From assembly GCA_038215615.1 (NCBI GenBank), contig JBBQQR010000003.1, forward strand, positions 81,350 through 145,349: DNA of 64,000 bases, in the 5' to 3' direction. Below the pieces are notes generated by a model. That model saw nothing but the letters and a program-made list of their open reading frames with translations. It had not been told where the DNA came from and did not search any database. This document shows, in pieces, positions 1 through 64,000 of the stretch. Source of the stretch: Vulcanimicrobiales bacterium (GTDB taxonomy: Bacteria > Vulcanimicrobiota > Vulcanimicrobiia > Vulcanimicrobiales > Vulcanimicrobiaceae). Made by a program: the position numbers and the translations under genes. Positions within the stretch are counted from its first letter, which is position 1. Each line of letters begins with the position of its first letter.

Positions 1-506
1 GGAACTTCTTCGGTGACGCCTTGCACGACCGCGTCGCTGCCGACATCGATCTGCGCGAGCGGAATCCCGGCGCGCTGCGGCGCGCTCAAGTCTTTGGGGG
101 GAATCGGCAAGCCATGCGGACAGACTTTGGGATCGCCCAAGATGTCGATTAAGCGCGCTTCCATTTTTTCGGTGATCGCGTGTTCGAGCATACACGCTTC
201 GGATTGCACTTCATCCCACGGCATGCCCAAAATGTTGGTGAGCAAGCACTCCGCCAGCCGGTGCCGGCGCAAGACGCGGACGGCAACTTCCAATCCCGTT
301 TGCGTAAGTTTTACGTCCCCGCGCGCGACGTATTCGAGATAGCCTTCAGACGAGAGCTTCTTGAGCATGCCCGAAACCGAAGCCGGCGCGACGCCCAATT
401 CCGACGCCAGGCCCGACGTCGTGACGCCCGGCCCCTCGCGTTCTAGCCTATAGACGGCCTCGAGATACTCCTCGGTCGATTCCGCGAAGTGGCTGTGCCC
501 CGACAT
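1..506 (-). CDS. DtxR/IdeR/MntR-family metal-dependent repressor (3' end runs off the window)
   Basis: Not in the ORF track. Manual translation from ATG at 506 gives MSGHSHFAESTEEYLEAVYRLERE...LASELGVAPASVSGMLKKL...RRHRLAE...EACMLEHAI...CPHGLPIP, the DtxR wHTH and metal-site motifs. Confidence 0.92.
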   Translation of the reverse strand, partial: MSGHSHFAESTEEYLEAVYRLEREGPGVTTSGLASELGVAPASVSGMLKKLSSEGYLEYVARGDVKLTQTGLEVAVRVLRRHRLAECLLTNILGMPWDEVQSEACMLEHAITEKMEARLIDILGDPKVCPHGLPIPPKDLSAPQRAGIPLAQIDVGSDAVVQGVTEEV

Positions 507-529
507 GAACGGACCCTTCGACGCCCGGC

Positions 530-1576
530 TTAGGCTTCCAGGCTAAAGGAGCCGACGCGCTCGCGCAGCCGCGTTTTCGTTTGCGGCGACGCGAAGGCGG
601 CTTCGATCGCATTGCGCATAAATCGGAGCGGCGCATCTTCGCCGGCAATTTCGGCCGCGTATGCAAGTTCGTCTGTCAGCGTCGCCTTAAAAATAGCGGG
701 ATCGTCCACATCGATTGTCACGATACACCCGGCGTCGTCGAGATCGACCAGCGGGTGCGGAGCTTCGCCTAGCGCTACGCCGGTCAGAAAATTCGAGGTC
801 GGACAAATTTCGAGCGGTACCTTCTTCTCAACCAATAGCCGCACGACATCGGGATCTTCAAGCGCCCGAATACCGTGACCGATCCGTTCGGCGCGAAGCA
901 CCTCGACGGCCGCGCGCACGCTGGAGGCGCCGGCGCTCTCGCCGGCATGGGCGACGCAATGCAAACCGTTGGCGCGCGCGAAATCGAAGCACGCTTCGAA
1001 TATCTCGGCCGGATAGTGGGCTTCGTCGCCGCCTAAGCCGACGCCAATCACGCCCAAGTCTTGCATGCGGACGGCGAGTCTAGCCGTTTGCATCGCGCTC
1101 TCGACGCCGAAGTTGCGCGTCAAATCGACGATGAGCGCGATTTCGATGCCGTTCGATTTTAGCGCGCCGTCGCAAGCATCGCGAATGGCGGCCATGCACG
1201 CCCGCACGTCGATGCTTTTGTGAAAGAACCGCCAGACCGACGGCGAGACGAACAGCTCGGCGTACATGACGTTCTGCGCGACTGCGTCCTGAATATATTG
1301 CGATGCGAGCAGCCGGTAATCGGCAGGTTCTGCGAGCGAGCGGCTCACGGCCGCGAAGGTCAGCAAGAAACCTTCGAAATCTTTAAAAGCGTACGGATCG
1401 GCCGGATTGGCGGGCGGCTCGTCGGCGGGGAACGGCCCGGCATCACGGGGGCGATAGGTCAGTGCAACCCCATGCTTGTTCGCAAGGTCTATGAACGTGG
1501 CCGCGCGCAGCGTGCCCTCCAGGTGACAGTGTAACTGGACCTTGGGCATGGTCCGCAGGAGTTCAGGCGTCATCAT
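530..1576 (-). CDS. add: adenosine deaminase
   Basis: PKVQLHCHLEG, HAGE, RIGHG, EICPTSN and DD motifs. Start trimmed to MMTPELL because the longer ORF runs into the tRNA. Confidence 0.9.
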   Translation of the reverse strand: MMTPELLRTMPKVQLHCHLEGTLRAATFIDLANKHGVALTYRPRDAGPFPADEPPANPADPYAFKDFEGFLLTFAAVSRSLAEPADYRLLASQYIQDAVAQNVMYAELFVSPSVWRFFHKSIDVRACMAAIRDACDGALKSNGIEIALIVDLTRNFGVESAMQTARLAVRMQDLGVIGVGLGGDEAHYPAEIFEACFDFARANGLHCVAHAGESAGASSVRAAVEVLRAERIGHGIRALEDPDVVRLLVEKKVPLEICPTSNFLTGVALGEAPHPLVDLDDAGCIVTIDVDDPAIFKATLTDELAYAAEIAGEDAPLRFMRNAIEAAFASPQTKTRLRERVGSFSLEA

Positions 1577-1596
1577 ACCGTATAAGAGTCTTCCGC

Positions 1597-1673
<77 letters not shown>

Positions 1674-1708
1674 AAAGAAGCCCCTCGTCTTCGAGGGGCT
1701 TCTATTTT
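1674..1708. terminator. bidirectional intrinsic terminator
   Basis: AAAAGAAGCCCCTCG-TCTT-CGAGGGGCTTCTATTTT between the convergent tRNA and oxidase genes. Confidence 0.85.
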
Positions 1709-1717
1709 CGTCAGCCG

Positions 1718-2800
1718 CTAACGCGTCACCCGATACCGGGCGACCATACCGCCCTGCAAATGGAAATTGACGTGGCAATGAAAAAGCCATATGCCCGGAT
1801 TGTCGGGCACCATGTCCGCAACCGCCATGCCCGCGGGCAGCACTTGGACGGCGTCGGTGCGCATGCCGTTGCTCGAGGCATCGTTTCCGTGCCAGTGAAT
1901 CACGTGAATGTCAAACGCGTCGCTGGCGTCGGCCATCAGATACCAGCGCACGTGCTGGCCTACGCGCAGCTCCGGCATCGGCATCGTGCCGTAGACAAAG
2001 CCGTTGATGCTCGGGATCTCATTGGTCGGATAATACGGGCCGAACGGATTGAATTGATCCTGCGGAGATATCTGTGAGGGGTTTTTAACGCGTTTGAAAT
2101 TTTGCGGCATATACGGACTTTGATTTTCGTCGTCGAGCGCAAACATCGCAAAGACTTCGCGATCGACATCCTTAGGCGAGCCGTCCGCGCGCGCCATGCC
2201 CTTGCGTGTAATGACCATCGGCCCGATGAGTCCGGCGCTGATGCCGGCGACTTCATCCACGTGCGCGTGATACATCCACAAGACTGAACTCTGATCCATG
2301 CGGTCGGGCCCGGCGCGTGCGGGTACTCGCCACACGTAGCGGAACGTCGCGCCCGGCGCGACTGAGTCGCCGCCCTTTTTTGCCGCGCTCACGCCATCTT
2401 GGTATGGCGCGCCTTCGGAGGCCTTATCGTAGAAGACGCCGTGCGCATGGATACTCTGCGGGAAGTGCGTGTCGTTCTTGAAGTACACGAGGATCGTATC
2501 GCCGACTTCGGCGCGAATCACCGGCCCAAGGATGCCGAAGTACGACGGCTTGGCTACCGGCTTCGTGAACGCGCGGTCGGCGTACTGAAAGTACAGCGCC
2601 TTCGTGTACGTCCAGCCGACGGGATCGTTGGGGAACGGTTTTACGGCGGGGCGGCCGGTAAGCTTATTGATGCCGCCGGGCGCGTAATTCCACTGCACTT
2701 CCTGCGCCGCAATGTAATAAGTGCGGGTCCGCGCAGCGGCGGGAGCGACCGCCAAACAAAAGACCGCGGCCGTACATACGGCCAGACCGACGTATTTCAA
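1718..2800 (-). CDS. secreted two-domain multicopper oxidase (ceruloplasmin-like cupredoxin domains)
   Basis: Signal peptide. RTYYIAAQEVQWNYAP, HAHG, WMYHAH, HVIHWHG and WLFHCHVNFHLQGGM motifs. TTG start at 2800 follows AGGAGG. Confidence 0.88.
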   Translation of the reverse strand: MKYVGLAVCTAAVFCLAVAPAAARTRTYYIAAQEVQWNYAPGGINKLTGRPAVKPFPNDPVGWTYTKALYFQYADRAFTKPVAKPSYFGILGPVIRAEVGDTILVYFKNDTHFPQSIHAHGVFYDKASEGAPYQDGVSAAKKGGDSVAPGATFRYVWRVPARAGPDRMDQSSVLWMYHAHVDEVAGISAGLIGPMVITRKGMARADGSPKDVDREVFAMFALDDENQSPYMPQNFKRVKNPSQISPQDQFNPFGPYYPTNEIPSINGFVYGTMPMPELRVGQHVRWYLMADASDAFDIHVIHWHGNDASSNGMRTDAVQVLPAGMAVADMVPDNPGIWLFHCHVNFHLQGGMVARYRVTR

Positions 2801-2905
2801 GGTTCCCTCCTGCGAAGCGAGCAACGGTTCGATAGACTTGTCCATCGAAGGCGCGCTCGCCTTGAGTACCCTTAACGGGCGAGAGGATTCTCGCTTGCGC
2901 GGCTT

Positions 2906-3871
2906 CTAGGGAAAGGGCAGAGGCGTCGACGACGGCGAGGGCAACGGTGCGCCGCCGCAGAGCGTACGCATGGATTGCTGCGCTCCCGTATCGGTGTAGC
3001 TCGACGGATGCAGATACGAGAGTACGAACGTGCCGTCCATGCCTTGCGCGGCCGCCACGGTATATGTCATGCCGAAGCCCGGCGGAACGGTGAACTGCGC
3101 CGTGGCCAGTAAACCAGGCGTTCCACAAAACTTCAGTTTTTGAACCGCCGCGCGATATTTCACTGAATGCTGCGTGCCGGACGTCGTCGTCGGCGCCATC
3201 TGCTCGGCCGACATAAGATCGGGAATTCCGCGTGCTTTCAGCATCGTCATGATCTGCAATGGCGCGTTTCCGAGCCAAATGCCGCCCAGTTCGAAGTCTA
3301 AACCCTTCTGCACGGCGTTCCACCCGGACGGCGGAGTCGCGTCGGGTAGCCCGCCGGTGGGCAATGGACACGCGGAACGCAGCGCCGATTCGATTCCGGG
3401 TTCGGGTTTGCCCGTTGTGCGCACGTAAATCGTCGCATACGTCAAACCGCGCTGCGAGAGCGTCGTCGTCTCGATGATCGCCGGCCTCTTGCCGCCAAGA
3501 TTCACCGTCGAAACGCTGGCCGTTGCCCCGCAGATCTTCGCGGGAGCTGTCGCCGTCTTGATTTTGGTCTTCGAATTCGCGAGCGCGCTTCGCAGCTGAA
3601 CCAAGAGAGCGCCGACGATGCCCGATGGAATCGGAAGCACGGCTTGCCCGAAAATTCCCCCGCTGCCCTTGCCTTTTTTCGGACCTTGCCAGAGATTTTT
3701 GATCTCCGTGAGCGTAAATCCGCGCGGCATTTGCACCCAATCGGACGGCGCGGTAAAAGGCGCCGGCGCAGAGGTGGGGGCCGGTGAGGGTGCGGGCGTG
3801 GACTGCGCAGACGACGGAAGTGCGTTGCTCAGCATCAATGCGCCGATTAAGAGTGCGTATAAGCTCCTCAT
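2906..3871 (-). CDS. secreted hypothetical protein with two similar domains
   Basis: Signal peptide, Pro/Ser linker, and internally repeated motifs (PSDW/PSGW, KICG/KFCG, LRSAC/MRTLC). Confidence 0.7.
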   Translation of the reverse strand: MRSLYALLIGALMLSNALPSSAQSTPAPSPAPTSAPAPFTAPSDWVQMPRGFTLTEIKNLWQGPKKGKGSGGIFGQAVLPIPSGIVGALLVQLRSALANSKTKIKTATAPAKICGATASVSTVNLGGKRPAIIETTTLSQRGLTYATIYVRTTGKPEPGIESALRSACPLPTGGLPDATPPSGWNAVQKGLDFELGGIWLGNAPLQIMTMLKARGIPDLMSAEQMAPTTTSGTQHSVKYRAAVQKLKFCGTPGLLATAQFTVPPGFGMTYTVAAAQGMDGTFVLSYLHPSSYTDTGAQQSMRTLCGGAPLPSPSSTPLPFP

Positions 3872-3890
3872 GCTGAAGTGGCTCCCTCTC

Positions 3891-5081
3891 TTAGATTAAG
3901 CCGACCTCATTCCCGACGCCGGCAAATGCCGCCAAGGCGCGATCCATCTCGTCCTTGGTAAGCTTGGCGCTGATTTGCACGCGAATGCGGGCCGTGCCTT
4001 CGGGCACGATGGGGAAGCCGAATCCCGTCACAAAGACGCCCCGCTTCAATAGCCGGTCGCTCATCGCGATCGCGAAGGCGGTCTCCCCGACGATGATCGG
4101 AACGATCGCGCTCTCACCTTCGAGCGGCTTGAACCCAAGCGTCATCAGGCGCTCGCGAAAATACCGCGTATTATCGCGCAGTCGATCGACCAATTCGGGA
4201 TGCGCGTCGAGATAATCGATGGCCTCAAGCGAGCTGCACGCTACGGTCGCCGGCAACGCATTTGAAAAAAGTTGCGGCCGCGACTTCTGAATCAGCATAT
4301 CGACGAGCGCCGCGCTGCCTGCAACAAATCCGCCTGCGGCCCCGCCCAACGCTTTGCCGAGCGTACCCGTGATGATGTCGACTTGGCCATCCAAACCGAA
4401 ATGCTCGATCGTGCCGCGTCCGGTCTTTCCCATGACGCCGGTGCCGTGCGAATCGTCAACCACGGTGACCGCGCCATATTTCTTTGCGAGCTCTACGATC
4501 TGCGGGAGCTTTGCGAGGCTGCCTTCCATCGAAAACACCCCGTCCGTAACAACGAGGACGGGCGCCGAGCCCTGCACGACTTTGAGTTTCTCTTCCAGAT
4601 CGCCCATGTCGCTGTGTTTGTAGCGCTCGCGCCGCGATTTGGAAGCAAGCCGGCAGCCGTCGATGATCGACGCGTGGTTCAACTCATCGGAAATGATCGC
4701 CGAGCCGGTATCGCAGATCGTCGGAAAGAGTCCGGTATTAGCGTTCCAGCATGAAACATACGTAAGCGATGCTTCCGTCCGCAGAAACTCCGCGATGCGA
4801 TCTTCGATCTGCCGGTGGATATCGAAAGTGCCGCAAATAAAACGCACCGACGCCGTGCCGGCGCCATACTTGTCTAAGCCGCGTTTGCCCGCTTCAATTA
4901 CCGCGGCTTCGTCGGATAAGCCGAGGTAGTTGTTGCTGGAAAGAACGATGACGTCGCCCGCTTCTTCCATGTGCACTTCGGGAGCCATCGGCGTGGTCAG
5001 GTGGCGCAGCGTCTTATACGTGCCGGCGGCCTTCAGTTTTTCAAGCTCACTTTGAAGACTCTGTTCGAATGCCGCGTTCAC
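3891..5081 (-). CDS. kbl: glycine C-acetyltransferase (2-amino-3-ketobutyrate CoA ligase)
   Basis: SSNNYLGL, SVRFICGT, NHASIIDG, DDSHGTG and TLGKALGG motifs; adjacent to tdh. Confidence 0.95.
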   Translation of the reverse strand: MNAAFEQSLQSELEKLKAAGTYKTLRHLTTPMAPEVHMEEAGDVIVLSSNNYLGLSDEAAVIEAGKRGLDKYGAGTASVRFICGTFDIHRQIEDRIAEFLRTEASLTYVSCWNANTGLFPTICDTGSAIISDELNHASIIDGCRLASKSRRERYKHSDMGDLEEKLKVVQGSAPVLVVTDGVFSMEGSLAKLPQIVELAKKYGAVTVVDDSHGTGVMGKTGRGTIEHFGLDGQVDIITGTLGKALGGAAGGFVAGSAALVDMLIQKSRPQLFSNALPATVACSSLEAIDYLDAHPELVDRLRDNTRYFRERLMTLGFKPLEGESAIVPIIVGETAFAIAMSDRLLKRGVFVTGFGFPIVPEGTARIRVQISAKLTKDEMDRALAAFAGVGNEVGLI

Positions 5082-6118
5082 GCGATTCCTTTCAGATCAA
5101 GGACGATCTTCGCAGCCTCGCCGCTGCGCATCAAATCAAATCCGCGTTCGAATTCTTCAAACGGCAGCACGTGCGTAATGATCGGCTTGAGATCCACCCG
5201 GCCGCTGCGCACAAGCTCCTCGGTTTGATACCACGTTTCGAACATGCGCCGCCCGTTGATGCCCAGCAGCGTCAGGCCTTTGAAAATCACGCGGTTCGCC
5301 AGGTCGATAGTAATGGGGTCCGATGGAAGACCCAGGAGCGCGACGCATCCGGCCTTCCGCACGGCTTGCAGCCCCATATCGAGGGCCTGCGCGCTGCCGG
5401 ACATCTCCAGCAGCACGTCGGCGCCGTCGCCGCGCGTGCGCGCACGAATTTTTTCTACGATCTCCGGATCCTTCGCGTCGAACGTTTCGTCCGCGCCTAA
5501 TTTCTTTGCCAGCGCGAGCTTGGCCGGATTGACGTCGACGGCAAATACCGCCGACGCGCCCGCCGCGCGCGCGACCGGAATCGCCATGAGCCCGATCGAC
5601 CCCACGCCGGTAATCAGCACCGATTTCACGCTAACGCCGGCCGCCATAACCGTATGCACGGCATTGCCGAGCGGATCGAAGACGGCGGCAAATTCGTCCG
5701 GAATTGCCGGATCGAGTTTCCAGACGTTGCTTTCGGGCATCGCGATATATTCAGCGAACGCACCGTCGCGATCGACGCCGATAATCTTCAAGTTTTCGCA
5801 GAGATGCGCTTGCCCGGTGCGGCACAAAAAACAGGTGCCGTCGGCAATGTGTCCCTCGGCCGACACGCGGTCGCCTTTTGAAACCATCCGCACCGCGCTG
5901 CCGGCATCCGCGACGCGCCCCATAAACTCGTGGCCCATCACCAGTGGCGGTTTTATCCGGCTCTGCGCCCATTTGTCCCAAGAAAAAATGTGGAAGTCGC
6001 TGCCGCAAATCCCGGCCTTCTCTACCCGGATGAGGACGTCGGAAGGCCCCAGCACGGGAACCGGAACGTCACGAATTTCAAACCCCGGCTTGGGCGCCGT
6101 CTTGCAGAGCGCGCGCAT
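5078..6118 (-). CDS. tdh: L-threonine 3-dehydrogenase
   Basis: GICGSDFH, GHEF, GINGRRMFETWY; start set at MRALCK. Confidence 0.93.
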   Translation of the reverse strand: MRALCKTAPKPGFEIRDVPVPVLGPSDVLIRVEKAGICGSDFHIFSWDKWAQSRIKPPLVMGHEFMGRVADAGSAVRMVSKGDRVSAEGHIADGTCFLCRTGQAHLCENLKIIGVDRDGAFAEYIAMPESNVWKLDPAIPDEFAAVFDPLGNAVHTVMAAGVSVKSVLITGVGSIGLMAIPVARAAGASAVFAVDVNPAKLALAKKLGADETFDAKDPEIVEKIRARTRGDGADVLLEMSGSAQALDMGLQAVRKAGCVALLGLPSDPITIDLANRVIFKGLTLLGINGRRMFETWYQTEELVRSGRVDLKPIITHVLPFEEFERGFDLMRSGEAAKIVLDLKGIA

Positions 6119-6205
6119 GAAGGCCATCCTATTCGCAAGCGCGATAGGATTACATCCCTTGCTTACCCAAGCGCCCTTCGAGCAAGCGCTGCCTGTCGCG
6201 AACCG

Positions 6206-6499
6206 ATGGACGATACAGAAAAAACCAATAAAATCGAAGCGATTTACGATTTGCGAGAAGCCGTAGAGCATAAGGTCAACGCCGAGAACGAGCTCGAGGC
6301 ACGACCTTCGGCGGAAAATCGCGACGCGTTGCTCGATGCCCAGCTCGCGGTCGAAGCGAAGACGCAAGACGCAATCGAGTCCTGCCTTGAATGCGGAACC
6401 TGTCATGCTGCTCAAGAGCCGCACCGCGGGGTCGTCGAGCGCGACGGAAACGTCCTAGGCGTAAATTTTAACGACGCGCCGCAGAAGAACGGCGACTAA
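6206..6499 (+). CDS. hypothetical helical protein with Cys/His cluster (CLECGTCH)
   Basis: MDDTEKTNKIEAIYDLREAV...; fills the gap between tdh and the anti-sigma gene; acidic helical composition. Confidence 0.65.
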   Translation: MDDTEKTNKIEAIYDLREAVEHKVNAENELEARPSAENRDALLDAQLAVEAKTQDAIESCLECGTCHAAQEPHRGVVERDGNVLGVNFNDAPQKNGD

Positions 6500-6918
6500 G
6501 CGCGTCTGCGCTCTCCACACGAGCTGCCGGCCGGCAGGCGCTTGCACAGCCGTAAGCGTGTCCCATGCTCGCTGTACTCCATTTCGTCCATGAGTTCTCG
6601 CATGATGAACGTGCCGTACCCGCGCGCGGCACTTGACATCGGCTGAACGTAATCGGATGCGTTCCACCGCGCGAAACCGGCCCCGCTGTCTTTGACCTCA
6701 ACGACCAGTTCCCGGCCATCGCACTTGCAGTAAATTTCGATCGCCGTGCCGTTCGTGTGCCCGTGTTCGGCGGAATTCGAGAGCGCTTCGCCGACAGCAT
6801 ACTCGATGTCGCCCAAATCCTCGCCCGAAAACCACCGCTGGGCAAAATCCACCACGGCGCGCCGGGCCGGCCCGACGCACTCGTACGCGCTGGGAAAATG
6901 CTTCCGGTACTCCGCCAT
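6496..6918 (-). CDS. anti-sigma factor / Ser kinase (RsbW/SpoIIAB-like HATPase)
   Basis: VGEALSNSAEHG (N box), VKDSGAGF (G1), RGYGTFIMRELMD (G2). Confidence 0.85.
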   Translation of the reverse strand: MAEYRKHFPSAYECVGPARRAVVDFAQRWFSGEDLGDIEYAVGEALSNSAEHGHTNGTAIEIYCKCDGRELVVEVKDSGAGFARWNASDYVQPMSSAARGYGTFIMRELMDEMEYSEHGTRLRLCKRLPAGSSCGERRRA

Positions 6919-6929
6919 GCCGGGTAAAG

Positions 6930-6960
6930 AATTCCCGGGGGACCCGCCCACCTAAACCTG
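6930..6960 (-). promoter_or_regulatory. putative SigB/SigF-type promoter GGTTT-N17-GGGAAT
   Basis: CAGGTTTAGGTGGGCGGGTCCCCCGGGAAT just upstream of the anti-sigma gene; a similar element lies at 26380-26410. Confidence 0.5.
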
Positions 6961-6990
6961 CGAAGCCCGGGAATCTTGGGGGATAGCGCC

Positions 6991-7800
6991 CTAGCGGTTT
7001 GTCTCTTTCACCTTCATGTGCGTGATTGGAATGTAACCGAGTTTTTCGAGCACGGCTTGGTTCGAGGCGATAAAGCGAATGAAGTTCTCGATCTCGGCCG
7101 TCGGCTTGCCTTTGGTAAAAATGTGCTCGTACGACCAGATGGGATACTTGCCGTTTACAATGGCCGCTTCGTTCGGCGCAACGCCGTTGATCTTCAGCAC
7201 CGTGATCGGGTGATTGCATGTGTAGCCCACGGCCACGTAGGAAACGGAACCCGGCGTCGCACCGACGGTCGTGACCACGGTCCCCGAACTGTCCACCGTT
7301 AAGCCCGATTCGTTGATCTTCGAGACGCCCATGATCGTCGCGTTGAAGACCGCCCGCGTCCCCGACGCATGCGGCCGGTTGATGAGCACTATCCCTTGAT
7401 TGGCGCCACCCACATCCTTCCAATTCGTGACGCGACCGGAAAAAATACCGCGTATTTGGCTGGCCGTCAGATTCGTAACGTGCGCGGACGGATTAGCGAT
7501 GACGGCGAATCCGACGACGGCGACTCTGTGATCGGTCAAGCCCGAATTCCCCGGTGCGATGACGTCGGAATCGCCAAGCGATGCGATGCCCGACTGGGCT
7601 TGCGCGATCCCCTGATAAGATCCGCCTCCTGAAACGGAGATGCGCACGTCGCCGTGCTGCTCCTGATACTGCGTCGCAGATTCCTTGACGAGCGGCAGCA
7701 GCGCGGTCGAACCGACCGCCGTGATTTGCGTTTCAGCAAACGCGCTCGCCGGAAAGGCCACGACAATCAGAGCGATCGCCGTCAGCAGCCGTTTGAACAT
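6991..7800 (-). CDS. pstS: phosphate ABC transporter substrate-binding protein
   Basis: Signal peptide; GSTAL, GGGS, SGTR and YPIWSYEH motifs; pst locus. Confidence 0.93.
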   Translation of the reverse strand: MFKRLLTAIALIVVAFPASAFAETQITAVGSTALLPLVKESATQYQEQHGDVRISVSGGGSYQGIAQAQSGIASLGDSDVIAPGNSGLTDHRVAVVGFAVIANPSAHVTNLTASQIRGIFSGRVTNWKDVGGANQGIVLINRPHASGTRAVFNATIMGVSKINESGLTVDSSGTVVTTVGATPGSVSYVAVGYTCNHPITVLKINGVAPNEAAIVNGKYPIWSYEHIFTKGKPTAEIENFIRFIASNQAVLEKLGYIPITHMKVKETNR

Positions 7801-7819
7801 GTTGCGCTTCTCCTTTCAT

Positions 7820-9349
7820 TTAGAAGTCGTATTCGAGTTGGGTGCGGTTGTATTTGAACAGCGGCGTGCCGCCGAACAATTGTGTGTTGCTCTGCGTGCG
7901 TTCCGCATAGCGGTGGCGCAGTGAGAATCCATGGTACGCGCCGATCCCGGGCTTGCGGAAAAACCACGTGCCGTCGAGATCGGTCTCTTGCGTCGGCGAG
8001 AGACCCGCGCTCGCCAATCCGTAGCTGTAAAACCCGCGGCTGGCAATAAACTTGAAACGCTTGTCGTTGGTCTGCCACGTCGCGCTGAGCTTCCAAGCCG
8101 ATCCCGGGCTGCGGCGGTCCGCCATGCCTTGGCTGATGCTCGTCGTGAAGAGCGGATCGGTGGCGTACGAATCCGTGTACGGGCTCGCCCAGCCGCCGTA
8201 GTACACCGTCGCGCTGCCGTCGGCGTTGGCGATACAGTTCGTCGTGCCGCCCGAGGGCAAGAAGTAAGGAAACGTAACGCCGGCGCCGGTCTTGATCTGG
8301 TTGTTGGAGCCGCAGCTGACACCTGCGGGAAGCGTCAGCGTATCGCTGCGCTGCGGTGCGGCGTCGTAGGAGACGGCAAGGTCGAGGTTGCGCAGGGGCG
8401 TGATGCCGGCTTGGATGCCGAAGATCCGGCTGCGAATTTTGCCGATGACGGCTCGGCCCGAATCATTTTCCGATCCGGCCTGAATCGCAACGAACGGCTT
8501 GTGCGGATTGGCCCAGGCGTATTTCGCATCGAACCACAGTGCACTGGCGATATCGGCAAAGCCGTAAAAGTGCACATTCGCGCTGAGGTTGCCGGCCGCA
8601 AAACCAAGGTGCGCATATCCGAATCCGGACGTCGCGATCGACGTGCCGCGGGGCGTAAAGATATTGGCCGCGACTCCGGGTGCATCCGCCGGATGGCTCG
8701 TGAGTAACGTCGCGTTATCGAAAGCCGAGCTGGCGCGGCCTTCGAAGCGCGGCATGAAAAGCGCCTCAGCGGTCCACCGCGCGCTGAATTTGTAAGCGCC
8801 GTACAATCCCTGAAACGCGACCGGTTTCAGCCGCGAATCCGAGGGGTTGGCCCAAGGCGTAACGATCACTTGGTTGCCCAACCGCAGCGTGGCGCGGGGA
8901 TCCTTATACTGAAGGTATGCCTCGTACAGCGTGCTCATCGCGAAACCGGGAAGCGTATCGTCGGGATTGACCGGTTCGCTGCCGTCGGCGATAAACGTAT
9001 GTCGGCCGCATGGCGTCGAGAGATGCGACGCAGCTTGTATGCAGGCTCCGGGGTTTGCGTATAAATACATGGCCGCGAACGAGAGCGGACCGTTGTTAAA
9101 ACGGTAGGCACCGCGCAAACTCACGGCCGTATTGACCGAGGCCTGATTCATCGCTTTAAACGTTTGCGCGAACCCACTGGCGTTCTGGCGCGTAAAATCA
9201 TAGGAGCGAACAAAACCGCCGAAAGTAAACGGCGGCGGTTTGGGAGAGGGTTTGATTTTCGGCGGGCTATCTGCCGATGCGCTCGCAAGGGCGGTCGCGG
9301 CCAGCGCCAAGGTCGAGCCGGCTAGAAGCATGCATCTGGAAAATCGCAT
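7820..9349 (-). CDS. outer-membrane porin (OprD-like beta-barrel)
   Basis: Signal peptide, amphipathic strands, LYEAYLQY...LRLGNQ, C-terminal YNRTQLEYDF; embedded in the pst locus. Confidence 0.75.
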   Translation of the reverse strand: MRFSRCMLLAGSTLALAATALASASADSPPKIKPSPKPPPFTFGGFVRSYDFTRQNASGFAQTFKAMNQASVNTAVSLRGAYRFNNGPLSFAAMYLYANPGACIQAASHLSTPCGRHTFIADGSEPVNPDDTLPGFAMSTLYEAYLQYKDPRATLRLGNQVIVTPWANPSDSRLKPVAFQGLYGAYKFSARWTAEALFMPRFEGRASSAFDNATLLTSHPADAPGVAANIFTPRGTSIATSGFGYAHLGFAAGNLSANVHFYGFADIASALWFDAKYAWANPHKPFVAIQAGSENDSGRAVIGKIRSRIFGIQAGITPLRNLDLAVSYDAAPQRSDTLTLPAGVSCGSNNQIKTGAGVTFPYFLPSGGTTNCIANADGSATVYYGGWASPYTDSYATDPLFTTSISQGMADRRSPGSAWKLSATWQTNDKRFKFIASRGFYSYGLASAGLSPTQETDLDGTWFFRKPGIGAYHGFSLRHRYAERTQSNTQLFGGTPLFKYNRTQLEYDF

Positions 9350-9370
9350 GTTTCCATCGTAGCGGCGCTG

Positions 9371-9411
9371 TATTAAGGCGCCTTTATATTTATCTTAAGG
9401 TTGGATTTAAC
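9371..9411 (-). promoter_or_regulatory. Pho-box-like 11-bp-phased TTAA repeats upstream of porin-pstS
   Basis: TTAA/TTAT at 9373, 9384, 9395 and 9407; TATCTTAAGG at 9391-9400 is identical to 12037-12046. Confidence 0.65.
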
Positions 9412-10216
9412 CGTATCGGCCCGTTATATAATCCTCAGTCCGTTTGTCGGTGGGCTTGAAGAAAATGTCGCGGGTTTTGCCCGTTTCGATCAGCTGCCCC
9501 ATGAGAAAGAACGCCGTGTAGTCGGAGATGCGCGCCGCCTGCTGCATAGAGTGCGTAACGATGACGACGGTATAATCTTTCTTCAAATCGCCGATGAGGT
9601 CTTCGATTTTGCTGGTCGCAATCGGGTCGAGAGCGGATGCCGGCTCGTCCATCACGATGACCTCGGGTTCCACCGCGAGCACGCGTGCGATGCAGAGGCG
9701 CTGCTGCTGTCCACCCGAGAGTGCAAGGGCTGAGAGGTTGAGGCGATCCTTCACCTCGTCCCAAAGCGCCGCGTGGCGCAGGCTGCGTTCGGCCAACTCC
9801 ATCAGCCGTTTCCGCCCGCGGATACCATGGATGCGCAAGCCGTAGACGACGTTTTCGAAAATCGATTTCGGAAACGGATTCGGGCGTTGGAACACCATGC
9901 CTATGCGATGGCGGATAGAAACGGGATCGATGTCCTTAGCGTAGATGTTCTCGCCGTCAAGAATCACCGCGCCCTCGACGCGCACGCCCGGCGTTAGGTC
10001 GTGCATCCGGTTGAGCGCGCGCACGAACGTCGACTTCCCGCACCCCGACGGCCCGATCAGCGCCGTAACACGATTTTCGCGCACGTTGAGTGACGCGTGG
10101 TTGATCGCTTGGACGGACCCGTAATAGACACTCAAGTCTTCCACGCGCAGTTTGGGCGCGGTTTCGGGAAGCGTTTCTCCCCCTGTCCCGGGGCGCATGC
10201 TTATCATCGCATTCAC
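9407..10216 (-). CDS. pstB: phosphate ABC transporter ATPase
   Basis: [41 protein letters not shown]. Confidence 0.97.
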
Positions 10217-11118
10217 TTTCCCATGAACCGTTTGCTCAGGCCAAATCCAATCAGACGCGCGCTCATATTGAAGAGAAGCACCATTACGAGCAAGACGAGC
10301 GCCGATCCGTTTCCGACGCGGGCAGCATCAGGCACCAAGCTTTCAGAATGCGTGTACCAGAGGTGCACCGAGAGAGTCTCCGCCTGGTGAAATAAGCCGA
10401 GGTCATAGGCCGATCGTCCGGCCGAGACGCTGACACCAGCTGTGAAAATCAGGGCGGCGGTCTCGCCGAAGATGCGCCCGGCAATGAGAACGATTCCCGT
10501 CGTGAGCGGCGCGATCGCGCTGGGCAGCACGACTTTCCTAATCGTTTGCCACTTGGTGGCGCCCAGCGACATCGACGCTTCGCGTAGCGCTCCGGGCACC
10601 GAAGCCAGCGCCTCTTGCGTCACGCGCATGAGCGCCGGCAGATTCAGCAGCGTCAGCGTCAGTGCGCCGCCGATCGCCGTAAACTTCCAGTGGAACATGG
10701 TCACGAAGACGAGCAGTCCGAAGAGGCCCATGACGATCGAGGGAACAGTCGCCAGCGATTCGGCGCAGAACTGCACGAGCGACGTAAAAAGACCGGGCCG
10801 CGCGTACTCTTGGAGATAAATTCCGCCCGCCATCGCGATCGGTGTCGTAAAGACCAGCGTCAGAATCAAGATGTAGAACGAATTGAAGATTTCGGGTCCG
10901 ATGCCGCCACCGGCTGAAACTTCGCTCGGCGGCGAGGTAAGGAAGTGCCACGAGATCACCGGTAGCCCCAAATAAAAGATGTAGCCGACGAAAAACGCCA
11001 GCAGCACGATGATCGAAAGCGCAGCTGCCCAAAGTACGCCTGTCATGAAGGCATTGGCCGCGCGACGTCGCGCCGTCGTGCTCGCCCGTGCCTGGAAGGT
11101 CGTCGCCACGGTTGCCAT
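10213..11118 (-). CDS. pstA: phosphate ABC transporter permease PstA
   Basis: [34 protein letters not shown]. Confidence 0.95.
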
Positions 11119-12002
11119 CAGACGCTCCGCCTTAACGCCAGACGTACGGCGACTATCAGCACCATCGCGATGAGCAGCAGTAAGAGCGCCATCGAAAAGA
11201 GCGAGTGATAGAGAATCGTGCCTTCCTGCGCACTGCCCATGTCCGTCACGATCTCCGTCGTCAGCGCCGCGGTCGGTGCGAGCAAACCTTTAGGAAGCAC
11301 GGCGCTGTTGCCAATGACCATTTGCACCGCGAGCGCCTCGCCAATCGCGCGGGCGATACCGAGAATCACCGCGACGGTCAGTCCGCTGCGCGCCGCGGGC
11401 AGCAGCACGTTCCAAATCGTTTGCCATCGCGTCGCACCTAGCGACATCGAGCCTTCCTGAATCGCAACCGGAACCGCGCGCAGCGCGTCTTCGGAAAGTG
11501 AAATAACCGTCGGCAAGATCATGATCGACAACACGATGCCCGCAGTCAGCAACCCAAAGCCGGTTTGGCTGCCCACATGTTCGCGGACGAGAGGCACGAG
11601 CAGCGTCAGCCCCAGCCAGCCGTAAACAACCGACGGGATGCCGACCAAAATTTCGATCGCCGGTTTCATCGCGTTTGCCAGGCGCTGAGGTGCTAACAGC
11701 GACAAGAAAATCCCGACTGCCACGCCGAGCGGCCCGCCTACGCCGATCGCAAACAGCGTGATGCTCACAGAACCTATAATAAAGACGAGCGCGCCCGGGT
11801 GCTTCTCATCTGGCGCAAAGTTCGGAGAAAAGAGAAATGTAAGCGGCGAGACGTGGTCCACCAGGAACAGCTGCAGCCCCATGTACGCCAAATAGACGAT
11901 CAGCGCGCCCATGGCGACGATCACAAAAGCGCTCGCCGAAAAAAGAGTCCCTGACGCGATCCGCTCTTCAGCGTGCGCGTATGCGGCCCGGCGCGAGATC
12001 AA
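11118..12002 (-). CDS. pstC: phosphate ABC transporter permease PstC
   Basis: IPSVVYG, IMILPT, ARAIGEALAV; TTG start after AAGGAGG. Confidence 0.95.
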   Translation of the reverse strand: MISRRAAYAHAEERIASGTLFSASAFVIVAMGALIVYLAYMGLQLFLVDHVSPLTFLFSPNFAPDEKHPGALVFIIGSVSITLFAIGVGGPLGVAVGIFLSLLAPQRLANAMKPAIEILVGIPSVVYGWLGLTLLVPLVREHVGSQTGFGLLTAGIVLSIMILPTVISLSEDALRAVPVAIQEGSMSLGATRWQTIWNVLLPAARSGLTVAVILGIARAIGEALAVQMVIGNSAVLPKGLLAPTAALTTEIVTDMGSAQEGTILYHSLFSMALLLLLIAMVLIVAVRLALRRSV

Positions 12003-12018
12003 AGCCTCCTTATGGTAC

Positions 12019-12066
12019 GTAAAGGAAGTCTAAGGTTATCTTAAGGCTATCTTAAGAAGTATTAAG
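12019..12066 (-). promoter_or_regulatory. Pho-box-like direct repeats upstream of pstC
   Basis: TCTAAGGTTAT-CTTAAGGCTAT-CTTAAGAAGTA-TTAAG on the + strand; 11/11/10-bp spacing in an AT-rich gap. Confidence 0.75.
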
Positions 12067-13189
12067 AAACGCGCGCTATCATGGGAATCCGGATCGTGAA
12101 TTGCGTGCCCGCGTCGAGTACCGACTGCACATCAATCGTTCCTCCGTGCGTTTCGACGATCTGTTTTACGATGGAAAGGCCTAAACCGGCGCCGCTAATT
12201 CCGCGCGCCCGCGAGCGGTCCGCCACGAAAAATCGCTCGAAGATAAACGGCAGATCTTTGTACGGAATGCCGATGCCCGTATCGGAAAGAACGATACGCG
12301 CATAGCCGTCCTCGACGCCGAGATCTACCGTCACAGCCCCGCCTTCGGGCGTGAATCGCAGGCCGTTGTCAATCAGGTTCACGAGAATCTGGGAGAGCTG
12401 CTGTTCGTCGGCTTCCACGACGACCGGGCGATGCGCGCGCAATTCGAGCGATATCTCCTTCGCGGCCGCCTGTTGCTCGAACGAGCGCAGCGCCGAACGC
12501 GCCACCCCCTCGAGATCGACCTCCTGGATGCGCAGCGCCGGAGTGCCCGACTCCGCACGCGCCTGTTCCAAAAAGCGCTGCACGAGCGATGAGAGCCGAT
12601 CGATCTCCGCAAGCGCCTGCGGAAGAAAATACGCGCTCGCGTCGTCATCACCGCCTGCGACGAGCGTTTCGAGCATGAGTTTTACTGATGAAAGCGGAGT
12701 GCGCAGTTCGTGCGAAACGTTTGAAAGAAACTCTTGACGCGTTCGCTCTAAAGCCAATCGCTCGGTTTGATCTTCCGCGATGACGAGCGCGCCGGATATC
12801 TCGCCACTCTGCTCGTCGTCGCCGCGCAGCCCCGTTCGCAGGGGGTAGATCGAGACCGCATAACTGCGGTCGGTGCGTTTCCCGGAGACGATCAGCGGAG
12901 CCGCCGCCAAGGCTTCGCCGCCCAGCACGCCGTCGACGCGCCGCTCGAGTTCTATCGACGGAATGACTTCGATCAGATGCAGACCCTTTGCACGCGAACG
13001 GTCGAACCCGAAGATCGCTGCCGCCGCTCGATTGGCAAACCGCAAACGCTTAGTGCGCCGTAGCATCATGACCCCGAGCGGCAACGCCCGCACGAGCGCG
13101 TCGAAGCGATCGTCGAGGCGCGCTTCGTTACGTTCGGCGTCCTCCGGCTGCGGTTCGGGCGACGCGCGCGATCGTCTGAACCAGCGGAT
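12062..13189 (-). CDS. phoR: PhoR-like sensor kinase (PAS-HisKA-HATPase), no evident TM helix
   Basis: [29 protein letters not shown]. The frame is open upstream of GTG 13093 to an ATC at 13189, 7 nt after AAGGAG; start is uncertain. Confidence 0.88.
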   Translation of the reverse strand: MRWFRRSRASPEPQPEDAERNEARLDDRFDALVRALPLGVMMLRRTKRLRFANRAAAAIFGFDRSRAKGLHLIEVIPSIELERRVDGVLGGEALAAAPLIVSGKRTDRSYAVSIYPLRTGLRGDDEQSGEISGALVIAEDQTERLALERTRQEFLSNVSHELRTPLSSVKLMLETLVAGGDDDASAYFLPQALAEIDRLSSLVQRFLEQARAESGTPALRIQEVDLEGVARSALRSFEQQAAAKEISLELRAHRPVVVEADEQQLSQILVNLIDNGLRFTPEGGAVTVDLGVEDGYARIVLSDTGIGIPYKDLPFIFERFFVADRSRARGISGAGLGLSIVKQIVETHGGTIDVQSVLDAGTQFTIRIPMIARVS

Positions 13190-13193
13190 GCTC

Positions 13194-13928
13194 TTACTCC
13201 TTGAAGATGTAGCCGCGGCTGCGCACGGTCACGATATGGCGCGGACTGCGCGCGTCTTCTTCAATTTTTTCGCGCAGCCAGCGGACGTGGACGCTGACGG
13301 TTTGCTGCTCGCCTTCGAAGTCGTAGCCCCATACCTTATCGAGCAATATCTGGCGCGTGACGACGCGGCCGTGATTTTCCATCAGCGCACGGAGCAGCGC
13401 AAACTCCTTCGGTGCCAGCGCGACTTCTTTGCCGCGCACCGTCACGTGCTGGCGCGACGGATCCAGCACGATGCCGCCCAGCACGATTGCCTGATCGCGA
13501 TCCGGTTTCGGCGGAGTAGGGCGCCGCAGCCGCGCTTTAACCCGCGCGAGAAATTCGTGCAGCGCAAATGGCTTGGTGACGTAATCGTCCGCCCCGAGCT
13601 CCAAGGCCAGCACCTTGTCGATTTCCTGATCCTTTGCGGTCAGCATGATAATGGGAACGGAACTCGTCTTGCGGATTTCCTTGCAGGCTTCCATGCCGTC
13701 GAGAACCGGCAGCATGATATCCAAGACAATAAGGTCCGGCTCTTCGTTTTGCGCCATCGCGATCGCGGTGCGACCGTCGCTTGCGGTCAAAACTTCGTAG
13801 CCGCTGCGCTCGAGATTGTACCGCAGCGTTTGCAATATCGCAGCCTCATCGTCAACGACGAGGATTTTTTTGTTGAAGTCGGGATGCTTGTTGAAGCTTC
13901 CCCGTTTGGTCGGCAGAGTAGTGCTCAT
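13194..13928 (-). CDS. phoB: OmpR/PhoB-family response regulator
   Basis: ILVVDDE, LDIMLP, GADDYVTKPF, C-terminal wHTH; heads the pho/pst operon. Confidence 0.9.
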   Translation of the reverse strand: MSTTLPTKRGSFNKHPDFNKKILVVDDEAAILQTLRYNLERSGYEVLTASDGRTAIAMAQNEEPDLIVLDIMLPVLDGMEACKEIRKTSSVPIIMLTAKDQEIDKVLALELGADDYVTKPFALHEFLARVKARLRRPTPPKPDRDQAIVLGGIVLDPSRQHVTVRGKEVALAPKEFALLRALMENHGRVVTRQILLDKVWGYDFEGEQQTVSVHVRWLREKIEEDARSPRHIVTVRSRGYIFKE

Positions 13929-13992
13929 CCTAGTCTCCGGCATGATTTGGCGGCCCTCAATCCAATCTTCCTTTAGGCAAGGGGGAGCGAGC

Positions 13993-14901
13993 ATGCTAGC
14001 ACCGGTCCGCCGACCGACATTTGACGAACTGAACCTTTCGACCGGAAAGCGCGTGCGGCTGCATCGTTTTATGTACGAGCACGGTCCGGCCAACGGCACG
14101 CTGATGCTTCTGCCGATCGATCAGGGACTCGAACACGGCCCGATTGACTTCTTCAGCAACCCGGAATCCATCGATACCGACTGGATCTACCGCCTGGCGG
14201 TCGCGGGCAATTTCTCGGGTATCGCGCTGCATGTCGGGCTGGCCGAGAAGTACCACAAGCCGTATGCCGGCAAAGTTCCGCTGATCCTCAAGATCAACGG
14301 CAAAACGAACGTTCCCAGCGACGACGAAGCCTTCAGTTCGCTGACGGCATCGGTCGAAGACGCGGTGCGCCTGGGTGCGGATGGGGTCGGGTACACGCTC
14401 TACGTCGGAAGTCCGGCGCAAGACGTGGATATCGCGCAGTGCGGCGAAGTGCGCCGCGACTGCGAGCGTTACGGTATGCCGCTGGTCATTTGGGCCTATC
14501 CGCGCGGTTCGGGGATCAAAGCCAAGGGCGGTATCGATTCGCTCTACGCCGTCGACTATGCGGCGCGCGTAGCATGCGAAATGGGCGCCGACGTCATCAA
14601 ACTCAACGTGCCGAAGTGGGATGCCGCCACGGCCAAAGCGGAGCCGAAACCCTACGACACGCTGGAGTTGTCAGAGCTCGATGGACTGCGCAAAGTCGTG
14701 AAGTCGGCCGGACGCTCTCTCGTATTGGTTTCAGGCGGAAGCAAAATGGGCGACGAGGATACTATTCACAAAGCGCAGATCGCGATGGAAGCCGGCTGCG
14801 TGGGTTTGATCTTCGGACGCAACATGTGGCAGAGGGATTGGGACGATGCGCTGTTGGTTGCCGGGAAAATGCACGGACTGATGAAAGGTTATGGCCAGTA
14901 A
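13993..14901 (+). CDS. class I fructose-bisphosphate aldolase (DhnA/FbaB family)
   Basis: LPIDQGLEHGP, GYTLYVGS, WAYPRG, GADVIK, FGRNMWQ. Confidence 0.9.
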   Translation: MLAPVRRPTFDELNLSTGKRVRLHRFMYEHGPANGTLMLLPIDQGLEHGPIDFFSNPESIDTDWIYRLAVAGNFSGIALHVGLAEKYHKPYAGKVPLILKINGKTNVPSDDEAFSSLTASVEDAVRLGADGVGYTLYVGSPAQDVDIAQCGEVRRDCERYGMPLVIWAYPRGSGIKAKGGIDSLYAVDYAARVACEMGADVIKLNVPKWDAATAKAEPKPYDTLELSELDGLRKVVKSAGRSLVLVSGGSKMGDEDTIHKAQIAMEAGCVGLIFGRNMWQRDWDDALLVAGKMHGLMKGYGQ

Positions 14902-15124
14902 CAGCCTCGAGGAGCGCGTCAACATCGCGCTCGACAAAGTCCGCCCCGGCATACATATGGACGGCGGCGAAGTCTGGCTCATCAAAGTCGAAAACGAAAC
15001 CGCATTCGTGCAAATGCTCGGCGCGTGCGGGGGATGTCCCGCGTCAAACATGACGTTAAAGGGCGCGATCGAACAGGTCGTTTGCGCCGACGTTCCGGAG
15101 ATAAAGGAAGTCGTCCAGGTCTAG
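14891..15124 (+). CDS. NifU/NfuA-type Fe-S carrier
   Basis: VRPGIHMDGG...GACGGCPAS. Confidence 0.9.
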   Translation: MASNSLEERVNIALDKVRPGIHMDGGEVWLIKVENETAFVQMLGACGGCPASNMTLKGAIEQVVCADVPEIKEVVQV

Positions 15125-15378
15125 GCGGCGTGCCCAAAGGCTCCGGCGAGCCCTAAATTGTGCTCGTTCGCAAAGCGCGTTGCGAGCGCAACCGACTCGT
15201 CGTCGACGTCTATGATTTCGATGCCGACGATTTCACCCTGAGCATCGTAATCCACGTTTACCGAACCTTCGTCGTCCAGGCTAGTCGTTGGCCGAACTAT
15301 GTTTCCATAACTGTAGCGGAGGTATAGGCAGACAACCCCGCTGTCAGAACTACGCTCGACGTCGACAACCGACCTCAT
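15121..15378 (-). CDS. DUF2283-like protein (putative antitoxin)
   Basis: LYLRY...VNVDYDAQGEIVGIEI; acidic; overlaps the upstream small basic ORF by 4 nt. Confidence 0.75.
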   Translation of the reverse strand: MRSVVDVERSSDSGVVCLYLRYSYGNIVRPTTSLDDEGSVNVDYDAQGEIVGIEIIDVDDESVALATRFANEHNLGLAGAFGHAA

Positions 15379-15605
15379 CTGTGTTCACTCCGCCAGGCCA
15401 CAGTAAAAACGATGATTTTCCCGTTCCGGAGCCGCTCAACGGTTACTCGGATAGCCGCGGCCCCTTGTCCTCCCCAGAGATTACGTCGTCCGTTCTTCCC
15501 CGGCAACTCGAGGCTCCAGTTTCGAACCACGTCGTAAACTTCTTGAGGCGATATTCCCCGTTCCCTCATTTGCCGGCGCGCATGAGGAGTAAAGATAATT
15601 CGCAT
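15375..15605 (-). CDS. DUF4258-like protein (putative RelE/BrnT-fold toxin)
   Basis: FTPHARRQMRERGIS...IIVFTV; 76 aa, basic. Confidence 0.75.
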   Translation of the reverse strand: MRIIFTPHARRQMRERGISPQEVYDVVRNWSLELPGKNGRRNLWGGQGAAAIRVTVERLRNGKIIVFTVAWRSEHR

Positions 15606-15685
15606 GCATATCGATCACGCGATCGCAGCTGGCTGGAAAGGGTGGCAAAATCATCAAATCTGTCCGGCTCTCTCTGTCCGGCTTT

Positions 15686-16615
15686 CTAGGATGGTGCCCA
15701 GAACCGCGGCCACTCGAGAGAGATTGCCGCTTCGTATAGCCGTTCGATATCCTCAGCGCCGAAAAGCATGCTAGCCTTGCCGTGCACTTTCGCGCGCAAA
15801 ACGGCCTGATTGCGGCGGAGCAGCCGGTCGATAAACATCCCTTCCGGCAGCCAATCCGATTTAGCGCTGTTGCATTCGGCACAACTCAGCACTAAGTCCC
15901 AGATGGGATCTTCGAGCAGGAAACTCCACGGGATAACATGATCGACAACTGCGCCGCGAGCGTCTTCGAGGCCCTCGCCGCAGTAGAAACACGCCTGTGG
16001 ACTATCCTCGGTTAGAATTCTGAGATATGGAACGAGTGAGCCGCGCCGGGCCCCATCTCGAGAAACTTTTTGAATGATTTTTGGAGCAAGCCGATTACAG
16101 CCTTCAAGAAACGTCGCCCAATGATAGTTAGCTATGAGCTCTAACACGCCACTATTTTCGCGCAGAAACTTGTGAGCTTCCGCGCTGAGGGCGATCCGCG
16201 CTTCGCCTTTGCTCCAATCGAAAAGTCGCGGCATACCGGCCGGCTTGCTCGCATGGAAAGCCGCCAACACATTGATTGTCAGAATCCCGGCCATTCTTGC
16301 GCGGATTTTACTCCTGCCGGCCTCCGGCAGATCGGGAAAACTTCTCATTCCATAATCACTTGCGATTCGGGAAATGAGTCGAATGACTTCGGCCTCACGA
16401 CTAACCGATGCAGCTTGACGCAGGTGATAGACGACCACCTGGTTCCAATACATCCTCGCAAATTCTTCGCCGAGATCTTCGAGCGAAATCGCTAAATTGT
16501 CGGACCGTTTGGCGATTCGCGCCAAAGCCTTTAACAGTGCCGGTTTGTAAGTTGCGGACATGACGGCATGCCGCATCAGCGCGACTATGTCTGAAACAAG
16601 AAAGATCGCAGTCAC
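15686..16615 (-). CDS. HNH endonuclease with helical N-terminal domain (putative restriction/defence)
   Basis: CFYC...DHVIPW...CAECNSAKSD; N-terminal TYKPALLKAL...YW motif. Confidence 0.82.
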   Translation of the reverse strand: MTAIFLVSDIVALMRHAVMSATYKPALLKALARIAKRSDNLAISLEDLGEEFARMYWNQVVVYHLRQAASVSREAEVIRLISRIASDYGMRSFPDLPEAGRSKIRARMAGILTINVLAAFHASKPAGMPRLFDWSKGEARIALSAEAHKFLRENSGVLELIANYHWATFLEGCNRLAPKIIQKVSRDGARRGSLVPYLRILTEDSPQACFYCGEGLEDARGAVVDHVIPWSFLLEDPIWDLVLSCAECNSAKSDWLPEGMFIDRLLRRNQAVLRAKVHGKASMLFGAEDIERLYEAAISLEWPRFWAPS

Positions 16616-16616
16616 T

Positions 16617-17456
16617 TCAGAGTGGCGGAATCGACCGAAGCCACGCTTCGTTTTTTTGTTCTGCGGCGACGCGCGCGCGAACGGCTGGAATGAGCGGCGT
16701 ACCTAGCGCCATTCGCAACGAACGAATTTCTTGCGCTTTCCGCGTGTCCCGTTCTCTCCACGCCTGCGACGCGAGCTCCGGCCACAAGCACACGCTGCCG
16801 GAGATGCAGCCGGCAAAGCCTTCGGAAATAACCTCCGGCAGCAGTTCTTCCGAGCCCGGCAGAATGGCGAATTCCGGGTAGCGCGTATGCAGCTCGCGTT
16901 CGAGCGCAAGATCGTTCGAGCTGTCCTTCATGCCGCCGATAATTCCGGGGAATTGCGCCAGCAGCCGACCCACGAGGCCGGCATGAAACGTAATGCCGCT
17001 CATTCGCGGAAAGTTATACAAGAAGACCGCGCCCGCGGGCGGTTCCGTGCGTTGAAATAGCGCGTCAAAGAATTGCACGACGCCGTCTTCCGAAATATCC
17101 CGATAATAGAACGGCGGGATGATCAGCGCTGCGTTGAAGCCGAACCGGAATGCGGCGCGCGTGAGCGATACGGCATCATGCAGTGCCGTCGCTCCGGTCC
17201 CCACCATGAGCCGTTCGCGCGGCAGATCGCGCGCAACCGTTTCCATGAACTGCAGCCGGTGCGAAACGGATAACGACATCGCCTCGCCGGTCGTACCTAA
17301 AATGTTGAGCCCGTCGCACCCACGAGCCAGCAGCGAGCGATAATAAGGGAGCGCGAGCACCACATCGGGTTTGTGATCCCGACCGAAAGGCGTTAGTGTG
17401 GCTGAATAGATGCCGTGAATGCGACGATCTCGTGTTTTTCGCGGTGGTTTGTCCAA
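16617..17456 (-). CDS. dihydrodipicolinate synthase (DapA/NanA) family lyase
   Basis: LGTTGE, PPFYY, LYNFP, GMKDSS; start uncertain (overlaps the upstream gene). Confidence 0.85.
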   Translation of the reverse strand: MDKPPRKTRDRRIHGIYSATLTPFGRDHKPDVVLALPYYRSLLARGCDGLNILGTTGEAMSLSVSHRLQFMETVARDLPRERLMVGTGATALHDAVSLTRAAFRFGFNAALIIPPFYYRDISEDGVVQFFDALFQRTEPPAGAVFLYNFPRMSGITFHAGLVGRLLAQFPGIIGGMKDSSNDLALERELHTRYPEFAILPGSEELLPEVISEGFAGCISGSVCLWPELASQAWRERDTRKAQEIRSLRMALGTPLIPAVRARVAAEQKNEAWLRSIPPL

Positions 17457-18052
17457 AAGCGGCGCCCGTCCCAGGCCAGCCCGCGCGCCTTGAACGGCAC
17501 GCGCGCGACGTCCTCCGCAACGGCGTGGCCGTTGCGCGCGTCGATGCGTGTCAAGAAATAGTCGTCCTGCTCTTCGTCGTCGGTCGTCATCAAGTAGAAG
17601 CAGCCTTCAACGATCACCAGTCCGCAGATATCATGCGGCGTCGGGATCGTCGTGCCTGGATGGCCGGCATCGTCGAGCGAGATGATCTTGCGGTTGTAAA
17701 ACTGGCTGACATAAAGCAGGTCGCCGTCATAGCCCAAAAACGAACCGGTGTCGCCGGGGCACGGGATCGCGCCTTCTTTCTTAAAGCCATGGCCCGGCAC
17801 AAACTTGCGAATGATACGGTGATCCTCGTCGGTTTCACCGCATACGACGCGCAATTCGTCGCCGAGCGCCGTCATGCCATACGGTTTCCCCGGCGCTTGA
17901 CTCTCCTCGCGCACGCTCCACGTGCGCGAATCGATCGCGTAGATCCGTTGGGTTTCGCGCGATCCCACCCACAGCAACTCGCCGTCGAACGCGATCCCAT
18001 GTGGCGCGGGAGCCGGGGAGGGCCTCCGCGAGACTTCTTCTATTGTTTCCAC
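17393..18052 (-). CDS. small beta-propeller protein (glutaminyl-cyclase/YncE-like repeats)
   Basis: Repeated GIAFDGELLWV / LGYDGDLLYV / GLAWDGRRFW blades; GTG start at 18052. Confidence 0.7.
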   Translation of the reverse strand: METIEEVSRRPSPAPAPHGIAFDGELLWVGSRETQRIYAIDSRTWSVREESQAPGKPYGMTALGDELRVVCGETDEDHRIIRKFVPGHGFKKEGAIPCPGDTGSFLGYDGDLLYVSQFYNRKIISLDDAGHPGTTIPTPHDICGLVIVEGCFYLMTTDDEEQDDYFLTRIDARNGHAVAEDVARVPFKARGLAWDGRRFWTNHREKHEIVAFTASIQPH

Positions 18053-18053
18053 G

Positions 18054-19325
18054 CTACGGGTAGAGTCCGCGAAGTTTGGTTGCTTCGGCCACGCGCGCGA
18101 CGGCAACAGCATAGGCGCCGCGGCGCATATCGATTCCGTGGCGCTGCGACTGATCGTGCGTTTCATTGAACGCGCGCACCATCTTGCGCTTGAGGCGCTC
18201 GTTGATTTCGTCTTCTTCCCAGAAGTTTTCTTGGAGATCTTGAACCCATTCGAAATACGAAACACTGACGCCGCCGGCGTTGGCCAGAATGTCGGGCAGT
18301 ACCATGATGCCGCGTTCGAAGAGAATCGCGTCCGCGTCGGGCATCGTCGGACCGTTAGCCGCTTCAGCCACAATTTTGGCCCGAATGCGCGCCGCGTTAT
18401 CCTTGGTGATTACTTTTTCGAGCGCGGCCGGAACGAGCACGTCGCAATCGTATTCGAGCACTTCTTTATTGTTGATCCGCTCGCCGCCGGTGAACCCGAC
18501 GACTGAGCCCGTTTCAGCTTTGTGAGCCATGATGCCGGCTACGTCGAGGCCCTTCGGATTGGCGACTCCGCCTTTCGAATCCGTCACGGCGACAATGGAA
18601 TATCCGCGCTGCGACATGAGCTCGGCGGCGTACATGCCGGCGTTTCCAAAACCTTGTACGGCAACGCGCGCGCCTTCGATGGCCAAGCCGAGCGTCCGCA
18701 TGGCTTCGTCGACCACGAAGAGGCAACCGCGCGCGGTTGCTTTGTCGCGCCCGAGCGATCCCCCGATCGCGATTGGTTTGCCGGTGACGACGCCGGGCAC
18801 GGAGTAGCCTTTCTGCATCGAAAAGGTGTCCATGATCCACGCCATGATCTGGGGCGTCGTGTAGACGTCGGGCGCGGGAATATCTTTTTCGGGGCCGATG
18901 ATGATAGAAATCTCGCTCGTAAAGCGCCGCGTGAGATTCTCTAATTCTTGCATCGACATCGTACGCGGGTCGCAGATGACGCCGCCCTTGGCTCCGCCGA
19001 ATGGAATATTGACGAGCGCGCACTTCCAGGTCATCCACATCGCCAGCGCTTTGACTTCGTCCAGCGTCACATCCGGGTGGAAGCGAATGCCGCCCTTGGT
19101 CGGCCCGCGCGACATGTTGTGCTGCACGCGAAAGCCTTTGAAAATCTTGGTCGGGCCGGTATCCATACGTACCGGCACGGATACTTCTAGAATCCGTTTG
19201 GGCTCGCGCAAAAATCCGTGCATCGATTCGTTCAGCCCGATCAACCGCGCCACGTCGTCGAGCTGGTGCTGAGCCATCTGCCACACATTTTCGGATGACG
19301 AAACGGCAGAGAGATCCAAGGTCAT
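18054..19325 (-). CDS. gdhA: Glu/Leu/Phe/Val dehydrogenase (probable glutamate dehydrogenase)
   Basis: GPTKGGIRFHP, GGAKGG, DIPAPDV, VQGFGNAG, NAGGVSVSYFEW. Confidence 0.93.
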   Translation of the reverse strand: MTLDLSAVSSSENVWQMAQHQLDDVARLIGLNESMHGFLREPKRILEVSVPVRMDTGPTKIFKGFRVQHNMSRGPTKGGIRFHPDVTLDEVKALAMWMTWKCALVNIPFGGAKGGVICDPRTMSMQELENLTRRFTSEISIIIGPEKDIPAPDVYTTPQIMAWIMDTFSMQKGYSVPGVVTGKPIAIGGSLGRDKATARGCLFVVDEAMRTLGLAIEGARVAVQGFGNAGMYAAELMSQRGYSIVAVTDSKGGVANPKGLDVAGIMAHKAETGSVVGFTGGERINNKEVLEYDCDVLVPAALEKVITKDNAARIRAKIVAEAANGPTMPDADAILFERGIMVLPDILANAGGVSVSYFEWVQDLQENFWEEDEINERLKRKMVRAFNETHDQSQRHGIDMRRGAYAVAVARVAEATKLRGLYP

Positions 19326-19344
19326 GCTTTTAGAGCCTCCAGAA

Positions 19345-19581
19345 TTAGTGCGCGTGCGCGCAGCGCCCGCAATACCAAACGACCGCGCCTTCGACCGTGA
19401 CCGGGACCATGTGCTCGCGCACTCCGCGGCGTCCGCATCGCGCGCATGAGTACGTTTTACCGATGGGCGCTGCCACATGCTTCTCGCCGCGGGTCCATAC
19501 GTACGCGACCACGAGAATCGCGCCTAGAACCACGAACGGCGTCCACGCGAAAAACTCGGCGATTACCTGCGACGAAATCAT
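19345..19581 (-). CDS. small membrane protein with C-terminal CxxC...CxxC Zn ribbon
   Basis: TM segment FVVLGAILVVAYVW, then CARC...CGRC. Confidence 0.7.
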   Translation of the reverse strand: MISSQVIAEFFAWTPFVVLGAILVVAYVWTRGEKHVAAPIGKTYSCARCGRRGVREHMVPVTVEGAVVWYCGRCAHAH

Positions 19582-19628
19582 GCGACTCAGGGGTTTCGCT
19601 CTGTTGTCTTCGCTTTTCCTTGAAAGCG

Positions 19629-20561
19629 CTAACCGCCGGCGGGATGCCTAGGCCCGCCCCGGCATCCCGCCGGCGGTGCGCGCATGCGGCGGGAGATTGG
19701 GAAGACGTCGTCGACCTTTTTGAAGGCGCCTTCATGGGGCGTGGAGTGCAGCGATTCGGCCGAGCTCAAGCAGATGAAACCGAAGCGCGAAAGGCTTTGC
19801 AAAAATAGATTGTGGACGCGGTACTGCAGCGTCTTGTTGAATTGCGGTAAGACGCCACGCGCGACGATCACGTGGAATTCATTGAGGGAAGCGTCGGTGG
19901 CCAAGCTGTGCGTCGCGAAAATCAGGTTGCACTTGAGCGCCTCGTTGAATGTCACTTGACCGTCGGCATATTCGCAGAAGTCCGAAACGGATTTCCGGCC
20001 GCCGCTTAACAGGTAGTCGTTCGAAAACTGTTCGTACGAAGGGATATCGAAGATGCCTTCGCGCGCTTGCGCGAGCGCGAGGTCGCTGAGATCGGTGGCA
20101 TACAGCATGCACCGGTCGAGGAGCTCTTCTTCAAAGAGGATCGCAAGCACGGTGTAGACGTCTTCGCCGGTCCAACACGCCGGAAACCACAGCCGCGCGA
20201 AGGAGTACGTTCGAAGAAATGTCACCACGCGCTGCCGGATTGCGCGAAAGTATTCCGGCGCGCGAAATAGCTGGTTACTATTGGTGGACATTGCGCACAC
20301 GAAACGGCGAAGGGCCTCTTCGTCGTGCAGAAAGCGTTCTTGGAGGCCCGAAATCGTTTGAACTTTTTCGGCGCGCATGCGCTCGGCGACGCGGCGCTTG
20401 AGCGTGGCGGCGCTGTAGTCGCGAAAGTCATAGCCGCGCCAGCGCAGCATCGCATCGAGCAGTAGGGAGAGCTCGATGCTCGCTAGCTCGTCCGCATGAT
20501 TGCGACCGGCGGGCGGCGGGGGTGCCGCCAGCCGCTCGTCGATAATCACCGGTTGAGCCAT
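19629..20561 (-). CDS. cheR: CheR-family methyltransferase (degenerate motifs)
   Basis: [32 protein letters not shown]; overlaps the hybrid kinase stop. Confidence 0.85.
19632..19677. repeat. 17-bp perfect inverted repeat
   Basis: ACCGCCGGCGGGATGCC-N12-GGCATCCCGCCGGCGGT. Confidence 0.9.
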
Positions 20562-23500
20562 ACCCTCAGCAGCGAAATGAGCTGATCCATGTCGACGGGC
20601 TTGCTGATGTACTCGGAAGCGCCGGCGGCGATGGAACTCTCGCGGTCGCCTTTCATCGCTTTTGCCGTCAGCGCGATGATGGGCAGGTTTTCAAAGCGTG
20701 AGTTCGAGCGGATGCGGCGGATGGTTTCGTACCCGTCCATCTCCGGCATCATGATATCCATCAGCACGACGTCAATTGACGGATCTTGCATCAGTTTATC
20801 GATGCCTTCCTGACCGCTTTCGGCGCTGATGGGCTTCAAGTGGTGCGTTTCGAGCGCCGAGCTCAGCGCGTAGATATTGCGCGCATCGTCGTCGACAATC
20901 AGCACCTTCTTGTTTTCGAGCGTCGCCGTTCCGAGCGGCCGTATATCGCTGGAACGTTTTGCAGCCGGAAGACGCGACTCCACTTGATGCAAGAAGAACC
21001 GCGTTTCGTCGAGCAGCCGTTCGGGAGACATGGCGTCTTTCACGATCACCGCTTCGCTCAGTTTGCTGAGTTTGGCTTCTTCCTGGCGCGAAAGGTCGCG
21101 GCCGGTGTAGACCACGATCGGCGTGCGAGCGTGTTCGGCTTGCATGCGGATGCGTTCGATCAACTGTTCACCGGGGATGTCCGGCAGCCCCAGATCCAGG
21201 ACGATGCAGTCGAACTTGCCCGCGTTGAGCGCTTCGATCGCTTCGTCGCCTGACCGGACCGCCGTAACGGCGACTTCGCCGCTTCCGATGAGATTGACCA
21301 TGGCGTTCAGCTGCGTGATGTCGTCTTCGATCACCAACAGATTCTTGGTGCGCCGATCCGCGAAGCCGAGCAAGTTATCGAACGTTTCGGTCAAGGCTTC
21401 TTCGGTAACCGGCTTGCGCAAGTGGGCAATCGCGCCTGCGTCGAGCGCGCGCTGCCATTGTTCTTCGCCGGAGATCACATGCACGGGAATGTTCGCGGTC
21501 GACGAATCGTGCTTCAAATCCGCCAGCAGCTTCCAGCCGTCGACGTCGGGCAAGCCGATGTCGAGTGTAATAGCGTCCGGCAAGTATTTTCTCGCAAACG
21601 AGACGCCCTCTACTCCGCTGAGGGCAACGACGGCTTTGAAGCCGCGGTCGCGCGCCAGCCCGAGCAGAATCCGTGCGAAGATCGCGTCGTCTTCGATGAT
21701 CAGCAGCACCCTGTCGGTGCTCTCGATTTTGTTGCGATCGTCGGCGATCGCATCGAGCGAAGGCGACATCTCGAGCGTGCGCGCCGGCGTGACGTCGCGC
21801 GGCTCCGGCCCTCGGTGAAGCGGATGCGCCTCGCCAATCATGCCGAAAGGCCTCGCGTTGAACGGGCCGGCGATGCGTTCCGCCGGATGATAGAACGTGA
21901 AGGTGCTCCCTTCGCCGATCGTACTTTCAACGCCGATTTCACCGCCGAGCAGCCCGGCGATTTCACGGCTGATTGCCAGTCCAAGACCGGTTCCGCCGAA
22001 CTTGCGCGACGTTCCCATGTCAGCTTGCTGGAATGCTTCGAAAATCACGTTGAACTTGTCGGGCGGAATGCCGATGCCTGTATCCGTCACAGAGAACGCG
22101 ACCGCCGGACCTTTGATCGAACCGAGGCGATGCTCCTTGAGCAGCGAGATTTCGAGCGTCACGCCGCCTTCGGTCGTGAACTTGAACGCGTTGGAAAGCA
22201 GGTTCTTGAGAATCTGCTGCAGCCGCGTTGCGTCGGTGACGAGATTGTCGGTTACGTCTTCGTGACGTTTGATCGTGAACTTGAGCGCCTTGTCGGCCGC
22301 CACCTGACTGAACGTGCGGGCGATGTCGTCCTCGATCGCTTGGAACGGAACATCCTGCAGCTCGATGGAGGTCGTGCCCGATTCGATCTTCGACAGATCG
22401 AGAATGTCGTTGATGAGCGTCAGCAAGTCGGTTCCCGCAGCCCGAATCGTCTGCGCGAACTCGATCTGCTTGTTCGTCATGTTGCCTTCGGGGTTGTCCG
22501 CCAATTGCTTGGAAAGAATCAGCAGCGAGTTCAGCGGCGTGCGCAGCTCGTGAGACATGTTTGCCAGGAACTGGGATTTGTATTTCGAGATAAGCGCCAG
22601 CTGTTCGGCTTTCTTTTCGAGCTCCTGACGCGCTTCGTCGATCTCGCGCGTGCGGCGTTCGATTTCCTCGTTTCGCTCCTGCAGAAGGCGCGAGCGCTCT
22701 TCCAACTCGTCGTTGGTCTGCTGCAGTTCCATCTGCTGGCTCTGCAGTTCGTTGGTCAGCGCTTGCGATTGTTTGAGCAGCTCTTCGGTGCGCATCGTCG
22801 CGCCGATCGTGTTCAGAATAACGCCGACCGATTCGGTCAATTGGCCGAAGAATTGCAGCTGCGTCTCGTTGAACCGCTCGGTCGAAGCCAGCTCGATGAC
22901 CGCTTTGACCTCGCCTTCGAACAGCACGGGCAGGACGATAAGCGAGAGCGGCTTCGTTTCGCCCAAGCCCGAGCCGATTGCCATATAGTCCGGCGGCACG
23001 TCGCTCAACAAAATGCGCTGACGCTCGACCAGACACTGTCCGACGAGTCCTTCGCCTTCGCGGATCGATCGCTGCGCGGCTTTCTTCTTGCTGATCGCGT
23101 AGCTCGCCATCAGGCGCAGCACCTGTTCGTCGCCGATCGGTTCGTTCACGTAAAACGCGCCCGAATAAGCGTTGACCAGCGGAGCGATCTCCGAAATGAT
23201 CATGCGGCTCACGGTCTTGGTGTCGCGCTGGCCCTGCAGCATCGCCGTGAACCGCGCGACGTTGGTCTTGAGCCAGTCCTGATCGGTGTTCTTGCGCGTC
23301 GTGTCGCGCAAGTTTTGAATCATCTCGTTTACGTTACGCGTCAGTTCGGCGACTTCGCCGCGCGCTTCAACTTGCACCGCTCGCGAGAGATCGCCCTTGG
23401 TAACCGCGGTCGCGACTTCGCCGATGGCGCGAATCTGTGACGTTAACTGCGCTGCCAGCTGGTTCACGGAGTCGGTGAGGTCGCGCCATAAACCGGCGGC

Positions 23501-26302
23501 GCCCGGGACCTGCGCTTGTCCCCCGAGCTTTCCTTCGAATCCGACTTCGCGCGCGACTGTCGTCACCTGATCGGCGAACGTCGCAAGCGTGTCGATCATG
23601 AAATTGATCGTGTCGGCGAGGCGGGCGATTTCGCCCTTGGCTTCTAGTGTCAGTTTGCGTTTGAGGTCGCCGTTGGCGACCGACGTCACGACTTGCGCGA
23701 TGCCGCGCACCTGGTTGGTTAAGTTGGCCGCCATGAAGTTCACGTTGTCGGTGAGATCTTTCCAGGTGCCGCTGACGCCGGGAACCTGCGCCTGAGCGCC
23801 GAGCTTCCCTTCGGAGCCGACTTCGCGCGCCACGCGCGTGACTTCCGATGCGAACGCGTTGAGCTGGTCGACCATCGTGTTGATTGTGTCTTTGAGTTCG
23901 AGGATTTCACCACGCACATCGACCGTGATTTTCTTCGAGAGGTCGCCGAGCGCAACGGCAGTCGTCACCTTGGCGATGTTACGCACTTGCGAGGTGAGGT
24001 TCGACGCCATCGTGTTCACCGAGTCGGTCAAATCTTTCCACGTACCGGCGACGCCGCGCACGAAGGCTTGTCCGCCCAAGCGCCCTTCGGAGCCGACTTC
24101 GCGCGCGACGCGCGTCACTTCCGACGCGAACGCGTTGAGCTGGTCGACCATCGTGTTGATCGTGTTTTTCAGTTCGAGAATTTCGCCGCGCACGTCGACC
24201 GTGATCTTCTTTGAAAGGTCGCCGTTCGCAACGGCGGTCGTGACTTCGGCGATGTTACGGACTTGGTTCGTCAGGTTCGACGCCATGGAGTTCACCGAAA
24301 GCGTCAAGTCTTTCCACGTGCCGCTGACGCCGGCCACCTCAGCCTGACCGCCGAGTTTACCTTCGGAACCGACTTCGCGCGCCACGCGCGTGACTTCCGA
24401 CGCGAACGCATTGAGCTGGTCGACCATCGTGTTGATCGTGTTTTTCAACTCGAGGATTTCGCCGCGTACGTCGACGGTGATCTTCTTCGACAGGTCACCT
24501 TTGGCGACGGCGGTCGTGACTTCGGCGATATTACGCACTTGCGACGTAAGGTTTGAAGCCATGAAGTTCACGGACTCGGTCAAGTCGCGCCACGTGCCGC
24601 TGACGCCGGCAACCTGCGCTTGGCCGCCCAGTTTACCTTCAGAACCGACTTCGCGCGCGACGCGCGTCACCTCGCCGGCGAACGCATTGAGCTGGTCGAC
24701 CATCGTATTGATCGTGTTCTTCAGTTCGAGAATTTCGCCGCGCACGTCGACCGTGATCTTGCGCGACAAGTCGCCCTTGGCGACGGCGGTCGTCACGTCG
24801 GCAATGTTGCGCACTTGAGACGTGAGGTTCGACGCCATCCGGTTCACGGAGTCGGTCAAATCTTTCCAGGTACCGCTGACGCCCTTGACGTCGGCCTGGC
24901 CGCCCAGCTTGCCTTCGGAACCGACCTCGCGCGCAACGCGCGTCACTTCGCCCGCAAACGCATTGAGCTGGTCGACCATCGTGTTGATCGTGTTTTTTAG
25001 TTCGAGGATTTCTCCGCGAACGCTAACCGTAATCTTACGCGAAAGATCGCCTTTCGCCACGGCCGTCGTCACGTCGGCAATGTTACGCACTTGAGACGTC
25101 AGGTTCGCCGCCATGAAGTTCACCGACTCGGTGAGATCTTTCCACGTGCCGCTGACGCCCGCAACCTGCGCCTGGCCGCCCAGAATGCCTTCCGATCCGA
25201 CTTCGCGCGCAACGCGCGTGACTTCCGACGCGAAGGCGTTGAGCTGGTCGACCATCGTGTTGATCGTGTTTTTGAGTTCGAGGATTTCACCGCGCACGTC
25301 GACGGTGATCTTTTTCGAAAGGTCGCCCTTGGCGACGGCGGTTGTGACTTCGGCGATGTTACGAACTTGCGACGTGAGGTTCGAGGCCATGAAGTTCACG
25401 GACTCGGTGAGGTCCTTCCAGGTGCCGCTGACGCCTTGCACCTCGGCTTGGCCGCCGAGTTTGCCTTCGGAGCCGACTTCGCGCGCGACGCGCGTCACTT
25501 CCGACGCGAACGCGTTCAGCTGGTCGACCATGGTGTTGATCGTGTTCTTGAGTTCGAGAATTTCGCCGGCGGCTTCAACCGCGATCTTGCGCGAGAGGTC
25601 ACCCTTGGCAACTGCCGTCGTCACGTCGGCGATGTTACGCACCTGCGATGTTAAGTTACCAGCCATCGTGTTAACCGAGTCGGTTAAGTCTTTCCAAGTG
25701 CCCGCGACGCCTTTCACGCTGGCTTGGCCGCCGAGCTTGCCTTCGGAACCAACTTCGCGCGCAACGCGCGTCACTTCGGAAGCGAACGCGTTCAACTGAT
25801 CCACCATTGTGTTGATCAACCGGGCGGATCGGAGAAACTCCCCGCGGAGCGGACGGCCGTCGATGTCGACGGGGATCCGTTGCCCGAGGTCGCCTTGCGC
25901 GACCGACCCGAGCACGCGATTCGTTTCGGCCATCGGGGCGGTCAGGTCATCGATCAGATGATTATACGCTTCGACTTGAATTTTCCAACCGCCGACCGCT
26001 TCGGGGAGCGACGCCCGCTCGTTTACGCGCCCTTCGCGTCCGACCACACGGCTAACCCGCAAGATCTCGCGCAGCATGTGCTGTTTGATCTGCGCGCAAG
26101 CGTTGAACGCTTCAGCGAGTTCGGCTTCCGGGCCGGCACCGCGCACCGGCAGCCGGACCGCAAAATTCCCGTCGCGGAAGGAACGCAATGCAAGCAGCAG
26201 CTTGCGGTCGAGAGCGGTGCCGTTGCCAGAATGCGAACTCGCGGCACCGTTTGAACGCGTTTTGCCGTTACGCGCGGGCTTCGAACGAGAGACAGTCGCC
26301 AT
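20546..26302 (-). CDS. cytoplasmic hybrid histidine kinase: poly-HAMP, GAF, coiled coil, HisKA, HATPase, 3 receiver domains (group III/Nik1-like)
   Basis: Tandem 92-aa repeats, [29 protein letters not shown], three REC domains; start set at MATVSRSK after GGAG. Confidence 0.93.
23420..25830 (-). repeat. intragenic 276-nt tandem repeat (poly-HAMP): 8 near-identical units plus divergent flanking units
   Basis: [11 protein letters not shown](S/G)[13 protein letters not shown] recurs 8 times at 276-nt spacing; boundaries approximate. Confidence 0.92.
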
Positions 26303-26379
26303 AAATGAAAGGTGCTCCGTAGTGGATGCGGCTGATTTCTTCATTGCCCGATTCGCCCTATGCCAAACTTGGGCTTGCC

Positions 26380-26410
26380 CAGGTTTAGCAAGCGGGGACC
26401 CCGGGGAGAA
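26380..26410 (+). promoter_or_regulatory. putative SigB/SigF-type promoter GGTTT-N17-GGGAG
   Basis: CAGGTTTAGCAAGCGGGGACCCCGGGGAGAA upstream of the PP2C-RsbW fusion. Confidence 0.45.
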
Positions 26411-26430
26411 CCCAGGCATGCCGGCCACGT

Positions 26431-27954
26431 ATGCTTGAGCGCGGCGACCTTCGCCATTCCCAGGCACTTGAGCTCCTGGCGGATGCGAGCCGCCTCCTAG
26501 CCTCATCGCTTGAGTTATCGGCGACTTTGCCCCGCGTGGCGCAGCTCTGCGTCGAGCGACTGGCCGACTATTGCGTCATAGCCGGAAATGACCGCAACGA
26601 CGAGCAGTTCTTCCACGAGGCAGGCCAGGGCAAGAAGCTGCGCCTGCGCCGCGGCGACCAGGTCCAAATCGAAGCCGGCCTGCGTTCCCTGGGCTACCAG
26701 CGCGTTCTCGTCATCCCGTTGCCCGGGCGGCAGTCAGGGGCCGGCGTCTTCGCGCTTGCCACCAAGGCGGCGGACCGCTTCGACACCGGTACCGAGAAGA
26801 TCGCGGAGATTCTCGGCCTTCAGCTGACCAACGCGCTCGACCAGGCGACACTGCTGGAAAGAACCCACCACGTTGCCGACCGCCTGCAACGGGCGCTGCT
26901 GCCTGCAAGCTTCCCGCGGGTGGCGGGACGGCAGTTGGATGGCGCATACCGCCCCGCCAGCGAGGAAGCTGAGGTCGGCGGCGACTGGTACGACGCCTTC
27001 GAGCTTCCCGATCACCGCTTGGCGATTTCGATGGGTGACGTCGCGGGGCACGGACTTGAGGCGGCTACGATCATGGGCGAGGTGCGCATCGCATTACGCG
27101 CTGCCGCCGTCGGCGAGCGATCTCCGGCTGCCGTCCTTGAACAGATCAACAGCGTGACGAATTTGCGAAGCGGCATCGGCATGGTCACCGCGATATTCGG
27201 TTATTACGACGCGGTCAGCCGCGAGCTGACCTACGCGGTGGCCGGTCACCCGCCGCCTGCGCTGGTAATACAAGACGCTTTCGCCGGATATCTTCCGGGC
27301 GGCGGCGTCCCGCTGGGCATCGGCGATAATGTCGGCGCTCGCGACTGGGTGATCACGCTGCCGCCGCGCAGCTGGGTGATGTTTTACACCGATGGCATGA
27401 CCGAGTACGACCGCGATGTGATCGCCGGCGAGGAACGTCTGCTCGAAGCAAGTGTGCGCTCGTGCGAATCGGATTCGGAGAACCCGGCGATTGCATTGCA
27501 AGAGCGCATCTTCAGCACGTCGGTCAACCGCGACGATGCCGCCACGCTGGTGCTCTCGTGCTTCGACGGACCGGTTCCCAAACGAATGGAGTACTCAGCG
27601 ATCCCGATGACGGCGCCGATCGTGCGCGCGATGATCAACCGGTTCTGCGATCAGAACGGTGTCTCACCCGATCAGCGTTTTGCTCTGACGTCGGCCATCG
27701 GTGAAGCGGTGGCAAATGCCGTCGAACATGCGTACCAAGGCGAAGTTCCCGGCAAATTCGAGCTGCGGCTGGAAGCGCAGGGCGACTGCGTGACCGTCGA
27801 TGTGGAAGATCGCGGGCACTGGCGCCCGTTTCAAAAACGTGACGATCGGGGCCGCGGCATGGTATTGATGCACGAACTGATGGATCGCGTTCGCATCAAC
27901 TCGGCGCAGCACGGAACCTGTTTGAGCATGGTGCTCAATCGCGAGCCCGCCTAA
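26431..27954 (+). CDS. GAF + PP2C (SpoIIE/RsbU) phosphatase fused to anti-sigma HATPase
   Basis: LQRALLP, VGGDWYD, GDVAGHG, FYTDG, DD; C-terminal [21 protein letters not shown]. Confidence 0.9.
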
Positions 27955-29193
27955 CTACTGCGCCGCGCGCAACACCAAGGCGGCGTTGATGCCGCCGAAC
28001 CCGGACGAATTCGATAGAACGACGCGTGCATTCGAGGCGACCGTCTCGCGCACGCAGCGCACCTGGCACTCCTCGTCGCGGTTTTCCAAATTCACGGCTC
28101 CCGGGATCACACGGTCGCGCATGCCCATGGCCGCGATCGCCACTTCCCACGCGCCGGTCGCTCCGAGCGCGTGACCGTGCTGACCTTTTGTCGCCGAAAC
28201 CGGAATCTCCGAGAGCCGTTCGCCGAAAATTCGCCCGAATGCGACCGCTTCCGCACGATCGCCCAAACGCGTCGACGAACCGTGCGCGTTGATCGCCTCA
28301 ACTTCACTAGGCAAGACGCGCGCTTCATCGAGTGCGCGCTGGAGCGCGCCGGCGGTTTGCGAACCGTCGGCCAACGGCGCGGACATGTGATACGCGTCGT
28401 TCGATGTGCCGAAACCCGCGATCTCCGCGTAGATGTGCGCGCCGTGCCCGATCGCATCTTCGTAGCGCTCGAGCACGAACATGCCGGCGCCTTCCGCCAT
28501 CACAAACCCGTCACGCCCCGCGTCGAAGGGACGGCTCGCGGCCGCCGGATCGTCGTTGCGTGTCGACATCGCCCGCGCGACGGTGAACGCTCCAAACGTC
28601 AGCGGCGCCAGCGGCGCTTCGATCCCGCCGGCTAAGGCAGCGCGCACGTCGCCCCGCTTGATGGCGCGGTACGCTTCCCCGATCGCGATCGCGCCGGCGG
28701 CGCACGAATCCGAGTTGGCCATCGTCGGTCCGGTTATTCCGAATTCGATCGCGACGTTGCTGGCGGCAGCGCCGCCAAACACCGAAATCGTCAGCAGCGG
28801 ACGCACCGAGCGCAAGCCTTCGCGCCGGAAGACTTCGATCTGCTCCTCTGCAAACGCCAAGCCGCCCAGCGCCGATCCCGTGTAGACGCCGATCTCCGAG
28901 CGGTTGCCGTCGACGGAAAATTTCGCGTCTTCGACCGCAAGCTTGGCCGAAGCGACCGCGAGCTGCGAGAAGCGGTCGGTCCACTGCAGCCGGCGTTTCG
29001 TCAAGTAGTCCGACGGATCGAAGTCGTCGATCTGAGCGGCCACACGCGAAGGAAAACCTTCACATTCAAAGCGCGTCAGCGGAGCGACCGCCACTTTGCC
29101 GGCCAAAAGGTTGTCCCAAAATGCGCGCGCGCCCGTGCCCAGCGGCGTGATCATGCCCATTCCAGTGATGACGACGCGATGCGTGTCAGCCAT
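27955..29193 (-). CDS. beta-ketoacyl synthase (KAS II/FabF-like), probably biosynthetic
   Basis: RVVITGMG, catalytic SCAAG, NAHGSST, GHALGA, NSSGFGG. Confidence 0.9.
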   Translation of the reverse strand: MADTHRVVITGMGMITPLGTGARAFWDNLLAGKVAVAPLTRFECEGFPSRVAAQIDDFDPSDYLTKRRLQWTDRFSQLAVASAKLAVEDAKFSVDGNRSEIGVYTGSALGGLAFAEEQIEVFRREGLRSVRPLLTISVFGGAAASNVAIEFGITGPTMANSDSCAAGAIAIGEAYRAIKRGDVRAALAGGIEAPLAPLTFGAFTVARAMSTRNDDPAAASRPFDAGRDGFVMAEGAGMFVLERYEDAIGHGAHIYAEIAGFGTSNDAYHMSAPLADGSQTAGALQRALDEARVLPSEVEAINAHGSSTRLGDRAEAVAFGRIFGERLSEIPVSATKGQHGHALGATGAWEVAIAAMGMRDRVIPGAVNLENRDEECQVRCVRETVASNARVVLSNSSGFGGINAALVLRAAQ

Positions 29194-29614
29194 CGCCCGC
29201 CTCGGCTAACTCTTTGATGCGGCGCAGCGTTCGCGTCGCGACGTGATCGATGAAAAACTTCCCGACGATCCAATTCATCGGAAAACCCAGTGCAGCGCGA
29301 TGATCGATCGAAACGCGCGTTCCGCCGTCAGCCGGTTCGAAGTTCCACACGACGTCCATCCCTTTGGTCCAGCCGCCCAAATGCCGGAATGCGATCGAGG
29401 GCGTGAGCGGGTCGTTCGTCTGTTCGGCGCGCCAGCGAACGGGTATTCCGCTGCGCCGCGCCGCCATCTCCACGACGCGCCGGTCGCCTGCGCGCTGCAG
29501 CACCCGTACATAACGGTAATGCGGAAGATATTCGGGCCAGCGCTCGGTGTCCGATGCGTAACGGTACACTCGCGCGGGCGAGGCGTGAACGAAGATTTGA
29601 TTGCGGGCGAACAT
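29186..29614 (-). CDS. SRPBCC polyketide cyclase/aromatase
   Basis: WPEYLPHY...W...FRH...GMDVVW; single START-fold domain. Confidence 0.82.
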   Translation of the reverse strand: MFARNQIFVHASPARVYRYASDTERWPEYLPHYRYVRVLQRAGDRRVVEMAARRSGIPVRWRAEQTNDPLTPSIAFRHLGGWTKGMDVVWNFEPADGGTRVSIDHRAALGFPMNWIVGKFFIDHVATRTLRRIKELAEAGDG

Positions 29615-30783
29615 TAGGCGACGAGCCTCAATAAATTGCCCAGGGCCAGCGCCGGCCCCACCGGTCCGCAGCCCGCAATTGCGTCGATCAAAACCTGCGC
29701 GCGTTCCGGATCGCGTTCCACGTTACGGGCGGCGCGTTTTGAAAGCGCAGCCGATCCGGTGAACGATCGGACGATGCGGGCGAGTTTGCCTCGGCGCCGC
29801 ATTTCGGCGGCAAGCTCGGTAGCGTAATTTTTGATGGCCGACCGGCCCGATGCAGGCGCGGCCACAGCGGCGGCGATGGCCCCAGCGGCCGCAATGCCGC
29901 CGCGCAAAGCCAAGTAGACGCCCTGGCCCGTGAAGGGATCGATGAAGCCCGCTGCATCGCCCACGAGCAAAACGTTTCCGGCCGTTAGGGCTCGAGTCGA
30001 ATGAGCGAGCGGTCCCACGGCGACACGCTTTCCTTCGAGTTGGACGCCGGCAAAACGCGCGGCGTCACCGCTCAACGCCCGGGCGCGTTCGCGAATAAAT
30101 TGATCGACGTCATCTTTACGGGCACTGAGGTCTTTTTCGTGCACGATCACCATAATATTTGCGTGCGCCGCATCAAACGGATTAACCGCAAAATAACTGC
30201 TGCCCTCTACGAACATCTCGACGAAACGATCGAGATCGCGCAAGCCGCGGTAATGGCCGCCCAGAGCGAACCGCTGTTCGCCGCGCGGAGCGGCGCTCAA
30301 ACCGCATTTTCTGGCCACGATCGATTGCGCGCCGTCGGCGCCAATCACAAAACGCGCTCGCACGCCCCGCGTTTCCCCGCTTGGTTCTCTTACCGTCAGC
30401 AAACTACCTGACTCTTCTTCACGCACATCCTCGATGCGCGCGTGCATGAAGGTCGCGCCGCGCGAGAGCGCCGCTCGCAGCAGTTCGTCATCGAGCCGCA
30501 AGCGCGGAAGTGCCCATCCAGTTTTCGAGAACCGCAACTCGACGCGCACGCCGTTTCCGCTCAAACGAATCCCCTCAAGCGGCGCCGCTTGCGGCGCAAG
30601 CGCACCTTCCAAACCAAGCGTCCGCAGTTGCTCGACGGCACCGGCACTCACATATTCTCCGCAAGCTTTGTTCCGTGGAAATTGCGACTTGTCGACGATC
30701 AGGGCATGCAGCCCGGCTTCGGCAAGCGCGATAGCTGCGGCCGACCCGGCCGGACCGCCGCCGGCGATCGCGACGTCAAACAT
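29614..30783 (-). CDS. FAD-dependent oxidoreductase (geranylgeranyl reductase/hydroxylase family)
   Basis: GGGPAG, FPRNKACGE, GADG, GDAAGFIDPFTGQG. Confidence 0.88.
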   Translation of the reverse strand: MFDVAIAGGGPAGSAAAIALAEAGLHALIVDKSQFPRNKACGEYVSAGAVEQLRTLGLEGALAPQAAPLEGIRLSGNGVRVELRFSKTGWALPRLRLDDELLRAALSRGATFMHARIEDVREEESGSLLTVREPSGETRGVRARFVIGADGAQSIVARKCGLSAAPRGEQRFALGGHYRGLRDLDRFVEMFVEGSSYFAVNPFDAAHANIMVIVHEKDLSARKDDVDQFIRERARALSGDAARFAGVQLEGKRVAVGPLAHSTRALTAGNVLLVGDAAGFIDPFTGQGVYLALRGGIAAAGAIAAAVAAPASGRSAIKNYATELAAEMRRRGKLARIVRSFTGSAALSKRAARNVERDPERAQVLIDAIAGCGPVGPALALGNLLRLVA

Positions 30784-31444
30784 CCCAGAGCGCCATTCGA
30801 AAAAACGGCATCCGCCGGACGCGCGGATTTTTCCATCCGGCTTCCCGCGCGAGAGCGAGCGCTTCGGCCGGCGTGTAAGCGCGCAGGACGGAAAGCGGCG
30901 CGTCGTGCCGCGTGAGGCGGTTGCGAGTAAAGATCGAAACCAGGAACACGGCCCCAGCCCAAGCGGTGCGCGAGCGGCGCAGATCCGTGACGACGGGAGC
31001 GACGCGCGCGACCCGGCGCAGCTCGCGCAGCAGCGTGACAGCCGCAGAGGGATCGCAGTGGTGCAGCGTCAGATTGCACATTGCGACGTCGAAACTCGCG
31101 TCTTCAAAAGGGAGCGAGGCGCCATTGCCGATCACAAAACGCAGATCGGGATCGCCGTGCCGCTTCTGTGCGATGGCCAATACGTCGGAACTCACGTCGA
31201 GACAGGTCGCGCGTAGGCTTCTGCCCGCTGCGCGGGCTTTGCGCGCCAAGAACTCTGCGATATCGCCCGAGCCGCAGCCGACGTCTAGGATCGTTTGGGG
31301 AAGCAGCGCGCGAGTCGCACGTTCAATGGAAGAAAACCCGCCGAGCCAGCGGTTCGCTCTTTCGATATCGCGAAAATTTTCTTCGAGTTCGCCGATTGAC
31401 TCGACGGTATCGTCGAGAAGTTCGCGTCCTGCTGCACGCAGCAC
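30776..31444 (-). CDS. SAM-dependent methyltransferase
   Basis: ELLDD...NRWLGG, LDVGCGSGD, LTLHH, HDAPLSV. Confidence 0.88.
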   Translation of the reverse strand: MLRAAGRELLDDTVESIGELEENFRDIERANRWLGGFSSIERATRALLPQTILDVGCGSGDIAEFLARKARAAGRSLRATCLDVSSDVLAIAQKRHGDPDLRFVIGNGASLPFEDASFDVAMCNLTLHHCDPSAAVTLLRELRRVARVAPVVTDLRRSRTAWAGAVFLVSIFTRNRLTRHDAPLSVLRAYTPAEALALAREAGWKNPRVRRMPFFRMALWDV

Positions 31445-31457
31445 AGGACCCTACTTT

Positions 31458-31700
31458 CTACTTCTTAAAATATTCGGCGTTGACGGCGGTGTAGTTCTGC
31501 CATTTTTCCGGAACGTCCGAGTCGGCAAAGATCGCTTCGACGGGACATGCCGAAACGCACGCGCCGCAGTCGATGCAGACTTCGGGATCGATGTACAGCA
31601 TCGTATCATCGTCTTTACCGTGAATGCAGTCGACCGGACAAACGTCCACACAGGACTTGTCTTTGGTGCCTATGCACGGCTCGGTAATGATGTAGGCCAT
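31458..31700 (-). CDS. dicluster ferredoxin
   Basis: CIGTKDKSCVDVCPVDC and CIDCGACVSACP. Confidence 0.95.
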   Translation of the reverse strand: MAYIITEPCIGTKDKSCVDVCPVDCIHGKDDDTMLYIDPEVCIDCGACVSACPVEAIFADSDVPEKWQNYTAVNAEYFKK

Positions 31701-31741
31701 CGTACGGTATTACGCAGACGAAAGGACCGGGGCCTCCCGGA

Positions 31742-32005
31742 TCAAACGGCCGGTCGGCGCCCGGAAAAAGCCCGCAGCAGCAACAAAAGCAACACCGCGC
31801 CGATCAGCGCATAGATGAAACTCCACAGCGGATCGAGGCCGCCGTGTCCTAACCAGCGATAGATAAAACCGCCGATCAGCGCACCTACGATTCCGACCAC
31901 GATGTCTGTTAGGACTCCGCCGCCGACTGCACCGGGCACGAGCCAGCGGGCCACCAGCCCCACAATGAGGCCGAAGATAATCCAAACGATAATTGTCCAA
32001 AGCAT
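31742..32005 (-). CDS. GlsB/YeaQ/YmgE-family membrane protein
   Basis: WIIFGLIVGLVARWLVPG...GIVGALIGG...GAVLLL. Confidence 0.88.
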   Translation of the reverse strand: MLWTIIVWIIFGLIVGLVARWLVPGAVGGGVLTDIVVGIVGALIGGFIYRWLGHGGLDPLWSFIYALIGAVLLLLLLRAFSGRRPAV

Positions 32006-32113
32006 GGGTCCTAGTTTACCACGCGCAGGTCAGCCGAAACGAGCCTAAGGTCGCTTTGGCGCCCCAGGGCCCTTCCAGTCACGCGGACTGCGCGCCGTAA
32101 CGTTGAAGCCAGC

Positions 32114-32893
32114 ATGATGATAAAAACTCTAGCCGCTATAGCGTTTTTTGGCGTACTGGTGCTTCCGCTTGCGAGCATGGCTGCCGATTCGGGGCAGACG
32201 ACTATTTATGCGTCAGGACAAGCGACGGTATCGGGCGCGCCCGATACAGCGGTTGTTTCGTTCGCGATTGCCAGTCATGCATCGACGGCCGAACAGGCCA
32301 CGAGCATCGGCAACTCCGTTTACGCCCACCTTAACACCGGGATGCGCACCATCGGCATCGCGAGCGCCGACATAAAAACGACCAGCTATAACCTCAATCA
32401 CGTTCCGCCTCCGCCGCCCTGCCCGCCGTTGCCGATGCAAGCGCAGACGCGGGCGAGCGCTGAATATCCCCAAATCGCGCCGTGCGTTCGAGACCCGCAG
32501 ACATATGGCTATTTCGTCAACCGGTCGGTCAGCGTTACGACCCATCACTTGGATATCGTCGGAAAAATTATCGACACCGCGGTCGCAGCGGGTGTCAACA
32601 ACGTCCAAGGCGTCGAGTACAGCATCGCGGATACGAAGTCGCTTTACTTGCGTGCGCTCGCTCAAGCCGTCGCTGCAGCTCGAACTCAAGCCAATGTCCT
32701 TGCAAGTGCGGCGGGCTTGCACATCGTGGGAGTCCAATCGATAAACGGACCGAACGAAGCGCCCGTTCGCGGCATGGCTGTTTTCAGGGCCAACGTAGCC
32801 GCGGACACTTACCAGGTCCCGACCCAAATGTCGCCGCCGTCAAGCCTCGACGTGAGCGCCGGCGTCAGCGTGATTTACCTCGCGCACCCCTAA
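32114..32893 (+). CDS. SIMPL (DUF541) domain periplasmic protein
   Basis: Signal peptide; G.ATV...PD.A, GI...DIKT, AG.N.V motifs. Confidence 0.85.
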   Translation: MMIKTLAAIAFFGVLVLPLASMAADSGQTTIYASGQATVSGAPDTAVVSFAIASHASTAEQATSIGNSVYAHLNTGMRTIGIASADIKTTSYNLNHVPPPPPCPPLPMQAQTRASAEYPQIAPCVRDPQTYGYFVNRSVSVTTHHLDIVGKIIDTAVAAGVNNVQGVEYSIADTKSLYLRALAQAVAAARTQANVLASAAGLHIVGVQSINGPNEAPVRGMAVFRANVAADTYQVPTQMSPPSSLDVSAGVSVIYLAHP

Positions 32894-32931
32894 GCGAAAC
32901 TCCCCGCGCCGCGCAAGGGTAGCATGACCAG

Positions 32932-34875
32932 ATGAGCGGGACGTGTGAACTCTGCGGCCGGCGGCCGGCGACCGTGCGCGAAGGCAAGAGCGATCTCTGC
33001 CCTTCTTGCGCCATGCGACGCCGCGCAACCAAAGCCGCCATTCCGTTGGCCGGCGCTGCGCTGACTGCTGCCGCGCTCGTCGCGGGCGGAGCCTTCCTGA
33101 TCGAAAACATGAGCCGGCGCGAGGGCGGCGCCGCCAAACCCAACCCGATCGAAGATTGGACGCGACGCTTACGCCCGGGAACGCCGACGCTGGCGGCCTT
33201 CTCGCGCGACCTGACGGAACTCGCACGGATTGAAAAACTCGATCCAGTCATCGGGCGCGCCGACGAAGTCGAACGCGTCATTTCGATTCTCGCGCGACGC
33301 AGCAAGAATAATCCGGTTCTCGTAGGCGAACCCGGGGTCGGAAAAACCGCGATCGTGGAAGGCTTGGCGCAGCGCATCGTTTCCGGCGACGTGCCCGAAG
33401 CGCTTCGTAACAAGCGCGTGCTCGCGTTGTCATTGGGGCCGCTGGTTGCCGGCACCAAGTACCGCGGTGAGTTCGAAGGCCGCGTCAAAAAGATTCTCGA
33501 CGAAGTGCGCCGCGCGTCGCGCGACGTGATCCTGTTCATCGACGAGCTTCACACGCTGGTCGGAGCCGGAGCGGCCGAAGGTTCGCTCGACTTGAGCTCG
33601 ATGATCAAACCGGAGCTCGCGCGCGGGGATTTGCAGTGCATCGGCGCGACCACGTTCGACGAATACCGGAAATACATCGAGTCGGATGCCGCACTCGAGC
33701 GGCGGTTCCAGCCGGTCATGGTGAACGAGCCGACCATCGAGCAAACCGAACTCATTTTGCGCGGGTTGCGCGAACGCTACGCGAGCCACCACGGCGTCGA
33801 GATTACCGACGACGCAGTAAAAGCTGCTGCATCGCTTTCGGCGCGGTACATCGCCGACCGGTTCTTGCCCGATAAGGCGATCGACTTAATGGACGAGGCC
33901 GCCGCGTCGGTTGCGCTAGGCACCAAAGATCGGATCGGGCGTTCCACGGTCCATGCGGACGACGTCGCGGCGATTGTTACCAAGTGGACGGGCATACCGC
34001 AGACAACGCTCACCGAATCGCAGATCAACAATTTGCTTTCGCTGGAGCCGGTGCTGACCAAGCGGGTCATCGGGCAGAGCGAGGCGATCGGCGCCGTCAG
34101 CGAAGCCATCCGTCGCGCCCGCGCCGGCCTGCACGATCCGCGCAAACCGCTGGGGAGCTTTCTCTTCATGGGAAGCAGCGGCGTCGGCAAGACCGAGCTG
34201 GCGAAGGCGCTCGCCGAAGCTCTGTTCGGCAGCGAAGCCGCGCTCGTGCGTATCGATCTCTCCGAGTTTACCGAAGCGCACACGATGTCGCGGCTGCTCG
34301 GCGCACCGCCGGGATACCAGGGGCACGACGAGCCCGCGCAACTAACCGAACCGGTGCGGCGCAGGCCCTACTGCGTCGTGCTGTTTGACGAACTTGAGAA
34401 AGCGCACCCCGACGTCGCGGCTATTCTCTTGCAGATCCTCGACGACGGCCGAGTGACCGACGCCAAAGGCCGCACGATCGATTTTCGTCACGCGCTGATC
34501 ATCATGACCACGAACCTTTCCGACGAGGAACTTCCTATCGCGTTCCGTCCGGAGTTTCTCAACCGTATCGACGACGTCGTGCATTTCAACACGCTGGGAC
34601 TTGAGCAGATAGAACAAATCGTCGCGATACACGTCGAATCGTTGGCCGGACGGTTGGGAGCGCGAGACGTGACGCTGCAACTCTCACCCGACGCCCGAAG
34701 TTTTTTAGCGCGGGAGGCGATGAGCGCGGGCAGCGGGGCGCGCTACGTTCACAGGATCGTGGCGCGGCACGTGAGCACGCCGCTCTCGTCCGCTATCCTG
34801 CGCGGCGAGCTTCCCAAGGGCTCAGCTGCGGACGTTACTTTCGAGGCCGGCGCGCTGGTTGTCCGCGCCGCTTAG
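32932..34875 (+). CDS. Clp/Hsp100 AAA+ ATPase with N-terminal Zn finger and hydrophobic helix
   Basis: [56 protein letters not shown]. Confidence 0.92.
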
Positions 34876-35424
34876 GTTACGATCTTCCGCCAGCCACGAG
34901 TCTTCGATCTCCACGCGGTCCATATGAAGCGGGTAGGTGCCGCTGGGATGACGCCGATCGTACGCGCGCGAGCGCGCAATTAAGTATTCAAAGTTGTCAT
35001 ACACGACCGGGCCGCGGATGCGCCGCCGGATCGCGATCACTTGACTCAGGAGCTTCCAGTACATTTCCGGCGTGCTGTTGTCAAAGTAGAGATCTTCCGG
35101 TATCAGTCCGTTTTTTACGATCGAACCCAGTCGCTCGTAGTAGTCGCAGACGAGCAATTCCTTATGAATTTTGCGATCGGGCTGCGGTTTTTCTAGTTCG
35201 CGCCTGAAGTTGGCGTCGCGCAATCGCGTTTCGAGTTCGTGGCTTACGAAGAGCAGAGCTTCGTTCAGTATTGGGTCGTACGGCAAACTTAAGATTGCCA
35301 GCAACGCCTCCAGCTGGTTGCTGACGCGCAGGTGCCGCAGTTGGACGAGCGCTGCAATCGCCGTCGCCGCAATGACCAGAAATGTTCCGACCGCCGCTGC
35401 CGTGCTGAGCGCTTCGAGGGTCAC
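34822..35424 (-). CDS. membrane-anchored hypothetical protein (DUF4760-like)
   Basis: N-terminal TM then [17 protein letters not shown]...YDNFEYL; 3' end overlaps the Clp gene convergently. Confidence 0.65.
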
Positions 35425-35909
35425 AGAATGCCTTGCACGTTCTTCTGAATGTCGGCGTGCGACATTTCGCCGGCGACGATTTTCCGGATGACGCCGTCTC
35501 GGCCGATGAAGACGTGCACCGGCAATCCGTTGATCAAGTATTGCCCTTGAAGCGGGCCACTATCGACGACCGCCGGATAGCTCAAGTGGAATTGCGTGCG
35601 GAACGCTTGGGCTTGGCGCGCATTTTCTAATTCGTCGATGCCTACGACGTGCAATCCGCGAGCGGCATACTGCTGCTGCATCTGGTTGATGAACGGAGCC
35701 TCGTCCCTACAGGGCGGGCACCACGTCGCGAAAAAATTCAGGTAAACGGGCTTCCCGCGCATCGACGATAGCGTCAGCGTTGCCCCCGTCGACGTCGGCA
35801 TCGTCCAATCCGGTGCTGGTTGGCCGGCTTGCGCGATGTGTTTTGAGTTTTGCGAACATGCCGCTGCAAAAAGCGCAACACACGCGAGGGCGACGCGATA
35901 TTTTATCAT
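35421..35909 (-). CDS. TlpA/ResA-family thiol-disulfide oxidoreductase lipoprotein
   Basis: Lipobox AAAC; NFFATWCPPC. Confidence 0.9.
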   Translation of the reverse strand: MIKYRVALACVALFAAACSQNSKHIAQAGQPAPDWTMPTSTGATLTLSSMRGKPVYLNFFATWCPPCRDEAPFINQMQQQYAARGLHVVGIDELENARQAQAFRTQFHLSYPAVVDSGPLQGQYLINGLPVHVFIGRDGVIRKIVAGEMSHADIQKNVQGIL

Positions 35910-35911
35910 CG

Positions 35912-36829
35912 CTAGCCGAACGCCGGGTAGGGAACAGCGCGAGCGTCATCTTCCATTTGCGCGAGCAGTTCGTCCGCGTTTGCGAATTTCCGCTGCTCGC
36001 GGACGAAAGAGAGATCGCGCAGCGCCAGCTCGTGGCCGTAAATCGTGTGGTGGAAATCGCGCAGCCACGCTTCCACCGTCCGGGCTTTCCCGTCGAACGT
36101 CGGGTTCGTTCCGATCGAAACGAGCGTTGCGTAATCGCGCCCTTCGTGGCGGGCTGTCCCGGCGTAGACCCCATCGCACGGCAGCAGTTTTCCCGGAACG
36201 GCAAGGTTGGCCGTGGGAAAGCCTAAGCCGTGGCCGCGACCCGCACCTGCGATAACTTTTCCACGAAGTTCGTATGGGTGGCCGAGCAAGCGGTCCGCGT
36301 CGGGTATTGCACCGTCGGCGATCAGTTTCCGAATGCGCGTGCTGGAAATGCGCTCGCCGTTTTCGTCGGCTGCGATTTCGACCGGTGCAAACTCCACGCC
36401 GTTTTCGCGCAAAACGTGCTCCATCAGCGCGACGTCGCCTTCGCGAGCATGCCCAAAGCGAAAAGTACGCCCGACGGCAACCCCGCGCACACCTACATTT
36501 TCGATCAGCGTTTTCTTCAGAAACTCATCGGGTGTCTGATTCGCAACGGCGGAGTCGAACGGAACGAAAAAACACTCCTCGTAACCCGCGCGCGCCAAGA
36601 GGTCGACGCGTTCTTCCGGCGTCGTAATGAAAGGCGGCTCGGTACCGGGACGCAAAAAAGCAGAGGGGTGATTCGAAAACGTGAGCACGCCCGAGCTCCA
36701 ACCAGGTTTGCGAAGCTCGCGCGTTTTTCGCGCGATGTCGCGGTGGCCGCGATGCATACCGTCAAAAAAACCGATCGCCAGCACGAGGGGTGTTTCATCC
36801 CGGCGCTCGAGCGAGTAGTGTATTTTCAA
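35912..36829 (-). CDS. ribF: bifunctional riboflavin kinase/FAD synthetase
   Basis: IGFFDGMHRGH, ISSTRIR, GFPTAN, IGTNPTF. Confidence 0.95.
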   Translation of the reverse strand: MKIHYSLERRDETPLVLAIGFFDGMHRGHRDIARKTRELRKPGWSSGVLTFSNHPSAFLRPGTEPPFITTPEERVDLLARAGYEECFFVPFDSAVANQTPDEFLKKTLIENVGVRGVAVGRTFRFGHAREGDVALMEHVLRENGVEFAPVEIAADENGERISSTRIRKLIADGAIPDADRLLGHPYELRGKVIAGAGRGHGLGFPTANLAVPGKLLPCDGVYAGTARHEGRDYATLVSIGTNPTFDGKARTVEAWLRDFHHTIYGHELALRDLSFVREQRKFANADELLAQMEDDARAVPYPAFG

Positions 36830-37698
36830 AGAAACACTTTGCGTGGCGCTAACAATGCGCCGTGCGTTTCGCCCACGCCGACGAGCGTTCGCGACGCGTC
36901 GCGAACGAAGACGTGCTTGGCAGGCGCGCCGGCGGGCAGCGGCACCATGCGGCCCGCGCGAAAATCCGCCGAATGACGCAAGTCGAGCACGATCGTCGGG
37001 AACGGAATGATCGCTTCGGGTGCGATGAGCGCATCATTCGGTGCGTCCGCGATCTGCTCCAGTGTCCGGCTTTCCTGCAGTAAGAACGCGCCCGATCCCT
37101 CGCGCACCAGTGCCCCCATATGCGCGGGCAACCCGATCGCTTTCCCAAGGTCTTCGCACAGCGTCCGAACGTACGTGCCTTCGCTGCAGGCAACGCGCAA
37201 ACGCGCAACCTGGTTTTCGGCTCCGAGAAACGTTAAGCCGTAGATCGTGACCGGACGCGCTTTTCGTTCGACGATTTTGCCTTCGCGCGCAAGTTCGTAC
37301 AAACGTTTGCCGTCGTGATGGACCGAACTGTACATCGGCGGGACTTGCTCGATTCTTCCCAGGAACTCCGGCAACGCATCTTTCAGCCGTTCGATCCAGT
37401 TGACGGACAGCGGCGTTTCTTCCAGCGCTTCTCCGTGGGCGTCGGCTGTCGTGGTGCTCCGGCCCGGAACAAACGCGCACACGTAGGCTTTGCGCTGGTC
37501 GGTGAGCAGCGGAATGAGGCGCGTCGCTTTGCCGATTGCAACCGGCAGCACGCCGGCGGCTTGGGGATCGAGCGTTCCTAGGTGGCCGGCGGCAATTCGT
37601 GTGTCGCGCCCGTACAGTCCGTAGATCCGGCGAATCCGCGCAACGACGTGCGCTGACGTCGGTCCGGCGGGCTTAAAGACGTTGACGAAACCGATCAG
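36826..37698 (-). CDS. truB: tRNA pseudouridine(55) synthase
   Basis: In-frame extension upstream of the ORF-track start reads LIGFVNVFKPAGPTSAHVV...GHLGTLDPQAAGVL; GTYVRTL. Needs a non-canonical start (CTG 37698, ATC 37695 or ATA 37713). Confidence 0.92.
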   Translation of the reverse strand: MIGFVNVFKPAGPTSAHVVARIRRIYGLYGRDTRIAAGHLGTLDPQAAGVLPVAIGKATRLIPLLTDQRKAYVCAFVPGRSTTTADAHGEALEETPLSVNWIERLKDALPEFLGRIEQVPPMYSSVHHDGKRLYELAREGKIVERKARPVTIYGLTFLGAENQVARLRVACSEGTYVRTLCEDLGKAIGLPAHMGALVREGSGAFLLQESRTLEQIADAPNDALIAPEAIIPFPTIVLDLRHSADFRAGRMVPLPAGAPAKHVFVRDASRTLVGVGETHGALLAPRKVFL

Positions 37699-37709
37699 GA
37701 GCGTGGCCC

Positions 37710-38690
37710 CTATAGGCCTTCTGCAACCAACGCCGCGTCGACCGCGGCGATCGCGTCCGGCAGCGACCCCGTGTACGTGAGACCCGACGCGCGAAAATGT
37801 CCGCCGCCGCCCAATCTCGAGGCTGCGGCTTGCACGTTGATGCGTCCGCTGCTGCGCAGACTCACCCGAATCTCGCCGTCGTATGACTTGAAAAGCGCGG
37901 CCGCTTCAACGCCTTCGACCGACCGCAGATAACCGATGATTTCCTCAGTGTCTTCGCCGTCGGCGTGACATTCGGCCAGCATCGCGTCGTCGACGAAGGA
38001 CCACATGTAGCGCCCTTCATGCGCCGTCTTCGCTTCATCGAGCGCGCGCCCTAACAATTTCAGGGCCGGAAAGCGCTTGTTGGCAAAAATTTCTTCGGTG
38101 ATTTGCTCTTTGTTGGCGCCCGAGCCGATCAGTTCGGCCGAAAGCATGAGCACTTCGGGCGTCGTGTTGCTATGCATGAAACCGCCCGTGTCGGTCATGA
38201 TCGTCGTCAGCAAACAGGTTGCGATCTCCGGCGTAATCGGCACGTTCATCGCGCGCAGCAAATGCATGACGCACGTACCCGTGGAGCACTCGTGGGGCAG
38301 CACGTAATTCAGCGCGCCGAAATGGGCGTTCCCCAAATGATGATCGATGTCCAGAATATTCTCGCGCGAGAGTTGGGGCAGCGACTCGCCGGCGCGCGCG
38401 GTATCGCTCATATCGCAGAACACCCAGAGCGCGTCGGGCGGGAAGTCGGCCGGCACGACGCTGCTTACGAGCTCTGCATCTGCGAGAAATCGAAGATTGC
38501 GCGGGATCGTCTCCCCTTGGAAATAGTGGACGCGCTTGCCGAGGTGCTTTAGAGCTAAGCCGAGCGCCAAACCGGCGCCCAGCGTGTCGCCATCGGGCTT
38601 CACGTGACTGACCATCACGAACGCTTCGCGCTTACGAAGCTCGGCGACGACTTCTTCGGTCGTCGCAGCCACCGGTTTCTCGCCGATCAC
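37710..38690 (-). CDS. nrnA: DHH-family oligoribonuclease/pAp phosphatase
   Basis: HVKPDGD, DIDHH, TDTG, GGGH; lies between rbfA and truB. Confidence 0.9.
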   Translation of the reverse strand: MIGEKPVAATTEEVVAELRKREAFVMVSHVKPDGDTLGAGLALGLALKHLGKRVHYFQGETIPRNLRFLADAELVSSVVPADFPPDALWVFCDMSDTARAGESLPQLSRENILDIDHHLGNAHFGALNYVLPHECSTGTCVMHLLRAMNVPITPEIATCLLTTIMTDTGGFMHSNTTPEVLMLSAELIGSGANKEQITEEIFANKRFPALKLLGRALDEAKTAHEGRYMWSFVDDAMLAECHADGEDTEEIIGYLRSVEGVEAAALFKSYDGEIRVSLRSSGRINVQAAASRLGGGGHFRASGLTYTGSLPDAIAAVDAALVAEGL

Positions 38691-39040
38691 TGGTTCGCGC
38701 CCCGCGCGTCTTCGCGCAGCGTTTTAGCCAGCGCGATCGCGCGCTCGGTCGAGCGATCTTCGATGAACGTGAGCGCAGGCGTATGGCGCAACGCGATTTG
38801 ATGGCCGAGCTCACCGCGTAAAAACCCCGTCGCGCCGGACAAGGCATCCATCGTTTGGCGCGCGACGTGGCGGTCGCCGATGATCGAGACGAAGACTTTC
38901 GCGTGCTGCAGATCTTGAGATATCTCGACGCGCGTCACCGTCGTAAAGCCCAAGCGGGGATCTTTCAGTTCTTGCGTGATGAGCGTTCCCAGAACACGCT
39001 GAACTTCGTGGTCGATCCGCTGGAGCCGCTGCTTGTTCAT
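38687..39040 (-). CDS. rbfA: ribosome-binding factor A
   Basis: KDPRLG, DLQHAKVFVS, LRHTP. Confidence 0.95.
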   Translation of the reverse strand: MNKQRLQRIDHEVQRVLGTLITQELKDPRLGFTTVTRVEISQDLQHAKVFVSIIGDRHVARQTMDALSGATGFLRGELGHQIALRHTPALTFIEDRSTERAIALAKTLREDARGANQ

Positions 39041-41499
39041 GCCGGCGCCAATTCCGCCGCCACCGTTTCGATGGCGTAAGCCTCGATGATATCGCCCTGT
39101 TTAAGGTCTTGGTAGCGCGCAATTTGTATGCCGCACTCAAAGCCTTCGGCCACTTCGCGCGCATCGTCTTTGAAGCGCCGCAGCGATTCGATCTCGCCGT
39201 CGAAGATCACGGCGCTGTCGCGCAGCACGCGCACTTTGGCGTTGCGCGCAATCTTGCCGTCCTTCACGTAGCAGCCGGCGATGCTTCCCACTTTGCTGAC
39301 CTTGAAGATTTCGCGTACTTCGGCGTGACCCAGGGTGACTTCGCGCTTCACCGGCGCGAGCATACCGCGCATGGCTTTCTTCAGATCGTCTTCGACTTCG
39401 TAAATGACTTGATAGAAGCGCAAGTCGACGCCTTCGTTCTCGGCCAGCCGCTTTGCCGTCTCGTCGGGCCGCACGTTGAAACCTATGAGCACGCCGTTCG
39501 AGGCGCTCGCGAGGTTGACGTCGTTGGGCGTAACCGCTCCGACGGCTCCGTGAATAACGCGAATGTCGACTTCCCCGGTTGAGAGCGATTCCATACGCGT
39601 GCGCAACGCTTCGACCGAACCTTGCGCGTCGGCTTTGATGATGAGATTGAGCGTCTTCTTACCTTCGGCCGGCATCGACATAAACGTCTCGAGCGAAACC
39701 TTTTGTCCACCCGCGGCTTCAATGCGCACGTCGCGCCGCCGCGTCTTGCGCTTGTCGGCAGCTTCGCGCGCAACGCGTTCGTCGCTCACAACCATCAGGG
39801 CGTCACCCGCCGAAGGAACGTCTTGCAAGCCCATGACCTCGACCGGAATCGAAGGTCCGGCTTTCTTCACTTGCTTGCCGGTGTCGTCAACGAGCGCGCG
39901 GATTTTTCCGAACGTTCCGCCGGCGACGACGATGTCGCCCACGCGCAGCGTTCCGTTTTGTACGAGCACCGTGGCGACGGCTCCGCGACCGCGATCGAGG
40001 CGCGCTTCGATCACCGCGCCGGTGGCGCGGCGGTTCGAGTTCGCTCGAAGATTGCGGATATCGGCCTCGAGCAGCACCGTTTCCAGCAGCTTGTCGATGC
40101 CGTCACCCGTGCGCGCCGAAACCGGAACCATTTCGATCGTGCCGCCCCAGTCGACGGCTTGCAAGCCCTCTTCGGAGAGTTGTTGTTTTACGCGTTCGGG
40201 CTGCGCTTCGGCCCGGTCCATTTTGTTCATGGCAACGACGATCGGCACGCCGGCGGCTTTGATATGCGCGATTGCCTCTTTGGTTTGCGGCATGACGCCG
40301 TCGTCGGCGGCTACCACCAGGACGGCGACATCGGTAACTTTCGCTCCGCGTGCGCGCATCTCGGTGAACGCCTCGTGACCGGGCGTGTCGATAAACGTGA
40401 TCTTGCGATTATTGAGTTCGACCGTGTACGCACCGATGCGCTGCGTGATGCCGCCGGCTTCGCCGCCCGCGACGTTCGCGCTGCGAATCTTGTCGAGCAG
40501 CGAGGTCTTGCCGTGATCCACGTGCCCCAGCACCGTAACGACGGGCGGACGAGGCGTGAGCATCTCGGGCTTATCTTCCTCTTGCTCGACGGTAACTTCT
40601 TCCCCGGCTTCTTTTACAACCGCATTGAAGCCGAACTTCTTTGCGACCGAAATGGCGACGTCGCTCGGAATGTTTTGATTGATGGTCGCCATCGTGCCCA
40701 TCTTGATCAGTTCGCCGATAATATCTTTGGCCGGAACGATCATCGAAGTCGCCAGCTCTTGCACGGTGAGCAAATCGGGAATTTCAATCGTCTCGAGCTT
40801 GGCGGCCGGCGGCGGCGCAACGGCCTCGGGCCGTTTCTTCCGCGTGCGCTCTTTTTCGATCAGCAGCTCTTTCTCGCGATCTTTCTTGCTGAGCTTGTCC
40901 TCGTGCGCGCCGCGCACGCGATCGCCCGGGCGTCCACCGGAGCTGGGGGCGGGGCCGTCGGTAACCGCACCGATGGGACGGAACGGACGCGGCGGCGTGA
41001 GCGGGCGGAATGGTCCGTTGCCTTGCGGCCTGCGCACCGGCGCGGCTTGAATCAGACGTCCGGGTTGAGGAACGCGCGGAGCGGGAGAAGCGGATACCGA
41101 GGTGGTCGGCGGAGGCGCGGCAGGACGCGCGGTTCCGTCGCCGGTGCGCGGCGTGACGGGCTTGACTGCCGGTCGGCGCGTCGCCGTGACGGGTTTGAGC
41201 GTCGGGATCGGTTCGGGTGCGGGCTCTTCGGCTTGGTCGGGTTCGGCCGCTTCGGGCTTGACGGCGCGCTTGGGCGCAGCTTTAGGCGGCCCCGCGGCTG
41301 CCGTAGCGGGCGCTTTGGGCGCCGGCGGCTTGGCCAAGACTTTTCGAACGAGGTCTGCGATTTGGTCGGGAACGACGCTGAGCTGATTTTTTGCTTCAAA
41401 GACGCCGGTCAAGCGCTCGTTGAAGAGCGCGATCAACTCTTTTGAAGTGAGTCCGACCTCTTTTGCGAGCTCGAATATCCGAACTTTTCCGGTAGCCAA
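39037..41499 (-). CDS. infB: translation initiation factor IF-2
   Basis: RIFELAKE, GHVDHGKT, DTPGH, NKMD, ECGI; TTG start. Confidence 0.97.
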   Translation of the reverse strand: MATGKVRIFELAKEVGLTSKELIALFNERLTGVFEAKNQLSVVPDQIADLVRKVLAKPPAPKAPATAAAGPPKAAPKRAVKPEAAEPDQAEEPAPEPIPTLKPVTATRRPAVKPVTPRTGDGTARPAAPPPTTSVSASPAPRVPQPGRLIQAAPVRRPQGNGPFRPLTPPRPFRPIGAVTDGPAPSSGGRPGDRVRGAHEDKLSKKDREKELLIEKERTRKKRPEAVAPPPAAKLETIEIPDLLTVQELATSMIVPAKDIIGELIKMGTMATINQNIPSDVAISVAKKFGFNAVVKEAGEEVTVEQEEDKPEMLTPRPPVVTVLGHVDHGKTSLLDKIRSANVAGGEAGGITQRIGAYTVELNNRKITFIDTPGHEAFTEMRARGAKVTDVAVLVVAADDGVMPQTKEAIAHIKAAGVPIVVAMNKMDRAEAQPERVKQQLSEEGLQAVDWGGTIEMVPVSARTGDGIDKLLETVLLEADIRNLRANSNRRATGAVIEARLDRGRGAVATVLVQNGTLRVGDIVVAGGTFGKIRALVDDTGKQVKKAGPSIPVEVMGLQDVPSAGDALMVVSDERVAREAADKRKTRRRDVRIEAAGGQKVSLETFMSMPAEGKKTLNLIIKADAQGSVEALRTRMESLSTGEVDIRVIHGAVGAVTPNDVNLASASNGVLIGFNVRPDETAKRLAENEGVDLRFYQVIYEVEDDLKKAMRGMLAPVKREVTLGHAEVREIFKVSKVGSIAGCYVKDGKIARNAKVRVLRDSAVIFDGEIESLRRFKDDAREVAEGFECGIQIARYQDLKQGDIIEAYAIETVAAELAPA

Positions 41500-41641
41500 A
41501 GTTTGCCTTTCACGTTCGCAGGCGTGTAAGTGTACCTCGGAACGTAAGCCGAGAACGCCTGCGCCGTCCTCACCTCATGCTACGCTCCTTGGTGGCGCGC
41601 CCAGCGCGCCTAATCATAGTAGTTGTGCATCATCATTTCAC
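41500..41641 (-). promoter_or_regulatory. putative internal promoter and structured infB leader with minigene
   Basis: GTGAAA-N17-TATGAT (41641-41613); AAGGAG-N6-ATG AGG TGA (41590-41570); 9-bp stem 41517-41525/41555-41563. Confidence 0.55.
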
Positions 41642-41887
41642 AGAAGTCGAACCTTGTTGAGACACATCTTCGGCAGCCGCAGATGCAAGCCCCGGATAGC
41701 GGCGGTTCTTCTGCGCCAGCTTGAGGCAATCCGGGGAGGCGCACAAGTAGGTTCCGCGCCCCGATAGGCGCTTTGCCGGGTCGGCACGCCACTCCCGCGG
41801 CCCCGTGCGGACGAACCGCCGGAGGACCGCCTGGGGCCGGCGCTCGCGGCACCCGGCGCACTGGCGGGCCGGAACATGCCCGACCAC
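41633..41887 (-). CDS. ylxR: YlxR (DUF448) family protein
   Basis: PARQCAGCRE...LRRFV...GRGTYLC...C; between nusA and infB. Confidence 0.88.
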   Translation of the reverse strand: MVGHVPARQCAGCRERRPQAVLRRFVRTGPREWRADPAKRLSGRGTYLCASPDCLKLAQKNRRYPGLASAAAEDVSQQGSTSVK

Positions 41888-41892
41888 GGTGC

Positions 41893-43092
41893 CTACTCGC
41901 TCAGCCGCTCGCGTTTGAACTCCTCGAGCTTGCGGATAAGGTCTTCGTCGATGGCGGGCAGCGCCTCGCTCTCCTCGGCCTCGCCGCCCTCCTCGGCCGC
42001 AGGCGCGGCTTGCCGCTCGGCCCGCTCGGCCAAATACCGTTCGCGCGCTTCGGCGGCCTCGGTTTCGCTCGTGATATCCAAACGCCAGCCCGTCATCTGC
42101 GCCGCCAGCCGCACGTTTTGGCCTTCCTTGCCGATGGCCAGCGAAAGTTGGTAATCGGGCACAATGACGAGCGCGACGCCGTCGTCTTCGAAGAGCTCGA
42201 CGGTCAAGACTTTCGCCGGAGCGAGCGCGTTCATGATCAAATTCGTTTGATCCGGATCCCACTTGATGACATCGATTTTCTCGCCGCGCAGTTCGTCGGA
42301 GACGTTTGCAATGCGGCTGGATTTGGGCCCCAAACAAGCGCCGATCGGATCGACTTCGGCACGGGCGCTGCGCACCGCGACTTTCGTGCGGCTGCCGGGT
42401 TCGCGCGCGATCGCCATAATTTCGACCGTGCCGTCCTCAACTTCAGGGACATTGAACTCCAGCAAACGCTGCACCAGCCCGTCGGCAGAGCGCGACAAGA
42501 TGACGCTCGGGCCTTTGGGAGATTTGCGCACATCCAACACGTAGGCGCGAATGAAGTCGTTGATCCGGAAATTTTCCTGCGGCACTTGCTCCGAGAGCGG
42601 CAGCATCGCTTCGTCCTTGCCGTCGAGCAGTATGTACATGTTGCGCTGTTCGAAGCGCTGAACCGTGCCGGTGACGATGTCGTTGAGTTTCGCAGCGTAC
42701 TTGTTGTAAACAGTGTCGCGTTCGGCTTCGCGGATGCGCTGAACGATGACTTGCTTGGCGGTCTGTGCGGCGATACGCCCAAAGTCTTTGGGTGTAACTT
42801 CTTCGTCGAAGTAATCGCCGGCCTGATACTGCGGCCCCGCCTCTTTGGGCGTAATTTCCAGCTTCGGATCGGTGATTTCTTCTGCCACGATCCGGCGGTG
42901 AAAGACTTTGTATTCGCCGGTTTGCCGGTCGACCGAGACGATCGCATTCGCTTCGCTTCCAAAGTGCCGTTTGTAGGCGGTCAAGAGCGCGGCTTCCAGC
43001 GCTTCGATCAACATCTCGAACGGAATGTTCCGCTCCCGCGAGATGTATTGCAGAACGTCTATCAGTTTTTCTTCGGTCATTTGTTCAGGCAT
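41893..43092 (-). CDS. nusA: transcription factor NusA
   Basis: FGRIAAQTAKQ, AREPGSRTKVAV, AIGKEGQNVRLA. Confidence 0.97.
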   Translation of the reverse strand: MPEQMTEEKLIDVLQYISRERNIPFEMLIEALEAALLTAYKRHFGSEANAIVSVDRQTGEYKVFHRRIVAEEITDPKLEITPKEAGPQYQAGDYFDEEVTPKDFGRIAAQTAKQVIVQRIREAERDTVYNKYAAKLNDIVTGTVQRFEQRNMYILLDGKDEAMLPLSEQVPQENFRINDFIRAYVLDVRKSPKGPSVILSRSADGLVQRLLEFNVPEVEDGTVEIMAIAREPGSRTKVAVRSARAEVDPIGACLGPKSSRIANVSDELRGEKIDVIKWDPDQTNLIMNALAPAKVLTVELFEDDGVALVIVPDYQLSLAIGKEGQNVRLAAQMTGWRLDITSETEAAEARERYLAERAERQAAPAAEEGGEAEESEALPAIDEDLIRKLEEFKRERLSE

Positions 43093-43591
43093 GTTGTTGT
43101 CTCTTCTGTTCCTTTGCACGCTTTAAGTCTGCGCGCACGTCGTATTCTAAGTTTGCGTTCTTTATCGTCTCGATCGGCAGCGGCAACTCGCCGCTTTCCG
43201 TTTGCAGAATCACCGCGGTGCCGCGAACCCCTTGCAAGACGCCGCGATGGGTTTTCGTTCCGCGTACGAGCAGCGACGTGACGATCTTCGCATCGCGGCC
43301 TGCAAAACGCGTGTAGTCTCCAGGCTTCGTCAGCGGCCGGTTCAAGCCGGCGGACTCCACCTCGAGTTGGTAGGCTTCTTCGAAATCCCCAAGCCGTTTG
43401 TTTATCGCAGATGCGATGCGCTCGCACGAGCGAACGTCGACGCCGCCTTCGCGATCGATCGTCACGCTCAGCACGCTCTTGTTTCCGGTACCGCGCGCGC
43501 TGTACTGTACGATCTCGACGCCGGCAAAACGATCGTCGCGCGCAATCTCCTGGACCGCGTGCTCGAATTCGCCTGCCAACGACCTTGCCAC
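43085..43591 (-). CDS. rimP: ribosome maturation factor RimP
   Basis: IDREGGV...CE, YQLEVESAGLNRPL; GTG start at 43591 after GGGGG. Confidence 0.93.
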   Translation of the reverse strand: MARSLAGEFEHAVQEIARDDRFAGVEIVQYSARGTGNKSVLSVTIDREGGVDVRSCERIASAINKRLGDFEEAYQLEVESAGLNRPLTKPGDYTRFAGRDAKIVTSLLVRGTKTHRGVLQGVRGTAVILQTESGELPLPIETIKNANLEYDVRADLKRAKEQKRQQHA

Positions 43592-43613
43592 AAAGACCCC
43601 CAAGGAACAACGA

Positions 43614-43658
43614 AGCGCGGGACCTGCCCACGCTATTGACCTACCACGGACTAGCATA
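43614..43658 (-). promoter_or_regulatory. rimP -10 box (TATGCT) and leader hairpin
   Basis: AGCGTGGG-CAGGT-CCCGCGCT followed by TCGTTGTT; resembles the GTGGG/CCCAC-type hairpin commonly seen ahead of rimP. Confidence 0.6.
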
Positions 43659-43662
43659 CCTG

Positions 43663-43706
43663 AAAAATGCGACGGGCCGCAACCCCAGGTGGGGCGGGCC
43701 CCTCGC
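43663..43706 (-). terminator. intrinsic terminator
   Basis: GCGAGGGGCCCGCCCCACCTGGGGTTGCGGCCCGTCGCATTTTT. Confidence 0.65.
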
Positions 43707-43878
43707 TCTTACCTACTTTGTGTCGGTTTACGCGTTACGAGCACGCTCTTCTTCCGGTCTACGTCCGGATGCCGCTGGGCGCTCGTCTGGCGCTCCTTAA
43801 ATCGGGCGTGCTCCGCGGGCTCTACTGCCCGGTGGATCTTGCGGTTCCAACCGCCCTCCTTACTTTGTCTCTGTGACA
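43663..43878 (-). ncRNA. candidate ~215-nt structured small RNA of unknown family
   Basis: Bounded by a near-consensus sigma70 promoter and a terminator; several hairpins plus an 8-bp long-range stem GAGCACGC/GCGTGCTC. Confidence 0.55.
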
Positions 43879-43883
43879 CCTCA

Positions 43884-43912
43884 ATTGTACGCCGACAAAT
43901 GTCGGGTTTCAA
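43884..43912 (-). promoter_or_regulatory. sigma70-type promoter TTGAAA-N17-TACAAT with palindrome CCGACA-N2-TGTCGG in the spacer
   Basis: -35 at 43912-43907, -10 at 43889-43884, palindrome at 43892-43905. Confidence 0.72.
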
Positions 43913-43939
43913 GAACCTAGCGCATGAAAGGGTGGGAGG

Positions 43940-45196
43940 CTAGGGAGGCGAGGGCGTGGACGGCGTGTAGGGCACCAGATTGCCGCTGCACGGGAACGTC
44001 TGGTCGGGCTCGACGATCCATGGGTCCTTGCCGGCGATCGGCTGGCGGATCACCCAGCCCGTGCACATCTGAACGCCGGCGACTCGCTTCACCGACGTGA
44101 CGTACATTTTTATGCCGCGTTCCTCGGGTGTCGCGCCCAGCGGCCAAAGTTTCCACCGCTGGCTCGCAACATTTTCCGTGTAAATGAATTTCGTTATCGC
44201 TGCGATGGCAGGCGGCGGCGTCGGCTCCGCCGGCTTGATGTGGCTGATGTCACCCTTATACATACGCGGCGTCGCGATCGCGTACGGTCCCGGCGTCGGT
44301 AAGATATTCCGGAGACGCTGATTGAGATTGCGCGACGTTTTGGATGCCGGCTTCCCTTGCGCGGCCGCCGGATGCGGTGTCGACTCGACTGTTTGTATCG
44401 GTTTCGCGACCGAGCTGGATTTGACGGGGGCGATGCCCTTGGGTCCGGGCGAGCCCAAGGTCTTTGGACCCGGACTCGCGGCGCCGCCGCGCGAGATCGT
44501 TGGCTGCGGCAAGCGCGTGGGGCCCGGACTCGGCACGCCCGGCGTGGGTTTGCGAATCTGCACTTGCGACGTCATGCCGGGCGTCACGACCGCTTGCGGC
44601 GTGGCCTGCGCGATCAGCGGAGCAAATGTCGCTTGCGGGGCCTTCGGCTGCTCGATCTTCGGAACGGGCCGCGCGGTTGGCGCGGCCGTCGGGGCTTGTG
44701 TCGGCGGAGCGGTGGGCGGCGCATGAATCGTAGCGGCCACGATGCGCGCGGGCACGCTCGTTGGGACAGCTGCCACAATCGGAAGCGGCGTCAGTGCGAT
44801 TTCGGGTTGCGTGGGCTGCGGGTTGGGCGCAGCCGAGGCTTCCGGCGCGGGCGTCGGATTGGGCGGCGCGGTCGGCGCAAACTTTGAAAGCTCGTGATGA
44901 ACGGGCGGGTGCGGCGGCGCCGAGCGCGGCTGCGCGGCCGCCTGCTGCGGCGCGGTCCGCGCGTGTGGAATCGGCGGAGCAGCGTGCGGCACCGCGACCG
45001 GAACGGTTTTGGGAACAGCTTGGCTCGTCACCGTGACGATCTGCGATCCTTGCACCGACTCCGAGGAGGCCTGCTCGGAGGACGAGGTCGCGATCGAAAA
45101 GAGCAATGCCGCCAAAAGGGCATGCAAAATGAGCGAGGCGACAAAGCTCGTCGTCAAACGCTGCGGATGACGGCGATCGTTGTCGTCGCGCGGCAC
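43940..45196 (-). CDS. TonB/TolA-like membrane-anchored Pro-rich protein with unrecognised C-terminal domain
   Basis: TM segment with SLILH (SxxxH), long Pro/Ala/Thr linker, C-terminal domain with two Cys. Confidence 0.7.
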   Translation of the reverse strand: MPRDDNDRRHPQRLTTSFVASLILHALLAALLFSIATSSSEQASSESVQGSQIVTVTSQAVPKTVPVAVPHAAPPIPHARTAPQQAAAQPRSAPPHPPVHHELSKFAPTAPPNPTPAPEASAAPNPQPTQPEIALTPLPIVAAVPTSVPARIVAATIHAPPTAPPTQAPTAAPTARPVPKIEQPKAPQATFAPLIAQATPQAVVTPGMTSQVQIRKPTPGVPSPGPTRLPQPTISRGGAASPGPKTLGSPGPKGIAPVKSSSVAKPIQTVESTPHPAAAQGKPASKTSRNLNQRLRNILPTPGPYAIATPRMYKGDISHIKPAEPTPPPAIAAITKFIYTENVASQRWKLWPLGATPEERGIKMYVTSVKRVAGVQMCTGWVIRQPIAGKDPWIVEPDQTFPCSGNLVPYTPSTPSPP

Positions 45197-45266
45197 GATT
45201 TGAAACTAATGCGCCCATCCCGGCGCAGGAGCCTCCAGAGCGGGCCTCGCAAGCGCGGTAGTCTCG

Positions 45267-46694
45267 ATGGAAACGATTCAAAAACGAACGAAAATCGTCG
45301 CAACGATTGGTCCGGCCTCCAGCGATCCGGAGATCATTCGCTCGCTCGTCCTGTCGGGCGCGAACGTCTTCCGCCTGAATTTTTCGCACGGCGAACCGGC
45401 CGCGCACGGAAAAATGATCGATGCGATCCGGAAAATCGCCGCCGAGTTGGAAACGCACATCGCGGTCTTGCAAGATTTGCCCGGGCCCAAGGTGCGAACA
45501 GGCAAACTCGGCGACGCGACTTCGGTGCATCTCGAGCGCGGCGCGCCGTTTGTGCTGACGACCGAGGCCGTGCCCGGAGATTCGCAGCGCGTTTGCGTGA
45601 CGTACAAGCATTTGCCGGCCGACGTCGCGGTGGACAAACGCATCTATCTGCAAGACGGCGCGATCGTGCTGCGCATCGTCGACAAGAACGCGACGGAGAT
45701 CCACACAACCGTCGAAGTGGGCGGCGAGCTTCGTCCGTCCCAGGGCATCAACTATCCCGACGGTTCGCTGAATCTCTCAGCCGTCTCCGAGCGCGATCTC
45801 GAATATCTCGCTTTCGGACTGGATAAAGACGTCGATTACGTTGCAGTGTCGTTCGTCCGTACCGCGGAAGATATTGCGCGCGTGAAAACGTTCATCGCCG
45901 ATCGCAAGAAGACAACGCGCGTTCTCGCCAAGATCGAGAAGCACGAAGCGCTCGAAGACATCGAAAACATCATCGCGCATGCCGATGGCATCATGGTGGC
46001 GCGCGGCGACTTGGGAATCGAGATTCCGCTCGAGCGCGTGCCGATGGTACAGAAAGATCTTATCGCGCGCTGTAATCGCGCCAGCAAGCCGGTCGTGACC
46101 GCCACGCAGATGCTCGAGTCGATGACGTCGAGCCCGCGTCCGACGCGCGCCGAAACCACCGATGTCGCCAATGCGATCCTCGACGGCACCGACGCGGTCA
46201 TGCTTTCAGGCGAGACGGCCCTTGGCGCCTATCCCACCGAGGCGGTGCGCGTGATGGCCGAGATCGCGCGCGAGGTCGAGAAACAATACCCGCACGAGTT
46301 GTTGCAACTTCGGCGGCTGGAAGGCGTGACGCCCGATATTGCAACGTCGATCGCGGAAGCCGCCACCCGGGCGAGCGCCGAGCTGAAACTGCCGTACATC
46401 GTGACCGGCACGACCACCGGCAACGCCGCGCACCATATTTCCGCATTCCGTCCGAAGGCGCGCATCATTGCGCTCACGCCGGTGCCGGAAGTGGCACGGC
46501 GCCTGGCGCTGGTGTGGGGCATCGAATCGCTGGTGATCGAGCGCTACTCGTCGATCGACGTATTGCTGCACATTATGGAGCAGCGCATGCTTTCCGAGGG
46601 GCTTGTCAGCAACGGCGATTGCGTCGCGTTTACCACCGGTATGCCGGTCGGCGCCGGCGGCACGAACTTGCTAAAGATTCACCAGATCCCCTAG
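45267..46694 (+). CDS. pyk: pyruvate kinase
   Basis: TKIVATIGPAS, RLNFSHG, MVARGDLG, ATQMLESM, MLSGETA. Confidence 0.97.
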   Translation: METIQKRTKIVATIGPASSDPEIIRSLVLSGANVFRLNFSHGEPAAHGKMIDAIRKIAAELETHIAVLQDLPGPKVRTGKLGDATSVHLERGAPFVLTTEAVPGDSQRVCVTYKHLPADVAVDKRIYLQDGAIVLRIVDKNATEIHTTVEVGGELRPSQGINYPDGSLNLSAVSERDLEYLAFGLDKDVDYVAVSFVRTAEDIARVKTFIADRKKTTRVLAKIEKHEALEDIENIIAHADGIMVARGDLGIEIPLERVPMVQKDLIARCNRASKPVVTATQMLESMTSSPRPTRAETTDVANAILDGTDAVMLSGETALGAYPTEAVRVMAEIAREVEKQYPHELLQLRRLEGVTPDIATSIAEAATRASAELKLPYIVTGTTTGNAAHHISAFRPKARIIALTPVPEVARRLALVWGIESLVIERYSSIDVLLHIMEQRMLSEGLVSNGDCVAFTTGMPVGAGGTNLLKIHQIP

Positions 46695-46701
46695 CGGACG
46701 A

Positions 46702-47260
46702 TTAGTGCGTCCCTCCCGCATCGACGCTAAAGCCGCTGTACGTAGCGGTAACGTCGGCGGACATCTTGGGAATGCGCACTGCCGCATCTTGTTCGGAGAC
46801 GACTTCACGCGCGGCGACGGTGTTATATTTCTGCGTCATCGTAATCGTGCCGCCGTCGGTGCGCGTCCACACGGCCTAATCGATATGCGCTCTGGCCAGG
46901 TCGACGGTGATATCGAGCGACCGGACGAGCTTTACAACTTTGGGCACCAGACGCACGACGGGCTCGACTCCCGGCGACTGCGGAACGAGCAGTGAGACGT
47001 TGTATCGCTGCGGCCAGGCGTTCGGATTGGCGAGGTCTTCTTCCAAAGAGCTGAGCTGATCGAGCGCTTTAGGCGCATCCTGGAAAGCGAAATGATAAAA
47101 GCCAGGATGCTTATAGACTTCGCTTCCACTTACGGTCTTCGTGATCCACGGGAAACCACGCATATGCATGCGCTCTTGCACGTTGGCCGTATACCGGCTC
47201 GGCGCCGCCGGGTTCGAAGCCAGCCGCTGCATGATTTGGCTTAACGAGCCGCCCCCTCAT
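46702..47260 (-). pseudogene. disrupted gene for a beta-rich (probably exported) protein
   Basis: In-frame TAG at 46876-46878 followed by 57 further sense codons (AVWTRTDGGTITMTQKY...GGTH*); upstream ATG at 47260 is out of frame and there is no signal peptide. Confidence 0.65.
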
Positions 47261-47302
47261 ATCGCATTCCACCATTAACGAAACGTTCATAGTAGCGGCG
47301 GG

Positions 47303-48997
47303 CTATGACGCGACGAGGTTGGACCTCCGCTCGGTTGTCTGCCGCAATAAGATTCGCGCATGTTTCAAGGCGGCGTCGTGCGTTTCGCCCGAAAGCATGC
47401 GGGCGAGCTCGCTGGTCCGATCAGCATCCTTATCGACTTTCTGCACCGAAATTGTCGTAGCCGCGCGCGATTCTGTTTTTTCCAGCACGTAATGCTCATC
47501 GGCCCAAGCAGCAATCTGCGCCAAGTGCGTGACGCACATGACCTGTGCCTCGCGTGCGAGCCGGCCCAAACGCACACCGACCGCCGTGGCCGTAGCGCCG
47601 CCGATTCCCAAATCGATCTCATCGAATACCAGCGCGGTTTTTCCCCGTTTGCCCGCTAGGACGACGATAAGCGCCAAAAGGACGCGCGACAGTTCCCCAC
47701 CCGAAGCAACGCGCGCGAGCGGTCGCTCTTCTTCGCCTTTGTTGGCAGCGAACAGAAACTCGGCGCGTTCTGCGCCGGTCGCGCCGGTTTCCGCGAGCGT
47801 TTCAAACTGAACGCCGAAACGGCCCGAGGGCAGGGCTAAGTCTTGCAGCTCTTTTTCGACCGATTTGCGCAAACGATCGGCGCCGGCGCTCCGCAATTTT
47901 GAGAGCTCGGCCGCAGCTTTCTCCAACTCGCTCTGCGCCGACTGAAGATCACGCTCGAGTTGCGCTTTCCGCTCGCCGGCGTTACTGAAAAGGTCGACGT
48001 CGCTGCGAAACTCTTGGGCCGCAGCCAGCACAGTCTCTAGCGTGCCGCCGTATTTTCGCTTGAGTGTGTCGAGCGCATCGAGCCGGGCGTTAATCGTCTC
48101 CAACTCGGCCGGCTGGAATTCGGTCGCGTCCAGCTCGCGCGAGATGCGCACTGCGAGTTCGTTGACCTCGCTTTGGAGCGCGCCTGCGCTTTGGGCCATC
48201 TCTGAAAGTCCTTCGCCCAGGCCACGCAGTTGTTGCAACGACGCGCCCGCCACTCCAAGCGCACCCGTCGCCGAGCCTTCGTCGCCGGCTAGCGCATCGT
48301 GTGCGCTACGCAATGCGAGTGCGATTTTTTCAACGTTGTCCAAGAACCGGCGGCGCTCGCTCAGCCGCTCGTCTTCGCCGGCCGCAGGCGCGGTCGATTC
48401 GATCTCCTCGAGCGCGTACTTTGCAAAGGCGTGCCGCTCTTGCCCGCGCCGCTCGCCCTCATTGAGATCGCGGAGGTCACCGGCGAGCTTACCGGCGCGC
48501 GCGTGCAGCGACGCCACGGCCTCCCGGCTGCGGAAAAGCGCCTCGCCGCCAAACCGGTCGAGCAATTCTAAGTGGTATGCCGGCGCGAGCAGGCGCTGCG
48601 CTTCATGCTGCCCGACGATGTCGACGAGTTCCGCTGCGAGATCGCGAACGTAACCCGCCGTCGTTGGGCGACCATTGAGGCGCAGAGTGGATTTCCCGCT
48701 CTCGCTCAGTTCGCGCGAGATCGTCGCGTCTTCGTCCGGATCGAATTCGAATCCACCGGCGCACAGTTTTTCCCGTAGCGCTTTGCCGGCGTCAAACTCG
48801 AGCGTTACCGATGCTTTGGCGGCTCCCCGCCGCACCACGTCGGCCCCCGCCCGCTCGCCCAAGACGAACGCAATGGCACCCAGCACCATCGTCTTGCCCG
48901 AACCGGTTTCGCCGGTGAACATCGTCGCGCCGGAAGCGAAGTCGATCTCCGCGTCCGCGATCAATTCGTAGTCGGCTATGCGCAGCCGGCGTAACAC
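47303..48997 (-). CDS. recN: DNA repair protein RecN
   Basis: TGETGSGKT, GQH, ASGGELSR, FDEID, VTHLAQIA. Confidence 0.96.
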   Translation of the reverse strand: MLRRLRIADYELIADAEIDFASGATMFTGETGSGKTMVLGAIAFVLGERAGADVVRRGAAKASVTLEFDAGKALREKLCAGGFEFDPDEDATISRELSESGKSTLRLNGRPTTAGYVRDLAAELVDIVGQHEAQRLLAPAYHLELLDRFGGEALFRSREAVASLHARAGKLAGDLRDLNEGERRGQERHAFAKYALEEIESTAPAAGEDERLSERRRFLDNVEKIALALRSAHDALAGDEGSATGALGVAGASLQQLRGLGEGLSEMAQSAGALQSEVNELAVRISRELDATEFQPAELETINARLDALDTLKRKYGGTLETVLAAAQEFRSDVDLFSNAGERKAQLERDLQSAQSELEKAAAELSKLRSAGADRLRKSVEKELQDLALPSGRFGVQFETLAETGATGAERAEFLFAANKGEEERPLARVASGGELSRVLLALIVVLAGKRGKTALVFDEIDLGIGGATATAVGVRLGRLAREAQVMCVTHLAQIAAWADEHYVLEKTESRAATTISVQKVDKDADRTSELARMLSGETHDAALKHARILLRQTTERRSNLVAS

Positions 48998-48999
48998 CG

Positions 49000-49872
49000 T
49001 TACGCTCGCCGGCGATCTTTGATCGAAACGCCCCAGCGCATCTTGTCCTCGAGTCGCTCGAAGAAACGCAGCGGCGCCGTGCGCGCGAATCGCACCATGC
49101 GCGGGTGGCGCTCGATGACCACCGTACCTCCGGGCGCGATCTCGCTAACGGCATCGCCGTCGCATTCGAGCTGGGCCCGCACGATTTCGGAATCGCAGCT
49201 GATGTAAATGCGCGACGTTGTGGGCACGATGAGCGGGCGGGAAAAAAGTGTATGCGGCAAGAGCGGTACGATGCCGAATGCATCGACGTGCGGCGATATG
49301 ATCGAGCCGCCGGCCGAAAGAAAATACGCAGTCGAACCGGTCGGCGTGGCGACACAGATCCCGTCGGCCGGAATGTGCGCGGCCTGTTCTTCATCCAATC
49401 CAAGCCCGAAGGGAACGATGCGCGAGATATCCCCCTTGCGCACGACCGCATCGTTGAGCGCAAAAAACGTGCGGCCTTCGTATTCCGCTTGGATCGCGAG
49501 GCGCTCCTCGATCTCCAGGCCGCGCGCCAGCAGGTCGGGCAGCTGTTCGACGCGCGGATCGTCGTCGTCGAACTCCGTCAGAAAACCGAGCCTGCCGGTG
49601 TTGATGCCGAGCAACGGAATGCCGTCGTTGACGACGAGCCGCGCTGCGCGCAATAGAGTACCGTCTCCGCCGATGGTGATCAGGAGCGAAGCTTCGGCGA
49701 GTCTCGCGTTGTCCGAAGCGATCGGCAACCCCGGATCCGATCCCGGGCACAGGCAAATCGTATAACCGGCGTTCTTGAAACGATCGGCGATGCGCAGTCC
49801 AACGGCGCGCGAGTTTTCGCGTTTCGCGTCGATGTAAAACGCCACGACTCCCTTTTTCGCGGCGACGTTCAT
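49000..49872 (-). CDS. nadK: NAD kinase
   Basis: GGDGTLL, GRLGFL, LND, TPTGSTAY. Confidence 0.95.
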   Translation of the reverse strand: MNVAAKKGVVAFYIDAKRENSRAVGLRIADRFKNAGYTICLCPGSDPGLPIASDNARLAEASLLITIGGDGTLLRAARLVVNDGIPLLGINTGRLGFLTEFDDDDPRVEQLPDLLARGLEIEERLAIQAEYEGRTFFALNDAVVRKGDISRIVPFGLGLDEEQAAHIPADGICVATPTGSTAYFLSAGGSIISPHVDAFGIVPLLPHTLFSRPLIVPTTSRIYISCDSEIVRAQLECDGDAVSEIAPGGTVVIERHPRMVRFARTAPLRFFERLEDKMRWGVSIKDRRRA

Positions 49873-50639
49873 CCCACGACCTCGTCGATCCGTGAGTCCG
49901 CAACGGCCGATCCCCGGCGGCTCATGCGCATGAGAAACTCGCGATTCCCCGCCGGTCCGACCAGCGGCGACGCTGTCAAAGCAGTAGGAATAAGACCCAA
50001 TTCAGACATCGCATCACGAATTTCGCGCAGGACCGCTCGGTGTACTTCGGGATCGCGCACAACCCCACGTTTCCCGAGCCGGGCGCGCCCCGCCTCGAAC
50101 TGTGGCTTCACGAGCGCGACAATCTCTCCCGCAGGCGCCAAGAACGAGACAGCGTGAGCCAAAATCGTGCGCAGCGAAATGAACGATGCATCGGCGACGA
50201 TCAGGTCAAAGGGCTCGCCCGCAAATGCGTCGGCGGCCACCGTTCTGAAATTGGTCCGCTCCCTCACGGTAACCCTCGGGTCGTTGCGCAATCCCCAGTC
50301 CAACTGTCCATAACCGACGTCGACCGCGACAACGTGTGCGGCACCGCGCTTCAAAAGGCAATCGGTGAAACCTCCGGTCGACGCACCGATGTCGAGCGCG
50401 CGTATTCCCCGAACGTTGATCCCAAATTCAGAAAGCGCGCAATCGAGTTTCTCACCGCCGCGGCTCACGAACCGGCGCGGCTGCTCGACTTCGACCGCGG
50501 CGCCGGCGCGAATAGAAGTGCCCGGCTTCGTGGCCGGCGCGCCGTTCACGCGCACGCGCCCTTCGACGATCAGCGCGCGCGCTTGCGAACGGCTAATGCC
50601 GCTGCGTTCCGCGACAAGTTCGTCGAGGCGCGCCGACAT
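49869..50639 (-). CDS. tlyA: TlyA-family rRNA methyltransferase
   Basis: S4 domain, FVSRGGEKL, DIGASTGGFT, LVKPQFE, GNREF. Confidence 0.95.
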   Translation of the reverse strand: MSARLDELVAERSGISRSQARALIVEGRVRVNGAPATKPGTSIRAGAAVEVEQPRRFVSRGGEKLDCALSEFGINVRGIRALDIGASTGGFTDCLLKRGAAHVVAVDVGYGQLDWGLRNDPRVTVRERTNFRTVAADAFAGEPFDLIVADASFISLRTILAHAVSFLAPAGEIVALVKPQFEAGRARLGKRGVVRDPEVHRAVLREIRDAMSELGLIPTALTASPLVGPAGNREFLMRMSRRGSAVADSRIDEVVG

Positions 50640-50879
50640 TTAGAACGGGATGTCTTCGCTTGAGCCGGTTTCTTCGGTTTGCGCGGCCGACTCCATCGCG
50701 CGATCGATTTGCTGCTGCGCGCCTTTGAGGAGCTTCTCGCATTCGTTTGCCAGAGTCTTGCCTTCTTTGAATAGGGCTACAGCGCGATCGAGCTCGACAT
50801 TGCCGCCCTCAAGCTCTTTGGCGATAGCTTCGAGCCGCGCGACCTTTTCTTCGAAGGGGCCTTGCTTTTGATCAGCCAT
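50640..50879 (-). CDS. xseB: exodeoxyribonuclease VII small subunit
   Basis: FEEKVARLEAI...LE...LDRAVALFKEG; downstream of xseA. Confidence 0.92.
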   Translation of the reverse strand: MADQKQGPFEEKVARLEAIAKELEGGNVELDRAVALFKEGKTLANECEKLLKGAQQQIDRAMESAAQTEETGSSEDIPF

Positions 50880-52173
50880 CGGCGACCTTCTTCTCGACCC
50901 GTGCCTGCAATCTCCCGCGCTGAACGCGAGCTTCGATCTGCGCCCCCGCGGGCACGGCCGCTGCATCGCGAACGGCCTTGCCCCCGTACATCACGATTGC
51001 GAAACCTCGCGAAAGCGGAGTCTCGGGGTTTGTGCCTTCAAAACGCGCCCGCAAAAGGTCAAAGCGCCGGGCCGCGCTCTGAATCGACGTGGTGCCGGCT
51101 TGCCGGAATTGAAACTCTAGCTTTGCAAGCCGCTCACGGCGTTGAGTCAATCGCCCTTGTGGCGTCGCGGCGGTCAGCCTCTTCTCCAATTGGCCAATTC
51201 GCCGCTCTTGGTCGCGGATTAGATCGCGCATACTGCGTAGAAGGCTGCCGTAATCCTGATCGAAGCGTTGCGCGCAGCCACTCGCAGTCATCCGAGCCCC
51301 ATTGGTTATTCGAGCATACGATCGATCGATTCTACTCATAAAACGATCGGCAATTTGCCCGAAGTACTGGGCCGCATTTGAGGGTGTTTCGCAGCGCAGA
51401 TCTGCTACGTCATCGCTCAACGGATGATCTTCTTCATGCCCGATCGCTGAAATTACCGGATGGTGCGCCCGTACAATTGCGCGAACCACCGGTTCGAGAC
51501 TAAAAGGAAACAGATCTTCAGCCGACCCTCCGCCGCGAGTTAGGACAATTACATCGACGTCCAGCTTCGACGCTCTATCGATGGCCTCACCAATATCCAT
51601 TTGTGACCCTTCGCCCTGGACGCGGGTCTCTATGAACTGCACGTCCAGAAACGGCGCTCGATTCCGAATCGTAGCCAAGAAATCCGTAATTCCTTTGCTG
51701 CTCATTGACGAAACGATCGCAACGCGCCGCGGGAATTCAGGAAGCGGCCGCTTTCGGGCCGCGTCAAACAGGCCTTCGTCGCGAAACTGTTTTTTTAGCG
51801 CTTCTATCTTCGCAAAAAGAATGCCGATGCCCGAGAGTTCAACGGACTTCACGAAAATCTGATACTGGCTCTTCTGGGAGTATGTCCCGAAGGTTCCGCC
51901 AACAATGACTTCGTCCCCATCCTTAAAGGAAGGGAGTTTCGTTGCATCGCTGGGCCACGCAATGCATTTGAGAATGTCCGTGCCTTCTTTGAGATCGAAA
52001 TAAATCTGACCGCCGCGATGATGATTGAGACTCGAAACTTCACCGCGCACGCGCAAACCGGCCAAGACTTTATTTTGTGAAACGATCCGCCGGATGTAAT
52101 CGACGATCTTGCTAACGCTTTGCACCGTCTCCAACGGCGCGCCAGGCGTCCGCGCAAAAAGTGAGTCTTGCAC
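50872..52173 (-). CDS. xseA: exodeoxyribonuclease VII large subunit
   Basis: VRGEVS, YFDLKE, RGGGSAEDL, SAIGHE, TPSNAA, LSRGF. Confidence 0.95.
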   Translation of the reverse strand: MQDSLFARTPGAPLETVQSVSKIVDYIRRIVSQNKVLAGLRVRGEVSSLNHHRGGQIYFDLKEGTDILKCIAWPSDATKLPSFKDGDEVIVGGTFGTYSQKSQYQIFVKSVELSGIGILFAKIEALKKQFRDEGLFDAARKRPLPEFPRRVAIVSSMSSKGITDFLATIRNRAPFLDVQFIETRVQGEGSQMDIGEAIDRASKLDVDVIVLTRGGGSAEDLFPFSLEPVVRAIVRAHHPVISAIGHEEDHPLSDDVADLRCETPSNAAQYFGQIADRFMSRIDRSYARITNGARMTASGCAQRFDQDYGSLLRSMRDLIRDQERRIGQLEKRLTAATPQGRLTQRRERLAKLEFQFRQAGTTSIQSAARRFDLLRARFEGTNPETPLSRGFAIVMYGGKAVRDAAAVPAGAQIEARVQRGRLQARVEKKVADG

Positions 52174-52175
52174 GC

Positions 52176-54239
52176 TTACGGCTGCGGCGTCGGATCCGGA
52201 GGCGGGGCGGTCGGTTCGGGCGAGAACGTCGGAGCCGGCGGCATATTGCCGTTGAAGACCGGCACGGCCGCCGCGGCAGCTGCGCCCGGGGCTTGCGAAG
52301 ACAGCGGACGCGACCGTCCGCAGGGCGAGATCGGTTCGGTGCCGGTCAGGTAGTACTCAAACTTCCCGTAGCCGCCGCCGCACGCGGCAACTTTCGAAAC
52401 CTCTCCGCCGGGAAAAATGAAATCGTGCTTGGCGACGTTCTTCAGCGCCCCTTGCATGAAGCGCGCCCAAATACGCGCCGGAATGTTTCCGCCGTACGAT
52501 TCGCTCATCGGATGGTAGTTGTCGTTTCCAAGCCATACAACAGCGACCAAATCCGGTGTATATCCCGCGAACCATGCGTCTCTAAAGTTCGTGGTCGTCC
52601 CGGTCTTGCCGGCCGCGGGCCGCCCGATGATTGCGTTGGGGTTCCCCGTGCCGTGATTGATGACGTCCTCGAGCATCGTGGTCATGACATATGCAGTACC
52701 CGCGCTGATGATTTCAGTTTGCACGGGATAAAGATTATCGAGTACCGGGTTGCCCAGGGAGTCTTTGACGATCCGGAAAGGCGAAGGGTCTATGTGCACG
52801 CCCTGGTTGGCCAGCGTCGAATAACCGCTGGCTTGATCGAGCGGGCTGATGACCGACGTGCCGAGCGCGAGCGACAGATTTGGTTCGAGGACAGATTCCA
52901 CGCCCATGCGATGAGCGTATTGAATGACGCGATCGACACCGACGAGCTGCAGCAGTTTTACGGCCACGATATTGCGGCTTTGAGCGAGCGCGACGCGCAA
53001 CGAGATCGGTCCCATGTACCGGAAGTCATCGTCTTGCGGCGCCCACTGCGTCCCGTCACCCATCGGATAGCTGACGGGGCCGTCGTCGATGACTGTGGTT
53101 GGAGCCATGCCGGTATCGATTGCAGCGGTGTACACGTAGGCCTTGAATGACGAGCCCGGCTGGCGGTGCGCCTGCCACGCGCGATTGAATTGGTTTTGCA
53201 GCGAAAAGTGAGCGCCGCCAATCATCGCAACGATCTCACCCGTCGACGGGCGTATCGCGACGAGCGCGGCTTCATCGGCTCCGATGCCTTCGGATTGAGC
53301 CGCCGAAACGCCCCAATCAACTGCGCTCTGGGCGATATCTTCCATGCTCGGATCGATCGTCGTGTACACCTGCAGCCCGCCTTCGTACGTTGCGGCTTTT
53401 CCAAACGTTTTTTCGAGCTGATCGACAACGTAGGTCGTGAACCACGGATCGCGGTAACCTTGCAGGCCCGCCGGTCTTAAGCCGCTCAACTTCAGCGGAG
53501 CAGCGTACGCATTGTCGGCCTGCGCTTGCGAGATGTACCCGCTTTCGACCATCCGGTCGAGTACGTGCCGCTGGCGTTCGCGCGCGAGCGTGAGGTTTAC
53601 GTATGGCGAATAGGCCGACGGAGCAGCGATGAGCCCCGCCAGCACCGCGGCTTGACCAAGCGTCAGCGAATTCGCGCCGCGGCCGAAATAGGTGTGAGCG
53701 GCGGCATCCACGCCGTACGCTCCCGAGCCCAAATAAATAAGGTTGAGATAGCGTTCGAGGATCTCGTCTTTGGTGTAGTACCGCTCGATCTCCATCGCCA
53801 GCAGCGCTTCTTGAATCTTCCGCGAGATCGTTTGTTGATCCGTATAAAAGAGCGCCCGTGCGAGCTGCTGCGTTATCGTCGAAGCGCCCTGCTCGATTCG
53901 GTGGTGCGATAAGTCGGCGACGCCGGCGCGAACGATGCCGAAGAAATCGACGCCGTGATGCTTGTAGAAATTGTGGTCTTCGTTGGCGATGAACGCGTTG
54001 CGTACCACAGCGGGAATTTTATTGACCGGCAGCCAGATGCGATTCTCTTTGTAGAGGTTTGCCAGCAGCGTGCCGTCGCGCGCGTACAGCCGCGTCGATC
54101 GTGCGGGCTGATAATCCGCCATGCGGCTGATGTCGGGAAGATTGCGCGAGTAAGCCGCTACGATGCCCGCAATCGAACCGGCTAGAAAAAGTATCACGAG
54201 CAATAGCCCGACAGCAGCGTAGCGTAAGACTCTACGCAC
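52176..54239 (-). CDS. class A penicillin-binding protein (PBP1A family)
   Basis: EDHNFYKHHG, GASTITQQ, RKIQE, SSFK, SRN, KTG. Confidence 0.95.
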   Translation of the reverse strand: MRRVLRYAAVGLLLVILFLAGSIAGIVAAYSRNLPDISRMADYQPARSTRLYARDGTLLANLYKENRIWLPVNKIPAVVRNAFIANEDHNFYKHHGVDFFGIVRAGVADLSHHRIEQGASTITQQLARALFYTDQQTISRKIQEALLAMEIERYYTKDEILERYLNLIYLGSGAYGVDAAAHTYFGRGANSLTLGQAAVLAGLIAAPSAYSPYVNLTLARERQRHVLDRMVESGYISQAQADNAYAAPLKLSGLRPAGLQGYRDPWFTTYVVDQLEKTFGKAATYEGGLQVYTTIDPSMEDIAQSAVDWGVSAAQSEGIGADEAALVAIRPSTGEIVAMIGGAHFSLQNQFNRAWQAHRQPGSSFKAYVYTAAIDTGMAPTTVIDDGPVSYPMGDGTQWAPQDDDFRYMGPISLRVALAQSRNIVAVKLLQLVGVDRVIQYAHRMGVESVLEPNLSLALGTSVISPLDQASGYSTLANQGVHIDPSPFRIVKDSLGNPVLDNLYPVQTEIISAGTAYVMTTMLEDVINHGTGNPNAIIGRPAAGKTGTTTNFRDAWFAGYTPDLVAVVWLGNDNYHPMSESYGGNIPARIWARFMQGALKNVAKHDFIFPGGEVSKVAACGGGYGKFEYYLTGTEPISPCGRSRPLSSQAPGAAAAAAVPVFNGNMPPAPTFSPEPTAPPPDPTPQP

Positions 54240-54639
54240 TGCCGTTGCCCCGCGTGACCGAGGACAGCACGCCGTTGATAAAACGGCCGGAGTCTTCGGT
54301 CGAAAAGCGTTTCGCGAGTTCGACGGCTTCGTTGATCACCACGGGTTTGGGCGTATCGGGCCGGTGCCGCAATTCAAAGGCCGCCATGCGTAAGAGCAAA
54401 CGGTCGATGGTCGGCAATCGTTCTAGGCTCCATTGCTGCAGCAAGGGTGAGACTATCTCGTCGCTTTCACCGGCGTGTTCCAACGTACCCAAGACGAGAT
54501 CTTTTACGAAAAAGCGGTGGGCGCTGTCCCCGGACGTAACGAGATATTCGTCGAGCACCTCCGCCGGATCGCGGTGCCCGACTTCGACCGAAAAGAGCGC
54601 TTGCAGTGCAAGTTCGCGGCCCATCCGGCGCGTCGGCAT
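54232..54639 (-). CDS. nusB: antitermination factor NusB
   Basis: RRMGRELALQALF, INEAVELAKRF, FINGVL. Confidence 0.95.
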   Translation of the reverse strand: MPTRRMGRELALQALFSVEVGHRDPAEVLDEYLVTSGDSAHRFFVKDLVLGTLEHAGESDEIVSPLLQQWSLERLPTIDRLLLRMAAFELRHRPDTPKPVVINEAVELAKRFSTEDSGRFINGVLSSVTRGNGSA

Positions 54640-54649
54640 CCCAAGGTCC

Positions 54650-55994
<1,345 letters not shown>

Positions 55995-56002
<8 letters not shown>

Positions 56003-56402
56003 GCCCGACCTCGAATAGCGTCTGCCCATATTCGACCGGCTGTCCGTCGTCGCAGCAGACCGAGACCAAACGCCCGGGACCTAGCGAGCGGACCGGATTG
56101 CGGATGCCGAGCGCCTCGACGTACGCCAGCTCGCGATTCGAATCGACCAACTCGCCCGTCACGGGCAGCGGACGACTGAAACGGAAAATGCCGACGAGGT
56201 CGGATTTGATCGCATCGACGTTTTCCGCGGCCGCGGGTTGCGCTTGCGCTTCCGCAGATTCGGCGGCAGCCGGACGCGAACTCGCCCGGCGGCACAGCTC
56301 GACGTGGCCGCCGTCGCGTTCGATGCGCAGCCGCACGAGGTCGGTATCCAGGAACGCCACCACGAGCGAGCGCACGCGTTCGACGACAGTATTGCGGGGC
56401 AT
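55995..56402 (-). CDS. BCCP (AccB)-like protein lacking the biotinylation lysine
   Basis: AccB layout and C-terminal DGQPVEYGQTLF, but EALG in place of EAMK; directly upstream of accC. Confidence 0.8.
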
Positions 56403-56408
56403 GGAGGC

Positions 56409-56867
56409 CTACGGGTTCGCTTCCACGGAGGCCCGTTCCGCTGGAGGGAGCGCCCCGGCGGCGGCCTTGTACCGCTCGTCGATTTCAGCCAGCGGCACCA
56501 GCACAAATGCGCGTTCCAAGAGACGCGGGTGCGGCAATTGCAATCCGGGTTCGTGAAGGGAGACATCGCCATAAAATAAGATATCGAAATCGATCGCGCG
56601 CGGTCCCCACCGTTCCGACGGCGTCCTTCCCAATCTCTGCTCGAGCGCTTTCAGGCGCTCCAATAATTGGCGCGGCGGAAGGGACGTTTCGACGATCGCG
56701 GCGGCATTGCAAAAGTCGGGCTGGTCCGTGATTCCCCACGGCTTGGTGCGGTAGAGCCCCGAACGCGCCGTAACGGTTCCGACCTCACTGAGCGCTTCGA
56801 TCGCAGCGCGCACATTAGCAGCCGGATCGCCCAAGTTGGAACCGAGTCCTATTCCGGCTCGTGCCAT
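56409..56867 (-). CDS. folK: HPPK
   Basis: GLGSNLG, QPDFCN, WGPRAIDFDIL, PHP. Confidence 0.95.
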   Translation of the reverse strand: MARAGIGLGSNLGDPAANVRAAIEALSEVGTVTARSGLYRTKPWGITDQPDFCNAAAIVETSLPPRQLLERLKALEQRLGRTPSERWGPRAIDFDILFYGDVSLHEPGLQLPHPRLLERAFVLVPLAEIDERYKAAAGALPPAERASVEANP

Positions 56868-57226
56868 GCGTGAAACTTCGGATTTGGACGGCGCAAGGTT
56901 ACGCTAGGCGTTGCGCCTTGCAGTATGCCCGGTTTAGCGATCGTGATCTCCGCATGCGCAATGCGCGGATCTTCCAGCACGGTGCGCGCGATCTCGGCGG
57001 CCAAGCGTTCGATCAAGCGGAAGGACGTGGCTTCAATGATACGCACGACAGCGTCGCGCATAACGGAGTAATCGATCGCGTCTCTGAGATCGTCGCTTCC
57101 GGCCGCTGGACTGAGATCGGATTCGATAACGACGGCAACGTCGAACGGCTGGGCCGCGTCCCGTTCGCCGGGATCGGCTCCGTGACGTCCAAACGCGCGG
57201 ATGCCGTCAATGCGAATTACGTCCAT
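56849..57226 (-). CDS. folB: dihydroneopterin aldolase
   Basis: HG...E...Q, SDDL...IDYS, LIERLA, KP. Confidence 0.93.
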   Translation of the reverse strand: MDVIRIDGIRAFGRHGADPGERDAAQPFDVAVVIESDLSPAAGSDDLRDAIDYSVMRDAVVRIIEATSFRLIERLAAEIARTVLEDPRIAHAEITIAKPGILQGATPSVTLRRPNPKFHAWHEPE

Positions 57227-58071
57227 CCGGGCGGCCTCCAATCGCGCACGATCGCATCAGCCACACTCGCGACGTCTTTGGTTTGCGCCACATCGTGCAC
57301 GCGCACGATGTCGACGCCCGCGCCAATCGCAAGCGCCGTCGTGGCAGCGGTACCGTAGATGCGATCTTCGGGATCGCGTCCGGTGAGTTTCCCGATCGTT
57401 GACTTGCGCGACGTGCCGATGAGTGTAGGGAACCCGAGTGCGACCAAACGCGGAAGTTGCTGCAGTATGAGCAGATTGTGATCGGCTGTCTTGCCGAAGC
57501 CGATGCCGGGATCCAATATAACGTGTTCGGCAGGCAGGCCTGCCCGCACGGCGCGTGCGGCGGCTTCCTCCAAAAACGACAACACCTCGTCCATTACGCC
57601 GCCGGCGTAGTGCGCCTCGGACGTGTTATGCATCACAACAACCGGCATCGCAAGGGCGAGCGCGGTTTCCAACACATCGGGCGGCAGCCCCCAAACGCAG
57701 TTGAGCAGATCGGCGCCGGCCCCATGGGCCGCGCGCAAGACGGCGCTTTTGTGCGTATCAACCGAGAGAATCGCCGACGGCGAACGGCGGCGAATAGCCG
57801 CGATCACAGGAATCAGCCGCGCGATCTCCGTTTGCTTCGCAACCGGCTCGTGTCCGGGGCGCGTTGATTCCGCGCCGACGTCCAAGATATCGCTGCCGCG
57901 TTCCAGCTGCGTATGCGCGAATGCGACCGCCAGATCCGGCTCTTCGATACCATCCCCGGAAAACGAATCGGGCGTAACGTTGACGATGCCCATGACGTAG
58001 GTGCGCGCGCCCCATTCAAGCGCGCGGCCGCGAACCCGTAAAGCGCCTCTATCGCGCGTTCGAAGTTGCAA
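57217..58071 (-). CDS. folP: dihydropteroate synthase
   Basis: MGIVNVTPDSFS, ESTRPG, DPGIGFGK, SRKS, RVHDV; TTG start at 58071. Confidence 0.95.
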   Translation of the reverse strand: MQLRTRDRGALRVRGRALEWGARTYVMGIVNVTPDSFSGDGIEEPDLAVAFAHTQLERGSDILDVGAESTRPGHEPVAKQTEIARLIPVIAAIRRRSPSAILSVDTHKSAVLRAAHGAGADLLNCVWGLPPDVLETALALAMPVVVMHNTSEAHYAGGVMDEVLSFLEEAAARAVRAGLPAEHVILDPGIGFGKTADHNLLILQQLPRLVALGFPTLIGTSRKSTIGKLTGRDPEDRIYGTAATTALAIGAGVDIVRVHDVAQTKDVASVADAIVRDWRPPGWT

Positions 58072-59374
58072 CGACGTTCTCCATCCACCATTCGCGCAGC
58101 TCCGCGACCACGAACGTCGAGCCGGTGACGACGATGATTTCATCGCTCCCCGAGCTGCGCCTCGCGATCGAAAACGCTTCAACCGGATCGGGAACGGCGC
58201 GTCCCCACAGCCCGGCTGATTCGGCGATCCTCGCCAAGCGCTGCGGTTTGGTCGCGATTCTTCCGCGCGCGTCGAACGACGTAAAGACCAGCGTAGCCGG
58301 AACCTGCGCGAGAACGCGCAGGATCTCCCCAGCGTCCTTGCTCTCGCCGATGGCGATGACGAAAGTAAAATGCCTCTCCGGAAAGAGCGCGCGCAAAGAG
58401 CGCACGAGGTTTTCGGCCTTATCGGGATTGTGAGCAACGTCGAAGATCACGCCCGGATGGGCCGGAAAATACTCCATGCGTCCGGGAAGGGCGACTCGGC
58501 TGAGCCCCTCTTCGACCGCCTCGCGTGACGGACGCAAGGCTTCGGGAAGCTGTTCGAGCGCCAGCACTGCGCACGCGGCGTTGCGCTGTTGGAACTCCCC
58601 GAGCAGAGGCAGCTCCACATCGTACACGCCCTGGGGTGTCGTCAGCATGATGCGCTGACTGTATGGACCGGACTGCACGGCTTCAATTGTTACGCGATCC
58701 GGTACGAAGATAAACGGTGCGCCGACCGCAGCGCATTGCGCTTCGATGACACCCCGCGCTTCAGGCCGGTCGACGGCACTGAGCAGCGGCACGCCCTGTT
58801 TTGCGATACCGGCTTTGTCCGCGGCGATCTGCTCGACCGTGTCACCCAAAATTTCGGTGTGATCGAGCCCTACATTTGTTATCAGGCTCACCAACGGATG
58901 CAAGACGTTGGTCCCGTCGAGTTTCCCGCCGATGCCAACCTCGATCACGGCCGCATCCACGCGTTCGAGAGAAAAATGTAAAAACGTCAACGCTAACAGC
59001 GTTTCATAGTACGACGGCCGCGTGAACTCCATCGCGACGCGCTCCATCGCCGGGATCAAGATCTCCATCAGCTCGGCGAACCGCTCTTGCGAGACCGGGA
59101 CACCGTCGATTTTCGCACGCTCGGTCATCGAGCGCAAATGCGGCTTGGTATGCAGGCCGGTGCGTTTTCCGGCAGCGGTCAAGCCCGCGGCGATCATGAC
59201 CGACGTCGATCCCTTGCCGCTCGTACCGCCGACGTGAATCGTGGGGTACATGTCCTGCGGGTTGCCGATTTCGTCCAGGAACCGTCGCATGCGATCGAGG
59301 CGGTAAGGCTCGTGCCGCGATCCGGTTTCACTGACCAGCTCCAAGACGTATGCTTGCGCTTGCGCAAACGTCAT
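58049..59374 (-). CDS. folC: folylpolyglutamate/dihydrofolate synthase
   Basis: HVGGTSGKGS, EVGIGG...TNV, DHT, GRME, DVAHNP. Confidence 0.95.
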   Translation of the reverse strand: MTFAQAQAYVLELVSETGSRHEPYRLDRMRRFLDEIGNPQDMYPTIHVGGTSGKGSTSVMIAAGLTAAGKRTGLHTKPHLRSMTERAKIDGVPVSQERFAELMEILIPAMERVAMEFTRPSYYETLLALTFLHFSLERVDAAVIEVGIGGKLDGTNVLHPLVSLITNVGLDHTEILGDTVEQIAADKAGIAKQGVPLLSAVDRPEARGVIEAQCAAVGAPFIFVPDRVTIEAVQSGPYSQRIMLTTPQGVYDVELPLLGEFQQRNAACAVLALEQLPEALRPSREAVEEGLSRVALPGRMEYFPAHPGVIFDVAHNPDKAENLVRSLRALFPERHFTFVIAIGESKDAGEILRVLAQVPATLVFTSFDARGRIATKPQRLARIAESAGLWGRAVPDPVEAFSIARRSSGSDEIIVVTGSTFVVAELREWWMENVVATSNAR

Positions 59375-59377
59375 CGT

Positions 59378-59857
59378 TTACGAACCGTGATCGGCTTCGC
59401 CGTGCAGTTGCTTTAGCGCGTGCGGTAGCACCGGCAATAACACGCCGATCGTCTCGGCGACAGCCTTCGGGCTTCCCGGCAAATTAACGATGAGCGTGCG
59501 GTGCCGCACGCCGGCGATCGCGCGGGAGAGCATCGCCGTCGGAACAATGGCAATCGACGCTGCGCGAATCGCATCGGCTATTCCGGGAACTTCATAGTCG
59601 ACGATCGCGGCGGTCGCCTGCGGCGTGCGGTCACGCGGAGAAATACCCGTGCCGCCGCTGGTCAGCACCAGCGAAGCGGCGCCCGAATCGCACAGATCGA
59701 TAAGTTCGGCCTGCAGAGCTCCGGCATCGTCAGGCAGCACGGCTTCTCTGACGATCTCGTACTGCGCTCCGAGCAGCTCGCGCATTGCGGGTATGCACGT
59801 GTCGGCGCGTTCCCCCGACGCCGCGCGGTCGGAAAGCACGATCAGCGCCGTCTTCAT
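59378..59857 (-). CDS. mog: molybdopterin adenylyltransferase (MogA/MoaB)
   Basis: SDR, GGTGISPRD.TP, LSRA, NLPGSP. Confidence 0.9.
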   Translation of the reverse strand: MKTALIVLSDRAASGERADTCIPAMRELLGAQYEIVREAVLPDDAGALQAELIDLCDSGAASLVLTSGGTGISPRDRTPQATAAIVDYEVPGIADAIRAASIAIVPTAMLSRAIAGVRHRTLIVNLPGSPKAVAETIGVLLPVLPHALKQLHGEADHGS

Positions 59858-60288
59858 TTGGTCTTTTCGAGCAGGCGCACCGACTCGATGGTTATACCTT
59901 TCTCGATCCCCTTGGTCATGTCGTAAATGGTGAGCGCCGCAACCGCGGCCGCGACCATCGCCTCCATTTCCACCCCCGTCTGGGACGTCGTGCGCGCGAC
60001 CGCTTCGATGGCGAGCACATTCCCATCCCAAGAAAACTCGACGTTGACCGCGCCCAGTGGAATGGCGTGCGCGAGCGGAATCAGCGCAGGCGTTTGTTTC
60101 GCTGCCAGTATCCCCGCCAGCTGTGCCGCGACGAGCGCATCGCCTTTGGCAAGCGTAGCATCGCGCAGCGCCTTCGCAGCTTCAGCTCCGAGCCGGACGC
60201 GAGCTTGGGCGCGCGCGGTACGCACGGTGCTCTCCTTATGCGAAACGTCGACCATCAGCAAATCGCCGCCCGGCCCGAAGTGACGCAT
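59854..60288 (-). CDS. moaC: cyclic pyranopterin monophosphate synthase
   Basis: MVDVSHK, KGD, AAKQT, LIPLAH, TGVEMEA, YDMTK. Confidence 0.95.
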   Translation of the reverse strand: MRHFGPGGDLLMVDVSHKESTVRTARAQARVRLGAEAAKALRDATLAKGDALVAAQLAGILAAKQTPALIPLAHAIPLGAVNVEFSWDGNVLAIEAVARTTSQTGVEMEAMVAAAVAALTIYDMTKGIEKGITIESVRLLEKTK

Positions 60289-60474
60289 TTACCGCGCGGG
60301 CGCCATCCGCATCCAGAGCAAGCTCAGCACCGCAAGAATCGCGTAGACAATTCCGTGCTTGACGTGATGCTGGCCGTCAAACCCAAGCGCGTGCGAGAAA
60401 TGGGCCATGCCCGTGAACGCCAGTATCGCGGCAAGAAGAAAGACTACAAAGAGAACGAACGCGAGAATTTTCAA
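60289..60474 (-). CDS. small two-TM membrane protein
   Basis: Two hydrophobic segments with a His-rich loop; abuts or overlaps both neighbours. Confidence 0.7.
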   Translation of the reverse strand: MKILAFVLFVVFLLAAILAFTGMAHFSHALGFDGQHHVKHGIVYAILAVLSLLWMRMAPAR

Positions 60475-61328
60475 TGAATCACTCCTAAACGTGCGAGCGA
60501 GAAACAGATTGCGCCGAAGACCAGACAGTACCAGCCGAACGGACGCAGATCGTTGCTGCGAAAATAGCGAACCAAGAACGAGACGGCGGCATACGCGGCA
60601 ATTCCGGCGACGACTCCGCCCAGAACCGCTTGGACGAGGACCACGTGACTTCCCGGTGCGGTCAGTTCCCCGATCTCAAAGAGGCCCGCCGCCAATATCA
60701 CGGGGGTCGCGAGCAAGAATGAATAGTTCGCCGCGTCCTCGTGATTCAGATCGCAGATCAATCCCGCGACCATCGATGCGCCGGAGCGCGAAATGCCCGG
60801 AAAGAGCGCCAGCGCCTGTCCGACGCCGATGCCCGCGCTCTGTCCCCAGGTCAACGCCGGCAGTGGTTTATCGGCCCGGCCGGCACGCGCCTTCTGGCGC
60901 TTTCGCAGCCATTCACCCAGGAACATGACGCCCGCATTCAACATCAGGAATACCGCTGCAATCTCCGCGCTTCCAAAAAGTGCTTGAACCGAATCCTTGA
61001 GCAAAACACCGAGAATACCGACCGGAACGGTGCCGACGACCAGCAGCCAAGCGAGCTTCTCGTCAGGGTCGCTGCCCATCTTTCCGCGCCACACGCTGGC
61101 GACAAAGGCGCGCACGATTCGGACCCACGTCGTACGGTAATACACGACGAGCGCAAGGGCCGTTCCCAAATGCAGCACCGTCACGAATGCCAAGAACGAT
61201 GGATCCGACCGGTTGATCTTCCAATGCAGCAGCGCCGGAATCAAAATCGTTTGGCCCAGGCTGCTGACCGGAAAGAGCTCGGTGACGCCTTGCAGCACCG
61301 CCAGAGCCATCGCTTGCGCGAACGTCAC
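60471..61328 (-). CDS. uppP: undecaprenyl-diphosphate phosphatase
   Basis: QGVTELFPVSS, HLGT, PGISRSG. Confidence 0.93.
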   Translation of the reverse strand: MTFAQAMALAVLQGVTELFPVSSLGQTILIPALLHWKINRSDPSFLAFVTVLHLGTALALVVYYRTTWVRIVRAFVASVWRGKMGSDPDEKLAWLLVVGTVPVGILGVLLKDSVQALFGSAEIAAVFLMLNAGVMFLGEWLRKRQKARAGRADKPLPALTWGQSAGIGVGQALALFPGISRSGASMVAGLICDLNHEDAANYSFLLATPVILAAGLFEIGELTAPGSHVVLVQAVLGGVVAGIAAYAAVSFLVRYFRSNDLRPFGWYCLVFGAICFSLARLGVIH

Positions 61329-61340
61329 GCGCCGAGCTTA

Positions 61341-61958
61341 CTACCAGGCGGCGAACTTCACCTTGAACGTGTACGTGCTCGCGACGCCTTTACACGCCAA
61401 GTATTGCGGCGCGTATGTTGCGCCGCGCGCCATATCAAGCGCGCTTGCGTCCAAGCCGTCGTTACCGGATGAGCGAGCGACTTTTGCATCGGTAACGTTG
61501 CCGGACGGATCGAGTGAAACGTCGATCGCGGCCGTACCGTTCACGCGGCTCGCGCGTGCTTCAGCGGTAATGTTCGCCGGATCCGGCGTCGCGCTCAATC
61601 CGGCCGGCGCGTTGGGATGAGCGCAACCCACGGCGGTACGTTTCGCGGTTGCAAGCGGTTGCGGCGTCGGCGTAACGGCGACGGCAGCGCCGCTCGGAGC
61701 AATCTTTCCGCCCGGAGTGGTGACATGCGGCGGCGCGACCTTGGAATGAGATTTCGAAACGACCGGTGTGGAAGTGTGAACGGGCGCAGGCGTTTGCTGC
61801 GGGGCCGGCGTGCGCCGCGCAATCTGAACGATGCGTACGTTAGCGAGCTGTTCTTCGGTCTGCGTATGCGTGAACGGCCAATACCAATAGACGGCCAGGA
61901 TCAGGTGGAGCAGGAGCGAGATCGCGAGCGCGGCGAGGAGGATGCTGCGGTGTTTGAT
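61341..61958 (-). CDS. second TonB-family energy transducer
   Basis: The frame of the 96-aa ORF extends without stop to ATC at 61958: IKHRSILLAALAISLLLHLILAVYWYWP (SxxxH TM), Pro-rich linker, TonB_C (SSGNDGLD). Confidence 0.8.
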   Translation of the reverse strand: MKHRSILLAALAISLLLHLILAVYWYWPFTHTQTEEQLANVRIVQIARRTPAPQQTPAPVHTSTPVVSKSHSKVAPPHVTTPGGKIAPSGAAVAVTPTPQPLATAKRTAVGCAHPNAPAGLSATPDPANITAEARASRVNGTAAIDVSLDPSGNVTDAKVARSSGNDGLDASALDMARGATYAPQYLACKGVASTYTFKVKFAAW

Positions 61959-62671
61959 TACTGGTTCGGGTCGAAGGTGACCTTAAACAGATAGTCGCCC
62001 GTTACCGGTTCGCAGTTCACGACTTTGGGTGAATATGTCGACTGGCGCGCTGCCGACAACGCTGCATTGTCGAGCGACATGTTGTTGCCGCTCTGGAAAA
62101 TCGATGCGCTGACCAGGCTGCCGCTCGGGCTGACGCTGACCTTCACTTGCACGGTGACTTGACCCAGACCGAGTTCGCGCGCTGTCTCGGGATAATCCGG
62201 CGAGACTTGCTGCACGACGGTGGCGTCTTGATATGGATTGCGGCACGCAGGCTTCGGTGTTCCAACCGGAGCCGGCGGATGCGGCGCAGCCGTTCCCTGG
62301 CCCTGCGGCACGCCGTTCTCGGAGCCGTTCTTAGGTGGAACGTAGCGGTTGCTCGAGCTCGAGTTCGTGTTGTTGCTCGTGGTTTTCGGCACGTTGACTT
62401 TGAGCTGCGGCTGCGGTTTCGCCTGTGGCGGCGCGGTCGCATTGGGCGGGGGAGTGGGAGTAGGCGGCGGCGGCGGCGTGGGCGGCGGCGGCGTCGGCAC
62501 CTTCACAACGATCTTTTTGGTGACCGAAACCTTTTCCACTTCCTGTTGCTGATTGCTGGACTTAAGACGCGGAAAGATCGGCGCCAAAATAAAATGGATA
62601 AGAATCGAAATTACAAACGCCCAAAGCAGGAAGCTTCGTGTGCGCCCGCTGCCGGTGATCATCTCGGGCAC
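61958..62671 (-). CDS. tonB: TonB-family energy transducer
   Basis: SILIH TM, poly-Pro linker, YPE.A...G.V...SG...LD; follows exbBDD. Confidence 0.88.
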   Translation of the reverse strand: MPEMITGSGRTRSFLLWAFVISILIHFILAPIFPRLKSSNQQQEVEKVSVTKKIVVKVPTPPPPTPPPPPTPTPPPNATAPPQAKPQPQLKVNVPKTTSNNTNSSSSNRYVPPKNGSENGVPQGQGTAAPHPPAPVGTPKPACRNPYQDATVVQQVSPDYPETARELGLGQVTVQVKVSVSPSGSLVSASIFQSGNNMSLDNAALSAARQSTYSPKVVNCEPVTGDYLFKVTFDPNQ

Positions 62672-63084
62672 TAGGTCTTGCTTCCCTCGATCTTATTCGC
62701 CAACCCGAATTGCGTGAGATCCTGCGACTTGGCCGCGTCCATGACCTGAAGGATCGTCCCGTAATTCGCTCGGGGATCGGCTTTAATGATCACGGTCTTA
62801 AAGTTGTGGCCCGTATCGTTTTGCAGCGATGCGAACGCGTCTTTGGCTCCTTGAATGGTCACGACGTTCGAACCGATGGTGATGTTGTTCTTCTCGTCGA
62901 CGATCACGAGAATCTGCGAGGGGAGAACTTTTTGGCGGTTCTTTGCCAGAGGTAAGGGCGGCTCTTTGGTGACGGCCGCTAGAATAATGAAGATGATGAG
63001 GAGAACCAACAGCACGTCCGTGAAGGGCGTGATGTTGATTGTCGACATGACTTCTTCGTCGCCTTGACCTGTCGAAACAGCCAC
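62671..63084 (-). CDS. exbD: ExbD/TolR-family protein
   Basis: INITPFTDVLLVLLIIF, KAD...YG. Confidence 0.92.
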   Translation of the reverse strand: MAVSTGQGDEEVMSTINITPFTDVLLVLLIIFIILAAVTKEPPLPLAKNRQKVLPSQILVIVDEKNNITIGSNVVTIQGAKDAFASLQNDTGHNFKTVIIKADPRANYGTILQVMDAAKSQDLTQFGLANKIEGSKT

Positions 63085-63107
63085 GAGTTACTTCACCTCT
63101 CCACTCA

Positions 63108-63518
63108 TCATGACGTCACGAATCCGACATCTTCAAGTCCGGCTGCCCTGGATGCGTCTAGGATCCGGATGATAATGCCATAGGGCGCCTTAGCATCGGC
63201 GGTGATCGAAACGTGCTTGTTGCCCCGTTTCAGGCGATCCACGATCATAACGTTGTAAATGCCGTTCTGATCGGTTTTCACTCCGTCGACGAAGATCACG
63301 CCCTTGTTGTTGACCACCACTTGGATCTCGTTTTTCTTGGGAGGAGTCGGATTGCTGGAGTTGTTCTTGTTGGCCAGGCTCTTCTCGAAACCGGGCGGCA
63401 CCAAGAGCGCTGCCAAGATCATGAAGATGATCAGCAGGACCAACAGCACGTCCGTAAAGGGCGTAATGTTGATCTCCGCCATCACGTCCTCGTCCTGTTT
63501 TGCGGACAGCAGGCTCAT
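63108..63518 (-). CDS. exbD: ExbD/TolR-family protein
   Basis: INITPFTDVLLVLLIIFM, AD...YG. Confidence 0.92.
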   Translation of the reverse strand: MSLLSAKQDEDVMAEINITPFTDVLLVLLIIFMILAALLVPPGFEKSLANKNNSSNPTPPKKNEIQVVVNNKGVIFVDGVKTDQNGIYNVMIVDRLKRGNKHVSITADAKAPYGIIIRILDASRAAGLEDVGFVTS

Positions 63519-63536
63519 CGAGCGTTCCTACGCCGT

Positions 63537-64000
63537 TTACTTAGTAGTGGCGCCGGCCGGCTGATAAAGGTCCGTCGGGATAGGCGCGCCGGTGTTGTGG
63601 AAGTGCAGCATCTCCGCCATTTGATTGGCGGCCACAATCATTTCTTGATTGTACGTCTTGATGCGGCTCTTGAAGTAGTTGAAGAAGACGACCGCGATGA
63701 CCGCAATGATCAAACCGCTGGCGGTGGTGATCAGTGCTTCCGAGACGCCGGCCGCAACGACCGACGGCGTCGAGTTGCCCTTGAGCGCGATGTCGTCGAA
63801 GGCCCGGATGATTCCCAGAACCGTACCGAACAGACCGACGAAGGGTGAAATGACGGCAATCGTACCGATGATGGCCAGATTGCGCTCGAGCGAATTCAGA
63901 TGCTCCATAAGCGCGATCGAGAGCGCGTCCGTGATATCCGCGCGGTTCTTCTCGCCGCGCAGGAGACCGAATTCCAAGATCTTGGGAAGCATGCCGCGCT
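63537..64000 (-). CDS. exbB: MotA/TolQ/ExbB proton channel (5' end outside the window)
   Basis: PFVGLFGTVLGII.AF, GVSEALITTASGL. Confidence 0.92.
   Translation of the reverse strand, partial: RGMLPKILEFGLLRGEKNRADITDALSIALMEHLNSLERNLAIIGTIAVISPFVGLFGTVLGIIRAFDDIALKGNSTPSVVAAGVSEALITTASGLIIAVIAVVFFNYFKSRIKTYNQEMIVAANQMAEMLHFHNTGAPIPTDLYQPAGATTK

Follow-up and report, generated by a model that had tools for sequence, protein, structure and literature searches.

A candidate small RNA gene with a structured Pro-Pro micro-ORF upstream of rimP in Vulcanimicrobiaceae, and a similar module in planctomycetes

The window, a stretch of 64,000 nucleotides from a Vulcanimicrobiales bacterium, belongs to a 2.2-Mb genome (G000). 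Between a gene for a Pro-rich protein and rimP, it contains a region that can be read on the minus strand as a small gene with its own promoter and terminator. The features of this region and of its surroundings are as follows (positions are those of the window).

43940..45196, minus strand: upstream gene for a Pro-rich protein of 418 aa that belongs to no known family; synteny is confined to copies linked to rimP.
43884..43912, minus strand: sigma-70-type promoter of the RNA, with the -35 box at 43912-43907, a 17-nt spacer and the -10 box at 43889-43884.
43892..43905, no strand: operator-like palindrome in the promoter spacer, with its core CGAC-N4-GTCG at 43904-43893.
43663..43878, minus strand: predicted transcript of about 215 nt, its ends placed from the promoter and terminator; the unit has homologues in relatives.
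43866..43878, minus strand: P0, 5'-terminal hairpin; the sequence is variable, but a hairpin is present in most homologues inspected.
43834..43859, minus strand: P1 hairpin, with a buried Shine-Dalgarno (SD) sequence, the start codon in the loop and a GG/AAGA internal loop; also in planctomycete copies.
43855..43859, minus strand: SD sequence GGAGG, in the 5' strand of P1, near-invariant in copies found by BLAST and by model.
43797..43850, minus strand: predicted micro-ORF of 17 codons (MEPQDPPGSRARGARPI), from a TTG start at 43850 to a TAA stop, from comparison of homologues.
43827..43841, minus strand: codons for Q-D-P-P-G, to which conservation of the coding part is confined, with the rare CCA as first Pro codon.
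43816..43831, minus strand: P2 hairpin within the ORF, 86.6% paired, with both-sided changes in 4 of 5 pairs.
43739..43813, minus strand: 3' domain, a three-way junction, from a covariation count and refolding in models.
43813-43806 with 43746-43739, minus strand: P3 of the 3' domain, which closes the junction.
43793-43779 and 43769-43753, minus strand: P4 and P5 of the 3' domain; the micro-ORF stop codon lies in the P3-P4 linker.
43663..43706, minus strand: terminator-like hairpin (43706-43669) and T run, from the sequence and homologues.
43653..43682, minus strand: separate rimP promoter, -35 TTGCGG at 43682-43677 and -10 TATGCT at 43658-43653, from comparison.
43614..43634, minus strand: rimP leader hairpin, outside the RNA gene.
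43085..43591, minus strand: rimP, the first gene of rimP-nusA-infB; RimP profiles match at E 3e-20, below curated cut-offs, and the GTG start at 43591 is placed from its SD sequence.

The promoter, TTGAAA-N17-TACAAT at 43912-43884, has a score of 10/12 (in 1.6 kb, two such sites occur where 0.3 are expected), and a score of at least 8/12 is reached in 143 of 159 family loci. At the other end of the unit, a finder that has no chance control places a terminator-type hairpin in all 40 of 40 sampled family loci, with a median of -28.4 kcal/mol. The spacer palindrome, CCGACA-N2-TGTCGG at 43905-43892, is the sole exact copy within the 2.2-Mb genome, and its core is the only 8/8 site among 138 promoter-like sites of that genome. 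The core has a fixed position in rimP-linked promoters and is matched at 6/8 or better in 52 of 77 of these, against 2 of 41 other copies. The operator-like palindrome pointed out in a preliminary description of this locus is thus conserved in rimP-linked copies, but not in the others. A dedicated regulator of the palindrome is plausible on this pattern, although shared ancestry may contribute to its conservation. The features support the view that a self-contained, structured and probably regulated small RNA gene lies upstream of rimP. Elsewhere in this genome, a promoter-like site near position 1975 of contig C12 (minus strand) contains a spacer box that is distinct from the palindrome of the RNA gene, and which we take to be a LexA box of the Gram-positive type.

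By BLAST, the region is present in 27 of 36 genomes of the family, against 0 of 24 genomes of other families. Of 385 genomes in the class, 204 matched a micro-ORF pattern (203 of 347 Vulcanimicrobiaceae and 0 of 37 genomes outside the family; the reversed control gave 0), and a pattern that allowed mismatches had matches in 157 of 234 family genomes. A covariance model, run on 36 family genomes in which neither pattern had a match, gave matches in 24, and 21 of the loci were true copies by eye. The module also occurs in planctomycetes, where the ORF takes the form MQDPP plus about four codons. A pattern of an SD sequence followed by MQ(D/N)PP matched 26 of 151 genomes of the planctomycete order (control 1), and 24 of these matches look genuine; a metagenome scan added 85 further planctomycete-type stretches that have no taxonomic assignment, and at least two Planctomycetaceae records with the identical P1 fold are among the matches listed in a collection scan. 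Other searches gave little. Phages yielded 0, 0 and 12 pattern matches, with the architecture in none by eye; matches in the phylum of G738, labelled Clostridium (9 of 151), and of G737, labelled beta proteobacterium (10 of 151), looked like chance by eye; and so did the 9 of 80 matches in other families of the home phylum, apart from one in-frame match in another family (G1094:C42:24665-24697, minus strand), which has an SD sequence and MQDPP with a long spacer. Model matches in families f2 and f3 reached at most 21.5 bits, with seven inspected loci that looked spurious, and a loose pattern over the planctomycete class gave mostly noise. The BLAST, pattern, model and co-occurrence tallies include the unpublished genomes G028, G030, G048, G059, G239, G240, G249, G263, G267, G273, G276, G278, G292, G335 and G348; a few of their loci also entered the alignment, structure and neighbour analyses; later module counts left out recognisable unpublished genomes, and no claim depends on those genomes alone.

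The module, about 60 nt in size, is found in tandem at about 25 loci (26 were listed by script, one of them false). The second SD-xDPP module of such loci often ends in PPK, and one locus (L343) has three modules by eye. Several genomes have two separate copies on different contigs (G025, G100, G122 and G220, with two matches each, G031 and G288). Three metagenome loci (L293, L339 and L354) carry a different element, intergenic, with an SD sequence, MQDPPG, a 34-codon frame and a strong hairpin, and were excluded from the counts as uncertain.

Genes next to copies of the RNA include rimP, TetR, AmtB, NUDIX and tRNA genes as well as convergent genes. Since the 418-aa gene is syntenic in rimP-linked copies only, we regard it as context rather than as part of the unit; its product has an N-terminal hydrophobic stretch, its nearest Atlas clusters are unnamed and mostly from Vulcanimicrobiota, and TonB-like leads are weak. 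At planctomycete-type loci, heuristic gene calls gave 57 downstream genes, of which 39 are convergent, and clustering sorted 121 neighbours into 89 groups. One gene family, whose single scanned member is an FKBP-type isomerase, is divergently adjacent to 11 planctomycete-type copies (L265, L266, L278, L289, L296, L300, L315, L319, L336, L345 and L351), and at L310 a yebC gene converges on the copy.

These neighbourhoods bear on the proposal, already made in the preliminary description, that the RNA is a long attenuator of the nusA-infB operon, or more generally a cis-acting leader-peptide attenuator of rimP-nusA-infB or of another downstream gene. Such leaders, of the mgtL (Salmonella) or pyrL type, have an SD sequence, a short ORF with Pro codons, downstream structure and a terminator, with ribosome position as the likely input, and Pro-Pro stalls can raise termination by uncoupling (both according to PMC5021804). 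Most family copies do lie directly 5' of rimP (52 of 120 among the matches listed, many of which have flanks too short for a decision), the hairpin ahead of rimP has a bulged stem and a short T run, and a short ORF with putative regulatory codons is present. However, a consistent co-oriented downstream gene is lacking, with planctomycete-type downstream genes unrelated and mostly convergent, and modules occur in tandem. As the preliminary description held, rimP appears to be separately promoted: TTG-N16..18-TAnnnT precedes it in 92 of 112 rimP-linked loci. The rimP -35 box (43677-43682, minus strand) sits within the 3' arm of the RNA terminator; in L021, an insertion separates the terminator from the rimP promoter, and a new TTG hexamer stands at the right distance. 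The micro-ORF stop lies about 90 nt ahead of the terminator, and the models contain no terminator or ribosome-binding-site switch. The window terminator stays at 0.93 under every masked ribosome state; in equilibrium models, 39 of 40 family loci and 28 of 40 planctomycete-type loci keep at least 0.8 in all states, and a spread above 0.3 between states was seen in 0 of 40 and 2 of 40, respectively. We thus consider attenuation of a downstream gene very unlikely.

The structure of the RNA was studied in the window and in its relatives. The 218-nt stretch folds with z = -3.23, and 1 of 200 shuffles folds equally well. The promoter, palindrome, five hairpins, 8-bp stem, terminator and repeats that had been reported from the sequence by eye are all there, although in models of the window sequence an alternative pairing rivals the 8-bp stem and the fourth hairpin, at about 0.4 each. 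The six GGA triplets, two TAAGGAG and two ACAAAGTA are likewise present in the window copy, but their reading as a functional repeat does not survive comparison: ACAAAGTA is doubled in 2 of 159 loci, the GGA count ranges from 2 to 8, and the AGA/GTAGA loops are not conserved. The first TAAGGAG is the SD site, and the second contains the micro-ORF stop codon. Since RNAalifold gave no usable structure on an unguided MAFFT alignment, helices were assigned by hand, and their pairs were then tallied in an alignment fitted to the model (74 rows, one of them spurious). There, 85.8% of cells pair, against 33-42% in slid controls, and 25 of 33 pairs have both-sided changes, counts that lean towards the fitted structure. 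On this count, the helices covary in relatives. P1 has 95-96% of cells paired and 14 both-sided changes at its top pair, and its fold is unchanged in planctomycete-type modules. The 3' domain, on the other hand, is not universal; it differs between lineages and is reduced to a single hairpin in L051 and in planctomycete-type copies, where the stop, mostly TGA, lies at the foot of a GC hairpin that is followed by a linker and the terminator. At the 5' end, the hairpin is often a perfect palindrome of 8-12 nt (L096, L059, L069, L070 and L377-L382), and the loops of such hairpins are self-complementary (UCGA, UGCA and CUAG, and GGCC in L248-L251), which could allow dimers.

Rfam 15, with 6S, Ms1, raiA, T-box, CsrB and the rimP leader among its families, has no match over the module in the window (E up to 10), in 10 homologous loci or in 12 planctomycete-type loci. 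Neither ARAGORN nor a model for tRNA, tmRNA or RNase P matches at the RNA gene, in line with the first impression that it is none of these; tmRNA and RNase P RNA lie elsewhere in G000, the tmRNA (L031, G000:C7:80861-81214) being recognized by the Rfam model (116 bits) and missed by ARAGORN. The supplement alignment rows of the Rhodopirellula-1 motif are unlike the module, and the core string has 0 matches in eight supplement files, one of them partial. No description of the module was found in the literature covered, which included the main texts of PMC5737381, PMC11109978 and PMC8632094; these three contain nothing similar. A 6S- or Ms1-like RNA that binds RNA polymerase, also suggested at the outset, would fit in size, and because G000 has no 6S match, that role is unfilled by known models, with the qualification that the 6S model finds only 5 of 14 control genomes. 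But the absence of an Rfam match even at E up to 10, a shape that is not rod-like, ends that are unpaired in the comparative model and ORF signals that such an RNA would leave unexplained make this possibility extremely remote.

The most strongly conserved part of the RNA has the marks of a translated frame. The alignment of BLAST-found homologues contains a single near-invariant block, consisting of GGAGG, a spacer of 4-5 nt, TTG, ATG or CTG, two codons and Q-D-P-P-G, and a stop follows 15-22 codons on in 27 of 27 of these sequences; in the window, the peptide begins MEPQDPPG. Because the search patterns presuppose the frame, we recounted it on 67 loci (75 modules) found by BLAST, mismatch pattern or covariance model, with a module parser that needed CC-CC; all loci gave a module, one of which is probably false. 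The in-frame start is NTG in 65 modules, near-cognate in 8 and missing in 2, while NTG in the other two frames occurs in 0 of 75. A stop within 20 codons of the Pro-Pro pair is found in frame in 73 of 75 modules, against 29 and 32 in the other frames, and after clustering at 75% identity in 33 of 35, against 12 and 17. Across copies, all four letters occur in the first position of NTG, and one copy (L371) has a whole-codon insertion. In planctomycete-type modules, whose stop codon no search had selected for, 66 of 95 stop exactly four codons past the Pro-Pro pair, and those four codons vary freely. Among 150 matches listed, the third bases of the two Pro codons vary, but their first and second bases are altered in a single case, the second copy in G100; one copy of that genome encodes Ser where the second Pro would stand. 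These counts are subject to ascertainment: most patterns fixed CC-CC, and the planctomycete-type ones also ATG, BLAST and model searches favour the letters of the query, and the genomes are related, so counts are not independent. Even so, the conservation of start, phase and stop indicates a micro-ORF from the TTG at 43850 to the TAA at 43797, and the RNA is probably not purely non-coding. The original reading as a non-coding RNA with repeated protein-binding loops finds no support in this respect. The 56-aa GTG ORF named in the same description is not conserved, and closes 26 codons earlier in three relatives (L002-L004).

A reading without translation can still be formulated, in which the GG/AAGA internal loop of P1 and CC-CC mimic a translation start, the ORF is incidental and the RNA binds protein. 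This is decidedly unlikely in our view, as is its more specific form, in which a repressor, for instance CsrA or some other protein that binds SD sequences, is titrated by the RNA. In its favour, the core and P1 are conserved at the nucleotide level across two phyla, modules occur in tandem, and CsrA is encoded in G000 and in 31 of 34 family genomes. CsrB and RsmZ sponges are stand-alone small RNAs with GGA-containing SD-like sites and repeated modules, and the RNA resembles them in all three respects. However, it has 1-3 modules and frames that are probably translated, and in place of many loop GGA its conserved GGA is base-paired in a stem, with loop GGA not conserved. Moreover, in-frame starts, fixed-phase stops and the whole-codon insertion would have no explanation. 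Nor does presence of the RNA track CsrA: there is no tight co-occurrence with CsrA or EpmA, two near-complete carriers (G031, 99% complete, and G034, 96%) have the RNA without a CsrA match, and 4 of 4 f2 genomes have CsrA without a convincing RNA match. The CsrA sponge of the preliminary description is weakened accordingly, and its Ms1-like alternative failed above on match and shape. In G000, a 63-aa Pro-rich ORF (L401:1665-1856, minus strand) converges on csrA, beside rpsB. We also considered pairing of the core with helix 2 of 23S rRNA, which reaches 11 bp and -14.9 kcal/mol in three family genomes, and rejected it as chance: within these 1.7 kb, 30-67 of 100 shuffled cores find a partner just as good, the site also occurs in a family that lacks the RNA, and in planctomycetes it is weaker (-11.9).

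If the frame is translated, its peptide could be the product that matters, with an N-terminal (xx)QDPP that binds a partner protein and a structure that only limits or stabilises expression. The ORF looks real and has its own promoter and terminator, the invariant Pro-Pro pair could be a binding motif, and FKBP-type isomerases are divergently adjacent in the one cluster of 11 planctomycete-type loci (one representative scanned). Yet across modules the frame ranges from about 6 to 25 codons, the only conserved residues are (Q/E)(D/N)PP(G/D/K/N), and the tail follows the RNA structure. In five loci (L092, L117, L125 and L163, in their first modules, and L314), the stop comes right after PPG and would give products of 6-8 residues. 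Starts are poor: Vulcanimicrobiaceae copies have UUG, CUG, AUA, AUC or ACG, some copies have a near-cognate start only or poor SD spacing (3 or 12-14 nt), and the AUG of planctomycete copies was required by the searches that found them. The SD sequence is buried, rare codons are kept, export and membrane signals are absent, and six peptides tested have no Pfam or NCBIfam match at E 0.01. A functional peptide is therefore distinctly improbable. Type I toxin mRNAs (hok, tisB, ibs) also have a short ORF, an SD sequence hidden in a hairpin, a long structured 3' part and their own promoter and terminator, but they encode a hydrophobic membrane peptide of 18-60 aa, whereas the predicted peptide here is hydrophilic and variable after residue 8, and an unsystematic look saw no antisense partner. 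The cyanobacterial downstream-peptide/yfr6 RNA resembles this one in size (about 250 nt), in its structured 5' part and in its short conserved ORF, and is described in PMC2864571 as having a separate 5' UTR motif that precedes a peptide of 17-100 aa; here, there is no Rfam match, the structure overlaps the SD sequence and ORF, and five residues are kept. Dual-function sRNAs, as presented in PMC12612679, are again small transcripts with structure and a small ORF, but in our RNA a conserved base-pairing seed (in the linker, against the SD sequence) was not found, and the peptide is not conserved as a product.

What is conserved in the coding part is a sequence on which ribosomes are expected to stall. 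DPP, PPG, PPD and PPN are strong stalls, and an upstream Q strengthens them, according to stall strengths that come from E. coli (PMC5811046). Among 184 family modules, 161 have Q at -2, 154 have D at -1 and 157 have G or N at +1; among 95 planctomycete-type modules, the corresponding numbers are 94, 95 and 82. A strong flank on at least one side of the Pro-Pro pair is present in 183 of 184 and 95 of 95 modules, respectively, while all three flank classes come together in only 8 of 1327 isolated Pro-Pro pairs in long ORFs of G000. The conserved (Q)(D)PP(G/D/K/N) would thus rank among the strongest EF-P-dependent stall contexts. By its Q-D-P-P-G/D/N the motif joins the strongest flanking classes of XPPX motifs (PMC5811046), but these lie inside proteins and are selected against, whereas here the motif is the whole conserved product of the gene. 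In 134 of 184 modules, moreover, the first Pro is encoded by CCA, a codon which accounts for 8.4% genome-wide and has been linked to stronger pausing (PMC8129111). It is found in 34 of 35 clustered lineages, and CAA and GAT also dominate the core; part of the conservation may for this reason reflect a binding site at the RNA level rather than coding. An efp gene is present. The two lineages have no EF-P modification system in common (EpmA is above the cut-off in 6 of 8 planctomycete carriers and in 0 of 52 Vulcanimicrobiia). Planctomycetes hold transferred EF-P types, and context, initiation rate and position modify stalling (PMC11388002).

The helix that follows is placed as if to meet a ribosome paused at this motif. 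Measured from the first base of the second Pro codon, a GC helix starts about 13-20 nt further on, a distance that corresponds roughly to the leading edge of a ribosome with this codon in the P site. Counted from the same base, in samples of 42 and 43 modules, the unfolding cost of planctomycete-type modules peaks at +17 to +20 (3.4-3.6 versus about 0.7 kcal/mol per 2 nt), and Vulcanimicrobiaceae modules have a weaker peak at +13 to +18 (1.4-2.0 versus 0.7-1.1 kcal/mol per 2 nt). In the window copy, P3 starts at +20 with a modelled probability of only about 0.4. Pausing on a nascent chain of 5-7 residues may be weaker.

The main rival to the explanation that we prefer accepts the same translated pause and treats the RNA as a sensor, in which the folding or the decay of the 3' domain would depend on where the ribosome stands. 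This we regard as rather unlikely, and the same can be said of its possible outputs, namely that the 3' domain captures or lets go of a protein, which may be the regulator of the spacer palindrome, or gives rise to a stable 3' fragment. The 3' domain covaries, and 98 rimP-linked copies were modelled in a free, a paused and a terminating state. Pairing between the ORF strand and the strand that follows P5 is seen in 73 of the free and 57 of the paused models; in 68 of the 98 terminating models, the strand that follows P5 instead finds a partner downstream of the stop, and 37 copies obey a strict switch rule. However, these models lack a shuffled control, and strands rich in GC find new partners with ease; the 3' domain varies by lineage down to the single hairpin of L051 and planctomycete-type copies, and an anti-SD seed in the linker shows no enrichment (33 of 88, against 33.7 in shuffled sequences).

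Comparison of the copies gives a unit with its own promoter and terminator, an SD sequence and in-frame start in P1, no fixed downstream gene and 1-3 modules per transcript. The shared core consists of a landing site, a micro-ORF with a Pro-Pro stall and a helix just ahead, which makes it probable that the RNA catches and holds ribosomes and does not serve to encode a protein or to regulate an adjacent gene. Our preferred explanation, in which we place slightly less than even confidence, is that a ribosome pause is the working part of this stand-alone small RNA, which would serve as a trans-acting decoy or buffer of ribosomes and EF-P. In this mechanism, a 30S subunit would open P1 and initiate slowly at the weak start. 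The ribosome would then synthesise fMet-(xx)-Gln-Asp-Pro-Pro and wait for EF-P, with the helix at the mRNA entrance as a second brake, before release, unwinding and termination. The least certain step is the purpose, which would be to hold ribosomes and draw EF-P off other mRNAs, so that the synthesis of Pro-Pro-rich proteins is tuned or ribosomes are stored. We chose this purpose because the 3' domain is replaceable or reduced between lineages while the module repeats, as in sponge RNAs. A buried SD sequence and a weak start should load few ribosomes, which sets a limit on the decoy. We propose, more tentatively, that the RNA is a natural decoy for ribosomes and EF-P whose gene product is the stalled ribosome itself, with tandem modules to scale the dose and control by its own operator. 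With similar reserve, EF-P would be titrated, or 70S ribosomes parked, in trans, in a manner common to Vulcanimicrobiota and Planctomycetota. Translation, a pause that depends on EF-P and action in trans are all predicted here from sequence comparison.

The claim to novelty lies in the anatomy of the RNA and in its failure to fit known classes, and its function is a proposal built on these. Known pauses in short ORFs regulate, in cis, the gene that follows, and known sponge RNAs are protein binders that are not translated; this RNA, of which an SD sequence, a start, a maximal EF-P stall motif and a roadblock helix are all that is kept, fits neither description. It is present almost throughout one large soil family and turns up again in a distant phylum. 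If the action that we suggest is true, it would represent a new kind of translation regulation, in which the availability of EF-P or the supply of ribosomes is set by an RNA, and stalling at Pro-Pro could be the function of a gene and not only a cost.
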